DNA from: an uncultured beta proteobacterium
Lineage (GTDB): Bacteria; Pseudomonadota; Gammaproteobacteria; Burkholderiales; Nitrosomonadaceae
DNA: 64,000 nucleotides
Assembly: GCA_963704605.1 (NCBI GenBank)
Contig: OY969920.1
Span: forward strand, 1,458,191 to 1,522,190
Direction of reading: 5' to 3'
A program made the position numbers and the translations under genes. A model generated the notes under the pieces. It did no database searches. It saw only the letters and a program-made list of their open reading frames with translations, and was not told the DNA's origin. Below are positions 1 through 64,000 of this stretch, piece by piece; position 1 is the first letter of the stretch, and every line of letters begins with the position of its first letter.

Positions 1-601
1 AGCGCAATAAATTTACCGCTTGAGCAAACGTTGTTATATCGGAGCGTTGCAGCATGAGGCAAGGTTTGCTGGTGCGCTGGCAATAACCAGTTACCATGAA
101 AAAATCTTCATGCTGGATGCAGTCCACCGGGCAAATGACTATTCCGACCCGATCTAGCCAGTGGATGAGGCGATCTGGGGCATTGGGTTCGCTTTTGCGA
201 AACAGGATGAGATGACCGCCTGCGGATTCAATCAATGTTTGATAATGTGTATATAAGGCAGCACGCCCTCCAACGAGCAAAATTGATTGCCCGGCCAGCG
301 CTCTGCCGGTGCCTTTTTGGAGCAATAGTGATACAGCATGACTGTGCCCTGACAGTGGAGCCGTTCTGATCCAATTCCTGTGCTGATCTTTTCCGGTAAA
401 GCTGGTATTCGCTGCTATAACGCGTGATGGCTGATGCGTATTTGTGAAGAAGAAATCCCGGCAGCGATTGCCAATTTTGCGCAGCAGCAGAAAGAGTTGT
501 CCGAGTCCATCTGAACCATGGCACAGGTTTAACTCTGCCTGGCTAGTCATCACCGTGGTCTGGGAAAGGGTGCAGATATTCGTGTCTTGTATCAGCTTCA
601 T
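1..601 (-). CDS. DUF2325-like protein (5' complete; 3' end runs off the window, so it is absent from the ORF track)
   Basis: I translated the minus strand from the ATG (complement of 599-601) and got 200 codons with no stop: MKLIQDTNICTLSQ...ILLVGGRAALYTHYQTLIESAGGHLILF...VICPVDCIQHEDFFMVTGYCQRTSKPCLMLQRSDITTFAQAVNLLR. The VGGR ... CPVDCxxH ... KPC pattern is what I recall for DUF2325. The listed 228..524 ORF is in a different frame. Confidence 0.55.
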   Translation of the reverse strand, partial: MKLIQDTNICTLSQTTVMTSQAELNLCHGSDGLGQLFLLLRKIGNRCRDFFFTNTHQPSRVIAANTSFTGKDQHRNWIRTAPLSGHSHAVSLLLQKGTGRALAGQSILLVGGRAALYTHYQTLIESAGGHLILFRKSEPNAPDRLIHWLDRVGIVICPVDCIQHEDFFMVTGYCQRTSKPCLMLQRSDITTFAQAVNLLR

Positions 602-764
602 GGTTAGTCGCCTTAATAAAAAAGGCTGGCTTGCCCTGGGGGAGGGCTGGCTTGCCGCAAAGACATCACCGGAGAAGGAGAGAGAAAACTACCGGTGATG
701 GTTAAAAAAGTAATGCCCGTATTGAAAAATGTAATCTGTTAACTGAATTAAGACCATTAATACA

Positions 765-962
765 TCACTTTGTCAGTATCAGTTTGTTGTTCCGTGTCAA
801 TTTAAGATGATAGTGCGCTCCTTGATGACGGATGAGCACTTCATTGCTATTCGCCATCAGGCTTTCGCTACTGATCTCTTTGACAGGAGAAATCAGTTTC
901 CCCAATATGCAGGATTCATGTGATTTTGAGCTTTCACCGTGATCGAATGTGTATTCGTTCAT
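765..962 (-). CDS. hemP: HemP/HmuP-type hemin uptake small protein
   Basis: 65 aa. The C-terminus VLIRHQGAHYHLKLTRNNKLILTK fits the HemP pattern (..G..Y.L..T...KLILTK). AGGAG lies ~7 nt upstream and a Fur-box-like site lies upstream. Confidence 0.7.
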   Translation of the reverse strand: MNEYTFDHGESSKSHESCILGKLISPVKEISSESLMANSNEVLIRHQGAHYHLKLTRNNKLILTK

Positions 963-988
963 ATCAATCTCCTATCAGATTGTTAAAT

Positions 989-1007
989 GATAATGATTCT
1001 CATTATA
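989..1007. promoter_or_regulatory. Fur-box-like operator upstream of hemP
   Basis: GATAATGATTCTCATTATA matches the Fur consensus GATAATGATAATCATTATC at 16/19 positions by hand. It sits ~27 nt upstream of the hemP start codon. Confidence 0.6.
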
Positions 1008-1246
1008 GTTATAAAATAATTTTCTTGCAAGTGTTTTTTAAAATGATTTTTAGAATCATTACCCAATACTTCACCATTTAAAACGAATATTTCTAAACGA
1101 GAACGATCGGTATAATTTTCGCAATAGGTGCGCTAACCAGTGGTAGATTTAACTTTGAAATGCAACTTTTGTAAGGAAGTTTATAGGCGAGCTGCGGTAG
1201 TATCGGAGTTGCTTAAACAACCAAGTAAAAGGAGCGAAGTGAACTA

Positions 1247-2218
1247 TTGAACTGGTCATCAAATTTGGACAAATCGATGCCTGTGTTTATGAGTGCTTTG
1301 TTGAGAGGTGCCGGACAAGTCGTTTTCTGTAGTAACGCTGTTACAGGTTTGATCGTGCTGGCGGCATTCTACGCTGGTGGGGTGATCACCGGACTTGCTG
1401 CAACTATTGGGCTGATTGGTAGCACTGTGACGGCTTATGTCTGTCGATTCTGTAAAGCCGATATCGATGCGGGATTATATGGATTCAATGGTGTGCTGGC
1501 AGGTGCCTGCCTTTCGATATTTCTTGAACATACGCCCCGGCTCTGGCTTTATGTTGTACTGGCATCCATGCTGTCGAGCCTCATGTGGGCGGCTTTGACC
1601 AGAATACTCCGGATCTTCAGCATACCCGCTGCGACTTCGCCATTTATTTTGATCAGTTGGGTATTTCTGGTAATGATCCATACCTTCGACAGTAACGCAC
1701 CTGACCCAGCGCTGCCCGCAGCAAGCATGCAGTCAGCTGTCATAGACTTAGGTGCCCTCTCTCTGGAAACGTGGTTCACTACCCTGACAAGAAACATAGG
1801 ACAGGTTATTTTTACCGACAATGCGCTCGCTGGCGGCATGCTTCTTGCCGGAATTGCCGTCGCTACCTTGCGCGGCGCACTGATGATGATTGGTGGCGCC
1901 TTCATCGGAATCGTCGTACCCGCATTGCTCGGTGTCCATCCAAGCGCTATCGAGTCCGGTCTCTATGGATTCAATCCAGTGCTGGCCATGATTGCAGTCG
2001 GCTGGGTTTTTTTTGAACCTGGCGTCAAAAGTGCTTTTCTGGCAATTCTGGCCGGTATTCTGGCCGTGTTGTGCCAGATGGGATTAACTAGTTTGCTGTC
2101 ACCCTTGGATCTTCCAGTTCTGGCATCACCCTTCGTTCTTACCCTGTGGATGATATTATTTATCGTGGGCAGGTTCAGGCTATGGTTTTCACTGAACAAG
2201 ACGGCAAAAACCAGCTAG
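1247..2218 (+). CDS. UT-family urea transporter
   Basis: 323-aa polytopic membrane ORF with LLRGAGQVVFCSNAVTGL near the N-terminus and an internal duplication (GLYGFNGVLAGA.. / GLYGFNPVLAMI..) typical of urea transporters. TTG start 12 nt after GGAG; an alternative ATG is at 1277. Confidence 0.8.
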   Translation: MNWSSNLDKSMPVFMSALLRGAGQVVFCSNAVTGLIVLAAFYAGGVITGLAATIGLIGSTVTAYVCRFCKADIDAGLYGFNGVLAGACLSIFLEHTPRLWLYVVLASMLSSLMWAALTRILRIFSIPAATSPFILISWVFLVMIHTFDSNAPDPALPAASMQSAVIDLGALSLETWFTTLTRNIGQVIFTDNALAGGMLLAGIAVATLRGALMMIGGAFIGIVVPALLGVHPSAIESGLYGFNPVLAMIAVGWVFFEPGVKSAFLAILAGILAVLCQMGLTSLLSPLDLPVLASPFVLTLWMILFIVGRFRLWFSLNKTAKTS

Positions 2219-2224
2219 CGGAAT

Positions 2225-3097
2225 CTATTCGATGTTTTGAACCTGTTCGCGCATTTGTTCGATCAGCACTTTTATGTCAACGGCTAACTGTGTAATAGCG
2301 CTGTCAACCGATTTTGAGGACAGCGTATTGGTTTCTCGGTTGAGTTCCTGCATCAGAAAATCCAATCGCTTGCCAACTGCTCCCCCTTGTTGCAGCGTAT
2401 TTTCCACTTCATCCAGATGCGTTTGCAGGCGAGACAATTCTTCATCAACGTCGATGCGATTAGCAAATAAGGTGAATTCCTGGCGAATGCGCTCGTCTCC
2501 CTCATTCAGCCCCGCTGCCTGGATACTCTGAGTCAGTCGAGATTGGAAACTAGAAAGAATAACCGGTAATCTTGGCAGTATGGTGGTTACGTGCTCACGT
2601 ATTTGATTGAGGCGTTCCAGCAGCAGCGTTTTAAGCTTGGCGCCCTCCCGTTCACGGGCAGCGACGAAAAGCTGCAAGGTTTCTCGTAGAAGATCCAGGC
2701 ATGGTGCGTGTAGATCATTGGGATCAAATGTGGCGAGGCGATCATCAAGCACGCGAGGCCAGCGAAGAATATCCGCAACGGATAAATCGTTGGCATCCGG
2801 GAATACGGATTTTATTTCCTGATTAAGTGTCTGAAGCACATGAAGCTGAGCATGATTGATACTGATATTTTGCAAAGTATTGACCGGATTGGTCAGTACC
2901 AGGCGGCACTCGACTTTGCCACGTGTGAGATTAGTGGTCAGCAGTTCGCGCATGGCCAGTTCCAATGCTCTCAATTCATCTGGCAGCCGAAATTGCAGAT
3001 CGAGAAAACGGTTATTAACGGAGCGCAATTCCAATGCCAGCGAAACCGATTCGTGTTGGCTGGACAAAGCGGCAAAACCAGTCATGCTGCTAATCAT
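2225..3097 (-). CDS. yicC: YicC-family stress-induced protein
   Basis: 290 aa. It has the N-terminal MISSMTGFA start, and the C-terminal GKRLDFLMQELNRETNTLSSKS motif is characteristic of YicC. Confidence 0.85.
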   Translation of the reverse strand: MISSMTGFAALSSQHESVSLALELRSVNNRFLDLQFRLPDELRALELAMRELLTTNLTRGKVECRLVLTNPVNTLQNISINHAQLHVLQTLNQEIKSVFPDANDLSVADILRWPRVLDDRLATFDPNDLHAPCLDLLRETLQLFVAAREREGAKLKTLLLERLNQIREHVTTILPRLPVILSSFQSRLTQSIQAAGLNEGDERIRQEFTLFANRIDVDEELSRLQTHLDEVENTLQQGGAVGKRLDFLMQELNRETNTLSSKSVDSAITQLAVDIKVLIEQMREQVQNIE

Positions 3098-3202
3098 GAT
3101 GACGCGGAATCCAGGCTTAGTTTTGGGCGTTGGTTGGCAGAATTTGGGATGATGCTATACTGATCCATCGTACTATTTTTTCAACAAGAGGAGACAACAC
3201 AG

Positions 3203-4114
3203 ATGAGAATACTAGCATTTTTGACCATTGCCCTGTTCACCTTCAGTCTGACAGCGTTTGATGCGGAAGCGCGGCGCATGGGTGGCGGCAAGAGTTCTGG
3301 CAAGCAGCGTGACTCACTCAATATCAACAAGCAGCAACAAGCCGCACCTAAACAACAGCAGGCAGCAGGAGCGTCAACCGCTGCTGCAGGTGGCGCCGCA
3401 GCAGCAGCTGGTGGCAGCAAGTGGCTCGGCCCGTTAGCCGGGTTGGCTGCGGGTGGTTTGCTGGCGGCATTATTCATGGGTGGCGCATTTGACGGGATCA
3501 ACATGATGGATATTCTGGTGTTGATTGCGTTGGCAGTCGGTATTTTCTTTGTTATGCGAATGTTGCGCCGGTCAAGCCAGGGAAACACTTCCCGGTCAAT
3601 GCAGTATTCAGGTGCCGGTGCAGGCTATACACCGGCTGGGGTGACGCCTTCCGGGCATGACCGAGTTGTCGGGAATAATTCCCTGAGCACAGAGGATCAT
3701 CAGTCTGATCAGATGGATAACGCTATCCCTGCAGATTTCGATGTGGATGGTTTCCTCAAACAGGCCAAACGATCATTTATCGCATTGCAGGCCGCTCATG
3801 ATGCGCAGGATCTGGAAGAAATCCGTGATTTCACTACCGCTGAGCTATTTGCTGAGTTAAGCGCGCAAATGCAGCAGGATGTTAGTCCAGGGCAACAAAC
3901 CGAAGTGTCATTTATTGAAGCTAATTTGCTGGATTTAGTTACCGAAGGTAATCAAGCGATCGCCAGTGTGCGTTTTACTGGGCAATTGCGTGAATCACCG
4001 GATGCGGCGGCGGAATCTTTCGATGAAATCTGGCATGTGCAGAAAGATTTGGATGACAACCGTTCTGCCTGGCTGCTCGCCGGAATTCAGCAAACTGCCG
4101 ACTTGAAGCATTGA
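3203..4114 (+). CDS. Tim44-like domain membrane protein
   Basis: Signal/TM segment, a low-complexity Q/A/G region, a second TM, then a C-terminal domain (FDVDGFLKQAKRSFIALQAAHDAQDLEEIRDFTTAELF...) resembling bacterial Tim44-like proteins. Confidence 0.6.
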   Translation: MRILAFLTIALFTFSLTAFDAEARRMGGGKSSGKQRDSLNINKQQQAAPKQQQAAGASTAAAGGAAAAAGGSKWLGPLAGLAAGGLLAALFMGGAFDGINMMDILVLIALAVGIFFVMRMLRRSSQGNTSRSMQYSGAGAGYTPAGVTPSGHDRVVGNNSLSTEDHQSDQMDNAIPADFDVDGFLKQAKRSFIALQAAHDAQDLEEIRDFTTAELFAELSAQMQQDVSPGQQTEVSFIEANLLDLVTEGNQAIASVRFTGQLRESPDAAAESFDEIWHVQKDLDDNRSAWLLAGIQQTADLKH

Positions 4115-4788
4115 GTGAATCCATCATCAAGCGGTTTCAGGAGACTCATGAAGCAACGAGTTTTCCTGGAACTGCGAGCAGTGATCCATCTTTTGAAATC
4201 CTGGACAAAGAAATTTGCTTCCAGGGTTTCTTCCGGATGGAGCGTTACCATTTGCGTCACCGAAAATTCAGTGGTGAGTGGAGTGCGGCGATTACGCGAG
4301 AACTGCTTGAACGTGGGCATGCGGCGGCGGTATTACCATATGACCCCATCACAGATTGCGTGGTATTGATCGAACAGTTCCGTATCGGCGCGCTCGATGC
4401 GCCGGGTGGTGCGTGGTTGCTGGAAATTGTTGCAGGTATTATTGATAAAGACGAAACGCCGCAGCAGGTTGTTACTCGCGAAGCAATCGAGGAGGCGGGC
4501 TGTCATATAAGTGCACTGATCCCGCTGTATGATTATCTGGTCAGTCCCGGAGGAACGTCCGAGCAGATTGCGCTGTTTTGCGGTAAAACCGATACTGCCT
4601 GGATAAAAAATGGTGCGACTCATGGTTTGGAAGAAGAGGGCGAAGATATTAAGGTGCATGTGATGACTCTAACCAAGGCACTGGCGCTGTTGTCTGCCGG
4701 TAAAATCAAATCCGCCAGCGCGATTATTGCGCTGCAATGGCTGGCATTGAATCGCGAGGAGGTTCGGCGGCGCTGGGTAGTCGAGTAG
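4111..4788 (+). CDS. nudF: ADP-ribose pyrophosphatase (Nudix)
   Basis: Collinear with E. coli NudF as I recall it (ERGHAAAVLPYDP..., LIEQFRIGA..., WLLEIVAGIIDKDETPQQVVTREAIEEAG = Nudix box, SPGGTSE, IIALQWL). TTG start overlaps the upstream stop. Confidence 0.85.
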   Translation: MSESIIKRFQETHEATSFPGTASSDPSFEILDKEICFQGFFRMERYHLRHRKFSGEWSAAITRELLERGHAAAVLPYDPITDCVVLIEQFRIGALDAPGGAWLLEIVAGIIDKDETPQQVVTREAIEEAGCHISALIPLYDYLVSPGGTSEQIALFCGKTDTAWIKNGATHGLEEEGEDIKVHVMTLTKALALLSAGKIKSASAIIALQWLALNREEVRRRWVVE

Positions 4789-4797
4789 GGGGGGGCA

Positions 4798-6228
4798 ATG
4801 AGGGCAATCAGTTTATGGCGGTATCGTGTCTCACTGCTGCTGGTTTTATGGATCATGTTGTTATTCGCCTGCCCGTCGGTTGCGCAGAATGAGGATTCTG
4901 CCCAAACGCTTTCCAATGAGGTAACAACAAGCAATGCCGTAGGTGTCTGGCTGGATATCGATGGTGTGATCGGCCCGGCGGTGCACGATTATGTGCAACG
5001 CAGTTTTGCCAAGGCGCAGGCACAGCAGGCGCGGGTTATCATTCTGCGTATCAATACACCTGGTGGACTAGATGTATCCATGCGCGACATCATCCGGGAA
5101 ATTATTGCTTCCCCCATTCCGGTGGTGAGTTATGTTGCGCCTGGCGGCGCGCGTGCGGCCAGCGCAGGTACGTATATTCTTTACGCCAGCCACGTTGCCG
5201 CAATGGCACCTGCCACCAATCTTGGTGCGGCAACTCCGGTAAAAATCGGCGGTTTGCCGAGCCTGCCCGATCCCACCAAAGAGAAATCACCCGGTCAACC
5301 GGATGAATTGCCAGCGGGGCAGGATGACGCCATGACCAAAAAAATTGTCAACGATGCAGTGGCCTATATCCGTGGCCTTGCACAGATGCGTGGGCGCAAC
5401 GCGAATTGGGCTGAGCAGGCGGTACGCGCCGGGGTCAGTTTGACTGCCAGTGATGCGCTTAAGGAAAATGTGATCGATCTGATTGCTGCAGATCGGGATG
5501 ACCTGCTCACTAAAATGGATGGGCGATCGGTGACGGTAGCCGGTGAAACTATCACACTGAGAACACGAGCCATCAAGCTGGTAGAAATTGAACCGGACTG
5601 GCGTACACGCTTGCTGGCAGTCATTACCGATCCCAGCATTGCCTATATTCTGATGCTGATCGGTATCTATGGCCTGATTCTGGAATTCGCCAACCCAGGG
5701 ACGGTGGTTGCCGGGGTGGTGGGCACCATCAGCCTCTTATTGGCGTTGTTTGCCTTTCAGGTGCTGCCGATTAATTACGCCGGGCTGGCACTGATTTTTC
5801 TGGGGATTGCTTTCATGGTGGCCGAAGTATTCGCGCCGAGTTTTGGCGCATTGGGTCTGGGCGGGGTTGCGGCGTTTGCTATCGGTTCCGTGATGCTGAT
5901 TGATACCGATATACCGGGCTATGGCGTGTCGTTGCCGCTGGTTGCCACGTTTACGCTGCTATCGGCAGGTGTTTGTATTCTGCTACTGGGAATGGCGCTC
6001 AAGGCTCGAAAAAGAACAGTCATGACTGGCAGCGAGCAGATGCCTGGCAGTATTGGCGAGACGCTGGAAGGCTTTGATCACGAAGGCTGGGTAAGGGTGC
6101 ATGGTGAGCAGTGGCGCGCGCACACCCGGCAACCGCTCAAACCGCATCAGCCAGTCAGAGTAACGGCCATGCACGGTTTATTGCTGGAAGTGGAACCATA
6201 CTCGTCAACCGAAACCAAGGAGAACTGA
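4798..6228 (+). CDS. NfeD-family membrane-bound ClpP-class serine protease
   Basis: 476 aa with a signal peptide, a ClpP-like domain ([32 protein letters not shown]), multiple TM segments and a C-terminal OB-like NfeD domain. It sits directly upstream of an SPFH gene. Confidence 0.8.
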
Positions 6229-6229
6229 A

Positions 6230-7015
6230 ATGGATACAGATGCTTTTACTGGGATTATATTACTGATTTTTTTTGCTGTTTTTTTTCTGGCAAGCGCGTT
6301 CAGGGTGCTCAAAGAATATGAGCGTGGCGTGGTGTTCATGCTTGGGCGTTTCTGGAAGGTCAAGGGCCCCGGGCTGATTATCATCATTCCAATTGTTCAA
6401 ACCATGGTGCGGGTGGATTTGCGCACCATCGTCATGGACGTGCCGAGTCAGGATGTGATTTCACGTGACAATGTATCGGTAAAAGTCAATGCAGTGCTGT
6501 ATTTTCGCGTGGTTGACCCGGAAAAAGCTATCATTCAGGTGGAGGATTACCACTCGGCGACCAGTCAATTGGCGCAAACTACGCTGCGATCGGTGCTGGG
6601 GCAGCATGAACTGGATGAAATGCTCGCCAGTCGCGAAAAACTCAATAGCGATATTCAGTCCATTCTCGACGAGCAGACCGATGCCTGGGGGATCAAGGTA
6701 TCCAATGTAGAAATTAAGCACGTTGATCTCAATGAAACCATGATTCGTGCGATTGCCAAACAGGCGGAGGCAGAACGCGAACGGCGCGCTAAAATTATTC
6801 ATGCTGAAGGGGAATTGCAGGCCTCCCAGCATTTGTTACAAGCCTCACAAATTCTCTCACAACAACCACAAGCCATTCAACTACGCTATCTGCAGACGCT
6901 GACGGAAATTGCAGGCGAGAAAAATTCCACCATTGTTTTCCCCTTGCCGATGGAGTTTCTGACTGCCTTACAGAAAATGACGGAAAAATCACCAGTTTCC
7001 ACAAAAATTGATTAA
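6230..7015 (+). CDS. SPFH/band-7 (stomatin/slipin-like) protein
   Basis: N-terminal TM followed by [18 protein letters not shown]...VDLRT...[11 protein letters not shown]..., the canonical SPFH core. It starts 2 nt after the nfeD stop. Confidence 0.9.
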
Positions 7016-7024
7016 TAAGTGTTT

Positions 7025-7048
7025 TTCTATTCAACGAATAGAATTTTT
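7025..7048. terminator. Possible bidirectional terminator hairpin between convergent genes
   Basis: TTCTATTC-aac-GAATAGAA followed by TTTTT, with an A-run on the other side. The stem is weak and AT-rich. Confidence 0.35.
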
Positions 7049-7076
7049 AAACTGCTATGAGTTAGTATCAGAAAAC

Positions 7077-9461
7077 TTATTTGACACACACTGCACGGAC
7101 TTGGTGCATGTCGGTAATACCCTGCAGTACTTTCTCGATGCCGTCCTGCTTGAGCGTGCGCATGCCTTCCTGTAAAGCGGTAGCCAGCATTTCTGCTACC
7201 CGGGCATGTTCCTGGATATTTTTCTTCAGCGCATCAGTTGCTGTCAGCAATTCATGCAGGCCCACCCGGCCGGCGTAACCAGTGTCGGTGCAGTTATCGC
7301 AACCGATGGGTTCATACAGCGTAATTTTTCCATTTTCATCGCCGTATTGTTCTATCCAGCGTGAGCGGATTTTCTGAATAGATACTTCGGGATCCACCTT
7401 GAAATAATCGGTATTTTTCAGCTCTTCGCAATATTCGGTCAGCAGTGTCTGAATTTCTTCATCGCTGGCCGTATGACCTTGTTTGCATTTACACAGGCGT
7501 TTTGCCAGGCGTTGCGCGAGAATACCCAGCAACGCATCAGCGAAATTGAATGGATCCATCCCCATGTCCAGCAGACGGATGATGGATTCCGGCGCGCTGT
7601 TGGTGTGCAGGGTGGCAAATACCAGGTGACCGGTAAGGGAAGCTTCGATGCCGATGCTAGTGGTTTCCTTGTCACGCATTTCCCCGACCATGATGATGTC
7701 TGGATCGGCGCGCAGAAAGGATTTCATGATGGTGGCAAATGTCAGTCCTGCCTTGTTATTAATCTGTACCTGGCGCAGTCCTTTTTGCGTGATCTCAACC
7801 GGGTCTTCTGCTGTCCAGATTTTGGTTTCCGGCGTGTTCAGATGCTTGAGAATGGAATGCAGGGTGGTGGTTTTACCGGAACCTGTCGGGCCACAAACGA
7901 AGAATAAACCATAGGGCTTCGCCACGATAGATTTGAGCGTTTTCAGATTATGGGTGGTGAAACCCATTTTATCGAGTGGAATCGGTTCACCTGCGGCAAG
8001 TATCCGCATCACGACATCTTCTACCCCGCCAGCGGAAGGAATGGTAGCTACCCGCAATTCGATATCAAGTGGCGCAAACTTGCGAAACTTGATTTTGCCG
8101 TCCTGCGGTTTGCGTTTTTCGGAAATATCGAGGTCACACATGATTTTGATGCGGGTGACCAGCGGATTGCGATAGCTTGCGGGAATCTCAATGTAAGGCA
8201 TCAAGGAGCCATCCTTACGAAAACGAACACCCGTTTTTTCCTTGCCCGGCAAGGGTTCAATGTGAATATCCGATACACCACGCTTGTGTGCATCCATGAT
8301 GATGCGATTAACCAGCTTGACCAGCTCGTTATCCGCAGCGGCAGATGCTTCATCAGTATCTTTCTCATCTTCTGTATCATCGGCTTCATTGGTCAAACCC
8401 GAGAGCATGACATTGATGCTGTCACCCTCGATGGGAGCGTCGCTGGCACCATAAAACAGATCGAGTGTTGCGTAAAACTCACGTCGTGTACAAACGCTAT
8501 AGATAATCTTGCGCTTGGGAAAAATCTGGTTGACGATACGCAATGTCTTGATCCGTTCGGGATCGAGTGTCAAAACGGTCAGCCCTTGCGCGTCATCGTC
8601 AATTGGTAACCATTTATTACTTTCCGCAAATTCTCGTTTGATATTTTTTAGTAAATCTAGCGGCTTGACCCGATTGCCCTGAAAGGGCTCATAACCGACA
8701 CCAAAATAAGTTGCCAGTGCGTTGCCAATTTGTGTGGGTGTAATGTCAAACTGGTCGATCAACACATCTTCCATATCTTGGCCGGATTCTCTTGCCTTTT
8801 TGGTTGCCTGTTCAAATTTTGTTGCGCTGATAATCTCTGCGCTAACCAGGTGGTCGTAAATAGTTTTACCAAGTAATTGTTCTTTCTGGCGTCGTTTGAA
8901 AGCAATCGCCAGTATTTGGCAAATTTCTTCTAAACTTTCGACAACCATCTGTGAAAAAGGCTGGTCATCCTTGCTGTTAATAACTTGTATAACACCAAAT
9001 AACTCGTGTTCTCCCATCAGCAGAATAGGCGCCACCAGCATCTGTTTGGTGCGGTAACCGGTACGTTTATCGACTTCCCGCAGAAAGCGCAGATGCTCGC
9101 CGAGTACATTCAGTTCACTACGATCATATACATCATGTAAATTAACGGTTTTTTTATGCAAGCTGACGTAACCGGCGACGCTGTGTTCATTGATCGGCAA
9201 TCGTAAATCCTGAAAGGTATCCGTTCCAATCTTGATCCGTGCGGCGATAAACGATTTATCTTCGCTGACGGTGTAAATAGTCAGACGATCTGCGTTAAAT
9301 AACGTGCAGATGTCGCGACTCACATCAAGGCGGGCTTCTTCAATATTGATTGCTGCATGAATTTTATCGATGATTGCTCGTAAACCATCAGCAAAATCCA
9401 GCGGACGATCGTCGCGTGATGGTTCTTCCTCGCGTGGTTCCAAAGTTAGGGGCGTATTCAT
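7077..9461 (-). CDS. GspE/PilB-family secretion ATPase with an N-terminal GAF domain
   Basis: 794 aa. The first ~200 aa look like a GAF fold (..DRLTIYTV..., VAGYVSLHKKTVNLHDVY, MLVAPILLMGEHELFGVIQVIN). A T2SSE_N-like segment follows. The ATPase core has Walker A VCGPTGSGKTT, an Asp box and a tetracysteine-like CKC...CDNC. Confidence 0.85.
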   Translation of the reverse strand: MNTPLTLEPREEEPSRDDRPLDFADGLRAIIDKIHAAINIEEARLDVSRDICTLFNADRLTIYTVSEDKSFIAARIKIGTDTFQDLRLPINEHSVAGYVSLHKKTVNLHDVYDRSELNVLGEHLRFLREVDKRTGYRTKQMLVAPILLMGEHELFGVIQVINSKDDQPFSQMVVESLEEICQILAIAFKRRQKEQLLGKTIYDHLVSAEIISATKFEQATKKARESGQDMEDVLIDQFDITPTQIGNALATYFGVGYEPFQGNRVKPLDLLKNIKREFAESNKWLPIDDDAQGLTVLTLDPERIKTLRIVNQIFPKRKIIYSVCTRREFYATLDLFYGASDAPIEGDSINVMLSGLTNEADDTEDEKDTDEASAAADNELVKLVNRIIMDAHKRGVSDIHIEPLPGKEKTGVRFRKDGSLMPYIEIPASYRNPLVTRIKIMCDLDISEKRKPQDGKIKFRKFAPLDIELRVATIPSAGGVEDVVMRILAAGEPIPLDKMGFTTHNLKTLKSIVAKPYGLFFVCGPTGSGKTTTLHSILKHLNTPETKIWTAEDPVEITQKGLRQVQINNKAGLTFATIMKSFLRADPDIIMVGEMRDKETTSIGIEASLTGHLVFATLHTNSAPESIIRLLDMGMDPFNFADALLGILAQRLAKRLCKCKQGHTASDEEIQTLLTEYCEELKNTDYFKVDPEVSIQKIRSRWIEQYGDENGKITLYEPIGCDNCTDTGYAGRVGLHELLTATDALKKNIQEHARVAEMLATALQEGMRTLKQDGIEKVLQGITDMHQVRAVCVK

Positions 9462-9476
9462 TTGCTCGTCCTGAAA

Positions 9477-29996: not shown

Positions 29997-30548
29997 ATGA
30001 AAACTCTATTAAAAGCCGTTGCAGGGTTGTTGCTTATTGCTGTGATAGCCGCTGGATACGTGATAAGCACAGGCATTTACAATATTGCTGCTAACGAAAA
30101 ACATTGGCCAATGACAGAAAAACTGATTGAATGGGTGCGGAACAATTCAATTGCCGTCAGAGCAAATGCACTGGAAGTGCCTGACAGGGAGGAAATCGAA
30201 TACCTGGTCGCTGGCGCAACACACTATGACGCAATGTGCGTTATTTGCCACCTGGCCCCCGGACAAGCGTCCACCGAACTTGCGCAAGGTTTGTATCCAC
30301 AGGCACCAGTCTTTTATCAGCGTAAATCGCCAGCCGACACGGATGCTATCGAAACTCAGGCAAAAGCTTATTTCTGGGTCATTAAAAATGGTATAAAAAT
30401 GACTGCAATGCCCGCATGGGGACTGACGCATGATGATCAAACGATATGGGCAATGGCGTTTTTTGTCCAGAAACTCGGTGACATGTCAGCCGATCAGTAT
30501 CGCAATCTCATCAGCAAACACGATGCTAGTACCGTAACACATAAATAA
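29997..30548 (+). CDS. Membrane-anchored monohaem c-type cytochrome
   Basis: N-terminal TM anchor, one CVICH haem-binding motif and a downstream MTAMPAW likely holding the Met ligand. Confidence 0.7.
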   Translation: MKTLLKAVAGLLLIAVIAAGYVISTGIYNIAANEKHWPMTEKLIEWVRNNSIAVRANALEVPDREEIEYLVAGATHYDAMCVICHLAPGQASTELAQGLYPQAPVFYQRKSPADTDAIETQAKAYFWVIKNGIKMTAMPAWGLTHDDQTIWAMAFFVQKLGDMSADQYRNLISKHDASTVTHK

Positions 30549-30609
30549 CGAAACCTATTCCAGTCTCCATTATACTGTTGCAAATTCATCCAGAGACGAG
30601 GGTCTGGTC

Positions 30610-31689
30610 ATGCGGCAGATAAAATTGGATCTTGACGACAAGGCACGCGAGTTGATTGATTCGTACCGCGCAAAAGGCTTGCGCCAAGCCCGTGAGGTGA
30701 ATCGGGCGCACATTCTATCTGCACTCGATCGCGGCATTTCGGAAACGCAGATCATGGCAGTTCTTGGTATCGGGCGGACGGCCATTTGGCGAACACGCCG
30801 CGCATGCCTAGATGGCGGCGTGGAGCACGCAGTGAGAGATGTTGCTCGGCCCGGCAGGCCTAGGCAATACGATGCGGATGTAGAAGCCAAGATATCGGCC
30901 CTGGCCTGCTCAGAACCGCCCGCCGGTGCTAGGCGTTGGACGCTGGTACTACTGGAACAGGCCGCTCGGAAGCAGATTGACGTTGGTCAGATTAGTCGCG
31001 AGACCATCCGCCGCCTGCTAAAAAAACTGCGTCAAACCGTGGCGCAAGCTGACAGAGGAATATCGAGAGCGAATGCACGATCTTCTTGAACTCTATGCCC
31101 AGCCATTCCAGCCAGGAGAGCCGGTTATTTGCCTGGATGAGAAGAGCAGCAGCTGCTCAAGAATTCTCGTGCACCGTTGTCCATCCGCCCCGGAGTGCCC
31201 GTACGGCAGGATTACGAATACGTCCGCGGCGGCACCTGCAATCTGTTCGTGGCAGTGGAACCGAAAGGCGGACGGCGGACAGTCCTGGTCACCGATCGCC
31301 GCGCCAAGCTCGACTTCGTGGCCTTCGTTCAGTATCTGCTCAACACGGTCTACGCAAAGGCGCATCGTGTCCATCTGGTCATGGATAATCTCAACACCCA
31401 CTTTCGTAAATGCTTCGAAGAAGTGCTCGGGGTCAAGGCGGCGACAGCACTCCTGCGTCGCGTTGTCTTTCACTACACCCCGAAACACGCCAGCTAGTTG
31501 AACATAGCTGAAATCGAGATTGGTATCCCTGACCGCCAATGCCTGGATTGCCGCTTACCAGACCGTGCCACATTGATCGCCGAGGTCGACGCCTGGCAAC
31601 AGCGCCGCAACGCCGGTCAGTGCGGCATCGTGTGGTCGTTTACGCGGCAGGATGCAGATCTGAAAATGGCTCGACATTATGCTTCGTAA
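30610..31689 (+). mobile_element. IS630-family transposase gene, decayed (pseudogene); element ends not defined
   Basis: The HTH N-terminus is in frame 1. The frame shifts at an A7 run (~31020-31026) into frame 2 (..KPWRKLTEEYRERMHDLLELYAQPFQPGEPVICLDEKS). It shifts back at ~31148 into frame 1 (QQLLKNSRAPLSIRPGVPVRQDYEYVRGGTCNLF...VMDNLNTH...). An in-frame TAG at 31495-31497 sits where family members have W (HAS*LNIAEIE). The DDE residues are recognisable. Confidence 0.85.
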
Positions 31690-31713
31690 TTAATGGGGCA
31701 TGATACTAGTGAC
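31686..31713. repeat. Left copy of a 28-nt imperfect direct repeat flanking the R-M operon
   Basis: GTAATTAATGGGGCATGATACTAGTGAC compared with GTAATTAATAGGTCGCGATACTAGTGAC at 40031-40058 gives 24/28 identical, same orientation, 8345 bp apart. Confidence 0.8.
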
Positions 31714-34246
31714 CGTAAAAGAAGCCACCGCACGCATTAAGATCAACCAGCTGCTTGAAGCGGCTGGTTGGCGCTTCTTTGCTGAGGGCGGCCTGCCCGC
31801 AAATATCCAGCTCGAACCCGGCATCACCATCAAGACAAATGAACTTGATGCATTCGGCGAGAACTTTGAGAAAGCATTCAAAGGGTTTATCGATTTCCTA
31901 TTGCTCAATGAAAAGGGTTTTCCTTTCATCATTCTCGAAGCCAAGGCCGAAGATAAAAGCCCTCTGGTCGGCAAAGAGCAGGCTCGCAAATACGCGAAAT
32001 CTCAAAATTGCCGCTTCGTCATTCTTTCCAACGGAAACTTGCACTACTTCTGGGATCTGGAACGTGGCAACCCTTATGTCATCACCAGCTTCCCAACTCC
32101 CACATCAGTAACCGGCTATCAAAAAACCATACCAGCCCCAAAAAGATTGATCGAAGAGATCGTTGCTGAGGATTATGTCGCCCTCACACAGCGCCCCGGC
32201 TATGCAGCCGAGGCGGGATGGTTGAATGAAGATGAGCGTGCTCGCTTTATCGTAGCGAACAGCCTGCGCTTCCTGCGGCCTTACCAACTGAATGCCCTGC
32301 GCTCCATTCAGCAAGCCGTTAAGGACGGGAAAGACCGTTTCCTGTTTGAAATGGCAACTGGCACCGGAAAAACGCTTACTTCCGCTGCCGTCATTAAACT
32401 ATTTTTGCGCACCGGTAATGCCCAGCGCGTGCTCTTTCTGGTGGATAGGCTGGAACTTGAAGACCAAGCCTGGAAAGCTTTCAACAAAGTGCTCGCCAAC
32501 GATTACAAAACCGTCATCTACAAAGAAAATCGCGATGACTGGCGACGCGCAGAAATCGTCGTCACCACAGTCCAGTCGCTGCTGTTCAACAACAAATACC
32601 AGCAGTTATTTTCGCCGACTGATTTCGATTTGGTGATCTCCGACGAAGCGCACCGATCTATCGGTGGAAATGCACGGGCCGTATTCGACTATTTCATCGG
32701 CTATAAGCTAGGACTCACCGCAACGCCTCGCGATTACCTAAAGCGCTTCGATAACACCAAACAGACCAAAGACCCGCGCGAATTCGAGCGTCGGTTGTTG
32801 CTCGACACCTACCGCACCTTCGGCTGCGATGACGGCCAACCCACCTACCGCTACTCACTGCTGGATGGCGTGAAAGATGGTTTTCTTATCAACCCCATCG
32901 TTGTCGATGCCCGCAGCGAGATCACCACACAGCTTCTGTCAGAAGAGGGCTTTGTGGTTGACTTCAAGGACGACTTGGGTGAAGACCAGAAAGAAACTTT
33001 CAAGCAGCGCCAATTTGAGAAACGCTTTTTCGCCGACGCCACCAACCAGATTTTCTGCAAAACATTTCTGGAGCATGCGCACCGTGACCCCATCAGCGGC
33101 GAGATTGGAAAATCCATCATCTTCGCCGTGAGTCAAAATCACGCTGCCAAACTTGCACAGATTTTGAATCAGATGGCCGACAGAATGTTCCCCGGAAAAT
33201 ACCAGTCTGACTTTGCCGTGCAAGTTACCTCGCAGATTCCCGACGCCCAGCAATTCACCATCAACTTCACCAATAACAAGCTGCTCGGCTCGGCTAACTT
33301 TTTGCCCACCTACAAAACCAGCAAAGCTCGCGTTTGCGTCACCGTCGGCATGATGACCACGGGCTACGATTGCCCCGATCTGCTCAATCTGGGCCTGTTC
33401 CGACCGATTTTTTCACCCACCGATTTCATTCAGATCAAAGGACGCGGCACGCGCAAACACAACTTTCTCGAACAGCTTTTCGATGAAGACATCAAGGAGA
33501 TCGTCAAGGAACCGCGCAAAACCTCGTACAAGCTCTTCGACTTCTTCGCCAACTGCGAATATTTTGAGGAAGAATTCAACTACGACGAAGTGCTCAAGCT
33601 GCCCAAACCCAAAGGGCTTGGCGGGAAGGGTACAGGCGGAGGTGGCGAGGGCGGTGAAGTGGAAACCTACGAGCACCTTGGCGGCGACATCATCGCCTCA
33701 ATCCGTGCTGAGCAAATCACTGCCGAAGGCATGAAGATCGACCGCATGTTCTACGAAAAATTCGAGGACACCGTGCGCGAGAACGCGGCCATCGTCGAAG
33801 CCGTCGAGGCAGGCCAGTGGGATCGCGTGATTGATTACGTCAACCGCGAGGTTTTTGACAAGCCCAACGAGTTCTATACCCTCGACAAACTGCGCAAAGC
33901 TGCGGCGGTAGATCGCCGACTCGGCCTGCGCGAAATCCTCGAAAAAATATTTGGTCTGATTCCGCGCTTCAAATCCAGGGATGAATTGCTTGAAGAAGAG
34001 TTCGCCAAATTCGTCGCCGACTACAAGCCGCAAGAAGCCGAGGCCATCGTCGCGCTCAAGAACTATTTCAAGGCCTACGTCACCAGCGACCAGATTCGCC
34101 ACATTATTGATAGCGGAGAGCTAACCGATCTTGCAACAAATTCGTTTTTCCCCTTGCGTGACTTCAAAGCCGTGCCAAAGCAATACCGCACGCTCATCCC
34201 CAATTACGTCAAAGACTATGTGTCCTTGAACCAGTTTGCCCCGTAG
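31700..34246 (+). CDS. hsdR: Type I restriction enzyme R subunit
   Basis: 848 aa. It has an N-terminal nuclease-type region (ARIKINQLLEAAGW, ...ILEAKA...), helicase motifs MATGTGKT, ISDEAHRS, TATP and QIKGRGTR, and a long C-terminal helical domain. Confidence 0.9.
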   Translation: MILVTVKEATARIKINQLLEAAGWRFFAEGGLPANIQLEPGITIKTNELDAFGENFEKAFKGFIDFLLLNEKGFPFIILEAKAEDKSPLVGKEQARKYAKSQNCRFVILSNGNLHYFWDLERGNPYVITSFPTPTSVTGYQKTIPAPKRLIEEIVAEDYVALTQRPGYAAEAGWLNEDERARFIVANSLRFLRPYQLNALRSIQQAVKDGKDRFLFEMATGTGKTLTSAAVIKLFLRTGNAQRVLFLVDRLELEDQAWKAFNKVLANDYKTVIYKENRDDWRRAEIVVTTVQSLLFNNKYQQLFSPTDFDLVISDEAHRSIGGNARAVFDYFIGYKLGLTATPRDYLKRFDNTKQTKDPREFERRLLLDTYRTFGCDDGQPTYRYSLLDGVKDGFLINPIVVDARSEITTQLLSEEGFVVDFKDDLGEDQKETFKQRQFEKRFFADATNQIFCKTFLEHAHRDPISGEIGKSIIFAVSQNHAAKLAQILNQMADRMFPGKYQSDFAVQVTSQIPDAQQFTINFTNNKLLGSANFLPTYKTSKARVCVTVGMMTTGYDCPDLLNLGLFRPIFSPTDFIQIKGRGTRKHNFLEQLFDEDIKEIVKEPRKTSYKLFDFFANCEYFEEEFNYDEVLKLPKPKGLGGKGTGGGGEGGEVETYEHLGGDIIASIRAEQITAEGMKIDRMFYEKFEDTVRENAAIVEAVEAGQWDRVIDYVNREVFDKPNEFYTLDKLRKAAAVDRRLGLREILEKIFGLIPRFKSRDELLEEEFAKFVADYKPQEAEAIVALKNYFKAYVTSDQIRHIIDSGELTDLATNSFFPLRDFKAVPKQYRTLIPNYVKDYVSLNQFAP

Positions 34247-34254
34247 GAACAGCC

Positions 34255-35124
34255 ATGCCCAAGACGAGCAAAGCAACCATAGATGTACAGGGAACCGCTG
34301 TCACGGTTATCAGCCAAGCGAGTGATGACTATATTTCCCTGACGGACATTGCCAAACACAAAGAACCGGATCGATCCGATCATGTCATCCAGAACTGGAT
34401 GAGAAACCGCAATACCATCGAGTTTCTAGGCGTATGGGAGCGGCTGAATAATGCTGGTTTTAAACCCCTCGAATTCGAGGGGTTTAAAACCAGGGCTGGT
34501 CTCAACAGTTTCGTTTTGACGCCACGTCAATGGATAGACACGACCCACGCCAGCGGACTGGTCTCCAAGTCAGGGCGCTATGGCGGAACCTACGCACACA
34601 GGGACATCGCCTTTGAATTCGCCTCATGGATATCAGTCGAGTTCAAGCTCTACCTCATCAAGGAATTCCAGCGCCTCAAAGAAGACGAGAACCGCCGCCT
34701 GTCACTCGCATGGAACCTGAATCGCACCCTTTCCAGGCTCAATTACCGCATCCATACCGACGCTATTCAGGCGCACCTGATTCCGGCCGCGGTCACCCCG
34801 GCACAAGCCGCCATCACCTACGCCAACGAAGCCGACCTGCTCAATGTCGCCCTCTTCGGCCTCACCGCCAAACAATGGCGGGACACCAACCCCAAGCTGG
34901 ACGGCAACATGCGCGATTACGCCACCATTGAGCAGTTGCTGGTGCTGGCCAATATCGAAAGCATGAATGCCGAATTTATTCACATGAGCTTATCGCAAGC
35001 CGATCGCCTCAAACGCCTCAACGAAATTGCCATCCGCCAAATGCAGGTGCTGACCGCTGCCACGGCGGTTAAGCAACTGCTGACCGGCAACAAGCAGCGT
35101 TTACCACGGAACACACAGAAATGA
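34255..35124 (+). CDS. KilA-N domain-containing DNA-binding protein
   Basis: ..DYISLTDIAKHK...IQNWMRNRNTIEFLGVWERLNN..FKPLEFEGF..AGLNSFVLTPRQWI...GRYGGTYAHRDIAFEFASWISVEFKLYLIKEFQRLKEDE matches KilA-N proteins that I recall embedded in type I R-M loci. Confidence 0.6.
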   Translation: MPKTSKATIDVQGTAVTVISQASDDYISLTDIAKHKEPDRSDHVIQNWMRNRNTIEFLGVWERLNNAGFKPLEFEGFKTRAGLNSFVLTPRQWIDTTHASGLVSKSGRYGGTYAHRDIAFEFASWISVEFKLYLIKEFQRLKEDENRRLSLAWNLNRTLSRLNYRIHTDAIQAHLIPAAVTPAQAAITYANEADLLNVALFGLTAKQWRDTNPKLDGNMRDYATIEQLLVLANIESMNAEFIHMSLSQADRLKRLNEIAIRQMQVLTAATAVKQLLTGNKQRLPRNTQK

Positions 35125-35498
35125 CGAAGCTAAAGTTCGAAGAGGAGAGCTTTCGGATTCGTGGTGCGATCTTCGAGGTTTACCGGGAGATGGGTTGCGG
35201 GTTTTTGGAGGCGGTTTATCAGGAGTGTCTTGACAAAGAATTGAAGAAGCAGAACATCGCATTCGTGGCCCAGCGGGAACTTATGTTGCGCTACAAGGGG
35301 GAGCCGTTAGCCCAGACCTACAAGCCTGACTTTATCTGCTTTGATCGGATCATTGTCGAACTCAAAGCGGTCAGGGAACTGGCGAACGAACATCGGGCGC
35401 AGGTTCACAATTACCTCAAAGCGACCGGTCTTGAACTGGGATTGCTGGTCAACTTCGGCCACCACCCGAAAGCGGAAATTGAAAGAATCGTTTTATGA
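35121..35498 (+). CDS. GxxExxY protein (PD-(D/E)XK nuclease superfamily, PDDEXK_3/TIGR04256-like)
   Basis: 125 aa with GFLEAVY (GxxExxY) and PDFICFDRIIVELK (D...ExK). The start overlaps the KilA-N stop (ATGA). Confidence 0.8.
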   Translation: MTKLKFEEESFRIRGAIFEVYREMGCGFLEAVYQECLDKELKKQNIAFVAQRELMLRYKGEPLAQTYKPDFICFDRIIVELKAVRELANEHRAQVHNYLKATGLELGLLVNFGHHPKAEIERIVL

Positions 35499-35539
35499 AA
35501 ATACAAATGAACCACGGAATGCACGAAAACCCCGGAGAG

Positions 35540-35623
35540 AACCACGGAATACACGGAACACACGGAATGGAAGACAAGACAGACAAATTTTCATCTTCCG
35601 TGTATTCAGTGTGTTCCGTGGTT
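35540..35623. repeat. Palindromic (hairpin) element, copy A, between the GxxExxY stop and the hsdM start
   Basis: The arm AACCACGGAATACACGGAACACACGGAA (35540-35567) pairs with TTCCGTGTATTCAGTGTGTTCCGTGGTT (35596-35623), 25/28 complementary by hand. An extra half-arm lies at 35509-35529. Confidence 0.85.
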
Positions 35624-35636
35624 AAATAGGATTTCC

Positions 35637-38285
35637 ATGTTAGACACCGCCACCAAACGCCGCATCGACACCGCCCGCGACATTCTCGTCGGTAAAGTGC
35701 CCGACCCGAAATCGCAAGTTGAGCAAATCACCATCGCCCTCATCTACAAGTTCATGGACGACATGGACGCCGAGAGCGAAGAACTCGGCGGCAAGCGCAA
35801 GTTCTTCACCGGCGACTACGCCCGTTTCGGCTGGGCCAAACTAATGGCGCCGAGTCTCGGCGGCCATGAACTAATCGGCATCTACGGTGAAGGCATCACC
35901 ACCATGCCGCAGAACCCCGGCATCCCCGCGCTGTTTCGTGACATCTTCAAAAACGCCTATCTGCCCTATCGCGATCCCGAGACGCTCAAGAGCTTTCTCA
36001 AAATCATCGACGAATTCAGCTACGACCATTCCGAACGCTTGGGCGATGCCTTCGAATATCTGCTCTCCGTACTTGGCTCGCAGGGCGATGCCGGGCAGTT
36101 CCGCACCCCGCGCCACATCATTGATTTTATGGTTGAAGTCACCGACCCGAAGAAGAACGAGACCGTGCTCGATCCCGCCTGCGGCACTGCTGGTTTTTTG
36201 ATCTCGTCCTACAAACACATCCTCAAGGGCAACTCTTCTCCCTCTCCCCTCGCGGGAAAGGGCCAGGGAGAGAGGGCGGCGCAACGTGCCGGTGATTTGT
36301 TGACCCCCGACGAAAAAGGCCGCCTCGCCACCAACTTCAAAGGCTACGACATCTCGCCCGACATGGTGCGCCTCAGCTTGGTGAACCTCTACCTGCACGG
36401 CTTCACCGATCCACACGTTTACGAATACGACACCCTCACCTCGGAAGAGCGCTGGAACGAATACGCCGACGTCATCCTCGCCAACCCGCCCTTCATGTCG
36501 CCCAAGGGCGGCATCAAGCCGCACAAGCGTTTTTCCATTCAGGCCAAACGCAGCGAAGTGCTGTTCGTGGACTACATGGCCGAGCACCTCACGCCCACCG
36601 GTCGCGCAGGCATCATCGTCCCCGAGGGCATCATCTTCCAGAGCCAGGGCGCCTACACCGAGCTGCGCAGGATGCTGGTGGAAAATTCGCTGGTCGCCGT
36701 GATTTCGCTCCCGGCAGGCTGTTTCAATCCCTACTCCGGGGTGAAAACCTCGATCCTGATTCTCGATAAATCCATCGCAAAACAGAGCAACAGCATCGCC
36801 TTTTTCAAGGTGGAAAACGACGGCTACGGCCTCGGCGCGCAACGCCGCGAGATTGGCAAAAACGACCTGCCTGCGGCTGCTGAGTTTTTGAAAAACTATT
36901 TGAACAACGAAAGACAAATTAACCACGGAAGACACGGAACACACGGAAAAAAGCAAACAGAAACCGCCCCCGATTTTTCTTCCGTGTATTCTGTGTCTTC
37001 CGTGGTTGAAAAGTTTTTGATCGTCCCGAAAGAAAAAATTGCCGCGAATGGCGACTACAACCTGAGTGGGGAGCGGTATCGGGAAGGTGCGGTCAGTCTA
37101 ACAACATTCCAGCTTGTAACGCTTGAAGAAGTTTTCACAAAGATTAGTAATGGCGTGAATGTCACCCAAGTGGACGAAAAGGCAAAATATCGGGTATCGC
37201 GCATTCAAACCATCGCAGATGGCTCAGTGAATCTCGAAAAAACGAAGTTTACGGATGATGAAGTGAAACCAGAATTATTTCTCCAGTCTGGTGACATCCT
37301 TCTCAGTCACATCAATAGTTTCGATCACCTTGGAAAGACCGCCATCTTTTTGGGCAACGACGCTGACGTGATTCACGGGATAAATCTGATCCGCTTAGTG
37401 CCGGATGCTTCCCGCATCGACCCGCGCTACGCGATTCGCGTTTTCAAGACAAGCCGATTCATCGATACGGTGAAGTCTTTTGCACAAAAGGCGGTCAACC
37501 AGGCTAGCGTGAAGACCTCTGACTTACGCGCAATTCAAATCCCCCTGCCGCCGCTGGACGTGCAGAAGGAAATCGTGGCGGAAATCGAGGGCTACCAGAA
37601 AGTCATCAACGGCGCCCGCGCCGTCCTCGACCACTACCGCCCCCACATCCCCATCCACCCCGATTGGCCGATTCCCACCTTCGAAGACGCGCCCTTTCAA
37701 ATCATCGACGGCGACCGGGGAGCAAACTACCCGAGCAAGGAGGATTTTTCTCCTTCGGGCCATTGCCTCTTCTTGAATACGAAGAACGTTCGCTCCGACG
37801 GATTCAAGTTCGAAGAGTTGGAGTTCATCAGTGCCGCGAAAGACAACGCCCTGCGGAAAGGTAAGCTTGAGCGTGGTGATGTGTTGCTCACAACGCGCGG
37901 GACCATCGGAAACACCGCTCTCTATGACGCGTCAGTCGCGTTCGATCACGTCCGCATCAACTCCGGCATGCTCATTTTCCGGCCGGTGGCATCCCAGCTC
38001 TCAAGCAGCTATCTCTTTCATTTCTTCCAGTCGGAAAACTTTCGAACGCAGAGGGAAGCAATCGTTTCAGGTGCCGCGCAGCCGCAGCTTCCGATTCGGA
38101 GCCTCAATGAAGCGAAAATCCCCCTCCCACCCCTCGCCACCCAGCAAGCCATCGTCGCCGAGATCGAAGCCGAGCAAGCACTGGTGGCCGCCAACCGCGA
38201 ACTGATTGCCCGCTTCGAGCAAAAAATCCAAGCCACCCTCGCCCGTATTTGGGGCGAAAACAATGCGGCCACAGCGAAGGAATAA
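35637..38285 (+). CDS. hsdM: Fused type I R-M methyltransferase-specificity protein (HsdM-HsdS in one ORF)
   Basis: 882 aa. The N-terminus KSQVEQITIALIYKFMDD, motif I LDPACGTAGFL and motif IV LANPPF are followed by an HsdM-type GDYNLSGERY. Two TRD-like regions then follow, each ending in an HsdS conserved helix (IQIPLPPLDVQKEIVAEIEGYQ.. and AKIPLPPLATQQAIVAEIEAEQ..). Confidence 0.85.
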   Translation: MLDTATKRRIDTARDILVGKVPDPKSQVEQITIALIYKFMDDMDAESEELGGKRKFFTGDYARFGWAKLMAPSLGGHELIGIYGEGITTMPQNPGIPALFRDIFKNAYLPYRDPETLKSFLKIIDEFSYDHSERLGDAFEYLLSVLGSQGDAGQFRTPRHIIDFMVEVTDPKKNETVLDPACGTAGFLISSYKHILKGNSSPSPLAGKGQGERAAQRAGDLLTPDEKGRLATNFKGYDISPDMVRLSLVNLYLHGFTDPHVYEYDTLTSEERWNEYADVILANPPFMSPKGGIKPHKRFSIQAKRSEVLFVDYMAEHLTPTGRAGIIVPEGIIFQSQGAYTELRRMLVENSLVAVISLPAGCFNPYSGVKTSILILDKSIAKQSNSIAFFKVENDGYGLGAQRREIGKNDLPAAAEFLKNYLNNERQINHGRHGTHGKKQTETAPDFSSVYSVSSVVEKFLIVPKEKIAANGDYNLSGERYREGAVSLTTFQLVTLEEVFTKISNGVNVTQVDEKAKYRVSRIQTIADGSVNLEKTKFTDDEVKPELFLQSGDILLSHINSFDHLGKTAIFLGNDADVIHGINLIRLVPDASRIDPRYAIRVFKTSRFIDTVKSFAQKAVNQASVKTSDLRAIQIPLPPLDVQKEIVAEIEGYQKVINGARAVLDHYRPHIPIHPDWPIPTFEDAPFQIIDGDRGANYPSKEDFSPSGHCLFLNTKNVRSDGFKFEELEFISAAKDNALRKGKLERGDVLLTTRGTIGNTALYDASVAFDHVRINSGMLIFRPVASQLSSSYLFHFFQSENFRTQREAIVSGAAQPQLPIRSLNEAKIPLPPLATQQAIVAEIEAEQALVAANRELIARFEQKIQATLARIWGENNAATAKE
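36921..37007. repeat. Palindromic (hairpin) element, copy B, in frame inside the hsdM-S ORF
   Basis: The arm AACCACGGAAGACACGGAACACACGGAA (36921-36948) pairs with TTCCGTGTATTCTGTGTCTTCCGTGGTT (36980-37007), 26/28 complementary. It is translated as INHGRHGTHGKKQTETAPDFSSVYSVSSVV. Confidence 0.85.
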
Positions 38286-38288
38286 GTC

Positions 38289-39284
38289 ATGAAGGGCCAA
38301 CGTGGAAATCCTGGCCTCAAGGGGCGGTTGGTTGACAAGAGCGTCGAGGCTTACGTCCTCGCCTTGGAAACTATTAATAGGCTTTCTATTCAGTATCGTG
38401 TGGAGACCTTCTGCTATCTGCTTTGTAATGCCTGGGAGTTGTTGCTGAAGGCCAAGATTCTGGAGAACGAAGGAAAGCAAGACTCCATCTACTACAAAAA
38501 GCAGCGTGGAAAACCGAAGAGGTCTTTGTCGCTGCGTGACTGCTTGAGTCGTGTCATGCCGAATCAGGAGACCCCAGAACGGCGAAATATTGAGCTTGTC
38601 GCCGACCTTCGGGATGAAGCAGTTCACCTTGTATTCAGCCAGATTCCGCGCGACGTGTTATGCCTCTTTCAGGCGGGCGTCATCAACTACCATAACCGCC
38701 TGAACGAATGGTTCGGCGTGTCGCTCTCTGATCGAGTTTCTGTTGGGATGATGAGCATCGTCTATGACATGCGCCCGGAGCAATGCGACTTGTCCGATAA
38801 ACGGCTGCGACGTGAACTTGGCCGGGATTCAGCTACATTTCTTACTCGCTACTGCTCACAGATCAAACAGGAATCCGATCATCTTCAACATTCAAAAGAA
38901 TTCTCCATCGGGATAGAGTATCGGCTTGTTCTGACAAAAAACAAAAATGAGGCGGATATTGTTCTCTCATCCGGGCAGACAGGTGGCGAGTCTACGCAGA
39001 TAATCGAAGTCCCCAAGGATCCAAGCAAGTCACATCCATTCCGCCAGAAAGAACTGATCGAGCGGGTAAATGCTGATGCAGGCATCCAGATAAATACGCA
39101 CGACATACAATGTGTCAATAAGGCGCATGGTATCAAACAGAAAGCTGATTTCTTCTACCAAGGAAAAGTTAAGGGCTCCCCTGTTCAGTACAGTCAGACA
39201 TTTGCAAACTGGCTTGTTAAACAATATCAACGAGACCAGCAGTTCTTTCAGAAAATCAGAACAAAGGCGAGAGGGAAGGGCTGA
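38289..39284 (+). CDS. DUF3644-like protein carrying an R-x4-H motif
   Basis: 331 aa. NAWELLLKAKIL is as I recall for DUF3644. DLRDEAVH (R at 38610-12, H at 38625-27) fits a HEPN-type Rx4H motif. It starts 4 nt after the hsdM-S stop. Confidence 0.55.
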   Translation: MKGQRGNPGLKGRLVDKSVEAYVLALETINRLSIQYRVETFCYLLCNAWELLLKAKILENEGKQDSIYYKKQRGKPKRSLSLRDCLSRVMPNQETPERRNIELVADLRDEAVHLVFSQIPRDVLCLFQAGVINYHNRLNEWFGVSLSDRVSVGMMSIVYDMRPEQCDLSDKRLRRELGRDSATFLTRYCSQIKQESDHLQHSKEFSIGIEYRLVLTKNKNEADIVLSSGQTGGESTQIIEVPKDPSKSHPFRQKELIERVNADAGIQINTHDIQCVNKAHGIKQKADFFYQGKVKGSPVQYSQTFANWLVKQYQRDQQFFQKIRTKARGKG

Positions 39285-39287
39285 TCC

Positions 39288-40038
39288 ATGGGAGCCGCCG
39301 CCGAACTCGCCGACTACCTGCCGCTCTCGTTCAAGACCCCGAAGGAGCAGGAGTACATCGAGTTCCTGTGGGACGCCTTCGAGGCGAACCACACGCATGG
39401 CAAATACCAGTTCGCTTTCCTTGCCTATCACATGCTGACGATGAGCTTCGTCTCTCAACATCTGGCAGATCAAGCAGACAACGCCAAAAGATTTCGCGAT
39501 GGGTCTGATCGGCTTCGGCAAGGACATCAAGAAGAGTCTGCTCGACGCGACTTCGCCTTTCGTGTTCAGCACCGTGAACGAACGCAGCATCCTGCGCTTC
39601 CTCAAGCTCATCGCCTGCGACAACAGCAAGATCGGCACCTACGCCAAGCGGGTGGACGACCGCAACGATTCGGCCCACCCCAACGGCAACATCTTCTACA
39701 GCACCGAGGCGGCGCTCGACATCAAGATCACCGAAATCCTGCGCGTGGTGGCGGAGATTCAAACCCACTCGCAGCCGGTTATCGTGCACTGCTACAGTGA
39801 TTTCCTGCTCCAGAACCACGACCCCGAGGAACGTGAGTATGCCGATGCCGCCGACCAGATTCGCGAAGCACTACACGATGTGTTCCATGATTTAACACTC
39901 TCAGATGTAAAGACTAGTGTTGCAAATCATAAATTACGATACATTCTGTTTGTGGGCTGTACGCATTTATGTAGGTTAGGTTACGCGATAAAGCTGCTAA
40001 CCCAACCTACATGTCCGCAACACATGTTTGGTAATTAA
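39288..40038 (+). pseudogene. Frameshifted and 3'-truncated gene for an R-x4-H (HEPN-like) protein
   Basis: Frame 3 (MGAAAELADYLPLSFKTPKEQEYIEFLWDAFEANHTHGKYQFAFLAYHMLTMSFVS) continues sensibly only in frame 1 after ~39445-39465 (..LNIWQIKQTTPKDFAMGLIGFGKDIKK...AKRVDDRNDSAHPNG...). The RNDSAH motif is at 39661-39678. After ~39880 the ORF runs into AT-rich unrelated sequence. Confidence 0.6.
39969..40012. repeat. REP-like hairpin
   Basis: ATGTAGGTTAGGTTA-cgcgataaagctgc-TAACCCAACCTACAT has 14/15 complementary arms. Confidence 0.6.
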
Positions 40039-40058
40039 TAGGTCGCGATACTAGTGAC
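40031..40058. repeat. Right copy of the 28-nt imperfect direct repeat
   Basis: See 31686-31713: 24/28 identical. Weaker similarity extends ~12 nt upstream of both copies. Confidence 0.8.
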
Positions 40059-40118
40059 AACCACGGGCATGATCACGGACATAACCCGGGTCATGATCAT
40101 TAGAATGAATACCATTTA

Positions 40119-40655
40119 ATGAAAATCAGTCCTTTGAAAACAAACAGCAGCCTGGCAGTGCTCTCATCGCGGGTTTTGCTTTTTACCCTGATCTGGCTGA
40201 TTCTGAGCGACGGCAACCCTTCGTCCTGGGGAATCGGCGCGCCTGCTATACTGCTTGCAGTCATTGCCAGCATCGCGCTGATTCCACCTGTGCATTTGGT
40301 GTGGTCTGAGGTGCCGGTATTTGTTGGTTTCTTTTTGGTACGTTCGCTTGCCGGTGGCGCGGATGTCGCCTGGCGCGCGCTGCACCCGCGCATGCCGATC
40401 GCGCCGGATCTGGTCGTGTATCCGCTGCGCCTACCACCAGGGCTGCCGGAGGTGTTTATGGTCAACGTGATTAGCCTGATGCCGGGTACGTTAAGCGTTG
40501 AATTGACCAACGAATTGAATCAGGACTTTCTGACTGTGCATGTATTGGATAGAAATCAATCTGCCATAGCCGGGCTGGAAGCGGTCGAGCTGCGTGTGGC
40601 GCGATTGTTTGGCGTTCACCTAGCCGCCCAGACTCATCGTGCCCATCATTCTTGA
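40119..40655 (+). CDS. mrpE: Mrp/Mnh antiporter subunit E
   Basis: 178-aa membrane protein (..LLFTLIWLILSDG..) at the head of a cluster followed by F and G subunits. Its stop overlaps the next start. Confidence 0.6.
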   Translation: MKISPLKTNSSLAVLSSRVLLFTLIWLILSDGNPSSWGIGAPAILLAVIASIALIPPVHLVWSEVPVFVGFFLVRSLAGGADVAWRALHPRMPIAPDLVVYPLRLPPGLPEVFMVNVISLMPGTLSVELTNELNQDFLTVHVLDRNQSAIAGLEAVELRVARLFGVHLAAQTHRAHHS

Positions 40656-40939
40656 TAATGCAAACCCTTTACCTGGTACTGACGCTGTTTCTGCTGCTGA
40701 ATCTTTGCGCGGGAATATGGCGCGTATTGCGTGGGCCGACCACGACTGACCGCATGCTGGCCGCGCAATTATTTGGCACGACTGTTGTAGCTATCCTGCT
40801 GTTGCTCGCGCAGGCGACCAGCAATCCGGCGTTGGGGGATGTGGCGCTGGTTTTTGCGCTGCTGGCGGCGGTTACGGCAGTTGCATTTGTGCAGCGCGTC
40901 AGGCCGGAAGACAAGGAGCCCGAACGTGACCGCGATTGA
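40652..40939 (+). CDS. mrpF: Mrp/Mnh antiporter subunit F
   Basis: 95 aa with 3 TM segments; the LRGPTTTDRMLAAQL motif is typical of MrpF/PhaF. Confidence 0.75.
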   Translation: MIMQTLYLVLTLFLLLNLCAGIWRVLRGPTTTDRMLAAQLFGTTVVAILLLLAQATSNPALGDVALVFALLAAVTAVAFVQRVRPEDKEPERDRD

Positions 40940-41225
40940 TTATGTGAGCGCATGTCTGTTTATTCTGGGCGGTAGCTTCTTTTTTGCCGGAACCGTAGGA
41001 TTACTGCGTTTTCCGGATGTTTACACGCGGCTTCATGCTTTGACCAAAGCGGATAACATCGGACTGGGGCTGATTGTAGTGGGACTGGTATTGCAGGCTG
41101 AGTCCTGGTTCGTTGCTGGAAAGTTGTTGCTGATCTGGCTGCTGGTGCTATTTGCCAGCGCCTGCGTGGCACATCTGATCGCAAGACGAGCACTACGTAA
41201 AGGAATCCGCATTTGGACAAAATAA
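40926..41225 (+). CDS. mrpG: Mrp/Mnh antiporter subunit G
   Basis: GTG start overlapping the mrpF end. GLLRFPDVYTRLHALTKADNIGLGL is the MnhG signature. Confidence 0.75.
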   Translation: MTAIDYVSACLFILGGSFFFAGTVGLLRFPDVYTRLHALTKADNIGLGLIVVGLVLQAESWFVAGKLLLIWLLVLFASACVAHLIARRALRKGIRIWTK

Positions 41226-42199
41226 CGCTGCTGCATTGGATGTTTGATACCGTGCTGGGCGCAAGTCTACTGTGGCTGGCTTGGCGCGCCTTGAACAGTC
41301 CCGATCTGTTTAAAGCCACTGTATTGTTTATTTCTTTTGGGCTGTTGATGGCGCTGGTCTGGGTGCGCTTGAATGCGCCGGATGTCGCGCTGGCGGAAGC
41401 CGCTATCGGCGCGGGATTAACCGGTGCGTTGCTGCTTGCCGCGCTGGCGAGACTAAGGATCATGGCAGATCAAAACGCCGCCAGCACTTCGACACCTCCG
41501 GTCTTGCCAACGCAACCCGCTGGATCGCGTTTTTCTCGCGGCATGCTGATCGTGCTGCTTTTCGCAGCGATGGCAGGAATAGGTTATTCAGTCTGGATGT
41601 TGCCTTCCTACGCCCTAGGGTTAAGTACGGAAGTTGCCGCCAATCTCGATCGCAGTGGCGTGGGTAATCCAGTGACGGCGGTGCTGCTGAATTTTCGTGG
41701 TTACGATACCCTGTTGGAGATGATTGTTTTATTACTGGCAGCACTGGGCGTCTGGTCGCTCGGTGGATTGCCGCCGCAGCCTGAAAAAACCGTATCAGCC
41801 GTGTTGGAAACGTTGGCACGTTTTTTGACCCCCCTCTTCATTCTGATGGCAGCTTATCTGCTGTGGGTAGGTGCAGATGCGCCCGGCGGCGCGTTTCAGG
41901 CTGGATCAGTGCTGGGTGCCGCCACTGTCCTGCTGCTGTTGAGCGGCTGGTATCCTCGCGTCCGCCTCAGACAGTGGCCGCTGCGGCTTGCACTGATCGT
42001 CGGCGCGGGTGCTTTCATTCTTCTCGGCCTGGTCACCCTGCTGCTTGAAAAACAGTTGCTGGTCTATCCCGTAGCACAGGCTGGCAAGGTGATTGTGTTG
42101 ATTGAAACCCTGGCCACAGTATCCATCGGCGTAACGCTAGCCGTCCTGTTTTTTGGCGTATCTTCCGATCATAAAGAAAGAAGGAGAAAGAATGACTAA
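41213..42199 (+). CDS. mrpB: DUF4040 (MrpA C-terminal-like) + MnhB fusion subunit
   Basis: 328 aa. The N-terminus has DVALAEAAIGAGLTG (DUF4040-like). The C-terminal half has NPVTAVLLNFRGYDTLLE, the MnhB signature. Confidence 0.7.
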   Translation: MDKITLLHWMFDTVLGASLLWLAWRALNSPDLFKATVLFISFGLLMALVWVRLNAPDVALAEAAIGAGLTGALLLAALARLRIMADQNAASTSTPPVLPTQPAGSRFSRGMLIVLLFAAMAGIGYSVWMLPSYALGLSTEVAANLDRSGVGNPVTAVLLNFRGYDTLLEMIVLLLAALGVWSLGGLPPQPEKTVSAVLETLARFLTPLFILMAAYLLWVGADAPGGAFQAGSVLGAATVLLLLSGWYPRVRLRQWPLRLALIVGAGAFILLGLVTLLLEKQLLVYPVAQAGKVIVLIETLATVSIGVTLAVLFFGVSSDHKERRRKND

Positions 42200-42509
42200 T
42201 GCCTTCTTCTACGCACTGGTGGGCAGTGGTCTTTTCGGACTGGGGCTGCATGCGCTGATCGTGCATGCGCATTTGCTGCGCAAAATTCTGGCACTCAACA
42301 TCATGGGTAGTGGCGTTTTCCTGATTCTCGCAGCACTGGCCAGACGCTCTGAAACAATATCCGAAATGGTGTCTGACCCGGTACCGCATGCCATGGTAAT
42401 CACTGGAATCGTGGTTGCCGTCTCGGCGACCGCTCTGGCGCTGGCCTTGATGCTGAAGTTGGTCGCGAAATCCGGCCAGCCCGTTTTACCTGACAAACAA
42501 AACGGCTAG
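42192..42509 (+). CDS. mrpC: Mrp/Mnh antiporter subunit C (NuoK-like)
   Basis: GAAGGAG RBS. 105 aa with 3 TM segments and LALNIMGSGVFLIL, NuoK/MnhC-like. Confidence 0.75.
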   Translation: MTNAFFYALVGSGLFGLGLHALIVHAHLLRKILALNIMGSGVFLILAALARRSETISEMVSDPVPHAMVITGIVVAVSATALALALMLKLVAKSGQPVLPDKQNG

Positions 42510-42512
42510 CCC

Positions 42513-43979
42513 ATGGGCTTCATGGTGATCGACTGGGGGATTATCGCCATCCTGCTGCCGCTGTCGGGTGGCATGGTCTGTGTTCTCTGGCCAGCAATAT
42601 CAAAATCAACAGGATTAATTACCGTAACGGGTGTTGCGCTGGCGGTGGCTGGACTCGGTTGGCGGATCATGGAACATGGCACCTATCGCCATGCCGTTGG
42701 TGGGTGGGGCGCACCGCTTGGCATCGATTTGGTTGCCGATGGTCTGAGCTTGGTCATGTTGATGATGACCGCGCTGGTGGGATTGGGGGTCAGTTTTTAT
42801 GCAAAAAACTACTTCCGTCCGCGCGATAGCGTTCGCTTCTGGCCGCTGTGGCTGTTTCTGCTGGCTGCATTGAATGCTTTGTTTTTGTCTGCGGATATCT
42901 TTAATCTCTATGTCACCCTGGAAATCACTGGGCTTGCTGCGGTTGCATTAACCGCGCTGACCGGGAGAATCGATGCCTTGAGCGGGGCCATGCGCTATCT
43001 GCTGGCGATGCTGCTGGGTTCTTTAGCTTATTTGCTTGGTGTTGCGCTGCTCTACCACGATGCGGGCAGCGTGGATATCGCCACACTGGCGCAACGGATC
43101 GAACCCAATACAACTGTCTGGGCAGCGCTGGGGTTGATGATCGCCGGCTTGACGCTGAAAACCGCGCTTTTTCCGTTGAGCTTCTGGCTGCCGCCCGCCC
43201 ATGCGAACGCGCCTGCTCCCGTCAGTGCACTGCTGTCCGCGCTGGTGGTAAAAGCTTCGTTTTATATTCTGCTGCGGTTGTGGCTGGAGATATTCGGCGC
43301 GTTTGCCCAAAGCGCTTCCCTGTTGCTTGGTCTGCTTGGTGCAACGGCCATTCTCTGGGGTTCCCTGCAGGCTTTGCGCCAGACCCGGATCAAGTTGCTG
43401 GTTGCTTATTCCACGGTCGCGCAGATTGGCTACCTGTTCCTGATTTACCCGTTGGCATCAGCAAGCAATGCCATGACGGCGGGCATAGCGGCTTATATGG
43501 CTTTGTCGCATGCGCTGGCGAAATCCGCACTGTTTCTGGCTGCTGGCAATCTGATGCAGTTTGGCGGCCATGATCGCATTACCGATCTGGATCGCGCTGC
43601 GCAGCGGCTGCCGCTGACCGTTGCTGCATTTGCGCTGGCAGGCGTCAGCATCATGGGACTGCCGCCCAGCAGCGGATTCATCGGCAAGTGGCTGCTGCTC
43701 GACGCAGCGATATCGCAGGGGCGATGGGATCTCGCCGTAGTGATGATTATCGGTGGATTGCTGGCTGCCGCTTACATTTTTAAAGTACTGGGGTACGCCT
43801 TTACGCAGGCTGAAGCGCCACATGAGGCACGAGCCGTGCCTGCGGGCATGGAATGGGCAGCTCTGCTGCTGGCTATTGGCGCCATCCTGCTTGGGTTCGT
43901 GGCGCCAGGGATTTTTGCGCTGATCCCTCCGGATCTGGCGGTTAGAGCCAACGGGGCAGGAGCGGTGTGGATAGCATGA
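42513..43979 (+). CDS. mrpD: MrpD/NuoN-like proton-conducting membrane subunit (1 of 3)
   Basis: 488 aa, ~14 TM segments. Motifs: LFLSADIFNLYVTLEITGL, WLPPAHANAPAPVSALLSALVVKAS, LVAYSTVAQIGY. Confidence 0.8.
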   Translation: MGFMVIDWGIIAILLPLSGGMVCVLWPAISKSTGLITVTGVALAVAGLGWRIMEHGTYRHAVGGWGAPLGIDLVADGLSLVMLMMTALVGLGVSFYAKNYFRPRDSVRFWPLWLFLLAALNALFLSADIFNLYVTLEITGLAAVALTALTGRIDALSGAMRYLLAMLLGSLAYLLGVALLYHDAGSVDIATLAQRIEPNTTVWAALGLMIAGLTLKTALFPLSFWLPPAHANAPAPVSALLSALVVKASFYILLRLWLEIFGAFAQSASLLLGLLGATAILWGSLQALRQTRIKLLVAYSTVAQIGYLFLIYPLASASNAMTAGIAAYMALSHALAKSALFLAAGNLMQFGGHDRITDLDRAAQRLPLTVAAFALAGVSIMGLPPSSGFIGKWLLLDAAISQGRWDLAVVMIIGGLLAAAYIFKVLGYAFTQAEAPHEARAVPAGMEWAALLLAIGAILLGFVAPGIFALIPPDLAVRANGAGAVWIA

Positions 43980-45484
43980 ACGCTATAAACGTGAATGCCT
44001 GGCTACCGCTGATGGTCGTGGGGAGCGCGCTGCTGCCAGGTTTGATTATTTTCACTCTGCCCGAAGAAAAAATACGCTTGCGCACCGTGCTCAATCTGGC
44101 TGGTGTGTTTGCCAAAATCATCTTCACAGGATGGATGTTATGGGGCGTTTATCACGGCCATCAGTATGAAATGCGCGTGGCGTTTCTGCCGGGGCTCGAT
44201 CTGGTGTTGCGCGCGGATTCGCTGTCGCTGCTGTTTATCGCGCTATCCAGTGTGCTTTGGCTGCTGACCACTATTTATGCAATTGGCTATCTGGAAGGCT
44301 CGCCGCATCGCAGCCGCTTCTTCGGTTTTTTTAGTTTATGCGTGACCAGTACCAGTGGGGTAGCCATGTCCGGCAACCTGATCACCTTTCTGGTGTTCTA
44401 CGAATTACTAACGCTGGTGACTTATCCGCTGGTTGTGCATCGCGGCACGGAGGCCGCGCGTCGGGCAGGACAAATCTATCTTGCTTATACCGTTTTTGGT
44501 GGGGCGCTGCTGTTGCTCGGTGTGGTGTGGCTTTATGCCATCACCGGAACACTTGAATTCAGCCCGCAAGGTATTCTGCATGACCTGGATGAAACCTATT
44601 ATCCGGCGTTGATCGCGATATTTGCGTTATTGATCGCCGGTCTTGGCGTCAAGGCGGCGCTCGTTCCGCTGCATGGCTGGCTGCCCGAGGCAATGGTCGC
44701 GCCAGCGCCGGTCAGCGCTTTGCTGCACGCGGTGGCAGTCGTCAAGGCGGGCGCCTTTGGTATTGTGCGCGTGGTCTACAATATTTACGGCATCGATTTC
44801 GCCGCTGAACTGGGCGTGACCACCCCGCTGGCGGCATTGGCTGCGGTAACCATTCTTTATGGTTCCCTGCGCGCGCTGACGCAGGATAATCTGAAACGCC
44901 GGTTAGCATATTCCACGGTCAGCCAGGTGTCCTATATCATTCTGGGGGTGGCGATTGTTGGTCCGCTGGCCACCATCGGCGGTGTCGTACACCTGGTGCA
45001 CCAGGGGTTGATGAAAATCACCCTGTTCTTCTGCGCGGGCAATCTTGCGGAAACGCTGGGCATTCACAGCGTGCGCGAGATGAATGGCGTTGGGCGGCGT
45101 ATGCCTTGGACGATGGCGGCATTTACGCTCGGCGCTTTTGGCATGATTGGCGTACCGCCAATCGCTGGTTTCATCAGTAAGTGGTATCTGGGGCTTGGCG
45201 CGCTGCAAGCCGGGGAATACTGGGTAATCCCCGTGCTGATCGGCAGCAGTCTGCTCAATGCGGCGTATTTTCTGCCCATACTGCACCGCGCCTGGTTTTG
45301 CGATCCTCCGGACAGCTGGCCCACCATGCGTGATTTCGGAGATAAGGAAACCGCCTGGACGTTATTGCTGCCACCGGTCATTACCGCACTGCTCGCACTA
45401 TTTGCTGGATTGTTGGCATCCGCATGGTTCAGCCCGCTGGAATGGGTGCAGCTTATTGCGCAACGGGCGTTTTATCATCCATGA
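43976..45484 (+). CDS. MrpD/NuoM-like proton-conducting membrane subunit (2 of 3)
   Basis: Motifs: WLPEAMVAPAPVSALLHAVAVVKAG, LAYSTVSQVSY. ATGA overlap with the upstream stop. Confidence 0.8.
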   Translation: MNAINVNAWLPLMVVGSALLPGLIIFTLPEEKIRLRTVLNLAGVFAKIIFTGWMLWGVYHGHQYEMRVAFLPGLDLVLRADSLSLLFIALSSVLWLLTTIYAIGYLEGSPHRSRFFGFFSLCVTSTSGVAMSGNLITFLVFYELLTLVTYPLVVHRGTEAARRAGQIYLAYTVFGGALLLLGVVWLYAITGTLEFSPQGILHDLDETYYPALIAIFALLIAGLGVKAALVPLHGWLPEAMVAPAPVSALLHAVAVVKAGAFGIVRVVYNIYGIDFAAELGVTTPLAALAAVTILYGSLRALTQDNLKRRLAYSTVSQVSYIILGVAIVGPLATIGGVVHLVHQGLMKITLFFCAGNLAETLGIHSVREMNGVGRRMPWTMAAFTLGAFGMIGVPPIAGFISKWYLGLGALQAGEYWVIPVLIGSSLLNAAYFLPILHRAWFCDPPDSWPTMRDFGDKETAWTLLLPPVITALLALFAGLLASAWFSPLEWVQLIAQRAFYHP

Positions 45485-47250
45485 ACAGCGCCATGACATT
45501 CAATAGCCTTTTGCTGCCGGGCATACTCTGGCCGCTGCTGCTTGCTGGTTTGATGGTATTTAAAACAACGCGCGCCGTGGCGCTGCCGTGGATACCGTGG
45601 GCTGCGCTGCCCGCGCTGGTTGCGGCAAGTCTGCTGGCGCCGGACGAAGCACGTTGGCATTTTCCTGAATTGCTACTCGGCAGCGAAATCGGACTGGATG
45701 CGGCAAGGCAGGGTTTTTTGCTGCTGACGGCGTTGTTATGGACGGTGTCCGGCGTATACGCTCGCGGTTATCTGCGGCAGTCCATCCACCGCGAAGCATT
45801 TTATGTTTTCTTTCTGCTATCGATGGCTGGCAATTTCATCCTGATCGTCACGCAGGATCTGCTCGGATTTTATTTCGGCTTTTCCCTGATGAGTTTTGCT
45901 GCTTACGGCTTGATCGTCCATGATCGCAGTGCAGCGGCACTGCGTGCGGGAAAGATTTATATGATCTTGACGGTAGTCGCGGAGCTGATGCTGTTCGTAG
46001 CGCTTGTAGTGGTGGCAGGTATCAGCGGGGCCACAACTTTTGAAGCCCTGCGTGCAGAGCTTGTGGTGATGGATCCGGCAGGCCGAAATTGGGTGATTTT
46101 GCTTGGCATTGCCGGTTGCGGTATCAAGGCTGGGTTGTTTGGACTGCATGTCTGGCTGCCGCTTGCGCATCCGGTCGCACCCGCACCAGCGAGCGCGGTT
46201 TTGTCGGGCGCCATGATCAAAGCCGGTCTAATCGGCTGGCTGCAATTGCTGCCACTTGGCCTGATTGCCTTGCCAGAATGGGGCACCGCCATGATTCTGC
46301 TCGGACTGACGGCTGCCTTTTATGGCGTGGTGATTGGACTGACGCAGCGCGATCCGAAAACACTACTGGCATACTCGAGTATTAGTCAGATGGGCATCAT
46401 GACCATGATCGTGGGAGTGGGTTTGTTGATGCCGCATGCCTGGCCGCTCCTTCTGCCGACCATCGTATTTTATGCGCTGCATCATGGCTTGAGCAAAGGC
46501 GCGCTGTTTCTCGGTGCGGGACTTACCGGAAGCAGCAGCCACCAGCAGTGGCGCTGGATCTGGCTGGGTCTATGGCTTCCCGCGCTGGCGCTAATCGGCG
46601 CGCCCTGGACCAGCGGTATGCTCGCCAAGCAACTGGTCAAAACGCATATGCAACACGCGCCTACGCCGTGGGATGCGCTGCTGCCGCTCATGTTATCGAT
46701 CAGCGCGCTGGCCACGGCGCTCCTGATGGCGCGTCTGCTCTATCTGTTGCGGCCCACCGCAGTCCGATTATCGATTCCCGCATCCGTTACTGGTCTAATC
46801 GCACCCTGGGTTGCGCTGCTGCTGGCGGTCGCGCTAACACCCTGGTGGTTTACCGTAATCATCGCTGTGCCTGAAATAAAGATATGGCCTGCAATGGATA
46901 GCCTCTGGCCGGTTCTGGCAACCACAGTAGTAACCTGGATGGTGCTGCGCTTAGGTTTATTTCGCAGCCTTCAGCCAGTGCCTGCCGGTGATATCCTGAT
47001 ATCCTTGATGCGCGCTTTTCGGTGGATTGGATTATTACTTGATCCGGTTAACGCGCTGAAACGTTTCAGTACGGGCTGGAATACACTGCAAACGCGAATC
47101 ATCGGAGGTTTGACTGGTTTTATTGTGATTGTCAAAGGTAAGCTTGGTCAATGGGAAAGTTATTTGTTACGCTGGGAAGTGGCGTTACTGTGTGCTATTT
47201 TCTTAGCGGTGGTGACAGCCTGCACAGATACGCTATTAAAAATCAATTAA
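45481..47250 (+). CDS. MrpA/D/NuoL-like proton-conducting membrane subunit (3 of 3)
   Basis: Motifs: WLPLAHPVAPAPASAVLSGAMIKAG, LLAYSSISQMG. It has an extra C-terminal TM extension. ATGA overlap with the upstream stop. Confidence 0.7.
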   Translation: MNSAMTFNSLLLPGILWPLLLAGLMVFKTTRAVALPWIPWAALPALVAASLLAPDEARWHFPELLLGSEIGLDAARQGFLLLTALLWTVSGVYARGYLRQSIHREAFYVFFLLSMAGNFILIVTQDLLGFYFGFSLMSFAAYGLIVHDRSAAALRAGKIYMILTVVAELMLFVALVVVAGISGATTFEALRAELVVMDPAGRNWVILLGIAGCGIKAGLFGLHVWLPLAHPVAPAPASAVLSGAMIKAGLIGWLQLLPLGLIALPEWGTAMILLGLTAAFYGVVIGLTQRDPKTLLAYSSISQMGIMTMIVGVGLLMPHAWPLLLPTIVFYALHHGLSKGALFLGAGLTGSSSHQQWRWIWLGLWLPALALIGAPWTSGMLAKQLVKTHMQHAPTPWDALLPLMLSISALATALLMARLLYLLRPTAVRLSIPASVTGLIAPWVALLLAVALTPWWFTVIIAVPEIKIWPAMDSLWPVLATTVVTWMVLRLGLFRSLQPVPAGDILISLMRAFRWIGLLLDPVNALKRFSTGWNTLQTRIIGGLTGFIVIVKGKLGQWESYLLRWEVALLCAIFLAVVTACTDTLLKIN

Positions 47251-47288
47251 TCAATTAATCAATTAATCAATTAATCAATTAATCAATT
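47241..47288. repeat. 8-bp tandem repeat (AATCAATT) x6
   Basis: Six perfect head-to-tail copies. The first copy contains the last two sense codons and the TAA stop of the 45481..47250 gene. The array has stops in all three plus-strand frames. Confidence 0.95.
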
Positions 47289-47485
47289 CGCAAAGTAAAT
47301 CGTGGTTTGTCTCTTACTCTTTTCATTCTTGCTGCGTTTGACAATCAAACCGGCTTTCAGTACATTCATTACGCATGGAAAAGGGAGTTTAATTTTCCTG
47401 TGCTCCAACAGGTTACTGGGGTACTTTTTATAATGTAGCCAGGGGTATTTGGCTGTTTCGTAAACAATATGACTCAGGAGCAAGA

Positions 47486-48109
47486 ATGACGTTAATAACA
47501 AGAGTTGGTGTGGTAGTGCTGAGTACGGTTCTTTTGGTAATCATGTCTGCGTGTTCGACAACGCAGAGGACAACGCATTCACCAAGAACTGCGATAGAGC
47601 AATTACTCCATAGCGAGGCCATTTCAAGAAGTTTGAAGCAGAAAACTCAGCAAGAATTACCGATACCTGGCGGCGCAAAAGTCGCGATAAGCACAGCTGG
47701 GTTGAGTGGTGATACCCCGTTTGTCGGTGATGTTGTTGGTGGTTGGCTGGGTAATCAGGGTTATTTAATTGAGAGCCCCGAGAATGCGCAATATCGTGTT
47801 CATATTGTGGTCAATGCCTTGGGAACAGAATTCGACGAGACATTTTTCGGTATTCCGCCCGTTAACTCCGCGTTTATTCCGATCTCGTTACCTCAATTAT
47901 CTTTCTATAAATCACAAAATCAGGTGGGTTATTCAAATTTTTATTTGAATGTATTCGAACATCCATCCGGTCGACTGGTGCACACATCGCCGCTTTATAT
48001 GGCTGAGACATTTTATAACGACTATACTGTTCTCTTCCTCTTAAAATTCAACAAAACCGATTTACCTCATCCCCCCAAGTCTAAGTCACTCAGTAGATTG
48101 GTCGAATAA
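47486..48109 (+). CDS. Hypothetical lipoprotein
   Basis: AGGAG RBS and a lipobox-like signal (VLLVIMSAC). 207 aa, no recognisable family. Confidence 0.55.
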   Translation: MTLITRVGVVVLSTVLLVIMSACSTTQRTTHSPRTAIEQLLHSEAISRSLKQKTQQELPIPGGAKVAISTAGLSGDTPFVGDVVGGWLGNQGYLIESPENAQYRVHIVVNALGTEFDETFFGIPPVNSAFIPISLPQLSFYKSQNQVGYSNFYLNVFEHPSGRLVHTSPLYMAETFYNDYTVLFLLKFNKTDLPHPPKSKSLSRLVE

Positions 48110-48207
48110 ATAGTAAGGTCTGCACTTTTTTCAAATTAATTTTTGAAAAAATATAAAAATGGGAATCACCCATTAGTCGACTCTCTATTAAATGTAAAAT
48201 CAATTCG

Positions 48208-48245
48208 CCCCCACTGTTTTTTTCATAGTGGGGGTTTTCTTTTTG
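48208..48245 (+). terminator. Rho-independent terminator
   Basis: CCCCCACT-gtttttttcat-AGTGGGGG followed by TTTTCTTTTT. Confidence 0.7.
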
Positions 48246-48360
48246 CAAACCTAAGCAGCTGTTCCGATCGAACTTGTTTTCTCCTTATTACTGGGGCTAC
48301 AACCGAGCCATGCCTGTTACCCATGTTGATCAATGAGACCACACTATCTGACTGGTATTC

Positions 48361-49518
48361 TTATTCGTCAAACAGGAATGCCAGTATTTCGTCACGCTGG
48401 CGTAGCGCATCTTGATAACCCAAATCAATCAGTGCCTGGCAATAAGGCGCTTCAAACAATAGATAACTCAGCATGGCTGCGCCATTTGGTCCCATTGCAC
48501 CAATGGCGCGATAAAGATAGCGGATAGTGCGTGGCAGGCTGCTAGCATGGTGTTGTGCGAAGTCGGCAATTTTCTCGCTGGGGCGGATCGTCATGGAGCG
48601 CACCGGGCGCAGTGAGGGGATGTTTTCCTTGTGAGTCGCCGGAATCAGATTAATGGTTTGATTGATGCGCTGCAGGCGTTCCAGATCCACATCGAGGTTA
48701 TCCACAAAGATGCTGTTCAATATATGTCCGGCGATCTGTGCTGATGGCGGGTAACCGCTTATCTTTTGGCGATCGTGTGGTTCGTCTTCTTTTTCGTTTA
48801 ACCCGATTACCAGCACACGCTCCGCACCCAGGTGTAATGCCGGGCTCAGTGGTGCGAGCTGGCGCATCGAGCCGTCCCCAAAATACTCACGATTGACACG
48901 GATGGCAGGAAAAATAAAAGGGATCGAAGCGGAAGCGACCAGATGTTGCAGCCCGATTCGCACTGGTATACCAATTCGTTGTGTGCGTTTCCAGGGCATT
49001 ACTTCTGGACAGCCCTGATAAAACGTTACCGATTGCCCCGAGGCGTATCCCCATGCGGTAATACCCAGTGCATGCAGTGCGCCGGCATGGATGCTTTTTC
49101 GGATACCCCGGAATGGCAAACGACATCCCAATAGCCGCTTGAGTGGTAGATTATCCAGAAGCGATACCGGTCTTCCTGCCATGCGTTTGAACGTCAGCGA
49201 ACCAATGCTGCGCAGTGTATTCTGCAGTACGCCCAACAGGTCAGAGCGATAGACCTGATCAGTATGTAGGTTTCCCCACACAGCTTCGAGTTGTTTTACT
49301 CCTTCCGAGAAGTGGGTTGCGGCCATGGCAACTCCTGCTGCGTTGATTGCGCCTGCAGAAGTACCGCAGATGACGGGAAAGGGACTACAGGCATGTGTTG
49401 GCAGCATTTCCGCAATGGCGCGCAATGTACCCACCTGGTAAGCCGCACGAGCACCGCCACCCGTTAAAACCAGTCCAACTCTTTGTTTTTGAAGATTGTT
49501 ATGAATCAGTTCGCTCAC
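48361..49518 (-). CDS. Patatin-like phospholipase
   Basis: GGGARAAYQVG (oxyanion GGGxR/K), GTSAGA (GxSxG) and a DGS-type catalytic Asp region (YFGDGSMRQ). GTG start. Confidence 0.85.
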   Translation of the reverse strand: MSELIHNNLQKQRVGLVLTGGGARAAYQVGTLRAIAEMLPTHACSPFPVICGTSAGAINAAGVAMAATHFSEGVKQLEAVWGNLHTDQVYRSDLLGVLQNTLRSIGSLTFKRMAGRPVSLLDNLPLKRLLGCRLPFRGIRKSIHAGALHALGITAWGYASGQSVTFYQGCPEVMPWKRTQRIGIPVRIGLQHLVASASIPFIFPAIRVNREYFGDGSMRQLAPLSPALHLGAERVLVIGLNEKEDEPHDRQKISGYPPSAQIAGHILNSIFVDNLDVDLERLQRINQTINLIPATHKENIPSLRPVRSMTIRPSEKIADFAQHHASSLPRTIRYLYRAIGAMGPNGAAMLSYLLFEAPYCQALIDLGYQDALRQRDEILAFLFDE

Positions 49519-49766
49519 AAATGAGTAATTTTGCCCTGGCTTGTCAGGGCATCACGTAACGTTTCATCGGGAAGTGCGTTCAGGCACGATGATAATCGAT
49601 CGGCAGTATCGCGAATATGATTGGGTAGATTTCCATAGTTTAAGCTAGACACAAAAGAAGCTGTTGCGCCTACCGTTTTCAGAAGATACTGACGTTCTTT
49701 CATTAATAGTTCAATTTCCGCGCGCAACATTGAAATCTCTTGTTCTCCCATCGCTATATGCGGCAT
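49515..49766 (-). CDS. Small coiled-coil hypothetical protein, translationally coupled to the patatin gene
   Basis: 83 aa with a GAGGAG RBS. Its stop overlaps the patatin GTG start (GTGA). Confidence 0.55.
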   Translation of the reverse strand: MPHIAMGEQEISMLRAEIELLMKERQYLLKTVGATASFVSSLNYGNLPNHIRDTADRLSSCLNALPDETLRDALTSQGKITHL

Positions 49767-49957
49767 GGTGTTCTCCTCTATGTTTTATGGTGAATTCAGA
49801 ATACGCTGTGACTATAGCAACATTCACTGAGCGGCATATTATGAAACTCACCACTCTTCACCTTGCATTTCGGCAGACAGAGACGGGATATCGTCCAGCA
49901 GGTGTGCCAGACTGGACAGCGTATAATTACACGACTCGCCGTCAAAGTATTACCTAA

Positions 49958-50100
49958 AGGGTACCTCTAAAAATTCAAATTTCCAGGCAAGACAAGGCAC
50001 GAGTAAAAAATTTGAGCGCGGCATATAGTTGATATGTAAGCGATAATTTTTTTCGAGTAACGCCGTATTGTGACGAAAATTGGATTTTTAGAGGTACCCT
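49958..50100. repeat. MITE-like palindromic repeat, copy 2 (143 bp)
   Basis: Perfect 17-nt terminal inverted repeats AGGGTACCTCTAAAAAT / ATTTTTAGAGGTACCCT. The body matches 10518-10699 without the 39-bp insertion. Confidence 0.85.
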
Positions 50101-50151
50101 GAAGTGATACCTGGCATTTTTTCATATTACAACCAAACCTAGTTCAAGATA

Positions 50152-51111
50152 ATGACGAAAAATGATCTCTTTCCACCCATTGAACCCTTTACACATGGCA
50201 TGCTGCCACTGGATGATCTTCACACCATGTACTGGGAGCAGTCTGGTCGGCTGGATGGAGTGCCAGTTTTGTTTCTCCATGGGGGCCCAGGCGCGGGGTC
50301 GTCACCAGCACATCGCCGTTTTTTTGATCCGGCGCATTATCGTATCGTTATTTATGATCAACGTGGGGCAGGGCGATCGGTTCCACTTGGAGAAATTCGT
50401 GAGAATACCACTCCGCTCCTGATCGAGGATATCGAAGCCTTGCGCGAGCATCTGGGCATAGACAAATGGCTGATATTTGGGGGTTCCTGGGGAAGTACGC
50501 TTGCGCTGGCTTATGGTGAGGCACACCCGGATCGCTGTCTGGGTTTTATCCTGCGGGGTATTTTTCTTTGCCGACAAAGTGAAATTAACTGGTTTCTGTA
50601 TGGCATACGCAATTTCTTTCCAGAAGCCTGGCATGAGTTTGTAGATACTATCTCTCCCATCGAACGCGCGGATATTCTTTCTATTTACTATCGGCGACTG
50701 TTGCATCCTGATCCAGTCATTCATATGCCAGCCGCCCGCGCATGGGGGCGCTACGAGGGTAGTTGCTCAACCCTGCTTCCCAGCGCAGAAACGGTTGAAT
50801 ACTTCACGAATGATACGGTTGCCCTGGGGCTTGCCAGAATGGAAGCGCATTACTTCAAGAATAATATCTTTCTGCCGCAGGATAGCTTGCTGGACAATGT
50901 TTATAAGCTGCACAACCTGCCAGCGGTGATTGTGCAAGGGCGTTACGATGCCGTTTGCCCGATTCTTAGTGCATATGATCTGCACGATGCTTGGCCACAG
51001 GCAGAATTCAAGATTATCGCCGATGCGGGCCACTCTGCCTGGGAGCCTGGTATTCGTGCTGCCTTGATCGAGACAACGGAAACGTTTAAAATCAAACTCA
51101 AGGCAGTTTGA
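50152..51111 (+). CDS. pip: Prolyl aminopeptidase (proline iminopeptidase)
   Basis: LHGGPGAGSSPAHRRFFDPAHYRIVIYDQRGAGRS, FGGSWGSTLALAYGEAHP and ILRGIFLCRQSEINWF give a strong match to Pip. Confidence 0.9.
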   Translation: MTKNDLFPPIEPFTHGMLPLDDLHTMYWEQSGRLDGVPVLFLHGGPGAGSSPAHRRFFDPAHYRIVIYDQRGAGRSVPLGEIRENTTPLLIEDIEALREHLGIDKWLIFGGSWGSTLALAYGEAHPDRCLGFILRGIFLCRQSEINWFLYGIRNFFPEAWHEFVDTISPIERADILSIYYRRLLHPDPVIHMPAARAWGRYEGSCSTLLPSAETVEYFTNDTVALGLARMEAHYFKNNIFLPQDSLLDNVYKLHNLPAVIVQGRYDAVCPILSAYDLHDAWPQAEFKIIADAGHSAWEPGIRAALIETTETFKIKLKAV

Positions 51112-51766
51112 GCAAATCCGCAAAAGACCGAGCGTTGGTGTGCGGCTGGAAGGGCAGTGTACCTAACAGCGGGCAGGGTAGACGTGTGCGCAGGGCTTCG
51201 GTATTTTCAGCCAGGCACGACACATTCGGGTCAATCTGGTTTGCTATCCATCCCGCAAGTATTAACCCCTTGGCTTGAATAGCGTGTGTACTTAATAACG
51301 CATGGTTGAGGCAGCCGAGTCGCATGCCGACCACCAGAATAACCGGTAACGCCAGCTGTTGTGCGAGATCGCCCGTATCATGCACATCATTCAACGGCAC
51401 CAGAAAGCCGCCGACGCCTTCTACGATAACAACTTCTGCTTGCGCTCGCAGTGCATCAAATGCCTGCCGGATGACTGGTAGTTCGATTCGTATTCCTTGC
51501 TGGGCGGCAGCAATATGCGGGGCAACTGGCGCAGTCAGCGCATAGGGATTGACCAGCGATGGCGGGGCGATAATATTACTTGCCTGCCGCAGATGCACCA
51601 CATCCTGCCAAACGCCATTTGCACCACCTGCAGCGACCGGTTTCATGCCAATCACTGTATTACCTTGCCGGGCAAAGCCATGCAGTAATGCGCAACTTAC
51701 CGTGGTTTTGCCAACGTCTGTATCGGTGCCGGTTACAAAATAACCAGATTTAGCCTGCATTGTCAC
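51098..51766 (-). CDS. bioD: Dethiobiotin synthase
   Basis: GYFVTGTDTDVGKT P-loop, and position at the end of the bio operon. Confidence 0.85.
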   Translation of the reverse strand: MTMQAKSGYFVTGTDTDVGKTTVSCALLHGFARQGNTVIGMKPVAAGGANGVWQDVVHLRQASNIIAPPSLVNPYALTAPVAPHIAAAQQGIRIELPVIRQAFDALRAQAEVVIVEGVGGFLVPLNDVHDTGDLAQQLALPVILVVGMRLGCLNHALLSTHAIQAKGLILAGWIANQIDPNVSCLAENTEALRTRLPCPLLGTLPFQPHTNARSFADLLKLP

Positions 51767-51771
51767 AGCAA

Positions 51772-52671
51772 CTATTCAAGTCCGAGCTTTTGCCGAGTGC
51801 TCGCTTTTAGAGGAGAGGGTCTCGACTCTGGTTTCCATGCGTGTCCGTAGACAATTTCGTACGTGGCAGGCAGTTTCCCCTGCTGACGTAATGTTTCGTA
51901 TTGTGCTGTCACTTGCTGCCAGATGCCTTTTCCCATCAGTCCTCGCTGCCGGCCATGCGTAACATTGTGCGCACCAATTGCCTTGAGGTCGTGCATGATA
52001 TCTCTGACATCATCGTAAGTCAGCGTGACGTATTCCATGTCCATGACCGGTAGTGAAAAACCGCAGTGCACCAGCAGATCACCTATGTCATGCATATCGG
52101 TGAAACGGTTGACGTGATGGTATCGATCAGCAGTCTTGAACGCCTGGCGCAGTTCCTTGAGCGTGTCCGGCCCGAAGGTGCTGAACATCAGCAGTCCGCC
52201 AGCACTGAGTGCGCGATAGGCTTCTGAAAAGGTTTGTTTTAGGTCATTACACCATTGAAGTGCTAGATTTGACCAAATCATATCCACGCAGGCATCGCGT
52301 AACGGTAGTTGTTCAATATCTGCGCATACAGGGTATTGTCGTGAACGCTTACCCGTAGATAGCCACTCTAGCCACTTGGGCAGAATAGTAGATTCGGGCT
52401 GATGGGTGCGTGCCTGAATATGCATCGATAAGGCGATATCAAGCGGAATCAGGGTTGCCTGTTGATAATGTTCCTGCAATTTACGTGACCCAAAGCCGGT
52501 ACCGCTGCCAGCGTCCAATATAAAGACAGGATCATGTTTAATGTAAATAAGACGCGAGTACATGCGCTCACAGACTTCCCGCTGCAGTACAGCGCAGCCA
52601 TCATAACTGCTCGCCGCTCGCTCGAACGAACGGCGTAGCCAGCGTTTCTCGAGGGTGTGATCATAAATCAT
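51772..52671 (-). CDS. bioC: Malonyl-ACP O-methyltransferase
   Basis: RRSFERAASSYDGCAVLQREV and the SAM motif ILDAGSGTGFG. I chose the Met at 52671 (ATGATTTATGA overlap with the bioH stop) over the longer 52812 ORF. Confidence 0.8.
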   Translation of the reverse strand: MIYDHTLEKRWLRRSFERAASSYDGCAVLQREVCERMYSRLIYIKHDPVFILDAGSGTGFGSRKLQEHYQQATLIPLDIALSMHIQARTHQPESTILPKWLEWLSTGKRSRQYPVCADIEQLPLRDACVDMIWSNLALQWCNDLKQTFSEAYRALSAGGLLMFSTFGPDTLKELRQAFKTADRYHHVNRFTDMHDIGDLLVHCGFSLPVMDMEYVTLTYDDVRDIMHDLKAIGAHNVTHGRQRGLMGKGIWQQVTAQYETLRQQGKLPATYEIVYGHAWKPESRPSPLKASTRQKLGLE

Positions 52672-53446
52672 CGAAACATTCCACAAAAGCATCCGGATAG
52701 GAAAGAAATGGCGCGTGGCCACAATGTGCCATTGGTTTGAATTGGGCGCCAGGCAATTGCTGATGCATCCAGTGTGCCGCATCAATTGGCGTAATAACAT
52801 CGTTTTCGCCATGAATCAGGGTGACGGGCTGGGTAATTTGCGGTAGCAATGCTCTTAAGTCACTGGTCAGGAGAATTTGTAGTCCGGCCTGCAGTGCTTG
52901 TGCTGCTGGTTGTCCGCGTTGTAGCAGACGCTCGCGCAATTGCGCCAGTATCGTAGTCTGGTCGATTCCTCCACGGACTTGTAAGGCAAGAAAGCGTTGC
53001 AGCGTCTGCAAATAATGACGCTCGAGGTTTTCCTTGAAAAGCTGCAGAGTAGTTGCGTCCATTCCCCATGACCAATCGCTTCGCTTGATAAAGCAGGGTG
53101 TGGTTGCAATTAGTACCAACTGGCTAACATGCTCTGGCCAGTGCGTTGCGAGCGTCAGGGCAACTTGCCCACCCAGTGACCAACCACAGACAATTGCGTT
53201 TGCAGGGATACAAGAAACGATGCTGGCAGCCAGATTTTGCAGTGAATCTAGTGGCAAAGCCTGACTGAAGCCGTGACCAGGCAGATCGATACGATGAAGA
53301 CGAAAACGTTGAGCTAACTGAGGTGCAATGCCATCCCAGATCCCGCCGTGCATGCTCCAGCCATGTAGCATGACCAGATCCGGGCCACTGCCTTCACTTT
53401 GTACGAACGGCTTTTGCATGTTTCCCGGTAAAGTCTGCGTATTCAT
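52661..53446 (-). CDS. bioH: Pimeloyl-ACP methyl ester carboxylesterase
   Basis: LVMLHGWSMHGGIWDGI, DLPGHGFS and the nucleophile elbow GWSLGG, plus bio operon context. Confidence 0.8.
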   Translation of the reverse strand: MNTQTLPGNMQKPFVQSEGSGPDLVMLHGWSMHGGIWDGIAPQLAQRFRLHRIDLPGHGFSQALPLDSLQNLAASIVSCIPANAIVCGWSLGGQVALTLATHWPEHVSQLVLIATTPCFIKRSDWSWGMDATTLQLFKENLERHYLQTLQRFLALQVRGGIDQTTILAQLRERLLQRGQPAAQALQAGLQILLTSDLRALLPQITQPVTLIHGENDVITPIDAAHWMHQQLPGAQFKPMAHCGHAPFLSYPDAFVECFDDL

Positions 53447-54609
53447 GAGACCTGCGCCAGATCTTGCAGCGCCAGTGCCAGTTGATCGATTTCTGCCAGT
53501 GTGTGTGCGGCAGATAGGGTAATCCGTAACCGCGCCGTTCCCTTGGGAACTGTCGGTGGGCGGATTGCTGGCACCCAGATACCCCGTTTGCGTAATGCCT
53601 CACTTAGCTGCAGTGCTTTTTCGTTTTCGCCAATCAGTAAGGGTTGAATTGCCGTCATTGATGACAGCAGCTGCCACGGCAACGATGTCATTCGATGTCG
53701 TAAGTGTTGAATCAACCGGGTGAGCTGTTCACGTCGCCATGCTTGCTGCTTGATGATCTGCAAACTGGCCAATAAAGTATGCGCCAGCAAAGGCGGAGAA
53801 GCCGTGGTGTAGCCGTAGGTGCGGCTTTGCTGGATCAGGGTTTCAATGACTTCTGTCTGTGCGGCGACAAATGCGCCCGCGACGCCCGCAGCCTTGCCAA
53901 GGGTTGCCATGTAGATCAGGTGTGGCGCATGGCTTTCCGGAGAATGCGCCTGGAAAAGACTGCCACGGCCTTGCTCTCCCAGCACACCAAATCCATGCGC
54001 GTCATCGACCAGCAGCCACGCATCAAAACGCTGGCACAAGGCAAGCAGATCATTTATCGGTGAGCAATCGCCATCCATGCTGAATACAGCATCGGTCATC
54101 ACCAGTTTGCGTCTTGCCACTGTTCGTGCCAGCTGCTTTTCGAGATGACTCAGATCAAGATGGGGATAACGGATTAATTTTGCCTGTGAGAGTAATGCGG
54201 CATCATTAAGAGAAGCATGATTGAGGCGATCGGCAAAAATGGCATCGTGCCGTCCTACTAGGGCAGTGGCAACCGCCATGTTTGCCATGTAGCCAGTGGA
54301 AAAAAGCAGTGCACGCGGGAATCGGGTAAACGCTTCCAGCGCGCTTTCCAGTTCGTGGTGCGCCTGGCTGTGCCCATTGATTAAGTGTGACGCCCCTGCA
54401 CCCACGCCATAACGGTTTAGCCCTTCGGCTGCTGCTGCCAGCAAGTCTGGATCATTTGCCAGTGCCAAATAGTCGTTGCTGCAGAAAGCCAGATAGGTTT
54501 CTCCATCGATGGTCATCCGCGTGGATTGTGGCCCAATTGATACCGTTCGCGCGCGATACAATCCTGATGCACAGCGCTGCTGCAGGGTTTCTTTCAGATC
54601 CGCCAGCAT
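53443..54609 (-). CDS. bioF: 8-amino-7-oxononanoate synthase
   Basis: PLP-dependent fold (..FCSNDYLALA.., DDAHGFGVLG, MATLGKAAG with the Lys). It overlaps the bioH start. Confidence 0.9.
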   Translation of the reverse strand: MLADLKETLQQRCASGLYRARTVSIGPQSTRMTIDGETYLAFCSNDYLALANDPDLLAAAAEGLNRYGVGAGASHLINGHSQAHHELESALEAFTRFPRALLFSTGYMANMAVATALVGRHDAIFADRLNHASLNDAALLSQAKLIRYPHLDLSHLEKQLARTVARRKLVMTDAVFSMDGDCSPINDLLALCQRFDAWLLVDDAHGFGVLGEQGRGSLFQAHSPESHAPHLIYMATLGKAAGVAGAFVAAQTEVIETLIQQSRTYGYTTASPPLLAHTLLASLQIIKQQAWRREQLTRLIQHLRHRMTSLPWQLLSSMTAIQPLLIGENEKALQLSEALRKRGIWVPAIRPPTVPKGTARLRITLSAAHTLAEIDQLALALQDLAQVS

Positions 54610-54626
54610 GGTGATCGTGTGACTCG

Positions 54627-55649
54627 TTACAATGCGCGCAGACCTAGTTTGTCAAATAATGCCTGGTCTTTTTCGGTATCAGGATTACCGGTCGTCAGCA
54701 ACTTCTCGCCATAAAAAATGGAGTTCGCTCCGGCGAGAAAGCAAAGCGCTTGCACGGCCTCCGACATTTGCTGGCGGCCAGCGGAAAGTCGTACCATTGC
54801 TTTGGGCATAGTGATGCGTGCGGCCGCGATAGTACGCACAAATTCCAGTGGATCAAGTTCCGCTGTACCGTGCAAAGGAGTGCCTTCCACCTGAACCAGA
54901 TTGTTGATGGGCACGGATTCCGGGTAAGGATCGAGGTTAGCCAATTGCGCAATCAATCCCGCGCGGGCGGTGCGTGATTCCCCCATGCCGACGATCCCGC
55001 CACAACAGACATGAATATCCGCTTGGCGAACGGCTGTCAGGGTATCCAGGCGATCCTGATATTCTCGCGTGGTGATGATTTCCGAATAAAACTCCGGCGA
55101 AGTATCGAGATTGTGGTTGTAGTAATCGAGCCCAGCCTGTTTGAGTTGTTCTGCCTGTCCAGGTTTGAGAATACCTAGCGTTGCGCAGGTTTCCATATTC
55201 AGCGCCTTGACAGCTGCGATCATGGCGGTGACCTGTTCAATATCACGCTGTTTGGGTCCCCGCCAGGCGGCACCCATGCAAAAGCGTGTGGCGCCACTTG
55301 CCTTGGCTGCTGTTGCGGCGGCGACAACCTCGTCACACGATAACATTGCCTGGTTTTCCACACCGGTATGGTAGCGTGCCGCCTGTGGGCAGTAGGCACA
55401 GTCTTCTGAACATCCGCCGGTTTTAACAGATATTAGTGTCGATCGCTGTACCGCGTTGGCATCGTGATACTGACGGTGTACTGTCTGCGCCTGAAAGAGT
55501 AGATCCGCAAAGGGAAGGTCCAACAACTCCCGAATAGCCTCAATCTGCCATTTTTGGGGAACGGAGAATGGCGAGGTGTGCGGGTGGTGCTGTTTGGCTG
55601 ATTTTTCAGTGGTTGGATCTTTGCTGGTTTCCATGTTTTTGTTGCTCAT
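54627..55649 (-). CDS. bioB: Biotin synthase
   Basis: Radical-SAM [10 protein letters not shown], plus CMGAAWR, YNHNLDT and [10 protein letters not shown] motifs. Confidence 0.95.
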
Positions 55650-55673
55650 ATTGACAGGTTATAATCGGGCGAG

Positions 55674-55735
55674 CTTAGGGCTTGTTAATGAATAACCCCA
55701 GCGTATGCTATGGTTATTCATTAACAAGCCCTAAG
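55674..55735. promoter_or_regulatory. Perfect 24-bp-arm palindrome in the bioB/comF divergent intergenic region (candidate biotin operator)
   Basis: CTTAGGGCTTGTTAATGAATAACC-N14-GGTTATTCATTAACAAGCCCTAAG. The inner part, ATAACC-N14-GGTTAT, resembles the BirA operator layout (..AAACC-N~15-GGTTT..) as I recall it. Confidence 0.45.
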
Positions 55736-55749
55736 GATCATCACGGATA

Positions 55750-56481
55750 GTGTTTAGGTTGTCAAATAATTTCCATCAAATAATAAACAAATGTCTGGAT
55801 TTTAGGCATGTCTTGCGATCCAGGCAATGCGTACTATGTCTTGCGCCAAGTAGCGGTGGGCTTTGCAAGGCTTGTGATAGCAGTTTACCCAGATTGCCGG
55901 AGCAACATTGCTCCTCATGTCTGCTGCCCGTTACGTCGGCACGTATTTGTGGCGCTTGTTTACATAATCCTCCTGTCTGGACCGATGCTACTGCCGCGCT
56001 TCGTTATACTTTTCCGGCTGATGCCATGATTCAGGCCTTAAAATATCGCCCCGATCTGACTTTGGTGCCCGTTCTTGGGGAGTGTCTGCTTGCCGCTATT
56101 TCTCCTCTGCCTGTCTTGCCGGATTATATTATTCCGGTCCCTATTCATACAGCCAGATTACGCCAGAGAGGATTCAACCAGGCACTTGAGATCAGCCGTT
56201 ATCTATGCAGGAAAACAGGCGGTATACTGCTAAGTGATGCGTGCTCGCGTAACCGGAATACCCCGTCGCAGACGGAGTTGCCATGGAGGGAGAGGCATAA
56301 AAATGTCCGTGGTGCTTTTGTTTGTCAGCGGAATCTGGCCGGTAAACATATCGCAATCGTGGATGATGTCATGACTAGTGGCGCGACTCTGAATGAATTG
56401 TCGAAGGTGTTGAAGCGTCAGGGAGCGACTTTTATCAGCATCTGGGTGGTTGCGAGGGCTATTCCAAAGAGACTTATTTGA
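55750..56481 (+). CDS. comF: ComF-family protein (phosphoribosyltransferase-like)
   Basis: N-terminal Cys-rich zinc-finger-like region (C..C...C..C), GFNQA, and the PRTase motif IAIVDDVMTSGATL. Confidence 0.8.
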   Translation: MFRLSNNFHQIINKCLDFRHVLRSRQCVLCLAPSSGGLCKACDSSLPRLPEQHCSSCLLPVTSARICGACLHNPPVWTDATAALRYTFPADAMIQALKYRPDLTLVPVLGECLLAAISPLPVLPDYIIPVPIHTARLRQRGFNQALEISRYLCRKTGGILLSDACSRNRNTPSQTELPWRERHKNVRGAFVCQRNLAGKHIAIVDDVMTSGATLNELSKVLKRQGATFISIWVVARAIPKRLI

Positions 56482-56498
56482 AGATTTCAGATGGTTTT

Positions 56499-56975
56499 AT
56501 GATCGACATTATTTTATATCAACCCGAAATCCCGCCTAATACTGGCAATATCATTCGCTTGTGTGCCAATAGCGGCGCACACTTGCATCTGATCAGCCCG
56601 TTAGGGTTCAAGCTCGACGACAAGCAGTTGAAGCGTGCTGGTCTTGATTACCATGAACAGGCTTGTATGAAGGTTCACGACAGTCTTGCTGCCTGCCTGG
56701 ATAACATGGGCAATCGTCGAATTTTTGCGGTAACCACCAAAGCAAGTCAGCTTTATAGCGAAGTAATCTATGAGGGAGACGATATCTTTCTGTTTGGCTC
56801 GGAGAGCCGTGGATTGCCGATGGAAGTTTTGCAACGTTTTGCCACTAAACAGAAAATCCGTATTCCCATGTTGCCTGCAAGTCGTAGTTTGAATCTTTCC
56901 AATGCGGTTGCCATCATCGTTTATGAAGCCTGGCGACAGATCGGCTTCAGTAACGATGATGGCGGTGGTGTCTGA
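56499..56975 (+). CDS. trmL: tRNA (cytidine/uridine-2'-O)-methyltransferase TrmL
   Basis: IILYQPEIPPNTGNIIRLCANSGAHLHLI..LGF..DDKQLKRAGLDYH and IRIPM.P.SRSLNLSNAVAIIVYEAWRQ are near-collinear with E. coli TrmL (YibK). Confidence 0.9.
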   Translation: MIDIILYQPEIPPNTGNIIRLCANSGAHLHLISPLGFKLDDKQLKRAGLDYHEQACMKVHDSLAACLDNMGNRRIFAVTTKASQLYSEVIYEGDDIFLFGSESRGLPMEVLQRFATKQKIRIPMLPASRSLNLSNAVAIIVYEAWRQIGFSNDDGGGV

Positions 56976-56992
56976 TACTTCCCAGGATTCTT

Positions 56993-59146
56993 CTAGTAAT
57001 TCAACGCAGAGCGAATGCTGTCGCTAAGGGTATCATTCAAGATCCTTGGAGTGACAAAAATCAGCAACTCACGCTTGTCATTACGTGAGGCTTTATTACG
57101 GAACATATACCCCAATACCGGTACATCTGCTAAAAATGGCACGCGGTTACGATCCGTTTTTTCCGTTTGCTCGAAAATACCACCAATCACAACCGTTCCA
57201 CCGTTTTCTACCAGTACTTCGGTGGCGATCTGTTTGGTATTGATTGCCGGACCAGCAGGCGTGTTTTCACCACGAGTATCCTGATTAATCTGCAATTTCA
57301 TGATGATATTATCGTCAGGTGTGATTTGTGGGGTAACTCTCAGACCCAGTACCGCTTTTTTGAACTGAATCTGCGGGCGCGTTGCGCTGATGATCTGGAA
57401 AGGTATTTCGGTACCTTGCTCAATGCTGGCTTCTACCCGGTTAGCTGTCACCAGACGCGGACTGGCGATGATACGACCTTTGCTGTCGGATTCAAGTGCA
57501 GATAATTCCAGATTAATCAGCGTGCCGTTGTTGATCTTGATCAGACTCAAGCCCAGTGCTGCTGGGCCACCCGCTGCTCCTGCCAATGCTGCAGCAGGCA
57601 GATTGACGTTGAGATTATCTCCACCTCTTGGGCTGGAGCCTGCAGCCAGTCCGCTGGAGTTATCGAGATTACCGGATAATCCCAGTCTGCGATCACCGAT
57701 ACGAGTGGCATTTTGCAGGCCAAAGCGGGCACCAAGATTACGAGCGAAAGTATCAGTTGCCTCGACAATGCGCGTTTCAATCATGACCTGGCGTACCTGG
57801 GTGTCGAGATTGGCGATATGTTTGGCTACTTCGGATAATCTAACCGGAATATCTGTGATAGTCAGCGTGTTGCTAATATCATCTACCTCAATAGTCCCCC
57901 GCTGGCTCATGATACCTTTGAGTGCAATTGAGCTTGCGGTACGGTAATTAAGCTTAAATGTTTCAGTCTGTAAAACTTCCAGTTCCGAAATTTGCTGCTG
58001 TTGCTCCAGCTGTAATTTTTCTCTCGCGGCCATTTCTTCCCTGGGCGCAACGAAGATAACGTTCCCGGCTCTACGTTTATCGAGATCATGGTTTTGTAGC
58101 ACAATATCCAGTGCTTGATCCCAGGGAACATTTTTCAGCCGTATGGTGAGATTTCCTTTGACGGAATCACTGGCGATAATATTCAGATTGGTAAAATCGG
58201 CAATCACCTGTAAAACAGCTCGGATCTCAACATCCTGAAAATTCAGTGACAGCTTTTCGCCTGTATACCCTCCGCTCGCAAGTTTCTTTTGAACTGGCAT
58301 CGTTTCACCACTGGCAACTGATCGGATATCCAGTACGAAACTCGTTCCAGATTGGAAGGCGGAGTGTTCCCAATCACCTTGGGGTTCCACTAGCATACTG
58401 ACGCGATCTCTATCCGCGCGGGTTTCTATGATACGAACCGGTGTGCCAAAATCAGCGACATCAAGCCGCTTTTTCAGATTGGATGGCAGGTAGGCGTGCA
58501 TAAATTCGATATGGAGCTTGTTGCCCTGCCGACGTACATCAATTACCGTGCCTGGCTGGGATAAATCCACTCTGATCTGTCCTTCTCCTTGCGTGCCACG
58601 GCGAAAATCCAGATCAACCAGACTGAGTCTGGCTTGCTGCTGATTGAGGTTCTGGGGAGTGATCAGCGGCTGGCTGGGCGCATTTTTGGTTGAGCGCGTA
58701 GCCCCCGTAAGCGTAACCAGGAGATAATTACCGTCTATTTTCGCTTCATGGCTGGCGACTTCGTGTAAATTCATAACCAGACGGGTACGGCTTTCCGTTT
58801 TGGCTAACTGGATATCGCGCAGCACACCTTGACCCGTTACGCCGTCAGGATTTTCAATTGTGCTGTCTACTCCGGTTAAATCAAAATAGAGGCGAGCGGG
58901 ATTATCCAGCATGACACCTGTTGGTGGAGAGGCAAGTGGTTGGTCAAAGGTTATTTTGGCGATGACCGATCCATTTGCGTCTGTTGTGATATTCATGGCA
59001 CGAATGGTGTTTTGTGCCAAAGGTTTAATAGCTGCTTTTGCCGGAAAAACTATTATGGCAACTAAAAGTGGCAATAAATAAAAAGCCAGCCGGTGAATTT
59101 CTGCTTGATTTCGCATAGACCATCTTGTTAAGTTAAATTTGTTCAT
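56993..59146 (-). CDS. pilQ: Type IV pilus secretin
   Basis: 717 aa with AMIN-like N-terminal repeats and a secretin C-terminus (VPFLADVPVLGYMFRNKASRNDKRELLIFVTPRIL). Last gene of pilMNOPQ. Confidence 0.9.
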   Translation of the reverse strand: MNKFNLTRWSMRNQAEIHRLAFYLLPLLVAIIVFPAKAAIKPLAQNTIRAMNITTDANGSVIAKITFDQPLASPPTGVMLDNPARLYFDLTGVDSTIENPDGVTGQGVLRDIQLAKTESRTRLVMNLHEVASHEAKIDGNYLLVTLTGATRSTKNAPSQPLITPQNLNQQQARLSLVDLDFRRGTQGEGQIRVDLSQPGTVIDVRRQGNKLHIEFMHAYLPSNLKKRLDVADFGTPVRIIETRADRDRVSMLVEPQGDWEHSAFQSGTSFVLDIRSVASGETMPVQKKLASGGYTGEKLSLNFQDVEIRAVLQVIADFTNLNIIASDSVKGNLTIRLKNVPWDQALDIVLQNHDLDKRRAGNVIFVAPREEMAAREKLQLEQQQQISELEVLQTETFKLNYRTASSIALKGIMSQRGTIEVDDISNTLTITDIPVRLSEVAKHIANLDTQVRQVMIETRIVEATDTFARNLGARFGLQNATRIGDRRLGLSGNLDNSSGLAAGSSPRGGDNLNVNLPAAALAGAAGGPAALGLSLIKINNGTLINLELSALESDSKGRIIASPRLVTANRVEASIEQGTEIPFQIISATRPQIQFKKAVLGLRVTPQITPDDNIIMKLQINQDTRGENTPAGPAINTKQIATEVLVENGGTVVIGGIFEQTEKTDRNRVPFLADVPVLGYMFRNKASRNDKRELLIFVTPRILNDTLSDSIRSALNY

Positions 59147-59673
59147 TTTCTTGACTCCTGAGATTGCAGCCTGAGGGTGCCAGCCTGTTCGACCCAGGCA
59201 TTGCCACTTTCCTGAATCATTTCTTTCAAGGTAATGTTTTCCTCAGAAATGGCGGTGATTAATCCAAAATTGTGTCCGAGATAATTGCCGTTCTTAACCC
59301 GATGTACGGTATTGTCAGGTGTCCTGACCAGAGCATAGATATGCTGGCCGCGCTGTAATGTCCCAACCATGGATAAGTTTTCCAGCGCGTAATTTTCCAG
59401 GGCTTCCTTCTGGCGCTTTAGATCTGGTTTAAGCTCATTTCGGCTGGTATTGTCCTGCTTGCTTTTGCTTACGCTGAAGGGCTCTGGAATCTCAAAAGCC
59501 TGATAAACAAACTTCTGTAGTGGCAGAATTTCTGGTAGTGGATCCACTTTCCCCTGCATTCCGGCACCAGCATTTTTGACAAATTCCTGTAAATCTTCAT
59601 GTTCGCCATCGGCACAAGCCGATAACAAGCCAGTTAAGGCTATGAATAGCCAAAATTGATGGGTTTTGTTCAT
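59143..59673 (-). CDS. pilP: Type IV pilus lipoprotein PilP
   Basis: Lipobox LLSAC, 176 aa, positioned between pilO and pilQ with 4-nt overlaps. Confidence 0.8.
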   Translation of the reverse strand: MNKTHQFWLFIALTGLLSACADGEHEDLQEFVKNAGAGMQGKVDPLPEILPLQKFVYQAFEIPEPFSVSKSKQDNTSRNELKPDLKRQKEALENYALENLSMVGTLQRGQHIYALVRTPDNTVHRVKNGNYLGHNFGLITAISEENITLKEMIQESGNAWVEQAGTLRLQSQESRK

Positions 59674-60284
59674 TTTGCTCCTTGCGATTGGTTACTGATT
59701 TCTTCCTCATCGAGATAACGAAAAGTTTTGGCGATGGCATTGAGCACTAGCTGGCGATCCGCTGTCGGAGTAATCTCCATGTTATGCAAAGTTACGATGC
59801 GCGGTAATTGGGCAACATCGCTGGCAAACGCGCCAATATCGTGATAGTTGCCGGTGACACGTACCGAAACTGGCAGCTCGGCATAAAATTCACGTATGGT
59901 TTCCGTGGTTGCTGGCTTGAATAGTTCAAATTGCAAGCCTCGTCCAAGCCCAGCGCGGTTGATATCTACCAGCAAAGCGTCCAATTGGGATTTATCTGGC
60001 AATTGCTTTAGCAATGTGCCCAATGATTGTTCAATCTCTGCAGATTGCAAACGCAGCGCATCGAGATTGATGGCGCTTGCTTTTTTGACGAGATAGGTTT
60101 GCTTGAGCGTGGCTTCCTCCGTTTTCGCTTGTTCCAGTATTTCCCACTGCTCTTGCCAGTCCAAAAAATAGCTGGACAGCATAATAACTATCAATAAGAG
60201 CGCCAAAGAGCCCGCTTTGACCGGAGTTGGCCAGCTGCCAGGGTCATTGGGGTTGGTGTGACGCAATTCTTCTAATATATTCAC
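59670..60284 (-). CDS. pilO: Type IV pilus assembly protein PilO
   Basis: Single TM then coiled coil, plus operon position. Confidence 0.8.
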   Translation of the reverse strand: MNILEELRHTNPNDPGSWPTPVKAGSLALLLIVIMLSSYFLDWQEQWEILEQAKTEEATLKQTYLVKKASAINLDALRLQSAEIEQSLGTLLKQLPDKSQLDALLVDINRAGLGRGLQFELFKPATTETIREFYAELPVSVRVTGNYHDIGAFASDVAQLPRIVTLHNMEITPTADRQLVLNAIAKTFRYLDEEEISNQSQGAK

Positions 60285-60883
60285 AGTGGTTCTCCCGCTT
60301 TGTTGGCAATTGTGACGGCTTCATCTGCTTTTTCCTCTTTCGGTATCTCGGAAAGTCTGACATTCAGGTCAAACTCGTTGAGCCGTTTACTATCGATAGT
60401 TGCTGCCTTGATTTCGATGAGTAAAGGTGATTCAAGCCAGGGGGAAGCATCCAGATTACGCATCAGCGTGGATACCCAGGCATTGGACTGGGCATATCCA
60501 GAAAGATGGAGATGTTGCTCGGTTTGTTTGAAACTCTTCAGATAAACGCCATCCGGGATGCGTCGCGCAACTTGATCAAGCATATGCACGACCTTGACGC
60601 GATCCGCCTGCAGCGATTCAACGATCTGTTTGCGGGAAACCAGTTGCTGTATTTTTTCCCTGATCGTCTTGATTTCAGCAATCTGTAGATCCAGCAGCCT
60701 GATTTCATCCTGCAAATACTGGTTGCGTGCCTGCTGTACCGTGATTTTTTCCAGCACCATTTCATGCACGCCCCAGGCAATTAGCATGCCGAGTGCAGCT
60801 GTCATACCAGCCAGCACAGAAAACTGCTGCTGACGCGCTTTGCGTTTCAGTTCCCGATGGGGTAGTAAATTGATACGTATCAT
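60281..60883 (-). CDS. pilN: Type IV pilus assembly protein PilN
   Basis: MIRINLLPHRE N-terminus (conserved INLLP motif), a single TM and a coiled coil. Confidence 0.85.
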   Translation of the reverse strand: MIRINLLPHRELKRKARQQQFSVLAGMTAALGMLIAWGVHEMVLEKITVQQARNQYLQDEIRLLDLQIAEIKTIREKIQQLVSRKQIVESLQADRVKVVHMLDQVARRIPDGVYLKSFKQTEQHLHLSGYAQSNAWVSTLMRNLDASPWLESPLLIEIKAATIDSKRLNEFDLNVRLSEIPKEEKADEAVTIANKAGEPL

Positions 60884-60885
60884 GT

Positions 60886-62019
60886 TTAGTCAAATCCTCG
60901 CATGGCCAGCCCGCAGGCAATCAATAAAATCGGTGCATCTTCTTGTAACTGTCTGGATGAAATCCTTTTGGAGAGAGACATGTCAGCAAAAGGATTGATC
61001 ACCTGTGTAATTACTTCTGTACGTTTTGAAACGATTTCTTCCAAACGTGGAATGGTTGCGCAACCTCCGGAGAGAAAAATATGATCCACTTGCGCAAATT
61101 GCGTGGATGTGAAAAAGAATTGCAATGCGCGTGATACTTCCAGTGCGATAGTCTCCCGGAAAGGTTGCAGCACATCTGTTTCGTAGTTTTCGGGTAAGGT
61201 GCCTTTGCGCTTTGCGGTTTCGGCTTCTTCTGCAGAAAGATTGAATTGGTTCTGTATTTCCTGGGTCAATTGATTGCCGCCAAATGACTGGTCACGCATA
61301 TAAATGGATTCATCATTGAAGAGCACATTGATCCTGGTATTGCTTGAACCAATGTCTACCAGTGCTACTACCTTGTCTTTGCCACCATCTGGCAGTTGAC
61401 TGCTGATAATCCGCGAAACAATGGATTGGGCGACAAACTGTTCAACATCCATGACGGTGACTTTGAGACCTGCGGTAGCCGCTGCGGCGACACGATCTTC
61501 AACCTTGTCTTTACGGGCAGCGGCAATCAATACTTCGGTTTCCTCGGGGTGATCGGCGATTTCGCCAATCACCTGAAAATCAAGATTGACTTCATCGATG
61601 GCAAATGGCAGATACTGATTGGCCTCGGTTTCTACCTGAAAAACAAGATCTTCCTCGCGCAATCCCGTGGCCACACTAATCTTTTTGGTCACAACGGAAG
61701 CTGAAGGTAACGCCAGGGAAATATTTTTTTGCCGGGAGCTCATTCTTTTCCAGGCACGTAGCAGACATTCGCCCACCTGGTCCAGATGGTTGATATTGCC
61801 GTCAAGAATGGCTTCAGCTGGCATGGGTTCAACCGCATAACTTTCCAGTCGCAGTGCATGCTCATCCTTGCCTAGCTTACTGAGCTCCACCATTTTGACG
61901 GAAGATGCACTGATATCGACACCAATTAACCGGGAACCGCTGGAAAACAGATTGATATCAAAATTGATATTTGGTAGTTTGAATAGAGATTTACTACTTA
62001 AAGCCATATCTAGTTTCAT
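60886..62019 (-). CDS. pilM: Type IV pilus assembly ATPase-fold protein PilM
   Basis: Actin-like fold (IGVDISASSVKMVELS ... IFLSGGCA). The start may be the Met at 62007. It is divergent from mrcA, as in many beta/gammaproteobacteria. Confidence 0.85.
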   Translation of the reverse strand: MKLDMALSSKSLFKLPNINFDINLFSSGSRLIGVDISASSVKMVELSKLGKDEHALRLESYAVEPMPAEAILDGNINHLDQVGECLLRAWKRMSSRQKNISLALPSASVVTKKISVATGLREEDLVFQVETEANQYLPFAIDEVNLDFQVIGEIADHPEETEVLIAAARKDKVEDRVAAAATAGLKVTVMDVEQFVAQSIVSRIISSQLPDGGKDKVVALVDIGSSNTRINVLFNDESIYMRDQSFGGNQLTQEIQNQFNLSAEEAETAKRKGTLPENYETDVLQPFRETIALEVSRALQFFFTSTQFAQVDHIFLSGGCATIPRLEEIVSKRTEVITQVINPFADMSLSKRISSRQLQEDAPILLIACGLAMRGFD

Positions 62020-62246
62020 GTTGCTTCTGTCTCCATTTGTGCCTGATTGTGCTTGATCAAAAGGTATCTCAATAAATCGGTTTGCTTGCTTGTGACTTTT
62101 TCCTGTTGAGCAAAATTTACCGGTAAGTTAATTAGGCCGAATTCTGACAGATGCTCTGGCGAGTTAATTTGTGTAATAACCACTGATATACCCTTTATAA
62201 TTCAGCAATAAATTTTTGCAACGCCACCTAACTAACCTCTCTTTTA

Positions 62247-64000
62247 ATGCTGCTACGCTGGTTTTTCCGTTCTGTTCTGGCTGTACTGGCCTTGGGTCTA
62301 ATTGCTATTTTGTTGCTGGTTTTTGCCGCACTGGTGACATTGCCGAGCTTGCCGTCACTGGATACGATTACCAATTACCGCCCGCAAATACCTTTGCGTA
62401 TCTATAGTGCGGAAGGATTGCTGATTGGTGAGTTTGGCGAGGAACGCCGTGATTTTGTCAAAATTGATGCGGTGCCTGCTTCCCTGAAACAGGCTATTCT
62501 GGCAGCAGAAGACGACCGCTTTTATCAGCACTATGGTGTTGACTTCATTGGCGTGTTACGCGCGATCCACTCCAACTTTACCGCTGGTGGTATCCGCCAG
62601 GGTGCCAGCACCATTACCATGCAGGTGGCGCGTAATTTTTTCCTGACCAAGGAAAAAACCATGACACGCAAATTCAGCGAGGCTTTGCTGGCATTTAAAA
62701 TAGAGCATTCTCTCGGCAAGGATCGTATTCTTGAGCTCTACATTAATCAGATCTACCTGGGGCAGCGTAGCTACGGTTTCTCCGCAGCAGCCAGAATCTA
62801 TTTTGGAAAACCCCTTTCGCGTATCAATTTAGCGGAAGCGGCAATGTTGGCGGGGCTTCCCAAAGCGCCTTCTCTCTATAATCCCGTGACTGATTTCAAG
62901 CGTGCGCAGGGTCGGCAGCAATATGTCCTGAATCGCATGCATGATCTGGGAATGATTTCTGCTAATGAATTGAAACTGGCAAAGCAGACCACAATTGCCC
63001 TGTATCGCCCGGTAAAGGTTTTTGACATGCCAGCGGATTATGTGGCGGAAATGGTGCGTCAGGTAGTTTATCAGCGCTATCAGGAGGAGGCCTATACACG
63101 CGGCTTTAAGGTTTATACGACTATCACGAAGCTTGATCAGGAGGCGGCCTATCATGCCTTGCGTAAAGGTGTGCTGGATTATGATGAGCGCCATGGTTAT
63201 CGGGGGGTGGAAGCATTCTTGGGCTTACCCAGATCAGTTGAACAGCTCAAAGAACTGCTAAGCAGATTCAATAATCATGATGACCTGCTGGCCGCATTAG
63301 TATTGACTGTTAGCAGTAGCACCATCGAAGCTATGCTCAAAAGCGGGGAAACGGTTAAACTGGCTGGCAGCAATCTGAAATTTGTGCAGAACTATTTGAG
63401 TAATGATCCTAAAATTTCAGAGAAGCGGATTCGCCCGGGCGCTCTGATTCGTTTAAAGAAAACTGAAAAGGGTGAGTGGAAAATCTCACAGATTCCAGAA
63501 GTGGAAGCTGCATTGGTTGCCATGGATCCCAACGATGGTGCAATCCGTGCGCTGGTGGGGGGGTTCGATTTTGGGCTGAATATGTTCAATCATGTGACGC
63601 AAGCCTGGCGGCAACCGGGGTCTAGTTTTAAACCTTTTATTTATTCGGCATCGCTTGAGAAGGGATTCACGGTGGCTACCATCATCAACGATGCGCCGTT
63701 GTTTCTGGGGCGCGATCAAACAGGCGGCAAGCCCTGGGAGCCTAAAAATTTTGATGGTAAATTCAGCGGGCCGATCAGAATGCGTACTGCGTTGACGCAT
63801 TCAAAAAATCTGGCATCCGTGCGTATCCTGCAATCTATCGGCCCGCGTTATGCGCAGGACTATATCAAACGTTTTGGTTTCGATGAAAGCAAACATGCGC
63901 CGGTGCTGCCGATGGCGCTGGGTGCGGGTTCGGTGACGCCAATGCAGATGGCTGCTGGTTATGCCATTTTTGCAAATGGCGGTTACCAGGTACATCCCTA
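62247..64000 (+). CDS. mrcA: Penicillin-binding protein 1A (3' end runs off the window; absent from the ORF track)
   Basis: My own translation from the ATG at 62247 gives MLLRWFFRSVLAVLALGLIA... The glycosyltransferase motifs are AAEDDRFYQHYGVD, GASTITMQVARNFFL and RKFSEALLAFKIE. The transpeptidase SSFKPFIY (SxxK) motif is also present. There is no stop to the window end. Confidence 0.9.
   Translation, partial: MLLRWFFRSVLAVLALGLIAILLLVFAALVTLPSLPSLDTITNYRPQIPLRIYSAEGLLIGEFGEERRDFVKIDAVPASLKQAILAAEDDRFYQHYGVDFIGVLRAIHSNFTAGGIRQGASTITMQVARNFFLTKEKTMTRKFSEALLAFKIEHSLGKDRILELYINQIYLGQRSYGFSAAARIYFGKPLSRINLAEAAMLAGLPKAPSLYNPVTDFKRAQGRQQYVLNRMHDLGMISANELKLAKQTTIALYRPVKVFDMPADYVAEMVRQVVYQRYQEEAYTRGFKVYTTITKLDQEAAYHALRKGVLDYDERHGYRGVEAFLGLPRSVEQLKELLSRFNNHDDLLAALVLTVSSSTIEAMLKSGETVKLAGSNLKFVQNYLSNDPKISEKRIRPGALIRLKKTEKGEWKISQIPEVEAALVAMDPNDGAIRALVGGFDFGLNMFNHVTQAWRQPGSSFKPFIYSASLEKGFTVATIINDAPLFLGRDQTGGKPWEPKNFDGKFSGPIRMRTALTHSKNLASVRILQSIGPRYAQDYIKRFGFDESKHAPVLPMALGAGSVTPMQMAAGYAIFANGGYQVHP

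What the first reader, a model, noticed from the sequence alone, without database searches (positions are those of the whole stretch)
35509..37020. Palindromic ~88-nt element: one copy behind the GxxExxY gene, one inserted in frame (129 bp, 9-bp direct repeats) inside hsdM-S
Two copies of the same hairpin element are visible. The arm AACCACGGAA(T/G)ACACGGAACACACGGAA (35540-35567; 36921-36948) pairs with TTCCGTGTATTC(A/T)GTGT(G/C)TTCCGTGGTT (35596-35623; 36980-37007). Complementarity is 25/28 and 26/28 by hand. The loops are 28-31 nt, A/C-rich, and end in ATTTT. Copy A fills most of the only sizeable gap in the R-M operon, running from the GxxExxY stop to 13 nt before the hsdM ATG, and has an extra half-arm at 35509-35529. 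Copy B lies inside the 882-codon ORF, has no stop, and is read as INHGRHGTHGKKQTETAPDFSSVYSVSSVV. It is bracketed by a 9-bp direct repeat, AGTTTTTGA (36883-36891 and 37012-37020), exactly 129 bp (43 codons) apart. Deleting one repeat plus the intervening DNA restores a plausible ...PAAAEFLIVPKEKIAANGDYNLSGERY... The sequence just 5' of each hairpin is also similar (GAAAATACAAATG / GAAAGACAAATT). This looks like a small mobile or recombinogenic palindromic element linked to the GxxExxY PD-(D/E)XK gene. It has landed in a methyltransferase ORF without breaking it, adding a structured RNA segment and a His/Gly- then Ser/Val-rich linker between the MTase core and its C-terminal motif. From memory, I have seen similar repeat-derived peptides (HG.HG... 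/ ..SV.SVV) flanking GxxExxY genes in other genomes. I know of no description of them as an element.
Basis: partly seen in the sequence, partly recalled or inferred. Interest (0 to 1): 0.72.

Follow-up and report, generated by a model that had tools for sequence, protein, structure and literature searches.

The report
Iterated hairpin repeats flanking GxxExxY genes
The two hairpins are real copies of a sharply bounded palindromic DNA element made of repeated 9-base units, which brackets a widespread family of small nuclease genes (GxxExxY) in at least 15 bacterial phyla, also occurs widely on its own, and here sits once inside a DNA-methylase gene without breaking it.

Summary
Both hairpins exist at the stated coordinates (25/28 and 26/28 complementary; fold z −4.9 to −8.6). 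Each arm is three 9-nt units (ACACGGAAn) with sharp outer ends, RACCACGG…CCGTGGTY.

The link to GxxExxY is strong. In 80 genomic loci from ≥15 phyla, 72 GxxExxY ORFs carry such arms directly at their ends. The usual layout is armL–ORF–armR. The unit's core varies by lineage, and all six units of a cassette tend to change together.

Orthologue comparison shows the HsdM insert is absent from most relatives. It lies in a hypervariable linker invaded by at least four palindromic element types. In 6 of 6 loci with a unit-repeat linker hairpin, its type matches the GxxExxY cassette next to hsdM.

Its left repeat lies in ancestral coding sequence, and 180 solo hairpins show no target-site duplication.

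About 93% of solo hairpins are not next to a GxxExxY gene. The closest analogue is the REPIN/RAYT pairing, but with a PD-(D/E)XK nuclease. No Rfam family and no paper matched.

How the element spreads is inferred, not shown. The most likely route is nuclease-linked copying that leaves no duplication.

The parts
34255..35124 (+). KilA-N domain gene of the R-M operon. Its last six codons (PRNTQK*) are encoded by the upstream arm of the cassette.
   Evidence: Pfam KilA-N E 1.4e-23. C-terminus compared with L095 and L098.
35104..35121 (.). Upstream arm remnant ACCACGGAACACACAGAA (two units). It abuts the GxxExxY ATG and marks the left end of the cassette.
   Evidence: The homologous full arm lies directly before the ATG in L095 and in 35 of 80 other loci.
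35121..35498 (+). GxxExxY protein gene (125 aa, PD-(D/E)XK superfamily).
   Evidence: PF13366 E 6.9e-43 and TIGR04256 E 4.5e-42. D70/E80/K82 and G27xxE30xxY33 are invariant in 37 homologues.
35497..35508 (+). Conserved 12-nt leader (GAAAATACAAAT) between the GxxExxY stop and the first arm. It has the same motif as the stretch 5' of copy B.
   Evidence: family D3. It recurs in L095 and L309.
35509..35529 (.). Extra half-arm (two units: AACCACGGAATGCACGAAAA).
35540..35567 (.). Copy A, 5' arm (three 9-nt units).
   Evidence: (I5).
35568..35595 (.). Copy A, loop (28 nt).
35596..35623 (.). Copy A, 3' arm. It is the right end of the cassette, 13 nt before the hsdM ATG.
   Evidence: Boundary set by comparison with the empty site in L098.
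35637..38285 (+). hsdM-S fusion gene (882 aa), which hosts copy B in a hypervariable linker.
   Evidence: N6_Mtase E 2.1e-46 and Methylase_S. Orthologue alignment A1.
36908..36920 (+). 5' flank of copy B (CGAAAGACAAATT), similar to the leader of copy A. It is absent from the L095-type alleles.
   Evidence: (D3).
36921..36948 (.). Copy B, 5' arm, read as NHGRHGTHG.
36949..36979 (.). Copy B, loop (31 nt), read as KKQTETAPDF. It is homologous to the loop of the L095 and L309 inserts.
36980..37007 (.). Copy B, 3' arm, read as SSVYSVSSVV.
36883..36891 (+). Left copy of the 9-bp direct repeat AGTTTTTGA. It lies in ancestral coding sequence and is probably not an element boundary.
37012..37020 (+). 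Right copy of the 9-bp direct repeat AGTTTTTGA.

Best explanation
The hairpins are copies of a discrete palindromic module. Each has two inverted arrays of three 9-bp units (ACACGGAAn) with sharp ends, RACCACGG...CCGTGGTY. This module is the characteristic flank of GxxExxY (PF13366/TIGR04256) PD-(D/E)XK nuclease gene cassettes.

In this window a cassette sits between the KilA-N gene and hsdM of a horizontally transferred type I R-M operon. Its layout is arm remnant, GxxExxY ORF, 12-nt leader, half-arm, full hairpin. Copy A is the cassette's own 3' hairpin. Copy B is an ORF-less copy of the same unit type. It lies 1.3 kb downstream, in a permissive and repeatedly invaded linker of HsdM. It persists there because the arms carry almost no stop codons and it happens to be in frame.

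Shown:
- the discrete element and its sharp ends;
- its near-obligatory association with GxxExxY ORFs across phyla;
- cassette-specific sameness of all six units;
- the insertion polymorphism in hsdM;
- the type match between the linker hairpin and the neighbouring cassette;
- the absence of target-site duplications.

Inferred:
- The units are recognition sites (iterons) for a protein, most simply the encoded nuclease.
- ORF-less hairpins arise or spread by a process that makes no duplication. Candidates are nuclease-triggered gene conversion (homing) and a single-strand hairpin mechanism as in REP/IS200-type elements. DDE-type transposition is not a candidate.

The relation of many solo hairpins to few nuclease genes parallels REPINs and their RAYT genes.
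For: - Element reality and statistics.
- 80 GxxExxY loci (62-82% aa identity, at least 15 phyla). 72 of 80 have arms within 60 nt upstream or 200 nt downstream. Arm density is about 30-fold above distal flanks.
- 40 of 76 ORFs are bracketed by an inverted repeat scoring 14 or more, against a shuffle maximum of 8-13.
- The gap between arms is bimodal: 100 nt or less, or 350-600 nt.
- In 35 distinct cassettes 91% of cells pair, and 18 of 27 pairs change on both sides; 0 of 500 shuffles reach this.
- All six units share one core variant in 22 of 35 cassettes, against 3.9 expected if only pairing mattered. Spacer bases are unpaired in 46%.
- Arm type follows the protein's nearest neighbour in 58 of 69 loci (null 31.8).
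- Distant family members (37% identity, Bacteroides) keep the layout with another unit, CACAGAGGA.
- Empty site (L098) against occupied sites (window, L095) puts the cassette ends at the outer ends of the arms.
- Sharp inverted-repeat ends and no 2-8-bp TSD in 180 solo hairpins.
- HsdM linker: the basal form occurs in about 61 of 98 orthologues; the CACGGAA hairpin occurs in 7 of these 98 and in the window allele.
- Type match is 6 of 6: window, L095, L306 and L309 are CACGGAA; L302 and L307 are ACAGGAT.
- A second methylase family (PF01555, L118) carries an in-frame hairpin beside a cassette.
- Catalytic residues are invariant.
- Stem mismatches show no G:U excess on the sense strand, 22 against 33.
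Against: - No biochemical or population evidence of movement.
- Only about 7% of perfect solo hairpins in metagenome contigs lie within 300 nt of a GxxExxY gene, and none of the 88 IMG/VR loci that carry the arm motif holds one. Dependence of the hairpins on the nuclease is therefore unproven.
- The cassette occupies a conserved syntenic position in ten Verrucomicrobiota genomes. That looks like stable inheritance rather than mobility.
- The type match could reflect as few as two ancestral events followed by co-inheritance of tightly linked DNA.
- One locus (L099) has a CACGGAA cassette but an unrelated palindrome in the linker.
- Three loci have the linker hairpin without any GxxExxY gene (L098, L305, L304), and so does L308.
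- Protein identity within and between unit types hardly differs, 0.639 against 0.626. Protein-unit co-evolution is therefore not shown.
- The fold search gives only generic, non-significant PD-(D/E)XK matches.
Confidence: 0.58

Rival explanations
1. Hairpin first. The unit-repeat hairpins are an independent, widely dispersed REP-like genomic element kept or spread by some other factor. GxxExxY genes are selfish homing-type genes that insert preferentially into or beside such hairpins. The link would then be target preference, and copy B would have nothing to do with the neighbouring gene.
For: - More than 90% of solo hairpins have no GxxExxY gene nearby.
- The commonest layout, armL-ORF-armR with arms 0-20 nt from the start and stop codons, is what insertion of an ORF into a hairpin loop would give.
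- Small PD-(D/E)XK homing endonucleases are known (own knowledge: I-Ssp6803I).
Against: - The linker hairpin type matches the adjacent cassette in 6 of 6 loci across two unit types.
- Arm type follows the protein's nearest neighbour in 58 of 69 loci. Distant family members carry their own unit variants. Arms and ORF therefore travel together.
- In 64 kb of this genome the motif occurs only around the cassette.
Confidence: 0.2
2. RNA-level element. The arms pair in the operon transcript. The stem would be an RNase III-type processing or stabilising structure that frees or insulates the GxxExxY message, as with ORF-bearing intervening sequences of 23S rRNA. It could also shield the downstream mRNA's 5' end. 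Copy B would be an accidental duplicate tolerated in the mRNA.
For: - The RNA folds are very stable on both strands.
- Cassettes share the orientation of their neighbours: 63 of 76 downstream and 57 of 67 upstream ORFs. They are therefore transcribed within operons.
- Arms abut the start and stop codons.
- Copy A and many solo hairpins sit just upstream of a gene start.
Against: - No excess of G:U-type over A:C-type mismatches on the sense strand, 22 against 33, with 71 other mismatches.
- Spacer positions are unpaired in 46%.
- All six units share a variant far more often than pairing requires.
- No Rfam family matches.
- There is no T-run terminator signature.
- 40 loci and the window show no rRNA context.
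Confidence: 0.14
3. Integron-like gene cassette. The hairpin is an attC-type recombination site, and GxxExxY is one cargo gene moved by an integron integrase.
For: - The layout of an ORF followed by an imperfect palindrome of 60-140 nt fits.
- The element ends AAC...GTT in both unit types. The flank logo TTRAC...GTYAA faintly recalls RYYYAAC/GTTRRRY.
Against: - The arms are tied to one ORF family rather than to diverse cargo.
- Cassettes occur singly inside operons, not in arrays.
- The stems are near-perfect unit repeats without the usual attC bulges.
- No integrase appeared among the 25 families listed of 77 that matched 39 of the 46 window ORFs of 180 aa or more. That is not an exhaustive check.
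Confidence: 0.03
4. No element. The two hairpins are chance palindromes or local slippage products with no wider meaning.
For: None beyond the low-complexity look of the arms.
Against: - 11 hits against 0.5 expected in the window.
- Fold z-scores down to -8.6.
Confidence: 0.01

Closest known systems
REP/REPIN elements and their RAYT genes (REP-associated tyrosine transposases). Own knowledge: Nunvar et al. 2010; Bertels and Rainey 2011.
   Same: - Short imperfect palindromes are dispersed mostly between genes.
- Inverted doublets form hairpins.
- A dedicated small enzyme gene is itself flanked by the repeats in inverted orientation.
- Repeats are many and enzyme genes few.
- There are no target-site duplications.
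- The enzyme gene is often stably inherited.
   Different: - The flanked gene is a PD-(D/E)XK nuclease (PF13366), not an HUH/Y1 IS200-type transposase.
- The arms are built from three iterated 9-bp units.
- The element and gene are shared at 62-82% protein identity across at least 15 phyla, rather than being lineage-specific.
- Some copies lie in frame inside genes.
Rickettsia palindromic elements (RPE). Own knowledge: Ogata et al. 2000, 'Selfish DNA in protein-coding genes of Rickettsia'.
   Same: A palindromic repeat of about 100 nt is inserted in frame in a protein-coding gene. It is translated as an extra peptide at a tolerant site, and the host protein stays intact.
   Different: - No known enzyme gene is linked to RPEs. 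Here the repeat is the flank of a nuclease gene.
- The sequence, unit structure and taxa differ.
- Most copies here are intergenic. Many apparent in-frame cases turned out to lie in 5' leaders.
Bacterial MITEs (e.g. Correia, ERIC, Nezha).
   Same: Small size, terminal inverted repeats, hairpin potential, occasional in-frame or co-transcribed insertion, and an ORF-bearing and an ORF-less form of about 85 and 500 nt.
   Different: - There is no target-site duplication.
- The ORF-bearing form encodes no known transposase.
ORF-bearing intervening sequences of 23S rRNA (Leptospira or Coxiella type, PF05635 four-helix-bundle ORF).
   Same: A small ORF of about 120 aa is enclosed by a long inverted repeat. 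The carried gene families also ride along in R-M loci; a PF05635 gene lies in the same R-M locus in L307.
   Different: The cassette is not in rRNA, the ORF family is different, and the arms are unit repeats.
Transposon ends with multiple iterated binding sites (Mu L1-L3/R1-R3, Tn7 TnsB sites; TnsA is a PD-(D/E)XK nuclease). Own knowledge.
   Same: Each end carries about three repeats of one recognition motif in inverted orientation. A PD-(D/E)XK enzyme can cut transposon ends.
   Different: No DDE partner protein is present, there is no TSD, and the element is 50-100 times smaller.

Membership tests
GxxExxY / PDDEXK_3 protein family (TIGR04256, PF13366), for the ORF 35121-35498 | Scores above the curated cut-off of the family models | tested here: met
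   PF13366 scores 146 bits (cut-off 22). TIGR04256 scores 143 bits (cut-off 35).
GxxExxY / PDDEXK_3 protein family | GxxExxY motif and the PD...(D/E)xK catalytic residues | tested here: met
   G27-E30-Y33, P69-D70 and E80-L-K82 are invariant in 37 homologues.
GxxExxY / PDDEXK_3 protein family | PD-(D/E)XK fold | tested here: inconclusive
   The AF2 model has pLDDT 73.5. The best Foldseek hits are all PD-(D/E)XK enzymes (Cas4 4ic1 at E 0.012, DrdV, Bax1, EndA, T7 endo I, Hjc, XisH), but none reaches E 0.001. There is no PDB sequence hit.
REP/REPIN-RAYT system | Dispersed short imperfect palindromes, mainly extragenic, in many copies | tested here: met
Pfam shows that most copies lying in long open frames are really upstream of the gene. 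The copy number within one genome could not be measured.
REP/REPIN-RAYT system | The associated gene is flanked by the repeats in inverted orientation | tested here: met
REP/REPIN-RAYT system | The associated gene encodes an HUH/Y1 (IS200/IS605 TnpA-like) transposase | tested here: not met
   The gene is a PD-(D/E)XK protein with no Y1_Tnp hit.
REP/REPIN-RAYT system | No target-site duplication | tested here: met
MITE | Terminal inverted repeats and small size | tested here: met
   Arms of 28-30 bp, whole element about 85 bp, sharp ends.
MITE | Flanking target-site duplication | tested here: not met
   Of 180 solo hairpins, at most 1 has a 5-bp and none a 6- or 8-bp flanking duplication, no more than the null. 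Counts for 2-4 bp equal the null. The 9-bp repeat around copy B is not at the element end.
MITE | A parent autonomous element encoding a transposase | tested here: inconclusive
   The ORF-bearing form exists, but its protein is a nuclease of unknown activity.
Rickettsia palindromic element-like in-frame repeats | Palindromic repeat inserted in frame, host ORF intact, insert absent from orthologues | tested here: met
   Copy B. Also L094, L095, L305, L306, L309 and the ACAGGAT-type inserts in L302, L304, L307 and L308.
Rickettsia palindromic element-like in-frame repeats | Sequence membership in an RPE family | not tested
   No RPE reference sequences were on hand. The unit structure and the taxa make membership unlikely.
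23S rRNA intervening sequence with ORF | Inserted in a 23S rRNA helix | tested here: not met
   No rRNA match in the window or in 40 GxxExxY loci.
Integron gene cassette / attC | Arrays of diverse ORFs each followed by attC, next to intI | tested here: not met
   There is a single cassette inside an R-M operon. The motif occurs nowhere else in 64 kb. No integrase is among the listed families (which shows only 25 of 77).
Integron gene cassette / attC | R''/R' cores RYYYAAC...GTTRRRY and extrahelical bases | tested here: inconclusive
   The ends are AAC...GTT with weak TT/AA flanks. No attC model was available.
Intrinsic terminator | G+C-rich stem followed by a T-run | tested here: not met
   The scan found no terminator-like site for either full hairpin. 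Only small sub-hairpins on the - strand appeared, at chance level.
Any Rfam RNA family | Score at or above the gathering threshold | tested here: not met
   There are 0 matches in the window. Below threshold only generic miRNA-precursor hairpin models match.

The most novel reading that the evidence does not exclude
GxxExxY (PF13366) nucleases and their cognate unit-repeat hairpins form a previously unrecognised selfish system that spans many phyla. It would be a PD-(D/E)XK counterpart of the REPIN-RAYT partnership. The nuclease would recognise the 9-bp units and cut at the hairpin or cruciform. Repair would then seed or re-template ORF-less hairpins in nearby and distant DNA without target duplication, including in frame in protein-coding genes such as DNA methyltransferases. 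That would assign a function to a very large family of unknown function and explain the common HGxHG / TExTE / SVxSV / FRVFR peptides in predicted proteomes.
Probability: 0.35. Interest if true: 0.85.

Novelty: new variant of a known kind. Interest (0 to 1): 0.72.

Why it matters
- PF13366/TIGR04256 is a very large protein family. Its function is still listed as unknown (PMC3424549).
- Its genes are almost always bracketed by a specific unit-repeat inverted repeat, and the same repeat occurs widely on its own. This gives the family a concrete candidate nucleic-acid substrate that can be tested.
- It suggests a new enzyme class for a repeat-plus-enzyme partnership of the REPIN/RAYT kind.
- It explains a recurrent class of odd low-complexity peptides, N-terminal and C-terminal extensions, and assembly breaks in metagenomes. 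It therefore matters for gene calling.
- It documents a linker in a type I methylase-specificity fusion that tolerates at least four kinds of palindromic insert. That is useful for engineering and for understanding how R-M and defence islands pick up selfish passengers.

Tried and rejected
- Rfam, at gathering and permissive thresholds. Only generic long-hairpin miRNA models matched below threshold.
- Literature searches for GxxExxY, PF13366, PDDEXK_3, TIGR04256, the arm sequences of three unit types, and PDDEXK plus palindromic. Nothing describes the element. The PF05635 papers concern the other passenger family.
- BLASTN of copy A against PLSDB plasmids gave no match.
- Single-sequence AlphaFold gave a useless model, pLDDT 44. 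It was redone with an alignment.
- Counting in-frame hairpins as those inside long stop-free frames (15 of 49 and 40 of 87). I rejected this as an estimate. Pfam domains showed that the tested long frames are mostly read-through of 5' leaders in high-GC DNA.
- Testing whether solo loops are relics of the ORF ends. The result was formally significant but confounded, because some cassette '3' ends' are themselves solo loops. It is not used.
- G:U asymmetry as an RNA signature: none.
- Target-site duplications: none.
- Looking for an empty or solo-hairpin version of the conserved Verrucomicrobiota site: none among the loci held.
- Whole-element shuffles as a control for stop-codon depletion are unfair, because the two arms differ in composition. 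Only the loop result is usable, 4.5 against 3.6 open frames.
- The source organism could not be named. The gene content looks proteobacterial.

Full report
**1. The observation**

- Copy A has 28-nt arms at 35540-35567 and 35596-35623, 25/28 complementary, with a 28-nt loop.
- Copy B has arms at 36921-36948 and 36980-37007, 26/28 complementary, with a 31-nt loop.
- Both fold far better than shuffles, as RNA on either strand (z -4.9 to -8.6) and as DNA (z -7.3 and -7.9).
- Each arm is three units of a 9-nt repeat, ACACGGAAn, behind a terminal AACC.
- The pattern CACGGAANNCACGGAA, allowing up to 2 mismatches, gives 11 hits in the 64-kb window against 0.5 expected. Ten of them lie between 35105 and 37004.
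- Besides the half-arm at 35509-35529, there is an arm remnant (ACCACGGAACACACAGAA, 35104-35121) directly before the GxxExxY start codon. The gene itself is therefore bracketed.

The neighbouring genes are hsdR, a KilA-N gene, the GxxExxY/PDDEXK_3 gene, an 882-codon hsdM-S fusion and a DUF3644 gene. Copy B is read in frame.

**2. The link to GxxExxY genes**

Relatives of the 125-aa protein are extremely common and unusually conserved.
- The protein search hit its 8,000-candidate ceiling, and its 120 best hits are all at least 77% identical.
- A scan of one genome per species found 235 relatives. The best 80 are 62-82% identical and come from Proteobacteria, Verrucomicrobiota, Planctomycetota, Chloroflexota, Bacteroidota, Spirochaetota, Nitrospirota, Latescibacterota, Fibrobacterota, Calditrichota, Hydrogenedentota and others.

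Reading the flanks of these 80 ORFs gave the following.
- Nearly all are bracketed by the same kind of arms.
- Two-unit arm seeds reach 13-15 per kb in the 100 nt on either side of the ORF. They fall to 0.5 per kb or less beyond 500 nt.
- 72 of 80 loci have an arm within 60 nt upstream or 200 nt downstream.
- The commonest layout is armL-ORF-armR, in 35 of 80.
- 40 of 76 ORFs are spanned by an inverted repeat scoring 14 or more, where shuffles reach 8-13.
- The distance between a 5' arm and the next 3' arm is bimodal: 100 nt or less (solo hairpins) or 350-600 nt (ORF inside).
- The window's layout, armL-ORF-[armL-loop-armR], recurs in L095, L099, L102, L104, L106-L108 and L309.
- Distant family members keep the architecture with other units. 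Examples are CACAGAGGA in a Bacteroides plasmid gene (37% identity) and ACAGGAT in two R-M loci.

**3. What the arms look like in detail**

- Across 35 distinct cassettes, 91% of arm positions pair. 18 of 27 pairs show changes on both sides. No shuffle or slid register comes close.
- The variable core position (GGAA against GAAA) covaries perfectly: AU 18-20, GC 15, none unpaired. The spacer base of each unit is unpaired in 46% of cassettes.
- All six units of a cassette share one core variant in 22 of 35 cases. Only 3.9 would be expected if pairing between partner units were all that mattered.
- Stem mismatches show no excess of G:U-type over A:C-type on the sense strand: 22 against 33, with 71 others.

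Together these results favour inverted arrays of a recognised motif (iterons) over a purely RNA-structural stem. This is an inference.

- In 180 distinct solo hairpins, complementarity stops abruptly at the outer end: 0.71 at position -1 and about 0.3 beyond. The consensus is TT-RACCACGG...CCGTGGTY-AA.
- There is no flanking direct repeat of 2-8 bp above the null.
- The arms are almost free of stop codons in all six frames (5.8 of 6 open). Loops are mildly depleted of stops.

**4. The cassette as an insertion**

The same R-M operon exists in three forms:
- without KilA-N and GxxExxY (L096);
- with KilA-N abutting hsdM (L098, L305, L308);
- with KilA-N-GxxExxY-hsdM (window, L095; the upstream gene is cut or unannotated in L306 and L309).

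Comparing the empty junction with the occupied ones places the cassette ends at the outer ends of the arms. The empty junction is AAGTAATGCTCGAC in L098. The native hsdM leader..AAGGAAT..ATG, resumes just after CCGTGGTT. In the window, the KilA-N reading frame now ends inside the upstream arm, as PRNTQK*. L095 holds a tandem duplicate of [hairpin + leader + the first 27 nt of hsdM]. This shows that the region recombines.

**5. Copy B**

HsdM orthologues are about 80% identical and are spread over many orders, so the system moves horizontally. In the alignment, the stretch between KNDLP and LIVPKEKIAANGDYNLSGERY is hypervariable.

Among the 98 of the 120 listed orthologues in which the flanking anchor motifs could be found:
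- about 61 have a basal linker of 37-39 aa (..AELAAYLQALRSGQSTDELQPTCG..);
- 7 carry a CACGGAA hairpin, as does the window allele;
- 14 carry an ACAGGAT-unit hairpin (MDRQDGQDK..SCPSCSSM);
- 9 carry an EPSPxGRGQGEG palindrome;
- a few carry a FRHSRA..GNP type.

The insert is therefore real and not ancestral. However, EFLKNYLN of the window aligns with AELAAYLQ, so the left copy of the 9-bp repeat lies in ancestral sequence. The L095, L305, L306 and L309 alleles lack that repeat. In those alleles the hairpin starts directly after the codon for N of ..YLN (TTGAAC|CACGG). Relative to the basal allele, the hairpin replaces about 16 codons. The window and L094 inserts carry an extra 15 nt (AACGAAAGACAAATT). 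Its last 12 nt resemble the leader that follows the GxxExxY stop codon. This points to the cassette's 3' hairpin as the source.

**6. Type matching**

Wherever a GxxExxY cassette lies next to hsdM and the linker holds a unit-repeat hairpin, the two are of the same unit type.
- CACGGAA in the window, L095, L306 and L309.
- ACAGGAT in L302 and L307. There the arms are even read as N- and C-terminal extensions of the GxxExxY protein.

That is 6 of 6. No crossed combination was seen. One locus (L099) has an unrelated palindrome in the linker. Four loci have a hairpin but no cassette (L098, L304, L305, L308).

Because the sites are only 1.3 kb apart and are co-inherited, this may reflect as few as two independent events. 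It still couples cassette and hairpin at least twice. A second, unrelated methylase (PF01555) next to a cassette in Nitrosomonas mobilis also carries an in-frame hairpin.

**7. Solo hairpins at large**

- The three-unit arm occurs in 88 IMG/VR loci with G+C from 33 to 72%.
- A family HMM finds a GxxExxY gene within 300 nt of only 10 of 123 such hairpins. The figure is 5 of 77 for hairpins with 600 nt or more on both sides. None of the 88 viral loci holds the gene.

The relation is therefore asymmetric: P(arms | gene) is about 0.9, and P(gene | hairpin) is about 0.07. Many hairpins lie in long stop-free frames. Pfam shows that most of these are just upstream of the true gene start. Genuine in-frame coding copies are therefore the minority.

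**8. The protein**

- The PD..ExK catalytic residues and the GxxExxY motif are invariant.
- There is no solved relative by sequence.
- An AlphaFold model built from 37 homologues (pLDDT 73.5) matches only PD-(D/E)XK enzymes, and weakly. The hits are Cas4, DrdV, Bax1, splicing endonucleases, T7 endonuclease I, Hjc and XisH. None has E of 0.001 or lower.
- The only literature statement on PF13366 found here lists its function as unknown, with multiple transfers.

**9. Context**

- Cassettes share the orientation of their neighbours: 63 of 76 downstream and 57 of 67 upstream ORFs.
- About 17 of 76 downstream genes are R-M or BREX components.
- Ten are the same FtsX/MacB permease gene in Verrucomicrobiota. 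That position is conserved and syntenic, which argues for long-term vertical retention there.
- No rRNA context was found.

**10. Interpretation**

The descriptive core is well supported. It comprises a discrete unit-repeat palindrome that flanks GxxExxY genes, one copy belonging to the cassette, and one ORF-less copy of matching type lodged in a permissive HsdM linker.

The mechanism is inferred. My best reading is that the units are protein-recognition sites, most simply for the encoded nuclease. ORF-less hairpins would then be produced or re-templated without target duplication, by nuclease-triggered gene conversion or by a single-strand hairpin route.

The main rival reverses the direction: the hairpins come first, and the gene homes into them. 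An RNA-processing role is possible, but neither the mismatch pattern nor the sameness of the units supports it.

The system works like REPIN/RAYT, and copy B behaves like a Rickettsia palindromic element. It fails the defining test of each family:
- the enzyme is not a Y1 transposase;
- there is no TSD, so it is not a MITE;
- it is not in rRNA, so it is not an IVS.

I rate it a new variant of a known kind.

Noticed in passing
window 36237-36300: There is a second in-frame palindromic indel in hsdM (TCTCCCTCTCCCCTCGCGGGAAAGGGCCAGGGAGAGAGGG, read as SSPSPLAGKGQGERAAQRAG). It is present in roughly half of 98 orthologues and replaced by 'DAKGHS' in the rest. The same kind of element (EPSPxGRGQGEG) sits in the downstream linker of 9 other orthologues. 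Its own fold is not better than shuffles.
   Followed up: partly
window 36860-37030, and the homologous linker in P0001-P0120: The HsdM linker after KNDLP..YLN carries at least four different palindromic element types in different orthologues: CACGGAA units, ACAGGAT units, the SPSP/GEG type and the FRHSRA..GNP type. It is an insertion hot spot or a uniquely tolerant site.
   Followed up: partly
window 35104-35124: The KilA-N ORF ends in arm-encoded residues, PRNTQK*, and its stop overlaps the GxxExxY ATG (ATGA). In L302 and L307 the arms are translated as N- and C-terminal extensions of the GxxExxY protein itself (MDSQDLQD.. / ..HPVYPVHPC*). Such arm read-through probably explains the 127-150-aa variants in the protein database.
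   Followed up: partly
L095 4750-4998: In a Rugosibacter MAG there is a tandem duplication of [hairpin + hsdM leader + the first 27 nt of hsdM]. The junction resembles the 3' end of a GxxExxY gene, which is evidence of recombination at the hairpins. Patatin and CD-NTase (CBASS-like) genes follow hsdM there.
   Followed up: partly
L108 3390-3880: Five tandem hairpins lie about 103 nt apart downstream of a GxxExxY gene in a Caldilineaceae MAG. L106, L236, L254 and L284 have two adjacent hairpins.
   Followed up: no
L015, L025, L027, L037, L042 (IMG/VR, G+C 65-69%): Single arms without an inverted partner recur in the same orientation every 0.7-3 kb. They sit at the 5' ends of genes on the other strand, where they would be read as N-termini such as M..SVSSVFSVG. 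No GxxExxY gene is present in these loci. This may be a different use of the same motif.
   Followed up: no
L114, L120, L152, L155, L156, L165, L169, L173, L175, L177: In Verrucomicrobiota (Opitutaceae to Akkermansia) the GxxExxY cassette sits at one conserved position, directly upstream of an FtsX/MacB-type permease gene (M.FILKMAWRDSRA..). This suggests old, vertically kept insertions.
   Followed up: partly
L307 230-445: A PF05635 (23S rRNA intervening-sequence / four-helix-bundle, Avd-like) gene lies just upstream of hsdR in the same R-M locus that carries a GxxExxY cassette. Two passenger gene families therefore share one operon. No arms were obvious around it.
   Followed up: no
window 30610-31501: Directly upstream of hsdR there is an ORF with HTH_32/HTH_23/HTH_29 domains, followed by an overlapping ORF with no family. 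This could be a transposase remnant marking the edge of the R-M island.
   Followed up: no
L089-L093 (Logan contigs identical to the window): All five independent metagenome contigs that carry the identical GxxExxY gene begin at the same point, 657 nt upstream of it. This suggests a repeat or a strain-variable junction inside the KilA-N gene that breaks assemblies.
   Followed up: no
L301 (Fusobacteria plasmid pZRK30-1) around 1501-1875: This distant GxxExxY gene is flanked by a 22-nt direct repeat, CAGATTTAATCCGTGTACCTAT, not an inverted one. A Treponema plasmid gene has only a single-unit 11-nt inverted repeat.
   Followed up: no
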